DNA from: Hyphochytrium catenoides
Lineage: Eukaryota > Protista > Hyphochytriomycota
DNA length: 64,000 nucleotides
Assembly: GCA_900088475.1 (NCBI GenBank)
Contig: FLMG01002522.1
Span: 62,001 to 126,000, forward strand
Direction of reading: 5' to 3'
Below the pieces are notes generated by a model. That model searched no databases and was not told where the DNA came from. It saw only the letters and a list, made by a program, of their open reading frames with translations. The translations under genes and the position numbers were made by a program. Of this stretch, positions 1 to 64,000 are shown one piece after another. Within the stretch, counting starts at the first letter, position 1. Each line of letters begins with the position of its first letter.

Positions 1-3000
1 ACAAGGAGACTCAGGAGTTTATTATCAATTCTCCGACATTGACCAGTGAGACTTATTTCTCCTTGGCTTTCTCATTGCACTCGTCTCTCTATTCTAAGTC
101 AGCTGGATTATGGATATGCTGCGTCTGTCATCCTCCCGCACCTGACACTTTCCGCCTTTTTAGGTACAAAATGGTGGCCAGGAGGACTTGGTCGCACGGC
201 TACTCATACCATTTTACTGGCTAACCTAATCCTAGACGGCAAGGACTATGGCATGCACACCTTTATTGTGCAGATAAGGAGCCTTAAGGATCACACTCCC
301 CTCCCAGGCATCACTCTGGGCGATATTGGGCCCAAAGTCGGATTCCAAGGCATTGATAATGGTATGTCACATGCTGAATCTCTGCCTCTTCTGCGTGCTC
401 CTTTCCTCTATAGCTTGTTCTCCTCGTTCTCTTGTGGCTCGTCTCTACATTGACCTCAGTATGATGAGTGTTACGACGGCCTTCACTTGGTCAGTTTCCC
501 GCGACTTTGTCCACTCTGCCAAATATTTAAAAGTGGAATGCTTCAATGGAGCTGAGCAAGCATGTGAATTGCTGACAACGTCTTTCTCCCTAGGCTATGC
601 TTCTTTCAACCATGTGCGCATCCCCCGTGACCAGATGTTGATGCGTTATGCCCAAGTCACTCCAGAAGGGAAGTACATCCAGCCCCCGGGACATCAGATG
701 CAGTACATCACCATGCTCCACGTCAGGGCTAACATCATACAGATGTGCGGCTTCATTCTGGGCATGGGCACCACGATCTCTACAAGGTGCTGACAGTTGC
801 TCTGCACGTTTTGAAGAGTTTTTAGCCCTTCGTCGAGCTATCAGCATTGCTTCTTTCTGTCCTCTGATCCGTTCTGACCATTAGTTTAATGCCCATACGC
901 TGCTTCGTGTTGGTCCACACGTGTCATAGTCCACCTAGAGCTATTGCCCTTTATACTTTAGCTTGACATCTCATCTAATAGCCCACTCCCGTCCCACCTC
1001 TTTAGGTATAGCGCCGTCAGAAAGCAAGGCAATGGCGCGGACGGGAAGGAGGTTCAGGTAATGATACCGAGCAGGATGTATATCCCACATGAAAGACATC
1101 TGACCCTCTCCTACCTTGTAGGTCTTGGACTATCAGCAGCAGCAAGCAAATCTCTTGCCTCTCATTGCAATATGTAAGCCTTGGTGACCAACCTCCAGCA
1201 CATTGTCACTAACTTACGACTCTGGCATCGATTGCATCATCCTCTTCAGCCTATGCCGGACATTTTGTGGGGCAGCGGATCTTGGAGCAGTACGACGAGA
1301 CTATGGCAGCTATAAATCGGGGGGATCTCTCGCTGTTACCTGAGATGCATGCAACTAGGTAGCATGTCACATCTATCTACCTTTACTCAAATGTTCCCGT
1401 CCTAGTCTATTAGTCATTTTAATATTTGTCCTCCATACACTCTGTTTGCAGATCGCTATCTTTCTCTTAGATGTCCCGCTTCTAATCCGTGACGGCTTGC
1501 GATGCCTACGACCCTTATCTCACTAGTTTCCTTATGGAATCCTTTTAGCTCTATTATGAAGGGTATGTTCAGCCATCTGGCGTCAGATGGAATGGAGCAC
1601 TGTCGCAGACTCTGCGGCGGTCACGGATATTCTTACGCCTCCGGTATCCCTGACAAGTCAGGGAATCTGGTAGCCGCTTGCACCTATGAGGGCACAATTG
1701 ATATCCTGGCCCAACAGACAGCGAGGTAACGATATGCGCAAGAGCACTCTTATACAGGGAACTATACCTAGTTGAACCATCAGACGCGTCTTCGTCGCAT
1801 AGTTGTGCGATTGCTTTCAAACAGCACCACATTGAACCGAGATGCCTCTCTTGCGTCACAGGTATCTCATCAAGTCAGTGAACCTTGTGGCGAAGGGAAA
1901 GAAGCTGACCGGAGCGGCAAAGTATTTAGAGAGAACACCTTCGCTATTGGGGTACAGATCATCAGCGAAGACGGTGGAGGAGCTGAAAACAGTTGATGTC
2001 CTTCTCCCTGTCTTCGCGTCCCGCGCCTGCCGAGAGATTGTCAGAGCTGCTAAGCGCCTTGAGGGCTTGAAGGCCACACGAGGTAGTAGGGTTCGCCGTT
2101 TTCTTGGGTTTGGAGAGCTATTTCTTGAAGAAGTGACTAATTTCTTTTGATCTTTATTTGTAGGCCCTCAGGCTTGGTTTGACTGCATGGTAGACCTGAT
2201 TCAGGCGTCAATGGCCCACTCCCAGCATGCAGCTGTAGAAATGTTTCAGCAGAGCATCCAAAGTATCAAGGACGAGAAAGTGAAAGCAGTCCTGGGAAGG
2301 CTCTGCTCCCTTTTCGCTGTGGAGCTTGTATTAAGAGTGAGTAACCATCCATTCGGATGTAAAAAGACACAGGGAAATGAAGAGACACGGATGCGGAGAT
2401 CGTTTATTGGTTCGCTTTGCCTCTCCCTGCCGTCTTAGGATAACTCATTGGTCCGTGCCGGCCTCACAATTGCATTCCTCTTCGCGGTAGGATATGGGTC
2501 AGTTCCGTGATGGTGACCTTTTAAGTTCTGAACAAGCGCTTCTACTGAGGGAGGCGAAGCTTTGCCTTCTTGCCGAAATCAGACCTGACGCGATTCCCCT
2601 TGTGGATGCCTGGGGCGTGCCAGATAAGGTAACTAGTGGAGGATATTGTCATATGTCTTCTCTTCTCATTCTTCGGCTCTTGCATACATCTGGACCTTAG
2701 CCTTTTAGAAGCAGGATGCCTTGCAACTTTCTAGTTGCTTCATAAATGTCGTTTCATGTCTGGATGGGCATGTTTTCGCTTGTGGCGATAAGCAGCTTAG
2801 TCCTTGAGCACTTGCCTTTTCGTCTTTGATCGTGCTGCGCAGCTCGCTTATCCTGTCTTTTTCGTTAGGAGGTGCTTATTTCATTCTTTTTTCTTTTGTG
2901 TCTATCCAGGCGCTTTCGTCCGCCCTGGGCGTGTCAGATGGCCGCGTGTACGAAGCTCTAGCAAAGTTTGTTCAGAGAGAGCCACTGAATGGCTCTCTTT

Positions 3001-3062
3001 TGCCTGATGGTTACGAAAGGTTCATCAGGCCACTTGTATTCAACCCTCAGGCGCGGCTTTAG
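1..3062 (+). CDS. ACOX: Peroxisomal acyl-CoA oxidase, multi-exon, 5' end outside the window
   Basis: Spliced translation gives [100 protein letters not shown] and [12 protein letters not shown]. The C-terminus is ARL* (PTS1). Introns are GT-AG. Confidence 0.96.
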
Positions 3063-3089
3063 GCTCTTACATCTCGCAGTCTCCTTTTT

Positions 3090-5856
3090 CTACCAGTGCT
3101 CTTTGACCCACTCAGCACTGCAGTTGTGAGGCTTCGGCTCCAATGGGAAGAAGACAACTCTAGCGTTCGAGGGAAGAGAAGTCTGACAACTACTTCGGAA
3201 CTCGTACAGCTGAGACGGATATAGCTCCTGCGATGAGTAGTGCCAAGGACCATCGAAAGTTAGTTAGACAGTGCACTGTTAGAACTAGTTTTACCCTTAT
3301 TAATGGAGGAACAAGGCTATCTCCGTACCTGTAAAATGTCTGCATTCTGGATCATCATCTAACGGAGACATGTTGATCAAGGGAACAGAGGGACAAATTT
3401 GAGGTTACTCCCAGAAGAAAAGGTGCTCTCAGAAGAGGGTAAGTCGAGGTTGTAGCAACGCAAGGATCGGAAGACGGCAACGTCCGTAGAAGGAGGCAGG
3501 GAGGTGACCATAGTATGACATCTTTCCGGGCCCGCTAGCTCTACCAAGAAGATGCATGAGTGAGACTTCTTGCACTGTACCTCTATCCAATGGTCGAACT
3601 TGTAAAAGCATGTGCTAAGCTTGTCATAGTGTGCCGCCAGCTGTCCATGGAGTTCCCTGACTACCTCGCAGTCAAAGAGCATTATGGAGGAATTGTATCC
3701 ACCTACTCTTTTCTCACTTTCCATCCCATCCGTTGTTAAGACGGCAAAGGGTCCCGTATACGTTATCAGGTCATCAATACTCCCGGTTATGACTAGGTCT
3801 AAGTCAAAGTAGATGCACCGCGAAGAGAGTGTGTTCTCTACCTCCTTAGCAAAGAGAAAGCTCTTGTTCCACCACCCTCTCCATCCTGACGGGAGAAACA
3901 CTGCCTCTATATCTGGGAAGCAGGAGTGACCAGGAACAAGCAGAGCCATTGAATGGCGGGGAGCAGCAGACAGAGAGGTCAGATTTATAAGAAGTCTCAC
4001 AAGGCTAGTTGGGGAGGACCTAACGACGGTAAGGAGCTCTTGAGTAGCCAAAGAGGACCGTGAGGAGCGGCTCGAATACAGTCACGAGTACTATGCTCAT
4101 GCCAAAGAGATTCGACATAGAGAAGGCCAACATCAGTACCCAACAACATAGTTAACGGCCTGGAAGAAAAGGGAGAAATGAAAGCAGAGTTTGTTGTAGG
4201 CACAGGCGTGATGTGACCCTTTTGGCCCTCAGACAGACAGCGACCAGGCCCAAGCAAAAGGTTAAAGGCAGTGATCAACGTCTCGATAGGCATTACCACT
4301 TCAAGAAGATACTGACCCGTCTCGAGCCCCTCCTTGTTGTCCGTGAAGCAAACGAAGCGGTGAGGAGTCCGGAGATGGCGCTTCACCCCTGCTCTCAGCT
4401 TGTTCACATATCCCGAGTCGTACTTTGTTCCCCATTTTACGCAAACAACGTTTATCCCGTCTCCCGTCACTTCACTTCTTTTTGACCTTAGGGAATGCTT
4501 CTGCGCGTCAATCCCCTGCCGCAGCGCTCTCTCGCGGAAGTGGATGCAGTCGATACGATAATTCGCGAGTGAATCCACTGCTTCATCCCTGAGCATGGTG
4601 CTCCAGTACCAGTCTATAACCTGATGCATCTAGAAGCATTAGCTGGATAAAGACAAGATAGAACCAAGACTTCCAGGCTTTTATGGACGTCAAAGGGAGA
4701 CAGAAGCAATGCTACGGAACGTCTAAGAAGATACGCATGAGCATAGAGAAAGTAAAAACATACGCATGAGCATAGAGAAAGTAAAAACATTGGTACGGAG
4801 ATAATGAGAACTAAAAGTCGATGCGTTGAGTGGAGTCTGAGTCAGTAGTGATCGAACGGTTCAGACCCACCTCCTTCTGCTTTCCTAACCTCCTCATCGC
4901 CGTGTTATAGTTATAATGTGCTTCAGAAAGAGACAAATCACTTGCCAGCACATATTGACATAAGGCAGTAGCTTCTTCAAGGGCAGCTTGGTCATCGGTC
5001 TGCAAAAGAAGCGCTAAAAGAGAGCGGAGAGGCTTTGTCATAAAAAACAGTGGCACAAGCAAGCAGTGGTAATGCCAGGAAACTTCTTGACGGATACAGC
5101 TATGACAGAGACGCAAAATAGCAGATAATGAGGTGCACTGGCAACGGAATCAGCACCCAGATTGAGCGTACAATGCGTACAATGCACTAGCGATAAACAG
5201 CTCTCTCCTTTAGAGTTCTCGTGTCTCCATCTCTCCCAGCATCTACGACAATAGCTAACCTGCTAGGTTTGTTTTTGCCTCCAAAAAGTCTTCTCTTTGC
5301 TTTATTGCCTCTCTGAAGTGGTCCATGGCGCTTGATAAGTCTCCCACCTCTGCTGAAGCGTTGCCTAGGTTGAAGTAGGCGTTCGTGTACGAAGGATCAA
5401 CCTCAATTGCCTAAGAAAAATAGCCGCGGGAGTTGTAAGAACGCCACGGCAGAGAACGGTATGGTTGCCTTGTGACATTGGCCACTGGGGCCGAGGACGA
5501 GATAAACAGAGGAGAGAGGCTCCACATTAGAGCAGGAAAGGGGAAGGGCGAGAGTGGAAGAGATGGACCAGATAGATAGGGAGGACCGGTGAGAATGATG
5601 TTGACAGGAAGCTAACTATGGACTGGAAAAAGATGTACCCTACCTTTCGATATTGGTTAACTGCTCGATGCCACATCCTCTTCTTGGCAAACATGTTCCC
5701 GAGCTTGTTATGTGCTCTACTTCTGGGGTCAACATACCCTTCTGCCCTTTCGGGACTCCCTTCTGATGAGTTATCCGAGTCATTGTTGCCCGCACTCTGC
5801 GCCTCGTCACTGCAAGAGTTCTGCGTTACTTCGGAGTCCTCTGTTCTCCTGGTCAT
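3090..5856 (-). CDS. N-terminal TPR repeats plus a GT-A fold glycosyltransferase of a bacterial/phage-like family
   Basis: TPR-like exons: AHNKLGNMFAKKRMWHRAVNQYRK/AIEVDPSYTNAYFNLGNASAEVGDLSSAMDHFREAI and EAHYNYNTAMRRLGK. GT exons: NVVCVKWGTKYDSGYVNKLRAGVKRHL..FVCFTD, GWWNKSFLF, YFDLDLVITGSID (DxD), YNSSIM and VFFPLEPKPH..WVKEHW* (stop at 3090-3092). Start ATG 5856 is an estimate. Confidence 0.8.
4731..4790. repeat. Intronic perfect tandem duplication of a 29-bp unit
   Basis: ATACGCATGAGCATAGAGAAAGTAAAAAC occurs twice in direct succession. Confidence 0.9.
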
Positions 5857-6420
5857 ATTGTAGCTATCCACAGAACAAGCTACGGTCTGGTTTAGGAAGC
5901 GGGACAGACAGGTTGAAGTCAATAGCTCTCCGTCCTCGTCCACCTTTATATCTCTAACTCCATAACGTCTAAGCCCGATAATGCCTCTTGCCTACTTTCT
6001 TGCTTCGGGTGCGTAGTCACGTCGGCTTTTCTCGCGGATGCTTTATGGAACTCAGCGGAGGGCTGTCCATCAAGCTTGGGGTTGGCAGACCAACTATTCC
6101 CTGCCTCTTCCACCTCCAAATTTTCTTTTCGCTCAGTTCTTCAAGTTCTTCACGTTAACCCTCCAGAGCTGCTCTCATCTGCTGAAGGTGAAGATGGCGG
6201 TCTAATCGTCACTGACTCCTTCCTCTACGTCGCCTTACCCTCCGACCGATCAGGCCAAGCATCTGAAGCTCTTGCATCTCCGGAGTCTCCGCGATCATCA
6301 CTCCCGCCATGCGTGGAATGAGACCGGAATCTCTGTCCTGCTCTGTGCATGCCTTGTGCCCTTTGGCTCTACGCCAACGACGACATCGCGTTCATGGATT
6401 ACAGACAGATTATCGGACAA

Positions 6421-6461
6421 CAACGGGTAGTCCAGGAGGAGCTCTGGGATGATTTGGCGCG
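6421..6461 (+). promoter_or_regulatory. Candidate cell-cycle promoter elements: MSA/Myb-like CAACGG and E2F-like TTTGGCGCG
   Basis: CAACGG at 6421 and TTTGGCGCG at 6453, about 300 bp upstream of the KNL2-like start. Motif match only. Confidence 0.3.
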
Positions 6462-6765
6462 AAGACCTATCAAGCCGCAGCGTCGATCCGAAGCAGCTGC
6501 GAGGTTATTATTGTTGTTATAATGAAGACTGAAGATGGAACTCCAGCGGAGGGAAGTTCGTCAAGGCGATGAGGGCGGACGGATGGTCTCTTCTCTGCTC
6601 ATTGTGGCTGAATTCCTCCACATGTCTATCAGTCTTCTCCTGCCGTAGAGTGAAATAGCACCAGCAAGGCGAAAGGCATGCCTCTGGAGACAGGGTTGGA
6701 TGGATCAGAGCCATTATTGAGTCTCCTTCTGGTGTCTGGGCAAGGTTCTTAAACCGAAAAAAGTT

Positions 6766-9700
6766 ATGACAGATCCACTCAGGAGCGGAGCGCTCTTCGG
6801 TCTGAAGAACCTGGATGTTCTCCGCTCTCCGGTTCCTCGTCTGGGTGGAGGAGGTGTATCAGCCGGAGTGGAAGGATCAGCTCAACAGGATGGAAAGAAA
6901 GGAATTCCAGCGTATCAACCGCAAAGCAGCCACCGGACAAACCAAGGTTAGCTACCTTTGTAGCTTCCACCTTGCTCGGTTTCTTCTAGTTTCGTTGTCC
7001 TTCTCTATCTGCAACGTTCTCAGATAACTCTCTCCTAAAGCATCTCTGTTGCTGCCTTCCTCTCTCGAAAATTGTCATATGAGTCTTCCTCAGTCATTCG
7101 TGCACTACTTACTTCTTCACACTGCTGATAGCAGCCCGATCTGTAGTAGGGGCAGCGGCGAGTACAGAAGCATGTGGCAGGAAGGCTACACCAATTATCA
7201 AACCGAAACCCTTCCGACCTCTTGCCCTTGGGTCCCTATCGTCATCCCCTTTCACCCTGAAGAGCCAACAGCAGATTCGAGAGAAATTCGAGCAGGTCTG
7301 TCTCTCCTCTCCTATCCCGAGAGTCATACAGCATGCTGCAGTCAAGCCTTGGAGCGCTCCACAGACAGCAGAATCCAAGAAAGATGAGAAGCAAAGAGGT
7401 ATAGGCATCAATATCTTTCTCAGTCTGCTGAATCTGAAGCCTTCGTTGCTTGTGTTGTCCCTCTACGTCGTCCTGAATGCTGCTTACCTGACGGGCCGCC
7501 ACTATTAACGTCGTCCATGCTCCGTCTCCTCTAACGTTTTTTTGGTGCTCTTCAGAAACCAATAGTGAAGGGTTACCGTCGATGGCTAGGACTGCGAAAA
7601 GTGGAAGAGAGTCTCTTGATGATGGTGCTAAGGAGACGGATAGCAAGGGGAAAAGAGTCAATGAAGGTGCCAATGAGAATTTGATTAGATCTCAAACCCA
7701 GTCAAAGGCCGAACGACTGGATACTTGTAAGCAACCGCTGGAAGATCGGGCGACGAACAAACGTCAGCATGCAGAAAGTAAAGCGCAAGGCTCATCATGC
7801 TCTGAGAGAAGCTCAGTCGAGAAGGTTGGGGACGATATGGCGTCCAGGCCAAGTAGCTTGCCTCAAGAGATAGACTTGCGAAGTATAGCTCTAGAGGGAC
7901 CAAAGAAAGCAGATCAGAGCGATGAGCAAAAAGTTAAGGAGGCAGACTCAAAACCAGCCATTCAATGCCTACCGAGTGACATCATTCTGACTTCTCAGTA
8001 CCCTAAGGAGGATAGCCAGGTGATGCCGCGTCAACGAGAGAAGATACAAGATCGAGGGGCGTCCAATTCTAGCGAGAAAGAAGTGGTTATAGAGCAGAAA
8101 ACGAGATCGCCCGTAAGGAACAAAGACGAAAAAAATTTGCCCCCTGAGGCATCTGAGAGAAACGGGGATGGAAGGAAGCCATCGTCGTCGCCAAGAAACT
8201 CGAAAGCGGAAAGAATCCAGAGCCCAATCAAGCCTTACAGTGCTGGGAAAGTGGCCAACTCTTCCCCAAACTCAACAGGGAAAGCAAACGGAGTTGCGAA
8301 AGCTCAGTCTAGCGATGCTCAAGAAGAGAAGGGAAAGACAATTACTCAGTCGCAAAAGGCGTCGGTTGAGGGTCATGCGCTCCCAATCCTTAACCTGGGC
8401 TCTCCGGAAGTCTGTTCCAAACCTCAGGCCCTACAAGAAGAAACTCTTTTGGCGTCTCAGGCTGTCGCCAAAGCTTCGAATACCTTAACGCATGATACCG
8501 GTTCTCTTCCTAGCGATTGCCAATCGAACGGGAAGTCCGCAGGGAAAGCAGATGCGAGTCCTGTGGCGTCGACCCAAGTTAAAGAATTATCCTCCTCTAT
8601 CAAGAGTAAGGACAAGTCCGTTGAAGGATATCTACCCGTAGAGGGTCGCCTAGATATGGAGGAGATGGAAGGAGAACCTCTGGCTTCTCCAACGACGGAC
8701 AAGATTAATCGTTCTCAAGTTAAGAGCTCTAGAAGGGCAGTGCGGACACCGCACCTTCCTCCCCGGCCTCGACCCAGGACGGGTACACGAGAACCTAGCG
8801 CAGGTAAGAAAGGCTCCGCGGCTTTCCCAGGAAGGCACGGACGTAAGACACTTATAAGAGATAGACCAACCTCCTGAAGCCTATAACGACTCAGAATGTC
8901 AGACATAAACAGTTAAGGAATGAAAAGAGAGTCAGAGGGTCAAGGGCCAGCGTAGTGACTGTCCCTAGAGTAATGAACAGGACTCATCACCACGTCCTTG
9001 AGAAGTGAGACTCCTTAAGCGGTCCACAGTCTAAGCCCTCTCCTCTGCCTTCAGCTCCACGACAGGACCAGGAAGCACTAGAAAAGACACCTGCTGACAG
9101 CGCAGTGGACGTTATCGATGAGACAAATAACGGGACGGGACGAGATGAAGAGAGACCGAAGAAGGATGATGGTGGAGACATTAGGGCCACAAGTGAGATG
9201 AAGGCCCAAGACCCCATCCACTCAACGCCTTCTCTCAACAGGCGGGCAGTCACGAGGGCCGCGAAGAAGCAACAAGGTGCAGGACACTCGTCGGCTGCTT
9301 CTCAAGCACCTCCTACCCCAGTACTCCGAGTCAGCGGAGCAGCAAGCATGCGGAAGAGAACTTTAGACAAAGCGGAGGGAGTAGAAGCCGCGATGCAGGA
9401 TAATGAAAATTTAAAAGGTGAAGAAACTGAGAAAAATGGGGACACACATGATGGACCGAAGCCGCCTGACGCAAAGAGGAGCAAAAAGAGAAAATCTCGA
9501 GCGGATAAAAGGACGCATAAAAGTATCAAGGCGGCAGTTGAGGCCGGAGAGAGCTTGAGGACGGCTGAGGAAGCTGAAAAGGAGGAACAGTCGCCCCGAG
9601 AGGAAGATCCAAGAGAGAATGGGAGTATCGAACCGGCTTTGACACGCGCTAGAAGAGCTTCTGGGGCAATAGCAGAAGACCAAGCCGCTCAGAAAACAGA

Positions 9701-12700
9701 GGACATCTCAGAGGCAAAGGACTTCCCGCTCGATTCGCCTACTGGTCTTCCAACTCAACCTCAAATTAGCAGCCCTAGGAGAATTGCAACAAGGTCAGCG
9801 GTAGCGGATAGCCAAAAGGCCAGCAAGCTTCTCGAGAAGTCGAGGAACAAGCAAATAGAGCCAAGAAGAACTCCGCGACTTGAAAAGAGACAGACTCCTC
9901 CCTTATTAGAGAAAGATCTGAAGGTATCACTGCTACGCTATGTCTAACACTCTAGCCCGCTAGTTTAATCACTCTAGTCTGCCTTTTCTAACACTCTAGT
10001 CTGCCTTTTCTAACACTCTAGTCTGCCTTTTCTAACACTCTAGCCATAATCGGCAACTCATCAAAGCCGATATTCGTCTGTCCTTCCTATTCCCTCACTG
10101 GAAGATGGGTCTATCTCATACCTCGCTGTTGCGCCTGATGACTGCAAGGCTCGCAGAGCTTTACCTGTCCTGTTGCATATCAACGTGAACTTATGCTTGC
10201 TTCACTCGTAGTTGACGTCCGATACTGCCTCCGCTCAGAACACTGTCAGTGCCGAAGAGCCTAAGTCTGGTGCGAAAACAAGTACCAATAAGGAAAAGCA
10301 GGCGAAGCAGCAGGTGGCCGCTCTTGTCACCCCCCCTCCCGCTGCTAAGCCCTTGGTAAGTCCAGACTCTACCAGCAAAGTTATTCGTCATTGATGTTCT
10401 CATTGCCTCTTTCTCTTCCCGCTTGTGAAAAGGCTCCAGTAGTACCACTGAGTGCAAGTGAAGTGCTGATTCCGATGGAGAGTCTCTCAGCTGGATATAT
10501 CAATGTAAGGACTCGGTCATTACCCACTCCTTTTGTGACTTTGACCCCATGTCTGGCACCCTTTCGCTACTCCGCTTACTGTCTGTTGCTTTGCTTCCCT
10601 TATTCTCAAGCTTTCAATGCTTCTCCCTTTGTGATAACCCTTGCTCTTTCCGATTTTTCAGCTCTCAAACACCTCTACCCTGCCTTTATTTTACCAGGGA
10701 ACATCCAGTAGGGGCCGACCCAGGTTCAAACCTGTCAGCTTTTGGACTAATGAGAGGATTGACTACCGCGGTGACCAACCAAAGCTGCTAACAGTGATTC
10801 CCCCGTATGTAATCTTCTCTTCCTTCTTTATGACATGGCTGGTCTAAGTTGCAGCTGGAAGATTCACTTTTCTTCTCTTTATAAAATCCGTCATCCTCTT
10901 CTCTTGCTGGGGTTGCTTTTGCCTAGTCTGATGTCTGCCTTACAGATCCCGTCCGTCCCACCACCGCTATTCTCTACCTGTGTATTAATTCAGTTTGACT
11001 CTTCGGTGTATCTATTCAGGGAGCCAGAAAGTGCTCGCAAAGCCTCAAGCTCCGTTTCAGCTATAGAAGAAAGAGGCAAGGATGGCTCTAAAGAAGCACC
11101 TAAAAGTGGAAAGAAGAGACTGCCGAGCGAGGTGGACAGCTTGGATCAAGCATCGACAGAGAAAAAAAGGAAAATTGCCGGAAAGAAGCTTGCGGAAAAG
11201 CAAGTCAAGGCTGCAAAGAAGACAAAGCCTAAATCCAGCGGACACCATCCCATTGCAAAGCCAACAATCGAGGGAAAAGCTGCAAAAGCAACTGAGAGCA
11301 AAGGAACCACTAGGAAAGGGAGGGAGGAGGGAAAGGTAAAAGTTACTACCAAGAAGAACCAACTGAAAGGAGGAGTCGGCACAATGGCGTCCGGAGAGCC
11401 AGAGAAGGGCAAGAAGAGGAGAGAAACGAAAGCAAAGGACACAGAGATTGGCGCGCCGAAGGCCGGGACTAAGAAAAAGNNNNNNNNNNNNNNNNNNNNN
11501 NNNNNNNNNNNNNNNNNNNNNNATGGCGTCCTTTAGCCACAAGCCATGCCTTCCTTAAGGTCAGATCACGATAGCCACCTTTCCTCATAATCTTCAAGCC
11601 TACCAAGCTGTCTTTTGAAACTGTCTTTTGCTGAAGCAAGTTAAATTTTATCCTTATTTTCCATCCGAATGGGCCTGTTCCGTCTCTGATCTTCATCATT
11701 AGCAGGACACAAGGCCAAATATCCCCCAAGAAAAAAGCACTTGGACTGGTCTACAGCTGAGGTCGCTAAGAAGGTGACAACAGAAGCGAGACCCAATAGC
11801 ATCGCGACTGGTCGATGCTATACGCTGATCTTGCTTCTGTCTGACCCCCTTTTCTGCTATCCTTCATCATCTTCATCATTGTCTTCCTCTAGTGCGTATG
11901 CCATGGTGGACCCTACTCAGCAAAACTTCTGGAACTTGGTGAGCATTGCCTACTTTTACCTATGCTCGTGTCTAAAATGACTTAAACAGTGCATGGCACT
12001 TAGATTGCCCGATCTTCTTTCATTGAGTTATCCATACGTTTCTCCTCGACTCCTTTTCTACTTCTGTTGTCTTGTCCATGCCTGCATCTTGTAGCAAAAC
12101 GAGACCTGACCTCGAGATGAACCTTCCTTTGCGGTCCTTCTAGGTGGCGGAGCTCGTCCCCGGCAAAACCGGTATAGAATGCCATCAGAAGTGGTTTGAG
12201 AGGTTCCAGTCACCAAAAGAAAAGAAAAGAAAGAGAGGAGCCGACACTCCTGCTCAGTGGGAGGAGGATCCAACAACCACCAAGACTCCAAAGCTTGCCA
12301 TGGCCAAAAAAGGCACTTTAAAAAATAAGAGACAACTCAGGAACTATGTTGAGGAGGTAAGAGACGCTCCCGTGCAGGCGGATGGAAGTGGGAACCAATG
12401 TTTGCTGCGCGCCTTTCTGCATTCTCCCCGCAGTGCCTCTTTGGGCAAAGCCTGCTTGTTTGAGAACTCTGATACGGTCATCAATTCTGCCTGGGCGTTT
12501 CGAACTAACCTTCTTCGTAACGAGGATGACAAGCCTAAGCAAATTACCGACAAGCTCCCGCTCTTACCTCTCTAGGCATCTAAAGGCGTCGACGACGATA
12601 TCTTCGACTCAACTCCATTTAGAAGTCGAGGGTCCACTATTGACTACAAAGGCGTGGATGACATAAAGTCTCCTGAATACGTCGCGCCATCACCGCTCGT

Positions 12701-13509
12701 GTTCTCGGGCGGCAAGGTAATAGTTTGAGGTGTCTGACCTCAGCAATTGTATTCGCACCTGCATTAGCTTGACGAACGTTTCTGTGAGCTTGGTCAACCA
12801 AGATGCCTCCAGACTTTGCATGACGTTCTTCGTATTGTCCGCGCTCTCCTTTGCTTTTGCTCCTTGTTCCTCCATGGCTGGTGCTCTACGTCTTGTCCTC
12901 CCCCGCTGGCCCCTTCGTCGCCTGACCGCATGCCGTCTGAAGTTTTCGAGAGTGTTGAGATCTTCGTCATTGCAGGGAAGAGGGGAGGACGACTACTCGG
13001 TACTCCTGGAAGTGAGTAAGGAGAAAAGGGTGAAGCTCGATGGATACATTAAGGAGGTGAAAACAAGAGTAGGTGCAAGTCGGCGTAATCAAGCCGTCAA
13101 GCATCTTCAACCTCCGGCTCCTAGAGAGAAAGCAGCATCTAGGGGGCTTGCAGAAGTAAGATCTGAAACGTGGACGCCACATCCTTTCCGTTCGATGCTT
13201 TACTTTGTCTGTCAAAATTGTTGCTGCTCGTTCTTTCTGCACCTATGTTGGCATGTAAGCCCTTCTTTAGGTTAGGTCAATCCTCCTTTCTCTAAAGCGA
13301 ATGCCTTTTGGTTCTAGGGAAAAGTGAAAGCAGTGACCACAGTGGTGCATACCACGAGGGGGAAGGTGAACGCTACTTTAACACCTGGCGGAAGGACTAG
13401 GATCAGAGGAGAAGATGTCTTTGCTTCAGGGAATAGTGGTGACGAAGATGGAGAAGAGCTAGATGAAGAGTCGTTTGAAGAAGGCCTCACTGAATCAGAC
13501 GAGGAGTAA
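6766..13509 (+). CDS. KNL2: KNL2/Mis18BP1-like centromere licensing factor (CENP-C-like motif, SANT/Myb domain, conserved C-terminal motif)
   Basis: Long disordered S/P/K/E-rich exons. CENPC-k-like motif SSRGRPRFKPVSFWTNERIDY (~10704-10766). SANT-like DWSTAEVAKK..VDPTQQNFWNLVAELVPGKTGIECHQKW (11741-12200). AKKGTLKNKRQLRNYVEE..GVDDDIFDSTPF resembles the Mis18BP1 C-terminal KVGTLKRKQQMREFLEQ..DDFFSTTP segment (recalled, not aligned). Start is tentative; N gap at 11480-11522. Confidence 0.75.
9970..10043. repeat. Intronic 22-bp minisatellite, about 3.4 copies
   Basis: CACTCTAGTCTGCCTTTTCTAA three times plus a partial copy. Confidence 0.9.
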
Positions 13510-14011
13510 TATCTATGTTGCTGACGATATTGTCAGCCTGTAGCATAACTAAATGATTATCTGTTCAATGGCTACTTGCCCGTTCTCAGTCAGCCGATTC
13601 AATCTAGAGGAAAGACGTTGGGGCAAGTTCGCTGGAGAAATGAGCAAGAATCAAGTGATTCGCATTGTTCACGTGTTCGAGGATGGACCTTGAGATTCAA
13701 AGGAAAACAGGCGGTGGAGAACCATCTGTGGCACCCTACTACCGTATCACTACAAGTCTTCTACCCATGATGATCCTCGCAGCTTGGCATATCACTTGAG
13801 AACTACCTCAATGAAAGGAGAGAGCCTACGTCGACGAGAGCTGAGGCTAAGTGTGAAAGAGTGAAGTGAGCACTTGCTTGAAATCCCGATGAGGACTGTA
13901 AGTGCAAGGATCAATTGATCTTTAGTAAAACTGTTACTGGCTTTCAACACTCCCGTTCACTATCCATAATGCAAGCCCGAGAGCAGAACAGAACTTCATT
14001 TACCGTACGAG

Positions 14012-16452
14012 CTACATTTTGCCCCATAAGGACACCATGAGTTCCGCTGTGATGAGGAAGATGATATACCACTCCAACCTCTCACCCTTACGAGTGCCCA
14101 ACACCTCCAGGAAAAACTGCACCGAGAAAGAGCAAGAGCGGCTTAGTACCAGAAATAACGGGCTACATTATACCAAAAGACAATCAACAAGGGCAAACTG
14201 GCGCTTCAAAAGAGCGCAGAAGAATAAAGCATGCTTTCAAGTAATAGGTGCCCAATACCTTGGAGTTATGCTGAATGAGATCAAGCTTGTAGTCCAGGTT
14301 CTTAAACCTTTCTGGAAGTTCAAACTCCTCCGAGAGCAGCTCCCATACCTAAGGCGATGAAGGATCACGTTCCGTGAGTCAGCAAAGCGCAATCTTATCT
14401 GTTGGTATTATGTGGGCACCCATCTTGCACTTTTCTAGAGGGATTCCCCTACAATGCCAGTATAGCTTATGTATTCATCGTTCATGTACCTACCTGGTGG
14501 TACTTGCGATGATCCCATTCTGCATCTCCTGGCTTCTTTCTATCAATGAGCTTCAACTTGGTGATTATATCTGTCAGAATGGTATTGTTGGTCGCAATTA
14601 GCTGGAAGAGCTTCTTTTTATGCAGGTCCTCATTGTATCGGCCCAGAAACTTCAGGTTCAGGGACCACCCGGTGCCATGTTGCTCGACATTGTCGTTCAA
14701 CGCCTGGAATTGCTCCAGAATGGAGTCCACTGCTTGCTCGTAGTACATGAGGGCAACTGTCTGACCTAGCACGCCTGCTATTGTCTGTGTGAGGGCCATA
14801 GCGAGGTTAGAATTTGCTATGCTATCGCTAGGCTTAGAATTGAAAGGAGAAAACAGCCCTTGATGCGGGAATGCACTTAATGGACCACACGTAGCAAGAC
14901 TGCCCAGGTTCTAGGGTGAGGTGACAATCTCCAGGTAAAAAAGGCTTCCACGAGACAATCTCAAGACCTAAGAGAGCAACCGTAGTCTAAGATGAGGGCA
15001 AAGCCCACCGACTCCAAGTGTTTGACAGGGCATCAAGACGAACGAGTCTATCACCTTGATTCCGTTGATATCAACGCGCTGCAAGGCGAGCCTATTGTCC
15101 TCGAGCTTGCACCAGTCCTTGAAGGTGGAGCAAGCAGCAACGTCCAGGAACTCCTCGTGCTTCATCATTTCAAAGATTCCGGAGCTAATGTTACGGACTT
15201 CGGCCTAAAAGCAAAACGTCAGGTAAAAGTCCTTGGACTAGATTGAAGCACAGGAGGTCAGCACTAAAAGAAAGGAGACACAAGGTAAGGAAGAGAGGGG
15301 CTTATAAGCTGGGGAGCTGCTTGGGAGACAGGCATCACAGAACTGAACATGGGACTTAGGACGAATACGCGAGTACAGTGAATATGGTTTAATTGATGAC
15401 CACAACCAAGCAAGAGCTAGCCATAAGGGCGGGCGGTGAATGCCTCTAGGCGGAATTACCTTTAGAGTAGAGATGACCAGATCATCGCAGTTGAAAAACA
15501 CACATGCACCATAGTCAAAGTAGACGGCGTAGGCATCCTGAGCGCGGCGAGTAGGGATGCCGTTGATATTCAGGCTTGGTGAGCGTTCTCTCCCTGAAGG
15601 CTAAATGCAGACATAGTGGATATTCAGCAGACGACAATTGTAAGGTCCGCTGCACTTGAAGGTAAGAGATTGTAATCGAAATCGCGAAGAGAAGACAACA
15701 GTGACGTCGCGAAGGTAGTTCAGCCATAACGTGCCTTCGCAGTGCTGCTTATTCTTACGACCACGCTGTTTTTGTTCATATGCACCGTGCTGGAGCTATA
15801 CAACTTCTGAAACACCTTCACGATGTCAATTCGTCTAGCGAAATGGACAGCCTTTATATTCATTGTTTCACAGACTACGGGTGATCCTTTAGAGCTGTCG
15901 TCTTCCACCTCCTGCAGCATGTTTAAGCCATTCATCAGTTAGCAATATACCCCTCAAACCAGAGGATGACTCACATTACTTGGCAGCCTGTTCTCCACAG
16001 GAAGCAGCACGATGTCCTGCATAATAAGGTTTAGCAAACTGTCCTCCAAAGTTGTATCAACCAAAAGCAGCTCCCACCTGAAGCTCGTAGGGCACCGTAC
16101 CAACCGGCTCTAGCCTTGTTTCGTCAACATCGCTGAAAGGATTCCCAGTCCAAAGCGTAGGGGCTCCTTGGCCACCTTTATCGGAAGGGCTAAGATGACA
16201 TTAGATATCGCGTACCAATGAGGGGCAGCCAACAAGGGCACAAGCAAGTACCTGGATGTAGATAGGTGTCGAGGATGAGCGCAACCATATCGTCCACTGC
16301 TAATGAAAGCTTTTCCTGCGTGCTTCCTCACTATGCCACGGCCCACTCTGTAGCTACTTGGGTATCTACGGTGATTAGAAAAGTGCGATGAGCCTCCCCA
16401 TTGACCCAAAGGCGCGGGAGACAACTTACAGTCCGCGAAGGAAGCAGCTCAT
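14012..16452 (-). CDS. RMD1/RMND1 (DUF155) family protein with probable mitochondrial presequence
   Basis: Spliced N-terminus MSCFLRGLYPSSYRVGRGIVRKHAGKAF.. is Arg-rich and acid-free. Family-like segments: IKAVHFARRID, YAVYFDYGACVFFN, GVLGQTVALMYYE, EEFELPERFKNLDYKL, FFLEVLGTRKGERLEWYIIFLITAELMVSLWGKM*. Confidence 0.88.
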
Positions 16453-16808
16453 TCTTGCTTGTCAGGTGTTACAACCGCTAACAATAGTTCCAGTACTAGA
16501 GAATGCAAATCAGTCGCAATCTATACCCGCTCTGAGCCCCAACCCGTGTTTCGTCGGGGTGGTCAACCTGAATATCCCAGGCAGAGAATAGTCGGGGAGG
16601 TGATGTCAATATAAGATTCAGACCCAGAAACGAAGCTCACATAAAAAACCACTGAAAGCTCAACTTCTTTTACAGACAACGAACACAGAGGCCATTCTGA
16701 TTCGTAGACAGAGCTTCGCGTCCAGCGGCCCGCTAACGACGAAGTAATCGTCGATCGTCTTTTTGGGTCTTCATATATCTAAGCCTTTCCTCCAAACTCA
16801 GCAAAAGC

Positions 16809-16888
16809 GGTGCGATGGCCGAGGGGTCTAAGGCGCCAGGTTTAGGCCCTGGTCCGTGAGGGCGTGGGTTCGAATCCCACTCGCATCA
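16809..16888 (+). tRNA. trnL-UAG: tRNA-Leu, anticodon UAG, copy 1
   Basis: Acceptor stem GGTGCGA/TCGCATC, A box TGGCCGAGGGG, anticodon arm CCAGG-TTTAGGC-CCTGG, long variable arm, B box GGTTCGAATCC, T6 Pol III terminator at 16893-16898. Confidence 0.96.
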
Positions 16889-16976
16889 AAACTTTTTTGT
16901 GAGTTCCTCCTAGCACTAAGCAAAACGGCGTTCGACGTTTATGTACATTGCTGGAACATCTGTTTTCCAATCAAAG

Positions 16977-17056
16977 GGTGCGATGGCCGAGGGGTCTAAG
17001 GCGCCAGGTTTAGGCCCTGGTCCGAGAGGGCGTGGGTTCGAATCCCACTCGCATCA
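16977..17056 (+). tRNA. trnL-UAG: tRNA-Leu, anticodon UAG, copy 2
   Basis: Identical to copy 1 except one variable-loop base (GTGA vs GAGA); followed by AAAC and a T7 terminator. Confidence 0.96.
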
Positions 17057-17102
17057 AAACTTTTTTTCTTTATCTTGATTTTTTATTATAAAGTACAGTA
17101 NN

Positions 17103-18200
17103 GTCTGTAGAGGCGGCTTGATAAACTCGGTGGCGTCGTAAAACGGTAATTCTCCCTTCCTCCCTCCTACGAGTACTGCGTGCCCTTGGTTCTTCATTAT
17201 GAGGGCACTGAGGAAGCTAATGCTATAAACCAGAGAAACAATAAGTTCTACTTGTTGCCTTTATTTATATGTCCGCCGCCAGATCTGTTGAGAGGATTCA
17301 TGTCTCTGATGATGGCGGTGGCGGGCGGCGCAGCTGTCAGTCCCGACATCCTCATCATCTACCTCCTCCTTTTGTTTATCGTCTTCTTCAATTTTGGTCC
17401 TTATCATTATGACAACGATGATGGTAAGCGCTACTACTATTCCTGTTATATGTCTTACTTCTTGCTGCGCGCGCTACCGTGAAGGAATCCCTCTGCTGCG
17501 TGATGTTTGTCTGAACTGAAGACCAGGCCAGCCAAGACTGTACAGAGAGGCAAAGCACCTTTTTATTCTCTGTCTTTGGCCTTATAACCATTACTAATGG
17601 TAGCCCTAGACCGATCTGGTGGTGCCGGCACAAGAAAAGGAGGAGAGAGGGAGGACGATGATCGATGATGGCTGCACAACAACAGAAGCGGGTGTGGCAG
17701 TAGGTATAGGAGAAGGCGAAGATAATGGAGGAGGGCGCGGAAAAGGAAGACGACTATCTATCTAATGTTCGTTATTGGTGATGGTCTTTTTGATCTTTGA
17801 AGTAGAGAATAGTTTTTCTTGCTGCAGGGTTATGGAAGATGGTTGTTGGTGCATTATCTACATCTTCTTATCATCATCAGGTATCCGTGGCGGTGGTTAG
17901 TAGGGTTAGGCGTAGCTATCAATTTCCTCATAGAAAAAAGGGCATTATGATAAGATATATGGTAGTAGTCGATGGTGGGGCGGATGGTTGCTGAAAGGAA
18001 GAGCTTCGGTCGCCTACTGGTCGCAACTATTCTCCCAAAAGTCTCACCTGGGATTGTGCCATTCATTCGCTAAAACGTCTCCATTAGAGCTCTCGTTCAA
18101 AGAGTTTACCCCTGCACCAATAGATATATTTGGCCTTTTTCGAAGGTGTCATCGTGGTAGAGTAGGCCAGCAGCAGACAGCTGTTACTCGCGAACTCTAA
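17103..18200. pseudogene. Decayed coding-like or mobile-element relic with TpA excess
   Basis: Triplet-like low-complexity sequence with broken ORFs. Five TAG codons in one + frame within 17898-17933. No recognisable protein family. Confidence 0.3.
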
Positions 18201-18498
18201 TACGTAGAACAAGAGACTTCACATTGGACCTGCTTTCATATCGCACGAGAGCTCAGCAGTGTCTCCATAAGGAGAATGAAGTCCCTTGCAGTCGTGGGCG
18301 ATCACTGATAGCTGTTCAGCATGCCCTATACATAAAATGGTGTAGCAGAGTTATAGCTTAGTATTAGTCGACAGGAAAAATTCTCGCCGATCTGGTGGTG
18401 GCGACTACTTCCATTTTATAATCTCACTTTTATTTTTGCCAACTAATCGTGTCTTATTATCCTTTGCGTTCTTTCTAAACCTCCTCTGTCGTGCAACA

Positions 18499-21400
18499 CT
18501 AGTCGGTGGTTAGCGCCGACAGTGAATCTGCGAACCAGTTTGTTCCCCTTGCAGGCTCCGGCCGCTTGATTACGAAGAGGCCCACTTCACATTTAGCAAT
18601 CTCTAAGGTCTTTCCTCCATCCTTTGCCTTGCCCCTGCTGACCGCCATCACGGCCACTCCTGAGATCATTGATGGACCGAGCGTTTTGTCTCCGAGTGAA
18701 CCGGCCATAATATCGACGTACGATGTGTCTGTCTGTCAACGCACTAGAAACTCTAGGGAAGGACCTTAATGGGAGCGGTGTCCTATGTGCGCCTAGCCAT
18801 TAAGTTAGGCACATCTTATCCCTATCATCCCGCTTACAAGGTCTGGGAGGTATTGCTGTAAAGCTCGATGCCACCTAGCCTCTCCGCCAACACTCGTTGC
18901 AATTGCGGTCTGATGTCGGGAACAACAGCGAGGAAATTCTCAAAGCTTTCAACTGTCAGCGAAAGCAGCAAAGAATCCTGCCTTGCCACGACAGTCGCCG
19001 TACGGGGCTTTCTATCGATCAGTGCTAACTCTCCAATCCCCTCGCCTGGAGAGCACCATGAAAGGATGAGAACATGGCATAGGGCAGAGAAGGTAGTGGG
19101 AGCAGGGAAGGGGATGTCCTCAAGTGTTTTTCGCACAGATTTCAACATATTGCCCTACCTGGCCGTAGCTGCTTCACCTCAGCCTCGACGATCTGACCTT
19201 CTTGGTCTTGCCTCTTTAGTACGGAGCAGAAACCAGACAGAAGGATAAAGAACTTGCTTCCCTTGTCCCCTTCTGTATAAACACATCCTTTAGATTAACT
19301 CCATATCGCGTTATAGGTGGCCCTTCACTTTTCACGTCATTCTTGTGGAACACTTCCATCCCCCTAGTGGTATGTCGCTGTCAAAAAGATGGCATAAGGT
19401 AAATCCCCTGCTTACTCTTCTGCCTCCTTCTCGACGATTTGCCCCTTTGAGACTTACCCTTAAAGATTTTGGTGCCAGCATCTATGCTTTCAAACCTGAA
19501 GAGCTCCGCCAGCAGCTGCCACTCTCTCGCATTGGGCTGCTGGACGAGGCTTTGGAAAAACGGGATTCTCAAAATCGATTGAGCCATACGGCCACTTGCA
19601 ATGTTCATGAACGTCTTCTTTAGCTCTGGGAAGATCTGAGTTTGCCCGGGAAGGACAATGAGTGTAAATAATAGTCTAGGTTGCACAGTGAGAATTGTTT
19701 GCGGCCACCATAAGAGAGTACGCAACGGCTGATCAAAGCAGAGATGGTCACCAGGTAACCCATTACCAATCACGCGTAGCTTTGGCCACGACAAACTTTA
19801 GAATAAGAGGTCGGGAGATGGAGGTGTCAGACCTTCAAAAACTTGTCAAACTCCTCTGCTCCAAGCCTAAGGAGCGTACAGGGAGAAGTCGCCCTCGCAC
19901 TCGATACCCATGGTCTCGGTCGCAGTAACGAATGCTCGCCAATGTATTCACCCCGTCCAAGGTGCCTGAGAGAGACCTGCGTATGGATGATTATATAAGC
20001 CAAGGGTTTATCCAAGGTAAAATACCTCGTCCACGGAAACCTCATAAAGTTGACAGTAAATCGACAGTGTGACGTGAGCAAATCCGCTTCTATCAAGTGT
20101 GAAGCAAGAAGCCCAAAAAGGCGGACAGGAAGAGGTAGCATTGAGGCAGATGATCGTAGAAGTGGCATACGGGGGAGAAGCGGTTCAAACAGGAAACAGT
20201 ACCTCTAGCCCATTCCTATTTTTGGTATAGATCTCTAGCTCGCCATTGACTACGAGACAGAAGCAAGCAGCCATTTCTCCCTCCCGGAAGACCTGTGAAC
20301 GAGGGGTGTGCTTAGCTCCAACATTGAGGCAAAAACTGCTCAGGTAGGCAAACAAACGAGAAAAAGAAGGGACAACGGTGACCCACATCTGCTGCTGGAT
20401 TGTAGTGCTGCATTTTGAAGAGAGAACCCAGAACTCTCAGCCTGCTGTCATCGAAACCTCGAAACAAAGCCAGTGCAGATAGAGCAGATGGCAGTCTCAA
20501 AGAGAATAAATACGCGAGATTGGAGCCAAGATCCGGCATCTTTCGGCTGAGGGCATCAAGATTCTCTCTACCAAGTGTTCGGTGGTAGCGAGCCGCGCCA
20601 TACGGATATCCAAGTTAGAGGTACTGGACATGATGGCTAAAAATACTGAAGGAGAGCACAAGCCTCACCCGGAAAGGCACAGCAACGTCGACGGAACAGA
20701 CGAGATCATTGACAGCTGCATTGAAGCATCCCTATCGACGTTGGCAGAGCCTAAGGGCAAAGAACTCTCGCCAAAGTGATCAAATGGCCCCATTTCGTGA
20801 AGAACCAAACTCCCATTACTTGACTGTCTTTCGTGTACTCCTTCAGCATCTGAATTCCAAGCAATGCTCACTCTTCCGGACAGAATGACAAATATCTCCT
20901 TTTCCTACAGCCCAATTATATGGACAATGTGAGAATTGTGAGTGAGAGACAGATAGCAATGGAAGCAAGGGGGCTTGAGAGATAGTATTAGGATGTGCGA
21001 GACTATACCTTTTTCAGAGGACTATGTAGGGGAACTTTGGCTGAAACCTGTCTCAACTGCAGGAAGTTCCCAAGTGAGACCAAGGCATTGTGACTGACCT
21101 GTTCACCGTAACATCAGCTACAATCAATTCGCAAGCTGATACAGTTTACTGGTAGAGTATGATGGGCGTAAGTCAAGCAAGCATAGCTCTGCCAAAAGAG
21201 AGAGAACCACACGTCTACAGAATAGCCGAGAAGGAGATGAACACTGAGCGAACGGTTTCGCCGCAGGGGCTCTTATTTAACGGCGCAGGACGCTTCGAGG
21301 ATAAGGACTAGGTAAAGAAGAGCAGGTAGAAATTGGAAGGAAGACCCGGACGAGGCCGAAAAAGCGTAGCAACAAGGCAAAGAGTTTCCAGGCAGACTAG

Positions 21401-24400
21401 GATTCAATAACGGTAGAGAACAGGAGCAGGAGAGCAGAATAGAATCAAGCACCTTTCTTGATGCCAATTCCTCTTCAGGCGTCACTATCAATGAGGCTGC
21501 AAAAAGGGGAATGCGCAGAAGGCTTTCTGCGCTGAACAGAGAGAGAGCAAAGACCGGGATATTTCCACTGATTCTCTCCCAGCTTGACAACTGATGCTGG
21601 GTCGGGGCCCGAAGCCTCAGCATTGCATACACCGGCGCATGGTCGCTGGACCTGAGACGAGGCTCGTGGGCGTAGGTATCACAGATTATCTGTCAGGTGA
21701 TGGAGATATGGATTGGTCAGAGAACACAACTTCAGGAGCTTCAAGCGTCCCATAGGAAGGTTATCGAGTGGTAGAGGCCACTGGAAAGGAGAGCAGACAT
21801 GTAATGGTCCCAAGTGGCAAAGCAGAGGGAAGGGAATCACAAGTAGTGCAGGAATCAGGCGGAAATAGGTTATCCTCACCTCAACTTCTTCTGATGTACG
21901 TTCGGGGGATCTCCATAAGATCCTGTCCGTATAGCTTGGCGTGCGCTGACTAGTTTTGCCTTCCCCGTCATCGACCTGGAGGCTGTAGCATCTTTGTATA
22001 CGGAATGGGCATTAGACCCAATCCCTTGCGCTTTTCTTATTTCATGCTCCCCCTAAATCTTGATAAAGTCCCTCATCTGATACTTTACCAAGGTCCTCAC
22101 CTCTTACTTCTTTAGTCTTGAAGTTCCCTAACAACTCTACTTCACGTTCCTAACCCTAACCCCACGTGAGGGAACCCAGAAGCCCATCCAGCTCTTGCCG
22201 ATCAGTGTTTGCTTTTGCGGTGTCTTAGGTTTGGCGTGCTGTGCATGGCTAATCTCTTTTTCTATCTTGGGTGGGCCGTTCCCCGAGGCTGCTAATTTCT
22301 CACCTTCTGAGCTCCGCTAGATCGGTATAGTCACCAGGGTCCGAGCCCACGATTCTCCTGAAGGTTGGCGGGAATGTGATCCTGGCCTCGTGAAAGTCTT
22401 GAAGAACTGCGCCGTCGTCCATAGCTTTTTTGAGCTCATCAGCCTTTATAAGCGTCTTCCAGGAACCTTTTTCGCTTCCTTCACTCTTCACGCCCTGTTC
22501 TGGTTCATCTCTACCTAGATCTGCCTGCGCAGCGGCCGCAATGGCTTGAAGTGCCGACTCTGGCTCCATGTTGAGGCGATAATTGAGATCACCAAAGAGG
22601 ATGACTACGCCGTCATAAGGCGCTTTACGGTCTCCTAACCCTAACCTATCCCGCTCGAGCGTCTGGGCATACTGGTAGTCACTCCGCCCATGGCGTTTAG
22701 GGCCGAAGGAGCGAAGATCCTCATGAGGAGGCTCCTTAGCTCTATCAGTGGTCAAAGTATCTTTTCCTTTCGCTTCCTCACTTCCGTGGTAACTATCGGT
22801 TGAAGCACTATGGAGTGGTGGCCCCTTACTCGCTGCTCGTCCTCTTTTTCCCTCATGCTCGTCGACCAGAGCCGAAGAATAACGCTCAGAACTGTTGGAT
22901 GTAGGTGCTCTACTATTGTCTTCATTATAGGTCTGCAAGGGCAGCGTATGGAGGTTAGACTCTAAGAGTTGCGAACAAGTAAGGTGGAAGAAGATGATTA
23001 GGACCACACGGTAAAAGGTTAACACATCCAGAGCTTTCTGGGTTCCTAAGAACTGTCTACGTGTGTCTGTTTCTTGTGGTCATTTCTGCGTTACCTTATC
23101 GTCGAATTCTGCTTGCTGATATAAAGATTGAGATGTCCCGCCTTCTCCTCTTTCCTGCCGCTCATCACCTTCACCTGTGAAATCTTTGAGGTTACCAGTT
23201 CAGGTACTTTCTGCTAGAGTTCCAAGCGGTCGATCTATCCCAGATGTCGTACGCCTTTACCATCCATTTGCAATAACTTCATTTTCTCCCACATGCGCGT
23301 GGGGACCTCATTGCCCTCTTACCGCGTTATTCCCCGAAGCTACAAACCCAGCACTTATCTTGTTCCAGAAGCTCTCTACGTACCATCAGGGCTTGTTTCC
23401 TTAGAGACACTATTCTGTCTCCGCCAGTGGGCGTTATCCAGGCCTAAGTCTTTGAGAATCTCTTTGATATCCTGGTTCCTTTTGGTCAGGAACGATTTCC
23501 CTGTGCGCACACGAAGATGACGGAAAATGATGATTAGGAGCATCGTCCATCGCTGTGGCCCTCGCACACGGAATGCGTTGCTCCTTGTTATGCTGCTAAG
23601 CTTTGGAAAAGAAAGAAGGGACAGAGGCTGCAAACTCGTTACTTTGTAGGAGCATACGCACAGAAGTAAGGGGCGATAGAGCCCGGTAAGGTGAAACCAT
23701 GAAGGCTGGAGTAAGGAAGCCAACGATGTAACCTTTCTGATCCGCAGCGAGATGGCACGTGACGAAAGTTATTTTTGTATCGCGATCTGCGCTTGCACCC
23801 TTGGGGGAAAGTGTGATCGGAAGAGTCAAGCTCACAGCACCCTTATTGCTGGCCCGAGCTACACGGAGGTCCTTTCCCCTCTTCACGGTTCCCCTGGATG
23901 GGAAGGGAAGTTATTAGAATGAGGTCACCACTCAAAACTACAGCATCGCGGGTCCTGCCTCCGGGGCGTAACCTCCACTAGTTCCGTCCTACTCACCTCA
24001 CAATCTCTTCTCCACCCCTGACAAATTCAGCTTTGACAAAAACAATTAGTGCAATGTAGCCATGGTATCCAAGCGTCTTGTTGGCACTTCCTATTTCGTG
24101 GCAGAAGTCCAAGTAGTCGCCCTTCAGACAAGCTCGAGCAGCTATAACAAGGAAGAGAAGAATAGAGTCAACACTAAGATAGAAAAGCGTCAATACGAGT
24201 CAGCCCCTTCCTGCCTGCTCAAACCTGTTCTCTTACCCTGCTTGAATTGCTCCGTGTCCATACATTCCTGGACGCCGAATGCATAAAGATCGCAGTGAGG
24301 AGGCACCCAGAAAGATAAAGAAGGGGAAGGAGCCTCTCCCATATTCCAAGTGGCAACAAATATCTTCAGCGACACAAGTGTACGGGACGAGTCGAAGGTT

Positions 24401-27186
24401 GACTCCGCTAACATCACAGCGAGAATGGAAGAATAATGAGCAGGCAAAATAGGGCTGAAGTGATATGATGTGTAGTCAGCGGCAGGTGAGCTCATGGCTG
24501 CCTAAAAGAATAGGTTTATGAAGGATAAACAAAGTGTAAGAGGCTGTACCGGTTTGAGTCGCAGCTAATGGGGCCTCCTCCTGCATGGATACGGCTGGAG
24601 GCAAGAGATGGCCTCCATAATGCTTGAAGAGTTTTCTCTGCAGCACGTGCGTCAGAGTTCAAACTCTAGTCCTCTCCTGTCGTATCTTGCGATTGCTCTA
24701 TCAACTACGGCGGCAGTACTCAAAGCTCAAAGTGGCAATTATTTTCGTCTATTCTTCCCTTTCGGCGTCTTGACTACGTTGAAGCCCAAGTCCGTCCCCA
24801 ATTATGTCACTATTTGATGCAAGTATCGCGCGGACTCTTACCTCTGCAGCGATGCAGCTCTCAATATTCCAAGAGATTGCAGCTACCCAGCTCTCGGCTT
24901 CCTGTCGTGACTCACAAAGAAGTGAGCCCCGTTGAGTAGGAGTTTGGATTGTGAAAATTCTGCTCTTGTCTATTTGTACAGGCTGGCTGCCTTCAGTTGG
25001 GCAATGCTCTGCCTCTGTAAGCAAGAAGAGGTAGGGGAGAGGCACAATCGGTAAGAGGAAGCGGACAAAAAGGAAAGGAATGAGAAACCGCGGCATTCAA
25101 GTGAGAAGTTGCCAAAGTACCAGGAAAGCCATCACCGCTTGGAGACAGCGCCTGCTATGGCACAATAAGAAGGAGCTACACATGCTGACCTTTGGCTATT
25201 TCGTCCTCTTCGTCGCCTGCTTCTACGTCATCTCCCTTATGGCCCCTGCTAGGCGCTTCTGGACCTCTCCTCTCGCCCTCCTTAATCTGTGTTTTCAAGT
25301 CCTGGATAACTTCCTCGGAGCGCCCGAGCAGAGTGATGCTATGCGGCAGCAGGATAGTCGCTCTTGGCTCCGAATCTGAGGGCCTACGTTCGACACAATT
25401 AGCATTGACACAGGCAGCCAAAGAGGAAACAAGTTCTCCATGGAAGGCATAGAGTTTGTGGTGGTGCTTGTTACCATAAGCGTAGCGGAAGCAACACCCA
25501 AGGGAAGAAGAGCCACGTAAGTTTAGGTATGACTGAGCTGAGAGGAAACGAATGGCGACTGCGATTGAGAGAAAGGTTATAATCAGACCTCTTATAGATG
25601 AGTAGTCTGGTGCTTTCTAGCACGAGATACGCCCTCCTCCAGGACTTGACAATGGAGCCTGTGCGCCATAAAAGGCACAGCAGCTTGTGAGATGACAACC
25701 AAGGGCAAAGGGCACGAAGTAAAGTACGTGACGGCACACAAGAGATGAGATATATGGAGCCACAGACCTTGGTGCCTCTGGACCCAGCCTTCCTTTCTCA
25801 CGAATGCATTATCGAGGTTATCCATAGCCTCTCTCTGTTCCATAACAAAAAATGAGAGACTCAAGGAAAGAGTAGAGGACGCAAGAAATTACGGAGAATA
25901 GAACGCCACAGTACACCAGAGACCACAACTGAAAGGGATAAGCAGGGAATGGGTTGAAAATCTAACCCATTAACAGTGCCAGCAATGAGCGCCGACGCTC
26001 GAGTGTGCCGTAGCTGATTACCTGTGGAGGCGTCTGACTCCAGTCCTGAAGGCAACCGTCCTGTTTTTGAATAGCTTCGAGACAGAGTCGTATACCCAGG
26101 ACCCAATGCATGACCTCCTGCCAACTAGGAACAGGCGGTTAGGCTTTCCAATTGGCAGTGATACCAGTTGCAAAATGAGGAAGGATGCTTGAAGAGGAGA
26201 TGAGCCAAGCAGGAAAACAGTTTCTTGAACTGAATCGCCTCACGATAGCGGCAAGAGTCCATAGGGGATAATAGTCACATGAAGGAGGAGGTAAAAGCAG
26301 AGGTATTGGGTGTAAGATGAGAGGCAAGGGGAGAACTGAAGTAGATTGATAGCCAGGGAACAAAGTCTATGTATCTACAATAGACAGCAGCTCCATTCTT
26401 CGCATTCGTTGAAACGCAGAGAAGAACTGACAGGAAAGGAAAGAGAGAGGAACGGGATCGAGAAGAGCTAAAGGTTGACAGGTATCTTTTGAGGAGGAGT
26501 CAGCAAAGGGAATTGACCTATAGATGGGGCAAAGAGATGAACGGGAAACCTCGGATTATGAGTACTAAGAAGATCTTTGTTCTGACAGGAGGCAGGACCC
26601 CTTCAAGTTGGAGCGAGAAGGAAGGCACTAATAAGGAGGGAAAGGAATAAGAGCTCGACCTGGGAGCTTTGAAGACGAAGGAGCGCTTCTTGGTGGTTAC
26701 TTCAAATTGAGCCTTATCCCCCAATGCGCCGGGAGTAGCGGCAATGACATCTTTAAGACTGACTGATCCGCGTGGCAAGCTTTCTCCAGGCTTAAAGTAT
26801 AAGATCTGCGTCGCTGTCAGGACAAGCAGTCGATCCTTCCAGTCTGGCGACTTGCGACCCTACGAAGCATGTAAATAATAAACCCCGACGTAACAGACGC
26901 CGAAGTCAGTGAGCCACGAATGTTTGAGAGAGTGAAGGCCTAGACGCGAAAGATAGGTGCAATGAGCAGCATCAAGCGAGGGCTCTGCGGTTCACGGCCG
27001 CTGCACCTATTGAAGGCCCATTGAAGAGAAGAAAGAGTCTAGACAGCACGAGCCGATGGTATGGTCCTGGTAAGAAGTAGCAGGAATGTGGTATGCAGAC
27101 ACCTTCTTCTTTAGCCCTCCTTTCTTGATGGGTCTTTCAGGCACAGGTACAGAATGACAGCGCGACGCGACTGACTGTTGGTCCAT
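18499..27186 (-). CDS. Multi-domain protein: PH-PH-inositol polyphosphate 5-phosphatase-three cyclic-nucleotide-binding (cNMP) domains
   Basis: PH1: IKKGGLKKK/GRKSPDWKDRLLVLT..FEVTTKKRSFVFKAP. PH2: RKEGWVQR..WRRAYLVL..ESRQEAESWVAAI. 5-phosphatase: IFVATWNM, FGVQEC, NKGAVSL, FVTCHLAA, FGDLNYRL, ITFPPTF, RTPSYTDRILW, SDHAPV. cNMP: FVILSGRV..HFGESSL; VFREGE..GEYIGEHSL; GEGIGELALIDRKPRTATVVA. Domain junctions join in frame through GT-AG introns. Confidence 0.9.
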
Positions 27187-27849
27187 ATTAGAAGTCCTGA
27201 TCAGACCAGCGTGCCTTCTGTTGTTGACTAAGATCAGCCAACGAGAATCAGTCGAGGCTAAGAGTAAGGGGCTTGTGCACTGAGCTCCATAGACTCGGTC
27301 GATACGGTTTGGAGCCGATAGGAGCTACTGAGGGACCATGAAGATAGGGTTAGCAGTATTCGCCCGCGCAATAGAGCTGGTCATGCAGTGCCACCTGCCA
27401 CTGTCTGCTTTCCTTTCTCCCTTTCGCTTAGTCCCTTGTGTCTTCCGCCTTCATTGAGCTCTCCTTGTCTCCGCTTCTTTCTCTCTCTCTCTTTCCCTGG
27501 CTCTTCCATACGCTTTTGCCCTGTGATCCAGCTGCTCTGTCCGCTCCCGCAGTGCATTTGCCTGACACACCTTTTCTCTCTTCGATGCCCGCCGAGCCGC
27601 CGTTCGGCTGCTCCTCTCGCGCATCCTCTCTCCTCTCCTCTCACGGAGGAGTTGACCTACCTCAGGTCATGGCCTTTCACACATCACCAATCCGTCAAAT
27701 CGAACGTCTACGAATTCAAGTGAGAGCCTTGCGATAATAAATGTACGCGCTGAAACTGCAAAAGGTGAAATTGTGATAACGGGTAACGGCGATATACGAG
27801 GAAGAATCTTCTGCGATCAGAAGCAAGAGAGCAAAAGACAGAGCGAGAG

Positions 27850-27898
27850 GTGAAGAGAGAGAAAGTGAGAGAGAGAAAGAGGAAGGAGAGAGGGAAAA

Positions 27899-27930
<32 letters not shown>

Positions 27931-28035
27931 GAAAGAGAAAAGAAAGAGAAAGAGAGAGAGAGAGGAAAGAGGAAGAAGAGGGAGAGAGAGAAAAAGAGAG
28001 AGAGAGAGAGAAACAAAGAAGAGAGACACAGGGAG
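27850..28035. repeat. Almost pure purine (GA)n-rich tract between divergent genes
   Basis: About 185 bp of GA/GAAA repeats. It explains the spurious ER-rich and SL-rich ORFs in the track. Confidence 0.9.
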
Positions 28036-28293
28036 AAAAGAACAACAGACACTTGACAACAGAGAGGCGAGGGACCAAAGGCGACAGATAAAAAGTTCTA
28101 GGATCCAGATAGGATATTGCCATGCCGCTCTCGGGACTCGTCTGGGCTGGAGACCTAGAGCCACGGCCAGAGTCTGAGTGATCGTCGTACAGTAAGAAGC
28201 AGAAGAGAAAGAGAATGGCCTGACGTTCGAGAGGAAGCGGCCCTGCAGACAATCAGGACGCAGCGGACCAAAGTCTAGATCTTCACGGTGCGG

Positions 28294-30579
28294 ATGTCCC
28301 AGGAGAGAGCAGCGAACCCACCGGGGAGACCGGCCCTGCTACGTCGAGGGGCACCTGGAAACTCTCCGCACGTGCGCTTCACGATACTGACGAACCAAGC
28401 TCCCGGAATGGGTAGGGAAAGCAGCTATGCGGCCTTGAGAACGAGGGGTCTAAACCTTATCTCGGTCACTCTGCCATACCTTTTGACGGGAGCTCTATAC
28501 CAGATGGAGCCGTATCGATATGACTTTCATGAAGGTAAGACAGCGTTCGCGCTGCATGGGAAAGGATGACCGAAGAGATATCGAACCTGCGTCAATGCTA
28601 GTCTCCCGCTTCGTACTTTTCCTAGCTCTCTTCTTCTTGCCTCGACTGCATAGAGGTCGGCTAACGGTGCCTACCTTCTTTCTGGTGCTTTTGCGCTTGC
28701 TATGTACAGGAGACCCCGCTCTTTCTCGCCCCTATCTCCGTGAGACAGTGAGCACAGGCCAGCTCTTTCTCCTCTCCATTGGTGTTCCCTCTGTTCTCAT
28801 GGCTGTGCTGCAGCTAATCAATAGCCGGTTGGCTTGGAACGGATCCCGAAACACGAAGCTACTGGTGAGCTGACTATGAGTGCTAAGAGAGTTGCGCCTA
28901 TAGCTGTGTGGCTCTGTTTCTCCAAGAGAAAACTCAGCCATCTCTTACCTGTTACGATTTCTCTTGGAATGAGCACTTCAAGATGTAATTATCGGCTCTG
29001 CTTGGGAGGAGCATTGCTTGGACCCAGCCACTGCTTTTTCCCATTCTTCCTAGTCTTCATATAACGCCGTCCTTAGGCTTATCTACCTCTCAGAGCATGC
29101 TCCTGGGTTATCTTATTGCTTGGTGTGGTTCGTCACTTTCGTTTCCTTACCTTCTACCCTTGGTACTCACCGCTCCCTCCATTCTAGACCGACATCATGT
29201 CGTGGCAGTTGGCCTTACTGCAGGCGACAGGCATCACCGTCTGCCTCACGCAGGTGTTGAAGGTGACTAACGGCAGGCCGCGACCCAACTTCTTTGCATT
29301 CTGCATGTCAGTAGCCACTCCTGTCAGCTTCCTTTGTCTTCGTGCTCCTCTTCCACTGCAGCCTCTAGTACTGCGCCGTTTGGCCGGGTCGCATCCTTAA
29401 TTCTGCACGCTCTTCTGAATCTGCCCGCTCCCCTGTGGCTTTAGTCTGTTGTTTGGTCTCCACTGTGCTGTGAATGACTTTGTTTTATGGGATTCCAGGT
29501 ACAGCCCACCGGGACCGCCGGAGTTAGGAAGGAGGGGCTCATATGAGTATTGCACTGCCACGGTAAGACGGCAGTAGACCTATGCGTTGCGACGAGTGCG
29601 GCGCCCTTGCTTATTCTGCCGTGGGCCTTCAGCGGTTGCCATTGAATGAGTTTCCTTTTGTAGACACTGTAAAGTGCTGCATACCCTTGTTGTTTCCTCA
29701 TCCTATCGATATCCCTGTTAACTGTTTTCTTGGCTCCTGATTGTTTTGTCCCTTTCATCGGCCCTATTTCTCATTGCCTTGTCAAATACATGGCCTGTGT
29801 GGTCTTATGCATAGACGCGAATGATCTGGGAAGCTCATTCAAGCTTCCCGTCGGGCCATAGCTCGCTGAGTTTTGCCGGAATGTCCGTCCTGTCGGGCTT
29901 CTTCCTCTCCCTGGCCTCCTCGCAAAAGGCACACGCGGTAAGATAAGCGATACTATCGGGTGAATACAATGCCTTCAAGTGCGAATCTTTCTATTGGGTT
30001 GTTTCTTTGAATGCCTAAACCAAATCTGGTGCATATTACCTAGCCTACTCATTTACTAGTCGATTGAAAAGCTGGCTGCTAGTATTGAGACCTAGGGACT
30101 GTCTCCTGCATCTAGCATTTGACTCCTACCATCATTTCTGTCTCGTGAGCGTCGGAAGAGACGAAGATTCTCTAACCGTAGCTGCCTGCTGTCCCTTCAG
30201 GCGGTCAGTCTCTTTCTGTTTCTCGGACCTCTAGTCGTGGCTAGTCTTGTGGCCAGCTCGCGAGCCCGCGACTATTATCACAACTTTGATGACATTCTAG
30301 CAGGTAAGATGCCGCAACGTAATCGGCGCTGCGTAACCCCTTCACTGAAGCACGTTATCATTGGGAGACAAAGTGAGGCCCAGAGTGACTAACTCCTACT
30401 TCACAGGCTCCTGCATTGGCCTAGGCATTGCGTGGCTGGTGCTTTGGATACAATTCCGGCTACCAGAGAAAGAGAAGCTTTCAAAGATGAAGCAGACATC
30501 GCCTCTTCCCGACGTCGACGATAGCGAGGATGACGTCAGCACTCCTCTCAGACCAGTGCTACGGGAGGACGAGGTGTAA
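28294..30579 (+). CDS. PAP2-family lipid phosphate phosphatase (DPP1/PLPP4-5-like)
   Basis: Spliced motifs: DPALSRPYLRETVS, C1 KVTNGRPRPNFFAFC, C2 SFPSGHSS, C3 SRARDYYHNFDDILAG, with several TM segments. Confidence 0.93.
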
Positions 30580-31134
30580 CCCAATACCCTCCTCTACAAA
30601 CATGGTATCTTCCTCCACTCCGCGTCCCAACCGGACGGCCGCCGGTATCAGAGCCTGCTAGGTGACTGGCGGAGCACGTCAAAGGACCTCACGAGACAGA
30701 CTGCAATAGCCCAAGAAGTTGGAACTGTGGGAGCATTGGACCTGATTCGTTATCTCTGTCTTACAGTGACAGCCGACATGTAGCGCATTTTATGGCCCCT
30801 GAGTGGACTGAGCGATAGGAGATGAACAGTTATGTCTGCGCAGAAAGGAAGTACAGAAGGGAGCGATGAATAGCCTGCTCAGGGAATCTAGAAGCTGGAG
30901 GAGGACAGGAATGGATGACTTCTTCCTGACGTCCAAAGGACCTCCAGTCATTGAAGAAGGGGTTTTTGTGTGCTTAGTGGAAGGCTTAAGAAGGCAAATA
31001 GAAGAGAGAGACTGTGATGCCAGGGATACCTTAACTCAGTCGTCGCTGAGGACAAGGAGCGTAAAAAGGGGAGAGAGGGAAGGAGAATGTTGGGACAAGG
31101 GGCAAACGACGATGCGATGTGTTTGTACAGTTAA

Positions 31135-34100
31135 TCATGGATGGCTTGGCAATGCAGACCCTTTTAGCTGCGCCTTCACAGTGTGTTTGGCCTTGTCCTT
31201 GATATATTGCCGGTCCATTACTGCCTCAGAGCTCGAAGGACTGCTGGGAAGAGCTGCAAATAGATGAAATCCATAAGTGCCCCAGCCGAACTGAGAGAGC
31301 TCAAAAAGGAGTGGGAAAGACGAGAAGTGAGAACAGGCGGAGAAGGAGACGCTCTCCTTAGGTGAAGGTCTGCTGAGCTGGGCTGGACATACATTGATGA
31401 CAGAGTGTGGCAAGACACCCCTCGGGGAAACAAGGTAATAGACGTTAGGGGAAGGAGTTTCTGGCGTTCACCTTCACATTCCTCATCATCTGGCACCCGA
31501 ACATCTTCGTCCAAGTCCTCCGTGACCCGGGTAACTAGTTTCTGCGGCAGTCTGGTGCGAAAGACGTTGGTCACTTGGGAAGCCATGTCCTTGCCATTCT
31601 GGATTATCGCGGTTGGGAGGGAACCGCAGCAAGCCGGGAGGAACGAAAGGAACGAAGGGGAAGAGAGCGGGATATCGTTAGGGAAGGAGTGAGAACAAAG
31701 GCAATGGGAAGTAGAGTGATAGGAGGACATCCTGAAGGCAGACAGGAAGAGACCTTCCGCCTTAAGTGCACGTTAGAACGTTCTCTCTCTCTGTGTCTGT
31801 AAATCTCTCTCTCTCTCTCTCTCTCTCTGAGAGTTTACCTCGGTAGCCGTAGGCCCAGTCTTGGGCATCTGAATCGAGTTCCGAGGGAAAAGGTCTCCTT
31901 CCGCCTGTGCAGCTACTTTTCTCTTTTCTCTCTCCTCCGCTAGCGCCGCAACATACTTATCGACCTGTTCTAGAAGCTCCACTGCGCCGCAGTCCGGATC
32001 AACCTTTAGAAGATCAGTAAACAATGTGAGAAGAACACCGAGCACTAACAAGCACAAGACGAGTGAGAATGCGGCAAGAAGGCGCAACGCGGAAGGGGAG
32101 AAGATGCTTCAGACAAAGAGAGAGGACAGACAAATGAAAGCTCGGATAGTTTGAAGGAAAATGTTGCCCACAGCCAAAGCCTTAAGCAAGACAGGGAGAT
32201 GCAAGAGAGCCATAGGAAGATGAAAAGAAAGATGTAGAGCCACCCAGCCTTATTACCGCCAGCCCGATCTTGTCAACTATATGCTTGATGCCTGCCAACA
32301 CTGACTGGAGAAGCAGCTCGGCGCTCTCTGCCTTCTGACAAGCCCGGCGCAGCCTCCATCAACACAGGGCACCGACGATGAACAGGAGAGAGTTAGAAGA
32401 GGTGGGTGCATGAAGGTCAGACATTATCTGCAGATGCCTTTCTCTAACTTCCAAATTTTTATGTCTGCTTGCTCTCTTACCTCGTCTGCGCATCAGCCAG
32501 ATTCAGATCCTTGTCCCGGACGTCTTTGGAGGACGAAGAGGTTGATTGGACAGAGATCGCTCCGTACTTGAGTTCTTCGAACTCCAAATCAACCTTCCTC
32601 AGCTTCTCCTTTAGCTCATGGAGACGCTTCTCTCCTGTTGCTCGGAGCTCATTCAGATTCTGTTCCATCGTCTCCCTGCAATTGAGAGGAAATAGCGGTC
32701 ACATATGGAGACAGATTGACCCCGGGGCGAGAGAGAAAAAAGAAAGCAGAAATTGCTGGCTTGGTGTCAGGGCTCCAGGGACTGATAATAGACTTGGCAC
32801 TTGTATGTTAAGAGGGAAGGAAGGAGCTCTATTTCTTTCTTCTTTCTCTCTCTTCTCCTCCCCTCTATCTCTCCATCCTTCCGCCTTCTCTCTCTCTTTT
32901 TCTACTCCCATCCGCTGTCTAACGCTCACCTGTTGATACATTTCTCAAGAAACACGTCTGGGTTGCTGACTCCTGTTCGCTGATTGATCTTTGACCACAT
33001 CTCCTCCCAGTCATCGAGTTGGTTTATTGCAGTAGATGCTCTCTGTTTCTTTGCCACCACCTTCACTAGCGCCACGGCGTCGCGCGCCAGAAGCTTCCTT
33101 TCTGCCTCCTTTCCTAGATCTCCGGCTAGTTCTTTCTCATCAGAGATCCTCTTCAGATGTCTCTCTTTGGTCATTATGTTCTCTTGCTCAAATCGCTAGA
33201 ATGTGCAGACGAGGAGACAAGGTTAGGGTCAGCAGAGCGAAGACCATGGGACTCCTCAGGTGGCTAGGATGAAGAGATGCGTCATAGAAGAGAGATTCCG
33301 AGTAAGAGAATGAGACGAAAGAGAGCGATAGAAAGTTAGGTCAAAGGAGGAGAGAATATGAGACCATAACAGAGAGCACTTTCTATACGTTGCGATACTG
33401 GAAGACTAAGAGACATGGGATGAGATACTTAGGATGGCAACGTCACGCTGCAGACCTAGGTAGCTGAAATGTGCCGACACAGAGGAGAAGGAAGAGAGCG
33501 ACGGAGAAGGAGACACCACTGGAAAGACAGAAGCAGAGACTTGGTGAAGGAGGAGCCATCTCCTCTAGAAGGGACCACAAGGAAGAAACTTCTTGTCAAC
33601 TCCAATGCTGAGAAAGAGATATCAGGTTTCTGCAGAAGCTCACCTTCTTCTGCCGCTCGAGAGCTTGCAACATGTTAGCATACATCTTCTCTGAGTCTGA
33701 GATCGTCGCCAGCAGCTTGGACGTGTCTTTGGCAAGTCCCTTTATCTCGTATCTGCAGTCTCTCAGACGCTTTAGCAGATTTTCGTGGACCTCTCTGTCT
33801 GCATGGAGCTGGGCCTCCAGAGTCGAGATGACCGCGTCTGACTTTGCAGGATGCTTGTGACATATCGAGAGGAGACACCGAAAGTTCTGAGTAAGCTGTT
33901 CTAGTTCTCCCTGCTCTCGTAGATAGTCCTTCTCTTGTGCTTGAAGGGCCTCAAACAGTTTGCCCTGCTTGGACTGCAGCGACATCAGAAAGGTAAATAG
34001 GGATAGATACTAAGACTGGCTTAACAGACAGGCGCGGGCGAGAAAGCTGGTTGTGCTAGGAATATATGCAGGTACGAAGGCCACCTGAGAAGGAGGCGTG

Positions 34101-37100
34101 CGGCGAGATCTGTGGTTCAAGGATACTGGCGGAGAACCACAGGCAAAGGAGGTTCAAGGGGAGAAGCATCGAAAAGATGTAGAGGACTCTGCATCATGCT
34201 TTACCGGGCATAGTATGCTTTAGGCGGCATGGTAAGCAGTAAGCGCGTGAGTCAGAGCAAGATGGTCTGACGCTTACCAGGGTGTTTGAGATGATGGCGA
34301 GCAAACCTTTCTCTCGTTGTAGCGCTTCTTCTCTTTGTTCTAGGGTGACCCTTTCCTGCACAGTGGCGTCCAGATCCGCTCTCAGCGCTTGGATGCTTGC
34401 CATCAACTGCTCTTTCTTTTTCTTCAGCGTGCAATCAATAATGACATCCAACTGAACATCGTTGGGAGCAGGAACAGGCTTATTCCAAGCAAGAGGGTCA
34501 GGTGCGGAGGGCGGGTCAGAGTCAATATTGATTCTTAGAGAATAGGTAAGTGGAAAGAAAGCGATGAAGATAGTCCGATGAATAAAGACACAATTGTTCA
34601 AAGACCAGGAGGAGCCCGTTTCCAGTACAAAGGCGAGATGAGACGACGTGCGCTTTGGCGAGGAAGCACGAGGAAGAGTAGTGAAGAGATATTAAGGAGC
34701 AATGGATACATTAGTAAGAGCAGCATCCAACGACAGAAGGAAATATAAGGGAAGGTGAAAATCAAAGACAGAGAACACTGCGCAGTGTTGACATGGGAGA
34801 CAGATAGGGGAATCCTCTGCGGGCCCGGTGTGCCGCCTTACCTTGGCGGTGGACTGGAAGATGGATTGTCGCTTTGGTTGCTGTCGTGGCGAAGGAGGAC
34901 TGGGTAGACCATCGCCATTCAGCTCCGTGGGTCCTGCGGCGGTTGAAGGACATGAGACAGTCTTTGGCGCTTCTTTCTCGGAGATGTCCCCGACACTCCC
35001 TTCTCGGTTTCCAGAGCGTTTGGTCCCAACCGCATCTCTCTTCTCTTTGGCGGGATGCAATAGCTCCGTTTTGGCCTGTGATACATCTCCCAGCGCCTCC
35101 ATCTCCTCACTAGCTTTATGGGCCCTCTCTGTGGCTGTCTTGTCTTTTAGCTGTTCTCCTCCCTTTCCAACTGCGGCCACTGTCTTTTGGACCTCTTCCC
35201 CATGTCGTGCGACGCCGTTAGAGCCTGCGCTAGAGAGACAGACTCTGACAGTGAGCGAGGATGCCCGGAAGTGAGACATTTGCCCTTGCCTCTCTCTTGG
35301 TTCTCTTTCTCCCGCTCCATCCTTCTCTCCTGCGGCGCCAGAACTATTGCCGGCAGAGCCAGGAAGAGGGAGACTCTGATCCTGCGCCTCCTTCTTCCTC
35401 TTCACACCATCAAAGTACCTTGGGCCGCAGTTGGCAAGCGCAACGAGAGGAAAATGGATCCACATCCATCTCTTATAGAAGTAAGTGGTGCATGAAGAAG
35501 GAGAAGACTCGTAGGATGACTCTTTCGCTCCTTCCGCGCTATGTAGAGAGGAAGAGCCAAACAAATGGCAAAGATGAGAAGGAACACATAGTAAACTCCT
35601 TCCTTCTTCATCTGTTGACAGATAAGGAACTCCAATGCTGGCCAGGTCCTCTGTGGTCACCTCAGGATGTCCAAAGCTGGGAACGTCAGCATGAACCTCA
35701 AGGCCGCTGGTACCGAACTCTAAGAGGAAATCCGCAATCTGGCAAGAATGTCAAAAGGAAGAGATAATGAGCGATCTATTAGGTTGAAACCCACGGGTCT
35801 CCTGATGGAAGGTAGGACACCAGTCAAAAAGTAGAAAGCAAGGACAAAGATTAAGAAGGACAGCGATTAGTGCAGGGTAGACTAACGGAAAGGAGGCAAC
35901 CAGAGGGTGGCGGAGAGAGAAGAAATTGAGACAGACTGAGGATTTTGAGGAGGAGAGAGGCGCACAAGTGGGCATTCGCATCTAACCTTCAGCACCACGT
36001 TGGCTACTGTCTCGTCCTTATCAGGTCCCGTCTGCTGAGACGCGAACTCCTCAAGGGATCGGCTGTATAGCTCTACCAGGTCCGTAGGTCCAGCTGGAGG
36101 AAGTCTATTCCTGAGCATATCAGTCTTCGAAATGCTAGGGTTTCCTTTCCGTAGACCCGTAGTGGAGAGACTTCCACTGAGAGATAGAGGTGGAAGAGCT
36201 GAGGGCAGCGTAGAGGAAGAGGAAGACGAGGGAAGCCCGACGAGGGAGAGCCAGAGCTTCATGAACTCATCCTTGTGCTTTGGCGTCCACCACAGCTCAA
36301 AGAGCTCCACCTTTGAGAGTGTGTCTTTCAATTCTCCCCAGGCGCCTGAGCGAGACAAGTTGAGGAAGAGAACAGGTGGACAACTCAGCATGTGTGGCAT
36401 AGAGAGATACCTCTGGCATTCTAGAAGGTCTAAAGAAGTAAGCCACTAAGACGGAAGAGAAACTTGGACCGAAGGTTAGAGGTGTGGCAGAGAGATAGAA
36501 AGGATAGCGAGGGAGAGGGAGGAGAGATCTGCGCAATGCTCATCTCCAGCTACCTGAGATCCTCAAGTGATAAGGGAGCTCAGCGAGCTTTCGATCGCAA
36601 GGAGGGAGCTGTGTAAAGTACTTGGCCAGCTGAAGGCAAGGCGAGAGACAGAAATGAGAGAGTGACGGTAAGTTAAATTCTAGTGACACGGAGAAGCATC
36701 AGCAACCCTTGCTCTGATGCACCAAGACTATGCTTTTCACAGACGGCACGAAAGGCGGAAGCAGGAGGAAGTGCTTAGCGTAGCTCTCTCACCAGTCCGT
36801 GAAGCTGCACGCAGGCCTCGGGTCTCTGAATGTATCTTCTCCATACCGCCTCTTTAATCACCTCGTGAGAGAAGCTTCGGAGCCCTTTAACGCTGTACGT
36901 GTTGTCCTATCGCAGGAGGAAGAGGTTAAGGCCTTAACAGACGTCCTTCTCAGGCATAAAGAGTGGAGAGCCAACACATGGCAACAGGGCGATGAAGAGA
37001 AGACATATCACCTAGAACAGAAGGTAGAAGAAGACCAAGAAAGGCCGAGCAAGTACAATGCACTCACGCGAGCTAGAACAGTGACATGAGACAGGAAGAG

Positions 37101-39086
37101 AGAGATGAAGCTAGCTGGACGAGAGAGGAGAGATAGGAACACCTTACCTCTAGAATCCTCATCACTGCCTCCTTTTCTTGGGCATCAATTGCCTCTTCGC
37201 CCTTCATTCCCAACGACACCGCGCCCCATAGCTCCTCCCAGCTAAGGCCGTGCCTTGAGACGAAGGTAAGCGAGAGGACTCTCCCCAGTAGTCCTCCTCT
37301 CTCTTCCTTTCTCCTTCTATCGACGATACTGCTCCAGACTCCCAGAGCCATAGTCACCAGCTGATCCGTGTCTTCTGCTGCACACAGTTCTTTCAACATC
37401 TCAGTCACAGTTTTGCTGGCCAACTTCACCCCTAGTTGGAGGCACTCGAGGAGAAGACGGAGAAAGAGTGGCTGTTCTGTTGCTGTTACGCCTAAGAATA
37501 ACCGCTCGTTCTCTCCTGAGAATTGAAGAGATCCTCCATGTTTCTCTCTGAAGGCCGCAAGAACCTCATTGCGAGTCCGGGCGGTTAGAGGTTCCATCTT
37601 AAGGAACGGACAGCCGCGGCGCTGTGGGAGGAGAGATAGCAAAACCGTAGTGAAAAGGAGGAAAAAAGAGAGAGAGAAAGGTTGGTTGAAGATAAGAAGG
37701 AAATGGAGAAGAAGGAACACGAGGTAAAACAGGAAGACGAGACAGTCAGACATAAGATGGAAAAGCAGCAATAGGGGAAAGTGAGAGAGCATAGCGACGA
37801 GGTTGTAAACAGGAAGGAGGCAAGAGTGATGGAGATAGAGATCACCGGTTTAAAAAAGAAAAGAGAGTTCTGCAAGCAACAAATGTTGCTCCTGGATAGA
37901 CTACCTTGAGCTCAAGATAGGTTCTATGTAGCACTTCTTTCTTCTTCATCTCTCCGCTGCCTGGGGGCGGCTCCTGCACTCGCTCCACCGTGGACAGGAT
38001 GAACCTAACATTCACAGGAAAAACTGTCGGAAGCCACTTTAAACTTCCTTCGGGCGCATCTTCACTCTTAAGTCTGTTGACACCGTCAATGACGAAGATA
38101 AGCCGGTGAGAGGAGTACTTCTTCGCAGCACTTTCTATGAAGCGTGGGAGAGACCAGCGCAGTCTCTCTTCAGAGGCTGGGACCTCCATCTCTCTTAGGT
38201 TGAAAGCATCTTTGACTGACTCCTCTAGACTTCGAAGCATTCGCGTCAACTGTGAGAGAGAGAGACATGTTACCAAGACAGAGATAGTTACGCTATTGGG
38301 CACCAACCCTTGAACGTAGTCAGAGATAGGTTACCTGGAAGCTCTCAGTAGAGCACTCTACATAGTAGGCAAAGAGGAACTCATTCTTCTCCCTGATTTC
38401 TCTCCTCTGGTTGATCCAATTTGCAATGAGAGCGCTCTTGCCAGTGCCTTGATTGAGTAAGACAAAAGAACCATCAGGAAGGAAGTAGAAGTGGGCTATA
38501 CCGGTAAAAAAGAGAGAAATGGCAGCAGGAGAAGAGTCCGGACTAAAGCAGAAAGAGAGGCACCTCACTGGCGAGAGTTGCCCAAGTAAGACCACGAAGA
38601 AAGAACCAAAAAACGAGGCAGCAGAAAGGTGGCATGATGCACCTTTGTCTCCCAATATAACTAGCGGCAGCTTTGCTTCCAGTTCGGAAGTCTCACAATG
38701 ACTGTCCAGAGTCTGGAAGAGCAGATCATTGTTCTGTACATAGACAAAGGACGTGGTCCGACTGCAGAGGACAAACAGTATATGAGGAGACTATACCCTG
38801 AATGACACTGCAAAACCCGCCCCAATCTCTCCATTTCACGACGTTCCACTTCCTGTCTGCACTCTCTCTCTCCTGTTACATTTCTCTCCCTTCTTTGTCC
38901 TTCCTCCATGTCTCCCCTCTCTCCTTTGTCCTACCACCTCGCCCTCTTTCTTCACTAAGATGTCACTGATTGCTCCCTGCCGTTCTTTCTCTAACTTTAG
39001 CTAGGCATCACTTGGAAGTACCTCTCCGCGAATGCAACGTGCGCATCTCCCTCACCATGCGCGGTTTGATGATGGGCAGATGTCAT
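31135..39086 (-). CDS. NACHT-like P-loop NTPase with a C-terminal coiled coil resembling outer-dynein-arm docking subunits (CCDC151/ODAD3-like)
   Basis: Walker A PLVILGDKGTGKSALIANW (split by an intron), Walker B LIFVIDGVNRL, WLPTVFPVNVRFILST, PLFLRL and SRHGLSWEEL. Coiled-coil C-terminus with WEEMWSKINQRTGVSNPDVFLEK and VMDRQYIKDKAK. Both ends approximate. Confidence 0.72.
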
Positions 39087-39866
39087 TTTGTTGGTCCTCG
39101 AGGTTTGGGTCCAAACTGGACTTAACAATGTGAGCTAAGAATACATCGTAAACCCTCCGTGGTCCATAAGCACTGCAGGACCCGCCTCAGGCAAGTCGCC
39201 TTCTCCATGCAGGGTGAGCAAGAGTTTACAGAAGTAGACGAAGAGGAAGGAAGAAGAGGAACAGACCTCTTACAACCTTCCTACGATGATGCTAGCTTGG
39301 AAGAAAACTGGCAAGACTACACCAGGTTAGCGGACAGCCCAGAGAAGCAGGACCGCACCGGCATGGTGAGATGAACGATGCGAAGAGACAGATGGATAAG
39401 GAAAATTGAAGCACGTCAATAGAAGAAGGCAGGTGCACGGGAAAGACACCTGTCTTCGCAAGCGAGGCGAGAAGAGGCACCACCCTGTACCAACCGTGGT
39501 GCTAGTCGCCAACCAAGAGCAGCCAGCCTAGGAGCTGCTGGTGGAGCTGCTGGTGGAGCTGCTGATGGTAAGCTGACAGAAGAAGAAGTGGCGAAGAAGA
39601 GACTTGAACTTGGCTCCGGAGCTGTTTGTTGGAGCTCCGCCGCCGCCCGCCGGCGCTCCGGTCGGCCGGTGCTGTACGTTACACGGGCGGCGCGGCGCCA
39701 CTGTTTGAGTATTAGCTTTTAGAAGCCCACAGTGTTGTACTGTTTTACCGTCCTTGCGCTGTAGACTGTCATTTGTAGTTGTAAGCAGACCGCCACGTCG
39801 TTTGGTTTCTGCACGATGGAGCTCGGGTTCAGAACTATATCATTGATTATTCAGGATCATGACCAT

Positions 39867-39893
39867 GATCAATGATCAATGATCAATGATCAA
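39867..39893. repeat. Heptamer tandem repeat (GATCAAT), about 4 copies
   Basis: Seen directly, just upstream of the coiled-coil gene. Confidence 0.85.
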
Positions 39894-39931
39894 CTTTACA
39901 TGTGGCGAAGCTTGGTAGCTGAGCATCCGGG

Positions 39932-41628
39932 ATGTGGAGTTTCAGAAGCGCCAGAATTGAGAGCTTGTCATTATTTGGCCTTCTACTACCTTCTGAGACG
40001 ATCAGTGCAGTGATCGAGTGGGGGAAAGTGCGGGTGGTCGCGGCACTGGATGGCGAAGGCGGAACAGCGGTAGTTCCGCAATGTGTACAGACGTGTCGTT
40101 GTCTTGAGAGAAGGATAGACGGGGGAGGACTTGCTAATGCTTTTGAGACGATGGAGGAGCTTTCCCATGAAGCACCAAACTCTCAATGCCGTCATGAGCT
40201 GCTTCTTCAGGAATGCCTCCATGTCCTAAAGAGGTAATTTTATCGACTGGCCTGACGGATGAGACATTAACTAAGGCTAGTTGGAGCTTGGTTGCTAGGG
40301 AGCGTGCTCTGACAGAGGTGCTAGTGTCCTGCTTCGGTTCCGCAGCAAGCAAAGAGGCACTGGATATAGAACTGCGGCAGCTTTTGTATGGAGGTGTCCA
40401 AAATGCAGACGGGGAACAAGCCACCCAAGGGTGGCGGCTCCAAGGCGACCTCATGGTAGATACAACTTTTGCTCCTTGAACTCAACGGAAGAGTGCGTGC
40501 AAGGCGCCTAAACGAACACACTTCCGTAGAAGAAAGTAGATAAACAGCTTCAGCTCTTGCTTGATTCCATCCATGCCGAAGAATCTGTGAGGACTAGCGC
40601 AGAGGTGAGTTGCCTGTTCCATACTTCTCAAGCTTGTCAATATCTGAAGGCAGCCTGGCCACGTGCGTGTCACCTACTAGACAGGTTATCAAGATGGAGT
40701 CACAAATGCAGCTGCTTCAACAACAAGTTGCAGAGCAGAATCTTCTTCTGGAAGCTGAAAGGTGTAGAAGAAGAGCTCTTGAGAAAGAAAAAGAGACGCT
40801 GCAAAAGAGACTCGATGAATACCTCTTCATTTCTTCCATGGGGAATCCCGCAAAAGGTTGCGTTGCCGTACCTGGGGCCGGAACTTCAACGTTGGGCTTC
40901 GGACAGCCATCGGCCGTACCTAGGACCACGACAGTGATGTCTTCCGAACAGTCGGAACCGATAGACGACAGGTCACGCTCTCGCTCTCCAACATTGCCTG
41001 CAGCCCTAATGGCGCTCGCGAAAAGGATCGACATAGAGAGGAACAGGGCTAAGGACGCCGAGGCTGCGCTAAAAGTTCAGAATGAGAGGTAGGGCTATCT
41101 TCTATGCATATATTCTGCTACGGTGACTAGAATGTGCCCCTGAATCAGAATGCGGCTTTTAGAGGAAAACCTGAGAGGCCAAGGGGTCTCCATCCTTGGA
41201 ACCCAAAGGGTAGGTTACATTTTGTTTTCAAAGCATGCTGCACTGCCTGCTGAGGTCCAAATCAATTTCTATGGTAGGAGCTAACGAGGGTAGAAAAGTT
41301 AGATGGGGCTAGAAAGTCCCAAGACTGCAACGAAGTGGGGTCTGGGCCGTCTTGTCCTTTGGATAGCGATAAAGTGGTAAAGGCCAGCGGCCGCTGGAAC
41401 GATCAGGGCCTCCCTGTCAGAGGCATAAGACGGACAATATCCAGGCAGAGGCACAGACCCGTGGCGGCTCACACAGAAAATCTAGAATGGAGGAGACACG
41501 GTGTCCAAGACAACACTACTAGCCTTTTAAGCTCTCCCAGTACTAGACATGGGCATCTATTTAACCACGAAGCAGCGGTAGAGGATGGAAAGCACTCTGA
41601 TCAGCAACATGTTATTTATTACGGCTAA
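39932..41628 (+). CDS. Uncharacterised coiled-coil protein, 6 exons
   Basis: Track ORFs 39932, 40213, 40557, 40610 and 41335 can be joined in frame by five GT-AG introns, with one extra short exon near 41149-41209. Heptad-rich MESQMQLLQQQVAEQNLLLEAERCRRRALEKEKETLQKRL. Start could instead be ATG 40151. Confidence 0.6.
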
Positions 41629-41694
41629 ACTAGACGGGCGGAATCCCAGACGGTTCACACATACAGTGTGGGCCCAGCCCAAATACTACGAATA

Positions 41695-43159
41695 TCAAGA
41701 TATAGGAACTAGAGTTTGCTCTAGCACCGCTCTCTCTCCCTTCGAAAGCCTGGCATAGGATGTCGTAGTCTTAGTCAACTATTAGCCAGCACAGGCGGTG
41801 TGACGCAAGATACGAGCTTAACGATGAGGTCTCGGTCTAGATAGAAAGGCAGATATTTATGGGCAAAAAGCGCCTCCTGGTTCAAGGGAGCCACCGGGTC
41901 GGGTAACATACCTGTAGAACTTGCGCACGAGGCCGGGCTCCACACAGAGCATCTTGTGGAACTCCTCAGTCCTGAAGTCTGCTAATTTGCTTGCCTTCTC
42001 TTCCCAAGGATTCCAGACAACAACGTCCGGGATCATGCGCCTGTTGGAACCTGTTGGCTTGACAAGCTGCGCGGACTTAAGGATCTTCACCAATCTGCCT
42101 TTCCCAGTGGCAACGACCAGCTTGACCCAAGGTGAGGGGTTTTATGGAGGAGGAGGAGGAAGGACGTTGCATGGGAATAACACAGCCAAGGTTAGGGTTC
42201 CAGGTCAGTGTCGGGCTATTGTAGGGACCGGCTGCAGCGGTCACATGTGAGAGGAGATACACGTACCGGATCACGCTGTGCGAGGTACATCGTGTCATGC
42301 TCCTTATTTATACGCAGTGTTGGGTCCTTGAACGTCAGCTCTCTACCTGATCCACGCTCAGAGTATTTCGACCCACTTAGTCCTAGCACACGGGCCTCTG
42401 AGATATCTCCTTGCAAAGCTAAGTACGTGTGCAACAGGGTCTGGAACTCGAATGGTCGGTCATCTTTGTTCTCGATGTCAATCGCTGTTACCAGCTCATC
42501 GTCTTTCACTTGTACGTGAAGCTGCACCTTGAAGGCATATGGCCTAAAAATAATAAAAATGAGTGAGGATTGTCGCTAGCCGCAAGCTTTGACCTACCAT
42601 AAGGCCCTCGTAGCCGGTGGTACGTCGGCATCCGTTAGTTCGAGGATTGCTTTAGGGCCCGCGGCGTCAGCGGTCAGTGTAACAGGTTTCCATGGTAAAT
42701 TTCTGGCAAATCCGTGCTGGCCGGGTATAAAGCCAGGGCCAAAATGAGGGAAGACCACGGGAATACCCCCACGGATAGCCTTCTTTTGATCAAAGATTGC
42801 CTTCTCAGACACAAACAGGATGTCAGTTCCGGTCTTGTCTTGGTATGACGTACTGTGGAGATCGAGGATCGTCAACCGTGAGAAGCTTTTCCTATGCGAT
42901 TAGAAAGGCTTAGCTAAAGCGCTTACGTTGTGGCACCGAAGAGGTAGACCTCGGCCGACGATCCATTAGCATGCCTCAAAAGAACTTTCTCCATCCCATT
43001 CTTCCCTTTCACGATCTGACACAAATGTCCATGCGACTCTTTGGAGCCCTCTGCATCAGCCCTTCCTCTGCCAAGCAGCAGACCAGCACCTAGCAGACCG
43101 GCCGCTGGTGCTGTCCAGGCGGCACCGAAGCGGAGGAGTCTTGCACGAGCAAACACCAT
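41695..43159 (-). CDS. Glucose-6-phosphate 1-epimerase (aldose 1-epimerase family) with N-terminal targeting extension
   Basis: SAEVYLFGAT, AIRGGIPVVFPHFG..QHGFARN, FEFQTLLHTY, DVVVWNPWEEKASKLADF, MLCVEPG; last exon LSKGERAVLEQTLVPIS*. Confidence 0.93.
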
Positions 43160-43475
43160 GGCACAGAAGTAAGGGTTGTGTTCTGAAAAAATGTCGCGCT
43201 AGTGGAAGGCACAGACTGACTTATTGCACGCATCGACCGCTCCTCTAGGACAGCAGGTACAAGTGGCTCAAAGTGGGAACAGTAGCGAAACGAGCGCCAT
43301 GCGGCGTCACGGTTCATCCAAAGGGCACGGCAAAGGAAGCAGCTTGAACCAAAAGAGACAGAAGAGGAACTTGGAGATTATTCATCAGACGTGCATCTGA
43401 TTGAAGTATCCGGTTAGCCGCTAACGGCTATGAGGTCGGCTCTTTCAGGTCATCTTCAACTGCTCTCGTGGATCT

Positions 43476-45125
43476 CTATGAACAGGAGGGATAGGGAGGA
43501 TGCAGCAGGGGTGCGATTGCTGCCTTGACTATTCGATGATGACTAAGACAGTGACAGGCGTCGGGCACTCTTTGTATGCGACCGGTAAGAAGACGACAAG
43601 TACATGACATCGCGCTGATACAGGTACCACTGCCATCTCCGTGCTCCATTACTTTATTTGGAGGCTTGCATCTTGGTCTGATCCTAATCTCTGTTTCCAT
43701 AGGTAGGAATTGCTAGAGGCCTTTGAGTGGTACAACTTAAAGAGTAATGTCATTGCTACTTCCTTCGCATTCGTAGCTCCTCGTTCTCTTCCTTGCCAGG
43801 ATGAGGCACCCTGTAGCGCATAATTGCCCATCTATCCCCATAGTACACTCCACTCTCCAGAGCTTTGATAGTGCCGCTTATCATAGTATGTCATGTTTAT
43901 TCACTCCTCCGTTTTGTAGCTTCTTGTCCTTCTCCTTGACACAATGGGACAACGTCTAGAGCATCTGTCTCTCTTTTGTTGTTTCCATATCACAACCTCA
44001 CTGCTTGGATGCAATTTCTTATCCGCTGCAATGATGGACTTCATATCTCACTTTATTTGTAAGGGCTTTGCAAGATGTCAGCATTATTGTTAGTTCTCTT
44101 CAACTGAACTGCTCAGTAGAACGAAAGTTATTAGAAGTATGCCATCATCCATCTCGGGGGCCCGAGGTCGTATTGATGTAACAGACATATGTCGCTACGC
44201 TATTGGGAATCAGGAAGGACAATACGTTCACCGAGCCGAAGCTCTCAAACAAGAGGTGTCAGAAGTAATGTCGTTCATCATATTTCCCATGCTGCGATGC
44301 TGCTGCAAGCATACTGTTTACGCGAATGTGAACACAGCATTCGCTTTCAAGCACACACACTGAAAGGCGTGAAGAAACCGAGACGGGACCATCATATGTC
44401 AATGGTGGAATCAGGGACATGCAGCACCGCCACATGCCCTCATTGAAGGAATTCATCAATTGAATCATCGGTCCTGGATTGGGCATTTTGTTCCTCATCA
44501 ACAGCCAATGTTTGTCCGCACTGACATTCAGACGGTAATTCCAATATATGACAATCATCGGAACTCAGCCACGACCCAAATAGTTAGTAGATAGCAACTT
44601 GCTACCCGTTGCAATGCATCTTATACAGAAGCAGACACCAAAGGTCGCAGGTGGCATGGGAGAGACTCATCTGTTGCGGACGGCTCGTGAATCTGATCGC
44701 CCATACCACCGGGACAAACACATTACTCGCCCTCCTTGGATTTCCGGTATCACCTGGCTTGCTTACGATAAAAGGGAAGTGAAGGATGCAGGATGCCAGG
44801 TTCAGAATGGCTTACTGAGCTTGCTAGCGTAGCCTTGCAGTGGAATGGGACAAAGCTCTCCAAGTTCTTCTCCGTCCTGCTCTGTTCTATGACTGGCTGG
44901 TATCCGGATGGAGCGCCGCTGCAGGCGGAGGTCATTGCGCATTTGCTGGTGGTGCGAGCTCTCAAGAGATTGTCCCGATCAATTGAATGGCCTGCAAGAG
45001 CTTTGGGATGCCTCAACAGCACATGATGGTTCTGAATATATGCATCTATATCCGTCTTATTTGTAATAAGGATAGAAGTCAAGTCGGTTCGAGATAAGTT
45101 TAGTTGGGTTTCAATTCGTAAGATT
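43476..45125 (-). mobile_element. Degraded Mutator-like (MULE/MuDR) transposase relic
   Basis: Stop-riddled minus-strand translation keeps motifs in MULE order: C/H-rich N-terminal piece, L..NPG, PPLTYDG (first catalytic D region), CCVHIRVN (CxxH), TSNN..STE and SWIM-like SCTC..PDACH. No terminal inverted repeats recognised. Confidence 0.4.
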
Positions 45126-45547
45126 CTACGTTTTGAAAATGTTTGTTACAGGTATTCAAGGAGGATGTCTGGAGGTGTTTGAGGAAGAACAGTGGGTGGA
45201 GGCCGACCTGCATTTTTTGATGTCATATGTTTATCATTGGGGGGGGTGGGCGTGGAGGCTGAGGGAGATACAAAGACACTCCCTTCAGAAAGTTCTTCTC
45301 CTCTCCCTTTCTATGGGCTATCAAAAAAGCATAACGGTTCTCGGTTCTGATCCACGCCTCGAGGAAGAAGTAACAACCCTTGGCACGTCCGCCGCACCAC
45401 GTAGATACTGACCGAAAGATATCTGAGAGAGCGCTTTGGCGTGTGCACTTGAGAGTCGAGGAGAGCTTTGTTATGTGCAGACTCCGAAGCGCCTAACTAA
45501 CATCAAGGTTCTCAAGAAGGGATATTCAGCAGTGAAAGGAAAGGCGA

Positions 45548-46955
45548 ATGGAGGACATCTGGCTGAGAAAGTCTTCTTGCAGGAGGAAAACCGACATCTG
45601 GTCCTTTAGGTTGCCGGTGGATGACTGGAGAAAGCGTTCCAGCGCTATCACTCTCAATGAGGGCACGTGGCGATGCAAGGAGCTTCGCTGCAAGCGATGG
45701 TATGAGCGGAAGCTATTCGGTTTACCCAACTCAAGAACTAGAGGAGGGGGAGCAGAGTTGCCGACTTCCGAAGTCGTTCTCCACCGTCTCTACAAAGCCA
45801 GCAAACGCTCACGCCGTGAGGAGCCTGAAAAGCGCCTCTCCACCGAAAACCAGCCAGATGAAGAGCTGTTGCGGCACGTTTGGGGTCATTTTAGGCTGCT
45901 ACCCGTGGACGTCGTTACAGACTGGCTGGCTGGATTCCTCCACTTTAAGGTGAACTAGTTGCTTTGTTTACCTGCAGCGCTCTAGAAACTTAAAATCCAT
46001 TACGCAGGACATTTTGTCTTTGGGCTGCCTGAACTCCTCCTGGAAGCAGCTTGCAGACGATCGCCAACTTTGGATAAGGTGGTTGGATTTTCGGGGCTTC
46101 ACCAATCGGCTTCAAAATGAGAAGGGAAGTAGCGATGGAGCCAAGAGTTGCACGGAGCGAGAAGAAGCCAAATGGGCGAAAAGCACGACATCCATCAAGC
46201 TCTCGTTTCTCCAAATGGAACGGGAAAGACTCAAGCTGCTAAAAGAATGCTTGGGCCCTCTGACAGAACGCCAGGCAACAGACATGAAAGGGTATGTGAG
46301 GGCTGCTGGAACCATTCGGTCGTATGCTGCTGCTGAAGACCTCAAACGAGCTCTCTCAGGAACTTTCACCATGGCAACTCTCGCTTCGCTTCATGCCCTA
46401 CTAGACTTCTTCTTTCAAGGGCACCTTCTTACGAGCCAAAGCGCTGTCATTGATATGATTGATTGCTTGGAGAGATTAAGCTACGAAGACGCGTTGTTCT
46501 GTGCTGTCGGATGGTGGCAGCTAGGTCATCGTACCCAACAGGGAGGAAGGACGCGAGACATCCGCTTTACAAGTCACGTTTCAATTGCTCAGCTGGCGGC
46601 ATACCTGCTCCTGACATTCCACCAGACCTTCCTCGTGAGCGGTGCATCCACCTCGGCCTCTCAGGTAGAAGCCAAGTTCGCCGCACTACGCCCGGTCATG
46701 TCCGATCAGGTGGATGCAGTGTGTACCTGGAACATTTTAGAGGAATCCTTGAAGTCGCCAAAAGCAAGCGCAAGTGTATGGCTGTATGGCTGTACACGCT
46801 CTGGCACCGTTCACTATGGCCCGCAAGGGTCTGGCCGTGAGTCTCAGCATGCGGCTGCGCACCCCGGGCAAACCTTAAATCGAGGAGTGAATATGGACAA
46901 CGACAACAGGTACAGAACCGCCTACTACTTCTCTGGAATGCGCTTGCTGGCCTAG
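45548..46955 (+). CDS. F-box protein with an unrecognised C-terminal domain, 2 exons
   Basis: Intron 45950-46007 joins LLPVDVVTDWLAGFLHFK to DILSLGCLNSSWKQLADDRQLW, an F-box-like signature. The second exon is 313+ codons. Confidence 0.7.
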
Positions 46956-48011
46956 CTCGGCGTCACCGGGGAGGGCGCCATCTATGACCGATGTTGTATA
47001 AGACTTGTTCAAGCGGTCTTTAAGTAGTTCATGTTCACTTCCTTGGTCCCAATCTATCAGTCTTCTAACTACCTCACATCCCTTGTCAAGCCCACCTTTC
47101 ATGCGTCAAGTTCGTACATTAGAGATTGTCGTTGTAATTCCTTGGGGTAGAATAAATAGTGCTTTCTTTAGAAGGTCCTCATAAGAGGTGGCGCTTGACT
47201 ACTTTCCTTTGAGAAGGGCCTCTCTTCCCCCCCATGAACTCTGCAGCGCCATTATCTTCTCATAGACATCGTTAAGAATGAGAAATCTGCCAGATAAAGT
47301 AGAGGGACGAACTCTGAGGAAAGTCCTCCTATTATTATGAAGTAGAAAAATGTCTAGTGGAGTTGTGGGCCGAAGCAGATACTGATAGTAAGGTAAACAT
47401 GCTGAGGAGGAGAAGAGGGAAAAACAGTGAATCTCCATCATCGACTCTTTCTCCCGTAAGCCTGTTGACCCCTCTGTCTTCTCAACACTTCTGTATAAAA
47501 TAAACTAGTTCCTAGCATTCTATTGTATTACTGCAGTGCTGAGGTGGCTGCTCGTTATCATCATCAATCATCATCTACAAGAAGATCTTTATAAAGATCA
47601 TTTACATTCAGGACTGTGATAACCTTAGATAAGTAGGATTCAGAACATATGTCCCAGGTTCAAGAATATGTACGTTTCATCAAGTTTCTATCTGGAATCG
47701 ACCTGACTGAAACAGATATGGTTGGTAAAACTTGGTTCTCTACATCAATACGCACTACTATGAAAACTCAAGGCCAAGCTCAAAACTCACAGCTTCCGAG
47801 CCATCTGCAGACGCAATAAAGCTCCGATGACAGTGCTCTGACGCAAACAACCTCCTCAGGCTCAATTTCTCACTCTTCATTAGCCCTCTTCTTGACAGCT
47901 GTACTCCTAGACAGCCAAGAAGGGATATAAGCTGCCACACGGGGGAGTGACATCTGCTGCCCATAGAACTGCCTGCGTTCAAACTCTGATTTCCACTAGT
48001 GGCGAGACAAG

Positions 48012-48360
48012 ATGAGCGAGGCACCAGGTATTTTGATAACTCAGAAGGCTGATTGACAGTACGATGAGTCTACTAACTGCTATGTAGAGTTTCAGGCAAC
48101 TCGGGAACAGATGAATGCTATGGGGATAAACGTAGCTTTCAGGGACGTCTGTGTGGACCATCTGCTGAAGCTCAACGAATGCAGACGGAAGACTTTGTAC
48201 CTTCCAACTGAATGTGTCGACTTTAGACACGAATATGAAATTTGTCAGTATCACGAGTAAGAATGAGTTTTTGCGTCTACGACGGTTTATTCATGAGCTA
48301 AGCGACCATCACAGGCACAATAGGAGGAAAGAGATCAAAAAGGAAGGCGGGAGCGACTAG
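48012..48360 (+). CDS. NDUFB7: NADH:ubiquinone oxidoreductase subunit B7 (B18), 3 exons
   Basis: Exons 48012-48027, 48088-48256 and 48315-48360 give MSEAPEFQATREQMNAMGINVAFRDVCVDHLLKLNECRRKTLYLPTECVDFRHEYEICQYHEHNRRKEIKKEGGSD*, with twin CX9C motifs. Confidence 0.92.
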
Positions 48361-48497
48361 TGTTAGTCCTTGCTCCGCCATGACACCCGGCAATACGAGC
48401 CGAAAGCATTTATTCTACCCTTAACATCGCTCACGCCACCTGAACTAACAAGAATTAGTGCGGGCGGTATAACTCTAATTGCCAAGTCTTTTATTAG

Positions 48498-50509
48498 CTA
48501 TCTACATGTCGAACTTTTCGACGGGTCATCTTGGGCTCCTTCCCTGAGCATAGAAAGGTAGGTCTCGCGGCAAAAAGGTGGACTTGGAGGAATGGATTTG
48601 GCTGGTGTGAGGTAGCAAAGAAATAAATGAAGTAGGTGAAAGTATGCCACTGCAAAGCAAGCGACCAATCCACCGAAGGGGCCGACTCCGTAGTATCTAT
48701 ATGTCCCATCGAGCTGGATTAGCTCTCTGTCATTGGCTTTGGAGGAGGCTAGACTGCACTTACCTCTGCAGGCGCTCAACCAGCGACCAATCCGGGGCCT
48801 CCTTGACGTAATAGTATACTCTCTCTGTTCGGCTTGCAACATCTCTCCAGTTGTACATCGAAGTGACTCTCCGATGAAACTCACTCTTGTCGACTCTCTT
48901 TGCTAAGGGAATGGCGTTGGCTACAGCGTCTGTATGGGAACGAGGACTGCTAAACATTTTGATAGCTTAATAAGAGCTCACGGCCATGCTTACCGGCAAT
49001 AGATTGAGGTGTAGTTTTGCAAAGAATGACCATATCAGGGGGCAAGACCTCTGGCACTCCGCCCACCCTGTGAATCAACCTGGCCGTTCAGTAACCTGAA
49101 GTAACCAACGGAGTTTTTTTTGTGAAGGATACCTTGTACTGACTACGAAGAGGCCACAGCTAGCTGCTTCAAGTATGGCAATGCAGAACGACTCGGTCAG
49201 AGAGCAGTTCAAGAAGATATCGCCTCGGACAAGAACGTCGCGAACCTTGGAGTGAGGAACTATGTGTTACAGCAGTTGAAGGTGCAGGTCATTAGCTCGC
49301 AGTCTTTCGGTAACAGACATAGAAAAAAATTCGAGACGCTACCCATAAGAAAGAGATAGATCCTAAACCATCTCATCTTACCTGCGCCCAGCATCTCAAC
49401 CCTATCATGCAGTTGGTGCCTCTCGCACATCTCCTCCAGCAGCAGTCGTTTATTGCCATCGCCACCGATAATGAAGCGGATACTAGGGTTACTTGCCGCT
49501 ATTATTGGAATGGCCTGTCACAAGCTTCTTATACTCCTATCTGCCATAGATGAAAAATTGTGACTAACCTTTGCTATGAGATCCGTCCCTTTTCTATATA
49601 CCAGCCGACTGATGATAACAATGTTGATAATGTTATCATGGCTATCTTGAGTGGGCCTTCCCGGTCGGAACTTGCTTGTGTCGACCGCATTCGGGATGAC
49701 TGAGACTCTAATTGGGTCCAGACGAGCACGCAGACAAAGGTTCTCCCTACAGGTATGTGAGACAGCAATGGCGTGGTCGACTCCAGAGAGTGTATACTTC
49801 ATCAGCTTGTTCAAGTGCACGCTGGCCGTATCTCCAAAGGAAAATAGGGAGTGATCGGTATAAATAACCTATGATTATGATGATGCAGATAGGCCGGTGG
49901 TGAGAAGGTTTGGATACTTATGGACGGTTCTACCGAGGCAAGGTAGCGGCTGACTGGAAAAGGAGGTGGGACGATGTTGCTGCGGTCTACCTTCAATCCC
50001 ATAGTCTTTGCTTCAAGAAAGACCTCGTGAATCATAACTGACGTTGCCTGATCAAAGCTCCCCGTCAATAACTGATGCTCGTCCTTCGTTGAGGAATGTT
50101 ACGGGACTAACCTGATGACCATGTACAATCTGGGCCCCTTCTCTGATTAGGATTTTTCGAAATAGTGGAAACGTAAGGCCCACCAAGGTAGGAATGCTTA
50201 CTCCGTCCACCATCTCTGTCAGAGGGAGATAATACACCTTCAACCCATTGGTCATATAACGAATGCCTCTGCGATCATTGTACCCATGCGTGATAATGAA
50301 CACCTTCAGGATTGAGAAAAAGTGGGAGTTACATTCAAGGGAGGTAGAGTGACAACCAAACCGTTGGTCACCTTATGGCCACGACGCATGAGGCACTGAC
50401 TCAAGGACCAGATGTGCATTTCTACTCCACCAAGACGGGGATAAAAGAAGTCGCATATCATGGCAATGCATAGCGACTGCCCCTGAGCCGCTTCTCCAAC
50501 TAAAGTCAT
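48498..50509 (-). CDS. PIGA: Phosphatidylinositol N-acetylglucosaminyltransferase subunit A (GPI3/SPT14)
   Basis: [95 protein letters not shown]. All introns GT-AG. Confidence 0.97.
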
Positions 50510-50959
50510 GATGGGCGAGTCGGTCCCTTACGCTCAGGGAAGTAAAGTTGCTCGACTATAAGCTTGGCTTCAGTGGTCATCTTAGCCCCATCGCGGACAG
50601 TCCGGATCTTCCTTACACAGCGCGGCCCGCCTAGTTGGGCCATTGCCCGTACAATAAACTGGTAAGAAAGTGAAGGCACTTTTTGGCAGATGCGCCGTGA
50701 ACTGTCATGCCATACCAGCTAACGCGTGACCTCCAGCCTTCAAGGCGAAGACAGACATACAAAATTTGTGAAGATTCTTCTCGCTGTGATCTTACCCAAA
50801 GTTCTCTTCGTACTAACCTTGTCCCTTCTCCTAGGAACTAGGTCTCCACATGAGAGCTTCCGAGCTGCATTCTCATTATTCTATATTTGCATAGGTGTAT
50901 CCAGCGATTAGAAACATTCAGTAAACGAGATTAGGAATTAGTGCGACCAAAGAAGTTGC

Positions 50960-50994
50960 TAACGGCAAGGCTTGTTTGAACGCCTTTTGGCGGG
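50960..50994 (+). promoter_or_regulatory. Cluster of cell-cycle promoter motifs: MSA-like TAACGG, CHR-like TTTGAA, E2F-like TTTGGCGGG
   Basis: Three motifs within 35 bp upstream of the CTF4 start, immediately before an N gap. Motif match only. Confidence 0.35.
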
Positions 50995-51155
50995 NNNNNN
51001 NNNNNNNNNNNNNNNNNNNNNNNNNNNNNNNNNNNNNNNNNNNNNNNNNNNNNNNNNNNNNNNNNNNNNNNNNNNNNNNNNTTTAACTGCAGCTTTTGCT
51101 TTCGAAGCCCTGCGTGTGGGCCAAGAAGGCAGTTGCCATTGATCTCATCCCCAAG

Positions 51156-54100
51156 ATGGCCAGCAATACCGCCATCAGTGTCTCCAACTTTGCTAAAATC
51201 TCTGCCCATTGCTTCGGTTTCACGGAGGCCGTCTACCTTTCGGATGGTGAACATGTCGTCACTGCGGGTGCTGATGGCATGGTCAAGCTTCTAAGCCTTC
51301 CGGATGGGAAGGAGATCTGCTCCTTAGAATGCGACAGCGAGGTGGGTCTTCTGTTTCACTTGTGGCATCATGCCTAGTGGCCTTATCTTTGGAGTTCCTA
51401 CAGATCACCGCACTAGCAGTCAATGACGCTGCAACGCACGTCTATGTCGCCACCGATGAGGATAAAGCTGTGAGATCTTACAAGTTTGCAAAGGATAATG
51501 ATAGTACAAGCTTAGTATTCGACGACCTGGTTTTTCGAGCGACTACTCAGATCCGTTACCTCGCCATTAGCAAATCGCACATGTGAGTACTCGTCAAGCT
51601 AGCGCAGCACTATAGATGTGAGCTCACGTTCAGGACTTACGCTATATAGAGCAATCTCTGGGAGCTTCCCTACAGTGCAAGTGCTGAAGCTTGACGACAC
51701 TACGAATACCAAGGTCTTAAAAGGCAACTCCGGCTCGTCCGTCTACAGCTCGGCGTTTGATCCAAAGGATAGGTACTTGGCCACCACATCGGATGATGGA
51801 AAGGCTAGGGTTTGGAAGTTACAGGATAAAGAAGTAGAAACGATGTTTGAGTACATTGACCCCTCAGAAAGGCTCAACGACGGCATGCTGGGACGGCTCG
51901 CCTGGAGTCCAGACGGCAAATACCTTGCCCTGCCAGGGCGAACTAGTATCGAGATCCGTGCCCGAGATGCCTGGGCCAAGAGCTTCAAGCTAGAAAACGG
52001 TCATACCGGTCTCATCACATTCGTCACATGGTCTCCCAACTCGCTTTACGTGGCCTCAGCAGGACTAGACAAGAAGGTCAGTGCTTCGTGGCTTCTAGCA
52101 TTACCGAGCCATGGGAATGCCTTCATCTTCATATCAGGGGACTATCGGATGACTCGCGTTCTGATAAGGCTGTCTTGACTTTTCTTAGCGTTTGTTTACC
52201 TTGGCCATTGCCTGCGTCCACAGCTGACCGGGTGTGTTTTGCAGGTAGTGGTCTGGGACACTGTAAGCAGGGAAGTGATCAACACATACAGCTTTCTGAA
52301 CGACATTTCAGGGATGCAATGGAATCCTAAGAAGAATGAGTTAGGAGCGGTGGACTTCGATGGGCAACTGGTCTTGCTAAAACACGTTATTCCTGGCAAG
52401 ATGACCAGCCCTACGTCGTCCCCGGAGGAGACGAAGCACGCCGGACCCTCATCATCGTCTTCTGCAAAGGAGACCTCGGCTGAGTCACACGCCGTGGCGA
52501 CCACGGCGAAAGAGACGGCTGGGAAGGGAACCGGCTCGGCTATGGGGGCTAGTAATGAAAGCAAGAAACCTGAGTCTAGAACCCCGGAGGATGGGACTGT
52601 CAGCGTGGCTGCTATAAAGCGTAGCCTTGGGTTCACCGAGGAGGGAGCGATGACTGAGGATTTTATTTCCGCCGCGGAGGTGGAAGGAGAAGAGGTCGGT
52701 AAGGAGGGAGAAGTGGGGGTTGCAGAACGGCCGTACCTCCTCCACCGCACGCCCATGCAAGATGCCTTTCAACCTGGCTCTACACAGCCGAAGAGGAACA
52801 AGCAGATATTGGTATGGAACACCCATGGAAGCGTAGAGTCCCTGTCCCATACATCTGACGAAGAGAAGGATGGAGCTTCATATAACTCTGTAAGAATAGA
52901 GATGGCGGATAGAGAAGCCTTTCGCCCTGTGCGAATATCGGACTACTTTGGCTTCTCGATGGCCGCGCTCAACCCGCAAGGGGNNNNNNNTCAGAGAGGG
53001 AGAAGAGGCGGAAGTGGTAGCCCTAAGTGACCACTGCGTAGCTGTTGGCACTAGCAGAAACTATGTACGGCTGTTTACCCTCAGGTAGGCGGAACTGAGG
53101 AATATGTTGTCCAGTCCTGTAGCTCTGGTTGCTTTCTCTTTTAATTCCTCCTTCTCTCTCTCTCTCTCTTTCTCTCTCTCTCCCCATCTCTCTCTTCCCT
53201 CCCGCTTTCTTTCTAACTCTTTATCTCTGTTCTCTTCTGTCTCTCTCTCGATCCCCTCTATCTCTCTGATGGTTCTCTTCCTTACTACTGCATAATCAGC
53301 CTCTCACCCTCCTCAACATTTTCTCCCATATCGGAACTGAGCTTGCCTTTCTTTTTTGTATTGTCACCTGAAGTGGCGCTCAAGATGGGATTATCATGCT
53401 TCCCGGCCCTCTGGTCTCTCTTGCCGGATCTGGCCCCTTGTTGGCCGTGGTCTATCATTGTGGCGAACCCTTCAACGAGACACAGAATTTGGGTTTCAAG
53501 CTCATGAACATCGTACAAAGGAGGGAGATATGCGCAGGTAAACAGTTCTAAAGGCGGCTGAGCTAGTAAGAGACCTAGATTGATAAAAAAGCTCATTGAG
53601 AAAGTGACCCCCGTGGGAGGGAGCTCTCCACGAATACAAACGCCAGAAGGAAAAGGGATGCGGGTGAAGGGACACGCTCTAATCTTCAGAGTCCTCGAGT
53701 AACTCATGTCTGTACCTGTAGGAACTTTGCCTGTGGGGATTGGCAGCAAGCTCACCTGGTTAGGCTTCTCAGACCGGAACGTCCTTTGTGCAGGAGAGTC
53801 CTCAGGTCTTCTGCTGGGACTGATACCTTTTGCTGGGTGGTAAGTGCCGTAGGAAGAGAGCCTGGTTGGCCTAAATCGAAAAGCAAGAGACATGGAGAGG
53901 AAGCGGTGTAGAGCGGAAAGGTGCTGGAACAAAGCGCGATGCAAAATGAGCAAGCGGGAATGAAGGAGCTGGAAGAAGGGGCCAGGGAGGGTTTCTTCGA
54001 CAGACACTCAGTCCCACAACTATCCTCTTTATAGGCAATGGACACCTCTTCTTGATACTGCCCTTCAGCGCCGCAACCCTTCAGACTCTTACTGGTTCAT

Positions 54101-56159
54101 TGGGCTTACTATGGAGACGCTCCTCTACGTCCCCCTCTCGAACGGACAAGAAGAGCCAGGTATCCCCAAACCACCTATCGCCACACTAGCCATCAAGGTT
54201 CCACTCATCCATGTAAGTCAGCCTCTTCCTTCCCTTTTCTGCAACGTTCCTTTTCTAGACTCTGCAGCTCTCCCTTCACGAGGTTCCCTTACCCAGAATC
54301 TATCCATTTTTAGCACTTTCTTCACTTGTCAGATGGTTTATGACACCTGATAGAACTTACTTACTTCATCCAATTCACATAGCGTTTTCACCTATGATCT
54401 TCCGTTATGCTCTTCTACCGTCGTATTCTCGACAACTATCGGCGGTAGACATCCGCACGTTGCTCTATCATGCTGTTTTCCTTTGTTTGACTTGAGGGCT
54501 GGACTAATGTCTTTCCCACCGTTCTGATTGGTGTGAAGAGCATGGACGCTGGTGTCAAGTTTGTGGAGCAAGAGAAGGACTCTCTCTTCAAACTCTTCAA
54601 TTTGATGGCCATGAGGGAATATCTCTCCCTCGGAGTCCCTGTGGACTCAGATCCAGCGACAGGAAGCAGCAGCGAAGAAGCTGTGAGAAGCGAGGAGGTT
54701 GATGTGGACAAGGTTGTCCTCAAGCTCATTCAGGTGAGAGATGGCTTCTGGCAGACTTTGGATCACGTTCGTGGTCTTTGCTCAACTGATCCTTGGGTAG
54801 TGCACGCGTGTGGCCTTGCTGTGGCACAGTTATGTCTGCGTCTTGCCCGCCTCTTCCTGATCACTCAAAAGACGCTCTCATCTCTGCAGGCTGCCTGTAA
54901 GGCCGATATGCCAGGACGAGCATTGGACTTCGCGGCGAGGCTCAATCTGTCCAAATCCTTAGATATCGCCCGGAAAGTCGCTTCTCATTTCCAGCTGGAC
55001 AGCCTAGTGGAAGGGCTGTATGACCTAGCTGAGGTGACTAATAATGCGATCAGCACACATCGCCATCATCTTTTCTTTTGATAAATGGCCCCTCTCTCTC
55101 AATCTTTTCTCCCCAATCACTATCTCGCCCGCTGCTCTCGGTTCTACATCTTGACGTGGCACTTGCTATTCGCAGAAAAAGGAGCAGGAAGAAGAGTTGG
55201 CGTCTGAGATCGGGAGGTTTCCCCCAAACCTTGCCTATAGAGAGACTAAGCGGGCTGCAGACAGCGACAGGTGAGGCAGGTTTGAGAAGCGCACGAACCC
55301 TACGTCTCTATTGACAAGAGACGCGACCCTTCTTGGGTTATCTTATGTTGTTGCTCGATTTCGTTGTTTCTAAAAGTGCTTTTTCCTTCCTCTCCATCCA
55401 AACTCAAGGCCCGAGGATGATGGTGATACACCGAAGAAGAGGCAAAGAAGTGACTACGCCCAAGCCACAAGGGGCACCGACGAAAACTCATTTGATCAGC
55501 CCGAAAGGGACAGTCCTTTGGAAGGTGATTCAGGTCCACTGCGGACTTCCTCGATTGCTGGAGGTAGAGTCGACGTTCGCGATGCACTGAAGCCTAAGAC
55601 GGCAGGTAGGTCTTCTGGAGATGAATAGTCTTTTTGATTTTTATCTATCCTTGATTCTTTTCCTATCATTGACTCCCCTTCCTTGCTCCATTCGCTTCTC
55701 CCCTAGTTCTCAGGTTGCATTTTTGCTGAGTCTCTCTAATCCATTCCTCACTGTTTTAGTAAATCCCTTTGCCAAGCGGACTCTCATCTCCCCAGTAAAG
55801 CGCAGCGCGATGGAAACCTTGGGCCAGATCAAGCAGCAGTCTTCACCCGCTGGTCCAGTGGTAAAGCCTAAGCTGGGCAGAGAGTCCAGTTTCACTCAGA
55901 AAGGTAGGTGCTCCTCCAGGAGCCATATCTCGCAGCTAGCTACCGTCTCTTTGCCCTGTACGCAGCTAGCTACCGCCTCTGTCCCATGTACCGGACTCCG
56001 AATTGCAGTGCACATGCCTCTATTCATGCCCCTTTGCAGACTCTTCGTCGTTCCTCTTCCGTCTTTGCTCCTCCATTCTAACATCTTTCTCCTCTTTCCA
56101 TATCATGGTGGAACTCTTCGTTCTCGTGGGGTGAAGCTCGCCAGAACTCGCGAGCGTGA
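51156..56159 (+). CDS. WDHD1: CTF4/AND-1 (WDHD1) replisome WD40-SepB protein
   Basis: N-terminal WD40 repeats (VVTAGADGMVKL, AFDPKDRYLATTSDDGKARVW, LAWSPDGKYLA, WSPNSLYVASAGLD). SepB region: QDAFQPGST..ILVWNTHG, VAVGTSRNYVRLFTLSG, LTWLGFS, WTPLLD, DKVVLKLIQAACKAD..RALD. Tail NPFAKR. 3' end approximate. Confidence 0.92.
52984..52990. other. Assembly gap inside the CTF4 coding sequence (other N gaps: 11480-11522, 17101-17102, 50995-51081, 57489-57513)
   Basis: Runs of N. The reading frame shifts across this gap. Confidence 0.95.
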
Positions 56160-57397
56160 GTTAACCGTCGGTCCATGGCGGTGGGTCTGCATCTGCTTCC
56201 CTCTATTTATCTAGAAAACAACGGTCAATCTTCGCTCTGTCTCCTCAGAGGAGGCCTGCTCTTGAGCTCTGGCAAGGTTGTCTGCCGGGGGCGGCACTAC
56301 CGTTTTGTGTTCTGATGCCATGTCGCTTGTTATGTCAGTCTTTCCGGAATGTACGATGCCGTATGCGGGTGGATTCTAAGATCGGCTTGTGTATATTAAT
56401 AATCCGCATGATGGCTCCTTGGCCCCTGTAGTGAGTTCACCGCTGGCCTTTGTAGGAGTGGCCTCTTCCCTCTCTCCTCCCTCCTCCCTCTTCGGCGCTT
56501 TCTTTGTCTCCTCGGGTCGGTCGCTTCTTCCTCTAGCTCTGTCTCTCTCTGTCGTCTTTCTTCTCTCTCTCCCCTTCTACTTTGTCCTACTTCTCTCACC
56601 CTTTCGCATAATGGGTCTTCTCTTCTCACTCTGTCTCATCTCCTTTCTCTCTCTACTATCCTTCGCATTCTTTCTCTCTCTCTCTCTCTCTGCGCATTCT
56701 TTCTACCTCTCCGTCTCTTTTCCCCCTCTCTCTTCCTCTCTTTCCCACCTCTCTCTTTCTCTCGGTGCTTTACATCTTCTGCATATCCCGTCGGACTCTG
56801 GATTGTCCATATCAGTGTTCACGTCAGTGAGAAGCTCAATCGGTTGCCCACGATCCTTTGCTTCTGCCTTTGTCCAATGATATGCTGCCTCTTCATGCCG
56901 TCCATAAGCCTGACCTTTCATGATAGGAGTTACATTTTCGTCGGCATCACATGGCTCTCAGCCCTGTTACGCCGGAGGTGGAACAGGTGATAGCTGCAAA
57001 TGAGAAAGAAGAGTACCAGGAATCGCTGCTGTGGGCTTGCTGACCAAGCGGCGCCGACGGCCCGCCAATGTCCAATCATCATCCCTTTACCTCCTTTTCT
57101 TCCTTGCATGTAGTACACCTACATCTAGTCTCGTCTCCTTTCTCTAGTTGTCCGTCTCTCTCTCTCTTCAGTTTCTCTCTCTCTCTCTGTCTCTCTGCGT
57201 AGACTTTCTCCCGAACTTCTCATCTACGGCATCTTCATTTTGCAAAGACTAGGGGACGCTCTCCTCCTCATTATTTGATGTTCCAAAACTATGCGTGTAC
57301 ACTTCGGTCGAAAAATGGCTTGCTTGTGCTCTTCCTCTCCCTACTGGAACTCTCGCTGCACATCACTTCGGTTTGCTCTTTGCCAGTTGAGGAAGTT

Positions 57398-59012
57398 ATG
57401 AGCAGCAGCAGCATCAGTATGGCGGAGGAAGGGCCAGAAATAAGCTTTGCAGGGCCAGAGGCTGAAGAAGCAGAAGGTGATGGAGGTGNNNNNNNNNNNN
57501 NNNNNNNNNNNNNCAGCAATGCCCGTCACGGGAGCCGACACAACGTTTCCCTGTTGGTTTGAGCTGCTCTTCTGGGACACGGCTCTCTTTCCTGTTATGG
57601 CTCTTGTCCTGTTCTGGTCTATCCAATTCTACGTGAGGCAACGGTACAATCACGATCTCTACGAAGGAAAGCTAGCCACGTGGCCCTTCCGCTATCACCG
57701 CCTTCTCTCTTCTCCGGCGCCCATTATCTTTTTGTCTCTGTTTCTCTGGCTATTCGGTTGGCTTGGAGTTATCCCGAGAGCTGTGAGGACGGTTAGCAAC
57801 TGGGGCGAACCAAGCGGGACTTTAAGCTGCAAGCAATTTGAGCTAATTGACGTAAGTTCCTTATCCATGCCTGGCTTACACTGGTCCACCTCTTCACGAT
57901 AGTTAGCTTGCCATTGCTGTCCTTGCACTATCCGTCAAGCTCTGTCATCTTTATGCCCGGGTCTTCTTATCCACCGTCTGCCCTCTTTCTATCCTCCGTC
58001 CCTCGCACTCTCATAAATGTGCTCTCTCTTGTTGATAAGGCATTGGCTCTTTCCTTTTCTCATCTTCCCTTGCAGGAGCCTCTGGACATACTGTCTTCGC
58101 TAGTCCTTTGTTTTTGCACTGCCGTCACTTCGCAGGCACTTCTCTCCTTTCAACCGCCTGAGGTGGCTAACATTAGGCGACGCTTACATCACGCGGCTCT
58201 GTCTATTTGCTGCGCGTTTATGGCAGTGGACTCTCTTGCTCTGTCCTCCTCTCTTCTTCCTCCTAAAGCTTATGAATATGTGTACTCCTTCACAATTTTC
58301 ACCTTTTCCCTGTGCCTTCACCTCTACTCTTGGACCTTTACCTGGCCCCTGGTGCGGGACTCCTACCTACAAGAGATGAGGGACTTTGCCCTGCCAGGCG
58401 TAAGAGTGAACAGAGTAAGCCCTGATCTCTCGTTTAATGCTAAGAAAAATGGCGGCAAGGAAAAGAAGAACTTGGTGACACGGCAAGAGCTAAGAGAGGC
58501 TCTCTATTCTTCAGAGGAGACGCTGGAAGAGTTTGTTAAATACCTTTGTAAGGTGAGGAGACCCCAGTTTTTCTTTATCTTCTTCCTTGCCTGTGCCTGC
58601 CCCCATTGCGGCACTGCCTGTCTGCTTCTCCACATGTTGGCTAAAATTGATCTACTTCTACTACTCTGCTTCCCTGTTGCTCCAGGAGTTAGCCGTAGAG
58701 AATGGTCTGTTCCTTCAGCACCACCGGAGATTCTTACACTCTCAGGACTCTTGGGAACGCTTCAACATTGCTCAGGACATCTTTGCATTCTCTCTCGAGC
58801 CTAATGCACCAGCGCGTCTAGACCTGGGTGCCGCTCTAAGGTCCGAGGTCTTGGAGGAAGGGAAGAAAATAAGAAGAGGCGAAGAGATGTCTCCTGACCT
58901 TTTCCTTGAGGTTGAAGGTCAGGTCCTGCGGTGCCTGGCCGATCCGTACAAGCGCTTCCTGAGGGAAAAGGCGAAGGCCCACGTTTCAAGCGGGAAAAAA
59001 TTGACATTCTAG
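57398..59012 (+). CDS. Multi-pass membrane protein with a C-terminal RGS domain
   Basis: About 5 hydrophobic helices, then LEEFVKYLCK/ELAVENGLFL..AQDIFAFSLEPNAPARLDLGAALR..DLFLEVEGQVLRCLADPYKRFL. Introns 57852-58075 and 58553-58686. Start is uncertain because of the N gap at 57489-57513 (alternative ATG 57519). Confidence 0.8.
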
Positions 59013-61077
59013 TAGCTCAAACGCCTTTCCCGCTTCTATAAGTTGTCCCTCATCTCCCAAAATGTGGCGCCTGCCAGTGCCACCTGCTCCCAGAACCGTG
59101 ACGCACCCTCCTTGCCTTCACTAACTGCTGTGTCACACTACCTTGTTACATCAATGGGTTCTCCTCGCTCCCAGCTCTATCGTACTCTAACCCCCTCCTG
59201 TCCACGTAGTGACAGTTCCTCTTCCTCGGTTGCTCTCTATCCGTCGCAGCAAAGCTGGCCTGTTGTCCTAGGTTTTCTGTAAGGGAATGCAGAGATAGGG
59301 AATGCAGAGATTGATTACTAATATGTAGAATCGTCTTTCTCTGCATCTTTCCCCGCCGCATCAGCGCTCGTTTCTGTCAGCCCAACTTCCAGTTAGGGCT
59401 TCTCTGCTGGTTCCAATGCCATTATCCTAGAGAGGCAGTGCATTGTGGGCATGAGAGTCAGGCTCTCAGCTCAGGCTCTATCCTTGTCGCTGCAGATAGG
59501 AAGGGCTATCATTCGCCTCGATGGCAAAGGAAGCCGCTTATGGCCTTCTTTCCCCTCATAATTGAAGGGCGAGTTATAACATTTCAGCTTTTTCCTCTCC
59601 TTATGTCTCCTCCATCTTGCACCTATTGGCCCGCATTTATCCAGCCGTTGGGGGTTGAGAAGCCCGTGACTCTGCTAACTTCTCGACTGTGGGGTACGAG
59701 ACCGCACACTTCTTACAAAGAAGAAGACAGTCCGCTGTCACGAGAGGTGTGCAAACTGCACAGCCATAGTCTTCCGCATCACTACTTTCTCCCACCACTT
59801 CTTCGTCTCCCGTCTTTCTACTTAGTGGTGGAAGCTGCCCCGATCGCCTCTGCTGCCGAATAGTTCTTCTTTCGGCCTCTTCTTTGCCCTCTCTTTTCTG
59901 GGGAAGATCCGTCCCGCCCGCTAGATCCCCAGCTCCGGACTCTCTGTACTTGGTTTTCATCGCTCTTTGAGGCCTTAGGGAGCTGTCCGACCTTCTGCTA
60001 AATGAGTCAGACCGCTTTATAGGCCCGTTCGTCGTGGGAAAGACGACCGCCCGATCCCCAAGGTCCGCAGAGTGATACCGCTATCGACACAGCGAGAGGA
60101 TGAAGCAGAGGTTGAGTATAAGGTTTTAGTGACAGACAGAGAGGGTAGCTAGGTACGTTGGAGAAGTAGGACTCTGTATGGTAGAGACACTGAAAGCACT
60201 GGCAAGAGAGAGAGGGAGAGAGAGAGAGAGAGAGAGTAAGGGGAGAGAAAGAGAGACAGTTAAACTGCGTAATAAACAGAAGACGAGGTGTGATAACAAC
60301 CCAAGCGACAGGAAGCTGCCAGGAAGAGAAAGCTGATTGAATTGAGGAGCAGGGACTTGTGAAATAGACGCGAGTGGTTCTTACTCTCCGCATTCTGCGC
60401 GCAAAGCGCTGACGACCATAAAGTCTGCCCACTGGGTCACCTTATCCACATCGCCTTCGAAGCTCTATGCGCTGCTTTCCTTTCCTCTTCAGCAGGCACC
60501 TGACTGGTGGGTTTTCCTTCCTGGCGTGTCCTCTACGTCACTGCAACAGTGGATATAACGCTGTTCAAGCTCTTCGAGGTATCACCGCATCCTTGGGGGA
60601 CGATGTGCCACCTCGATCCCTTGTTAGCGGCACGAGCTGTGCGACAGGCACCGAAAAGAGAAGAAAATTACATCGCCTAAAGGCGATACATTCCCTCTCA
60701 AGGCTGCTGAGACGATATGTGTCCCCAGTAGCTCAAAAAGACTGCGGACTGTTAACTTCTACTCAGAATTTGCAACGCAAAGCATAATAGCAAGGCTTCT
60801 GTGCTTCCTCTTCGAAAGTGGAACGCGGTTGGGATCTCTGTCTGCCTTTCAATCTACGCTGCTGGTCTATGAGGACAGAAGATAACAGCTCTTTGATAGG
60901 CGCCGCCTGCTGAAGAAGAGACGATGCGGGACGAGCTGCAAGACAAGGAACAAGGGACTGACAGAGCTGACAATGGGTGAAAGTGAAAGGCGATGAGTTC
61001 CCACTCTTTCTGTCCTTTTGTCTGCAGAGCGAACCACTGCTTAAAGGCTGGAGTGGCGACTCACTCTGTCTCAACGC

Positions 61078-61079
61078 TT

Positions 61080-61120
<41 letters not shown>

Positions 61121-61121
61121 A

Positions 61122-61161
<40 letters not shown>

Positions 61162-61186
61162 CTCTCTCTCTGTCTCTCTCTCTCTC
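61078..61186. repeat. (CT)n microsatellite
   Basis: About 108 bp near-perfect CT repeat; source of several spurious ORFs. Confidence 0.92.
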
Positions 61187-62003
61187 CCCGAAATAAAAAC
61201 CTGTGTCCAGGAAGCTCGATCGCCACATGCTGAAGGGAAGAACTGGACTTCCAGGCTGCAAACACACATCAGCTCAAACTCACAATCCATTTCCGCAAAG
61301 CCCAAACCTCCAGATGTAGAGCTTATTATTAGTTTAAGATGGGTAAACACGAGTAGGGACAAATCCAAACCAACCCTCATAACAAACACACTATTCTGTC
61401 TTGAGCTCTTAAAAGCTATAGGTGCCATTGACACACATCGATGCCTCTCACACAGATTCATCACACAAATATATATCTATGTGATACTGTACCTAACTCA
61501 AGCTGTCAGCTCACACATTCCCCTCTGCCATTTGGTTGAAGTTTGAGTTACGGCACAGGCGGGAAAAAGCTCCCAAGTACAAGACTATAAGGCGTGTGGG
61601 ATGATCAAACCTCGTACATAAAGACCTCTAATACTCCCTCCAATGGGGATGGGTAGGCCACGGCGACAATGTACATACAAGGATATTATTAGGGAAATAA
61701 TACGAATAAGTATGGACAGCCATTAGTACCTCAACATTGAAACTGCTCTCTGAGCTCAAGATAATGGTAAGACGAGGGTATAATAGGCCCTCAGTCCATA
61801 TTGTAGAATGGAAGAGCGACCTTTTCTGGCCAGACGGGATCTTCTATAATAAATGTATGAGCTCGAACCTCATACATTGTAACGGGCGCTAGGCAAGGGG
61901 GAGGGGGGCATGAAAGGGCATGATAGCGGGGGAAGTGCAGTCAGTGACCCTTATTAGAGACACGGGGATGTGTGATGAGCAGCAGGAGAAGAAGAAGAAG
62001 AGC

Positions 62004-62004
<1 letters not shown>

Positions 62005-62037
<33 letters not shown>

Positions 62038-62040
62038 CAG
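62005..62040. repeat. (CAG)10 TAG CAG trinucleotide repeat
   Basis: Seen directly. Confidence 0.9.
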
Positions 62041-62649
62041 GGCAGCTGTAGGCTATAAAGGCAGGCAGGACTCCAGTATGAGAGAGTGGGTTGAAAGAAC
62101 TCGTTTCCTTCCTCACTGATGAGAAGAGATGAGCAACGCAGCTTGTGAAGAGTGAGGCGGGATGACAGGGAATAAACTGACTGCAGCGATGATAGTAGCA
62201 GAAAGGCAGCAAAGGTGAAAGAAAGAAAGAAGGGTTGAGAATAATATCTCTAACTCGTCCATTGGCTCTTCAGTCTGAAAACGTAATATCCTCGTCATTC
62301 TCTTGTCCAACGAGAAATCCCTTTCAGCACGCTTTAACATCCCCAAGAGTCCAAGGCTGCTCTTCCGTTCCCATCCTTTACCTTGGTCATTGGTGCCTGT
62401 AGCAGTCCCCTGTCTAGAAGACAAGGGGAAAAAGCCAGCCAAATAGTCCTTCTTTTCTTGTTGATCATCGATGGATATCGAAGGATAGGCCTCTATAGAG
62501 CTAGGTCTAGCTCCTAACAAAATCCATAGCTTCAGCCTGCTGCCGCTATCGTAGCTATGCGCTGCCTGCAGCTTTCTTTGCAGAAACGAAGCAAAGAAAA
62601 AGCCAAAACGGTGTATGACCACCTGAGTGCAGCATAACATTCCCTAGAT

Positions 62650-63882
62650 ATGGAGGAAGAAGGGAGCAAGAGTCTGGCCTCCCTTCCTGGACTTATAGAG
62701 GCACAACAGGCTGGAGGACTCCAGTTGCTCTTGATGCAGACGCTGTCAGATGCGCCTCTCTTACTTAGAGCGCTATCAGCCTCAGCACAGCGTTGCCAAC
62801 AGTTGCGTGATGGTCTTGACGTCAAGATAGAGGAGAAGCGGGAAGACGATCACCACCAGGAGTCCGGAGGGCGACCAGGAAAGCAAACAACACAACAAGG
62901 AGAAGAGCTGCCGGAACAACGTATAACCTATTGCTCAGAAGAAGAAGGAAAAGGAGGGAAACAGGAACTCAGGAGTCAGCCACAAGGTGTCGAGGATGAA
63001 CCTGCAACCTCCGTAGGAAGGATGCCTGCCGAAAGGGAGAGAGTCCATGGAGAAGAAACAGAAAGACAATGTTACCGGCCCCAGCAATATTCACAGTCAA
63101 TGGCTCGCCATGGTGATGAGGCAGCAGGAGCTGGAGCGGAAGATTCTTCTTCCTCATTCCTCTCTACCCTGACAAACGATATAGCTTCTCCATACTTTTC
63201 TTCCTCCTCAGCTTGCTGCTGCGCGCTGGCCGTGGTTCAAGTTTACCGCTTCGCATGTCAGAGAGAGGAAAGGGCTTTGCATTTTCTTTATGACGCAGAA
63301 CTGTTCAAGTCGCTCTTTGCTGTTCTCTCTGCGCACGGCAACATCACAGAGACAGAAGACAGGGAGACATTCGCGCATGTCTTACAGCTTCTTCTACTTC
63401 TCTACGGTTCAAGATCACTCTCCGTTGGGGCGCAAGGTGCCGATCTAACAAGTTGCATTGTATCTCTCTTGCAAGATCCTCTTCTTCGATGTCTTTTTTG
63501 CTTTGACGTGATCCCTCTCACCTTCTGCCTCCCGAAAGTTTACAGTGCTTACATAGCCAAAATGTTCTCTCGCTATATCTTCTACCAAGCGTCTCTTCTT
63601 GCGCTCTCTCTGTCTTTCCATTTCGGTCCTCATGGCCCAGCTTTTCGTCCGATATGGCTTGACATGCAACTATCTCAGGACTGAAAGTGAAGAGAAACCT
63701 GAGGGCGATTCTAGAACCCGATGGGCGATCTGCGCTGGCTATCGCGTCATGCCTCCGACAGCTCCTTGACGAGAAGAAGAGGCACCAGGGGACTTTGCAC
63801 GACGATAGTGTTCTTATCCTCACGGAGAGAAGCTGCAGAGTATTAAGTCTTTGTCTCAGGCTGCCTGGTGGCCGTCTCAACA
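62650..63882 (+). CDS. Partial helical (ARM/HEAT-like?) protein, continues beyond the window
   Basis: 344-codon ORF with Leu-rich amphipathic helices. It probably splices (donor ~63437, acceptor ~63678) to LKVKRNLRAILEPDGRSALAIASCLRQLL, which ends at a GTAAGT donor near 63883. Family not recognised. Confidence 0.5.
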
Positions 63883-64000
63883 GTAAGTAGTCCTCGAGAG
63901 GAGCGACGGGATTTGAGAGTACAACCCATTTTCCGCTCAAAGGTTAAAGAGGGGGATAGAGAATAATGTAAAGCGGATGGCAACCTGACAAAAGCAGCGG

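Follow-up and report, generated by a model that had tools for sequence, protein, structure and literature searches.

Results

The window analysed here is a 64,000-nucleotide stretch of the Hyphochytrium catenoides genome (contig FLMG01002522.1, positions 62,001 to 126,000). Scans of stop-to-stop pieces of its minus strand, on which all features below lie, recovered by Pfam profile every domain type that the first-pass annotation had named, in the colinear order PH, PH, Exo_endo_phos2 (5-phosphatase) and three times cNMP_binding. The sequence is best explained by one gene of about 1,300 residues and more than 20 exons that would run from ATG 27186 to TAA 18834. Its C-terminal 992 residues could be rebuilt between 24637 and the stop codon TAA at 18834 from 16 exons, with canonical GT-AG sites at all 15 introns and neither frameshift nor stop in the frame. 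The resulting model and P0042, a JGI metagenome ORF (sample 3300059473) of 709 aa with no interruption, align from one end to the other. The earlier observation holds, and every junction named with it has canonical GT-AG splice sites.

The putative start codon (27186-27184) is the earliest ATG past an in-frame stop. It opens exon 1 (27103-27186), which encodes the first strand of PH1 (..ERPIKKGGLKKK) and whose donor AAG/GTGTCT (slashes mark exon borders) joins acceptor 26859, yielding GLKKK/GRKSPDWKDR. Exon 2 (26660-26859) holds the PH1 core (GRKSPDWKDRLLVLTATQILYFKPGE...FVFKAP) with a basic motif of the K-Xn-K-x-R type; the Pfam PH match (26521-26859, E 2.9e-08, 34.6 bits) exceeds the gathering score, and tblastn matches PH1 to the N-terminal PH domains of P0046 (E 3.4e-4) and of P0066, both members of the sister clade described below. 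PH2 is spread over about four exons (24842-25834: 25834-25768, an exon from 25658, a block with ..ATILLPHSITLLG.. ending at 25190, and 25014-24842) and was detected as two colinear Pfam PH pieces (25474-25797, profile positions 7-54, and 24752-25096, profile positions 63-104; 22.2 and 17.1 bits). Its junction GWVQRHQ/G-SIVKSWRRAYLVL is flanked by GT-AG sites, and the 25190/25014 junction has a good splice score. The borders of the PH2 intron between 25560 and 25383 are approximate. While both PH domains claimed earlier are present, the path that should connect them is ambiguous (26426-25834): the intervening stretch (25835-26426) offers several GT-AG paths with weak splice scores throughout, with candidate exons at 26426-26379 (SSSLRFNECEEWSCCL, a C-terminal helix of the PH type) and 26124-26022; alternatively, translation of a shorter protein could begin at an internal ATG (25843). 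It is likely that PH1 is part of this gene. The connection described earlier from PH2 via RKLFKHYGG..APLAATQT to the start of the phosphatase was reproduced, with ..IESCIAAE/gtaaga leading to exon 24637-24550 and this exon to AESTFD.. at 24407 across GT-AG introns of 204 nt (GAG/GTAAGA...CAG) and 142 nt (CCG/GTACAG...TTAG).

The inositol polyphosphate 5-phosphatase domain (21880-24407), recognised by its profile, its motifs and P0042, occupies six exons (24407-24237, 24141-23997, 23893-23733, 23500-23384, 22961-22304 and 21991-21880) whose introns are all GT-AG, and matches Exo_endo_phos2 in four colinear pieces (profile positions 2-48, 104-141, 169-238 and 244-267). The catalytic motifs GDLNYR, RTPSYTDRILW and SDHAPV are intact as first described, and so are TWNMGE, GVQEC and TCHLAAD. 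Before GDLNYR lies a low-complexity Ser/Glu/Lys-rich insertion (22623-22961) that is open in frame and comprises about 130 residues when the end of the preceding exon is included; its site is common to P0042, where the insertion is shorter and lies within the uninterrupted ORF, and to the PH-INPP relatives, where it is even larger. Among solved structures the domain best matches SHIP2, SHIP1, INPP5E and OCRL, with SHIP2 and SHIP1 (INPPL1 and INPP5D; 3nr8, 5okm, 5rw2) closest, and its catalytic motifs can be aligned with those of SHIP2 and INPP5E.

The following exon (21453-21689; 237 nt, GT-AG borders) carries the end of the phosphatase (SDHAPVYAMLRL), a linker (..SSWERISGNIPVFALSLFSAESL) and the first helix of the first cyclic-nucleotide-binding domain, CNB1 (LRIPLFAAS), and places SDHAPVYA and AESLLRIPLFAAS together on one exon, in agreement with the earlier reading. 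It matches P0042 with a phmmer E of 1.7e-15, and 30 of the 76 alignment columns are invariant. The linker of 30 residues is 48% identical to P0042, while the catalytic core reaches 44-50% and the CNB domains reach 26-31%. The 90-nt phase-0 exon (21098-21009), previously joined to EKEIFVILSG (20904), likewise has GT-AG sites, and P0042 aligns across it.

The remainder of CNB1 (20669-21098; exons 21098-21009 and 20904-20669) matches cNMP_binding at 20668-20904 with E 0.0076. CNB2 (19833-20567; exons 20567-20387, 20310-20191 and 19976-19833) is matched at 20188-20436 and 19830-20204 (24.1 and 35.5 bits) and CNB3 (18834-19635; exons 19635-19458, 19287-19159 and 19045-18834) at 19145-19294 and 18837-19154 (20.6 and 34.4 bits). 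The number of three cNMP-binding domains was thereby upheld, but a canonical phosphate-binding cassette is found in CNB3 only (1/3), while CNB1 and CNB2 look impaired for canonical cyclic-nucleotide binding. The cassette of CNB1 (FGESSLPLGSANVDRDAS) is 3 residues longer than the canonical one and does not have the EGD.G motif; a PDB search with CNB1 alone gave no match, and the domain is colinear with CNB-A of P0042, whose cassette is lengthened too. CNB2 (IGEHSLLRPRPWVSSARA) has Trp instead of the phosphate-binding Arg, and an alignment to the PCR12 chain of 9ya0 sets this Trp against the Arg of the CNB cassettes there. In CNB3 all canonical elements are retained, VYTEGDKGSKFFILLSG among them, and its cassette GELALIDRKPRTATVVA aligns with those of SthK, PKA-R and Epac. 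The cassette Thr (RTAT) does not separate cAMP from cGMP.

The frame reaches TAA 18836-18834, 16 residues past CNB3 and approximately where P0042 ends, and nothing speaks for the extra ORF down to 18499 that had been proposed. Coding probably stops at 18834, and 18499-18833 (ORF 18499-18708) is probably 3' UTR; a Pfam scan of this stretch gave no match, the frame stays open without it, and it can be reached only via an optional donor at 18875.

The model matches P0042 (blastp E 1.7e-107) over all 709 residues, from the phosphatase through the linker to two CNBs, and Pfam finds Exo_endo_phos2 (1.2e-32) and cNMP_binding (3.7e-30) in P0042. Splice choices made independently match it at the junctions (AELR/RCYSLQV versus TLRKCYTTQI, and LSG/ENLDAL versus ISGEEFAKL, the latter reproduced by the CNB2 acceptor 20567). 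P0042 and P0197, both automatically named 'CRP-like cAMP-binding protein', belong to the same 5-phosphatase clade as the window gene and share its insertion site, the CNBs directly after the phosphatase and a conserved W[DE]RISGNxPxxALSxF linker; identity of P0042 to the window gene is 36% over 687 aligned positions. They differ by having two CNBs rather than three, and CNB2 and CNB3 of the window look like a duplicate of the second CNB of P0042, which is canonical too (FGEVALLQESVRTATV). Across the part in which the window gene contains 13 introns, the P0042 ORF is uninterrupted; it begins inside the phosphatase domain, so any PH part would lie outside it. An AlphaFold2 model of the CNB half of P0042 (mean pLDDT 81.8) finds its best fold matches in the tandem CNBs of PKA-R and PKG (Foldseek E 1e-21 to 1e-20). 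Each single domain matches, though TM to solved tandems is only 0.3-0.5, and the relative orientation of the domains in this model is apparently not fixed.

In our tree the phosphatase groups with P0042 within the stramenopile GPCR-INPP radiation, adjoining a sister clade (UFBoot 87, SH-aLRT 92) of uncharacterised PH-5-phosphatases of 1,365-1,863 aa from environmental assemblies (P0013, P0016, P0026, P0030, P0046 and P0066). These resemble the window gene in having an N-terminal PH domain homologous to PH1 and in the site of an insertion into the catalytic domain, and their long C-terminal tails contain no CNB and no other Pfam domain at E up to 1.

Discussion

The combination PH-PH-5-phosphatase-CNB x3 is real, rare and undescribed. 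Our literature searches did not find a description of a CNB-5-phosphatase fusion, and protein searches returned the layout elsewhere in a single cluster at 90% identity, P0042 with P0197, both from one metagenome, in line with the novelty that the first-pass annotation had assumed. Phosphatase and CNB domains very probably form one gene, because one exon bridges the phosphatase and CNB1 and the model is colinear with the uninterrupted ORF P0042; from this homology we infer a single transcript for both.

Among named proteins, the closest relatives of the catalytic domain are the stramenopile GPCR-INPP 'bigrams' of Phytophthora, Saprolegnia, Nannochloropsis and Platysulcus (van den Hoogen et al. 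2018, PMC5784254), which share the concept of a sensor fused directly to a 5-phosphatase. In these, however, the sensor is a cAMP-receptor-like GPCR of seven helices at the N-terminus (Dicty_CAR), whereas the window gene has N-terminal PHs and C-terminal soluble CNBs, and its exons revealed no membrane helices. In SHIP2 the phosphatase is immediately followed by a C2 domain that activates it allosterically (PMC5550278). The SH2, C2 and SAM domains of SHIP proteins are absent from the window gene and CNBs occupy the C2 position, while TWNMG, GDLNYRL, PSxxDRILW and SDHSPVF of SHIP2/SHIP1 align with its motifs; this likeness amounts to approximately 36% identity over only about 23% of P0042 and is no guide to substrate preference. 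The CNB array resembles PKA regulatory subunits, PKG and Epac in sequence (E 1e-18 to 1e-11), in the tandem CNB fold (Foldseek E ~1e-21, P0042 model) and in the canonical CNB3 cassette. While these proteins regulate a kinase or a GEF, the array here would act on a lipid or inositol phosphatase within its own polypeptide, the inhibitor or pseudosubstrate segment is absent, and two of the three CNBs are divergent. In Ci-VSP, too, a sensor domain is joined to a phosphoinositide phosphatase by a short conserved linker, but both enzyme fold (PTEN-type) and sensor (voltage) are unrelated, and the parallel is an analogy only.

A real fusion whose CNB array is blind to cAMP and cGMP, serving as a CNB-homology scaffold or as a structural, dimerisation or other-ligand module beside the phosphatase, would resemble KCNH channels or the cAMP-independent PKA-R of trypanosomes. 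The Trp of CNB2 in place of the cassette Arg speaks for this explanation, as do the Pfam E of only 0.0076, the longer cassette and the missing PDB match of CNB1, and fold matches that include trypanosome PKA-R proteins binding nucleosides instead of cAMP. We nevertheless consider it unlikely, given that CNB3 retains all canonical elements and that the last CNB of P0042 is canonical as well; an intact cassette kept in both lineages argues for ligand binding. Still less probable is that a bound cyclic nucleotide steers location or partners (membrane recruitment, oligomerisation or partner release) and not the catalytic rate. The presence of two PH domains by itself suggests that localisation is a means of control, and the loose CNB orientation in the P0042 model would be compatible with it, but the linker is conserved like the catalytic core and the array takes the position of the allosteric C2 of SHIP2, so direct coupling to catalysis fits better.

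There is very little room for a gene-model artefact, that is, two neighbouring genes or a transcript normally ending after exon 21689-21453. Read-through past donor 21453 meets a stop at 21276, and a short isoform is therefore conceivable, but P0042 shows the same order in an uninterrupted ORF whose alignment covers all downstream exons, the 90-nt one among them, and the frame stays open through eight more GT-AG introns up to the canonical CNB3. Because SDHAPV, the final catalytic motif, lies in one exon with the beginning of CNB1, two separate genes are essentially excluded. That the locus is a decaying pseudogene, or that its PH1 part stems from another gene, is just as improbable, as the PH1-to-PH2 path without strong splice sites and the degenerate CNB1 and CNB2 are outweighed by 992 residues without frameshift or stop, intact catalytic residues and the homology between PH1 and the PH domain at the N-terminus of the sister-clade proteins.

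A single gene in which cyclic nucleotides switch the catalysis of a PH-PH-5-phosphatase through three CNB domains is overall the best explanation, with a probability of roughly 0.58. The PH domains would place the enzyme at phosphoinositide-containing membranes, where the SHIP-like, seemingly catalytically competent 5-phosphatase would take the 5-phosphate off a phosphoinositide or inositol phosphate; candidate substrates are PI(4,5)P2, IP3 or, as for SHIP2, a 3-phosphorylated lipid. The C-terminal PKA-R/PKG-like array, at the position of the SHIP2 C2, would act as an allosteric regulatory module in which the binding of cAMP or cGMP, putatively chiefly at CNB3, would be passed on along the CNB helices and across the conserved linker and so switch the activity of the phosphatase, both the existence and the direction of this regulation being predictions. 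Judged from the sequence, the odds that cyclic nucleotides regulate catalysis are even or slightly better, and the protein is plausibly a cNMP-regulated 5-phosphatase. If this is true, the layout of the fusion predicts that cAMP or cGMP may control membrane phosphoinositides without a kinase.

Gene structure and domain order

The window is intron-rich and eukaryotic in character, with a G+C content of about 49%, and its assembly gaps (N runs at 11480-11522, 50995-51081, 52984-52990 and 57489-57513) all lie outside the gene described here, which occupies the minus strand. Pfam scans of the stop-to-stop pieces of this strand returned colinear matches in the order proposed by the first-pass annotation, namely two PH domains, an inositol 5-phosphatase and three cyclic-nucleotide-binding (CNB) domains. 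The first PH domain (PH1) was located at 26521-26859 and the second (PH2) in two halves at 25474-25797 and 24752-25096. The phosphatase was recognized as four colinear pieces of Exo_endo_phos2, the inositol 5-phosphatase family (profile positions 2-48, 104-141, 169-238 and 244-267), followed by cNMP_binding matches at 20668-20904 (CNB1), at 20188-20436 and 19830-20204 (CNB2), and at 19145-19294 and 18837-19154 (CNB3).

To build a gene model, frame-keeping GT..AG introns were enumerated between confident coding blocks. For the part that begins with the linker joining PH2 to the phosphatase and ends at the stop codon, 16 exons and 15 introns, all GT-AG, could be assembled into 2,979 nt encoding 992 residues without an internal stop. 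The phosphatase side of this model comprises exons at 24637-24550, 24407-24237, 24141-23997, 23893-23733, 23500-23384, 22961-22304 (carrying LFGDLNYRL) and 21991-21880; a junction exon at 21689-21453 holds both the end of the phosphatase and the start of CNB1, and a 90-nt phase-0 exon at 21098-21009 leads on to the exons at 20904-20669, 20567-20387, 20310-20191, 19976-19833, 19635-19458, 19287-19159 and 19045-18834. The exon reading RKLFKHYGG..ATQT, described previously as the connection from PH2 to the phosphatase, was recovered in the model, as was the placement of SDHAPVYA and AESLLRIPLFAAS within a single exon. The reading frame closes with a TAA at 18836-18834, and the extension of the gene to 18499 put forward in the first-pass annotation is neither supported nor required.

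The N-terminal part is less tightly defined. Downstream of an in-frame stop, the first ATG to occur is that at 27186, and exon 1 joins cleanly to exon 2 (GLKKK/GRKSPDWKDR, slash marking the splice junction). PH1 scores 34.6 bits against the Pfam PH family (PF00169; cut-off 25.1), and the intron-split PH2 scores 22.2 and 17.1 bits on consecutive halves of the PH profile, its first junction (GWVQRHQ/G-SIVKSWRRAYLVL) having canonical splice sites. Between PH1 and PH2 (26426-25834), several candidate GT-AG paths exist, every one scoring weakly, and an ATG at 25843 could be the start of a shorter protein; for these two reasons, PH1 is taken as a probable part of the gene. We infer that PH1 is part of the gene because it lies on the same strand and matches the N-terminal PH domain of two environmental proteins, P0046 and P0066, which belong to the sister clade of the phosphatase.

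About 700 nt upstream of the start codon, a pure purine (GA-rich) tract of 114 nt on the plus strand (27900-28013, in a wider region of 27700-28250) yields spurious 'SLSLSL' ORFs in several frames and is probably low-complexity DNA of an intergenic or promoter region. Long Lys/Glu/Ser-rich open frames on the plus strand at 9105-9947 and 10835-11536 possibly belong, as exons, to an adjacent gene that encodes a charged protein of nuclear type.

A homologue with the same fusion

In an exhaustive HMMER search of the protein library with the 222-aa phosphatase exon as query, no near-identical protein was found among 80 weak matches, so neither the proteins of this genome nor those of close kin are in the library. 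Only one of the 80 contains CNB domains. This protein, P0042, is an uninterrupted 709-aa ORF from a JGI metagenome (sample 3300059473) that bears the automatic name 'CRP-like cAMP-binding protein' and matches both Exo_endo_phos2 (1.2e-32) and cNMP_binding (3.7e-30); its cluster at 90% identity has one further member, P0197, from the same sample. The spliced model of our gene covers all 709 residues of P0042 (blastp E 1.7e-107, 36% identity over 687 positions). When every exon peptide was compared with the 80 matches, P0042 was hit by the junction exon (E 1.7e-15) as well as by the phosphatase and CNB exons; the 90-nt exon has its counterpart inside the continuous frame of P0042. Several splice junctions of the model are likewise reproduced there, with ..AELR/RCYSLQV corresponding to ..TLRKCYTTQI, ..LSG/ENLDAL to ..ISGEEFAKL, and ..GGEEIVR/GTVKRG to ..GENHVKKQEVKRG.

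A reading in which the phosphatase and the CNB array belong to two adjacent genes is very unlikely, because an exon bridges the two parts and the match to P0042 runs end to end across the splice junctions. The preferred reading of a single gene spanning the phosphatase and CNB domains, as initially claimed, is thus the one that the comparison of the two sequences supports. The ORF of P0042 itself starts within the phosphatase domain, at a point equivalent to the intron 24237/24141 of our gene, and a 265-aa ORF on the same strand ends 50 nt upstream of it; judged by this arrangement, P0042 is a truncated gene call.

With the whole of P0042 and its CNB half as queries, no further protein with both domains was detected in a word-indexed search covering proteins of 390-1,241 residues, whose reach did not extend to independent fusions in other 5-phosphatase subfamilies or to longer full-length orthologues. 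The genome-contig collection, which holds prokaryotes only, contained no related locus, and metagenome contigs scanned with the junction alignment and with P0042 gave no match, a scan that also missed the contig of P0042 itself. A strong CNB match, P0204, has five or more CNB domains; it lacks a phosphatase and was rejected as a member of the family. This protein of 945 aa, with CNB as its sole Pfam domain, is encoded on an ENA contig of an environmental eukaryote (k79_102746; L002:10001-12838), where genes for dynein heavy chain and CFAP97 are its neighbours. It may be a flagellar multi-CNB protein and has no relation to the phosphatase fusion.

Position among the 5-phosphatases

The nearest phosphatase domains fall into two groups. 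The first consists of GPCR-INPP fusions of Platysulcus, oomycetes and environmental sequences, which have been described yet remain uncharacterised (PMC5784254); the second consists of long PH-5-phosphatase proteins with domain-free tails. These nearest matches are in keeping with a stramenopile. In a maximum-likelihood tree of 35 catalytic domains, rooted with vertebrate SHIPs as the outgroup, our gene grouped with P0042 (UFBoot 91, SH-aLRT 94), and the pair was placed beside the PH-5-phosphatase clade (87, 92) within the GPCR-INPP radiation. Support for these placements in the sequence tree is moderate and not decisive. The members of the PH-5-phosphatase clade (P0013, P0016, P0026, P0030, P0046 and P0066) are uncharacterised proteins of 1,365-1,863 aa, in whose C-terminal tails of 600-800 residues neither CNB nor any other Pfam family was found.

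The domain composition sets the gene apart from both established types. Whereas the oomycete-type GPCR-INPP bigram begins with a 7tm/Dicty_CAR domain, as in P0001, P0041 and P0200, the exon pieces of our gene gave no Pfam match to 7tm or Dicty_CAR, and its N-terminus is PH-PH. In contrast to the SHIP subfamily, in which SH2 stands at the N-terminus and C2 comes directly behind the phosphatase, no Pfam match to SH2 or C2 was obtained in the gene, and CNB domains follow the phosphatase.

Phosphatase domain and linker

The catalytic motifs GDLNYR, RTPSYTDRILW and SDHAPV, reported as intact before, are all present, and their equivalents in P0042 align to SHIP2. Towards the N-terminal end, the motifs with the metal-binding Asn (TWNxG) and Glu (xQE) are represented by IFVATWNMGEA, which aligns to FIGTWNMGS of SHIP2, and by DLYAFGVQEC, which aligns to DLYVIGVQE of INPP5E. 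The first signature motif, (W/x)xGDxN(Y/F)R, is matched by LFGDLNYRL in the exon 22961-22304 (Pfam E 6.9e-13), with MGDLNYRL of P0042 aligning to FGDLNYRL of SHIP2. The second, P(A/S)(W/Y)(C/T)DR(I/V)L(W/Y), is matched by RTPSYTDRILW, which is identical in P0042 and aligned to PSWCDRILW of SHIP2. The catalytic Asp-His pair (SDHxPV) and the mid-domain His (CHL) are found in SSDHAPVYA and TCHLAAD, and TSDHSPVF of P0042 aligns to the same string in SHIP2, the motifs of P0042 aligning to SHIP2 residue for residue. On these motifs, the 5-phosphatase domain of the gene (IPPc; PF22669 Exo_endo_phos2) is intact and predicted to act on the 5-phosphate of a phosphoinositide or inositol phosphate. Inserted into it, between ..ILKDLGLD and ..GDLNYR (22623-23410), is a low-complexity stretch of some 130 residues that is rich in Ser, Glu and Lys. 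Insertions in that loop also occur in P0042 and in the PH-5-phosphatase clade, reaching at most about 470 residues in P0030, and the insertion looks like a clade-specific disordered loop that is perhaps regulatory.

The end of the phosphatase is separated from CNB1 by 31 residues, RAPTQHQLSSWERISGNIPVFALSLFSAESL, which are 48% identical to P0042, compared with 44-50% in the catalytic core and 26-31% in the CNB domains. That the linker is as strongly conserved as the domain with the active site hints at a mechanical connection under constraint between the phosphatase and the CNB array. In SHIP2, the C2 domain directly after the phosphatase contacts it and raises its activity (PMC5550278). While SHIP2, the closest solved relative, has a C2 domain in that position, our gene has the CNB array.

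CNB domains

The three CNB domains differ in how closely they follow the canonical pattern. The Gly-rich EGDxGxxFYxxxxG segment of the PF00027 beta-roll is seen in CNB3 as YTEGDKGSKFFILLSG and in CNB2 as FREGEMAACFCLVVNG; in CNB1, the EGD.G segment is missing and just ..EKEIFVILSG is left. Compared with the reference phosphate-binding cassette, FGE(L/I)AL...(P)R(T/S/A)A(T/S)V, including its Glu and Arg, the cassette of CNB3 is canonical (GELALIDRKPRTATVVA) and aligns to SthK, PKA-R and Epac. In CNB2, a Trp replaces the phosphate-binding Arg, and in CNB1 the FGE and an Arg are kept, the Arg being displaced three residues on in a cassette that is three residues longer. The cassette of the first CNB domain of P0042 is likewise lengthened, by four residues. 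The gene has at least one canonical cyclic-nucleotide site, that of CNB3, for which binding of cAMP or cGMP is predicted. Since the second CNB domain of P0042 is about equally similar to CNB2 (63.9 bits) and CNB3 (60.1 bits), these two are probably a lineage-specific duplicate in which one copy lost the Arg.

An AlphaFold2 model of the CNB half of P0042 (residues 372-709) showed two beta-roll domains at a mean pLDDT of 81.8, with low confidence in isolation for the first 18 residues, which form the linker. Its top folds were PKA regulatory subunits and the CNB-A/B tandem of PKG (Foldseek E 1e-21 to 1e-20), at TM-scores that were low (0.3-0.5) because the relative orientation of the domains differs. 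In sequence, the top PDB match of the CNB domains was PCR12 (9ya0_MA, TGME49_219070), a Toxoplasma protein of 2,736 residues with several CNB domains, which outranks PKA and PKG as a solved match and suggests that multi-CNB arrays are common among alveolate and stramenopile groups.

Biological meaning

A fusion of CNB domains with a 5-phosphatase has no description in the open-access full-text literature, and on the sequences compared the architecture is rare, undescribed and seen in two distant organisms. To our knowledge, cAMP and cGMP act directly on a short list of targets, which comprises PKA, PKG, Epac, CNG/HCN-type channels and a few others. The 5-phosphatases are steered by SH2, C2, PH, ASH-RhoGAP, Sac1 or, in oomycetes, GPCR modules. 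We tentatively propose, at a probability of about 0.45, that the gene represents a new class of cyclic-nucleotide effector, in which a membrane-targeted inositol or phosphoinositide 5-phosphatase would be switched directly by cAMP or cGMP at its own CNB domains with no kinase in between, and that the fusion, together with its conserved coupling linker, had a single origin in a stramenopile-type lineage and has persisted in two or more distant organisms. The proposal is tempered by the canonical look of just one of the three CNB sites.

If it is true, an enzyme joining both systems on one chain would link cyclic nucleotide to the turnover of PIP2, PIP3 or IP3 by a short route that bypasses kinases, and it would be a natural template for a phosphoinositide-depletion tool under cNMP control. 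In that case, cyclic-nucleotide signals would set phosphoinositide levels directly, which fits a picture of water-mould-like stramenopiles putting sensors, such as GPCRs and CNB domains, directly onto second-messenger enzymes.
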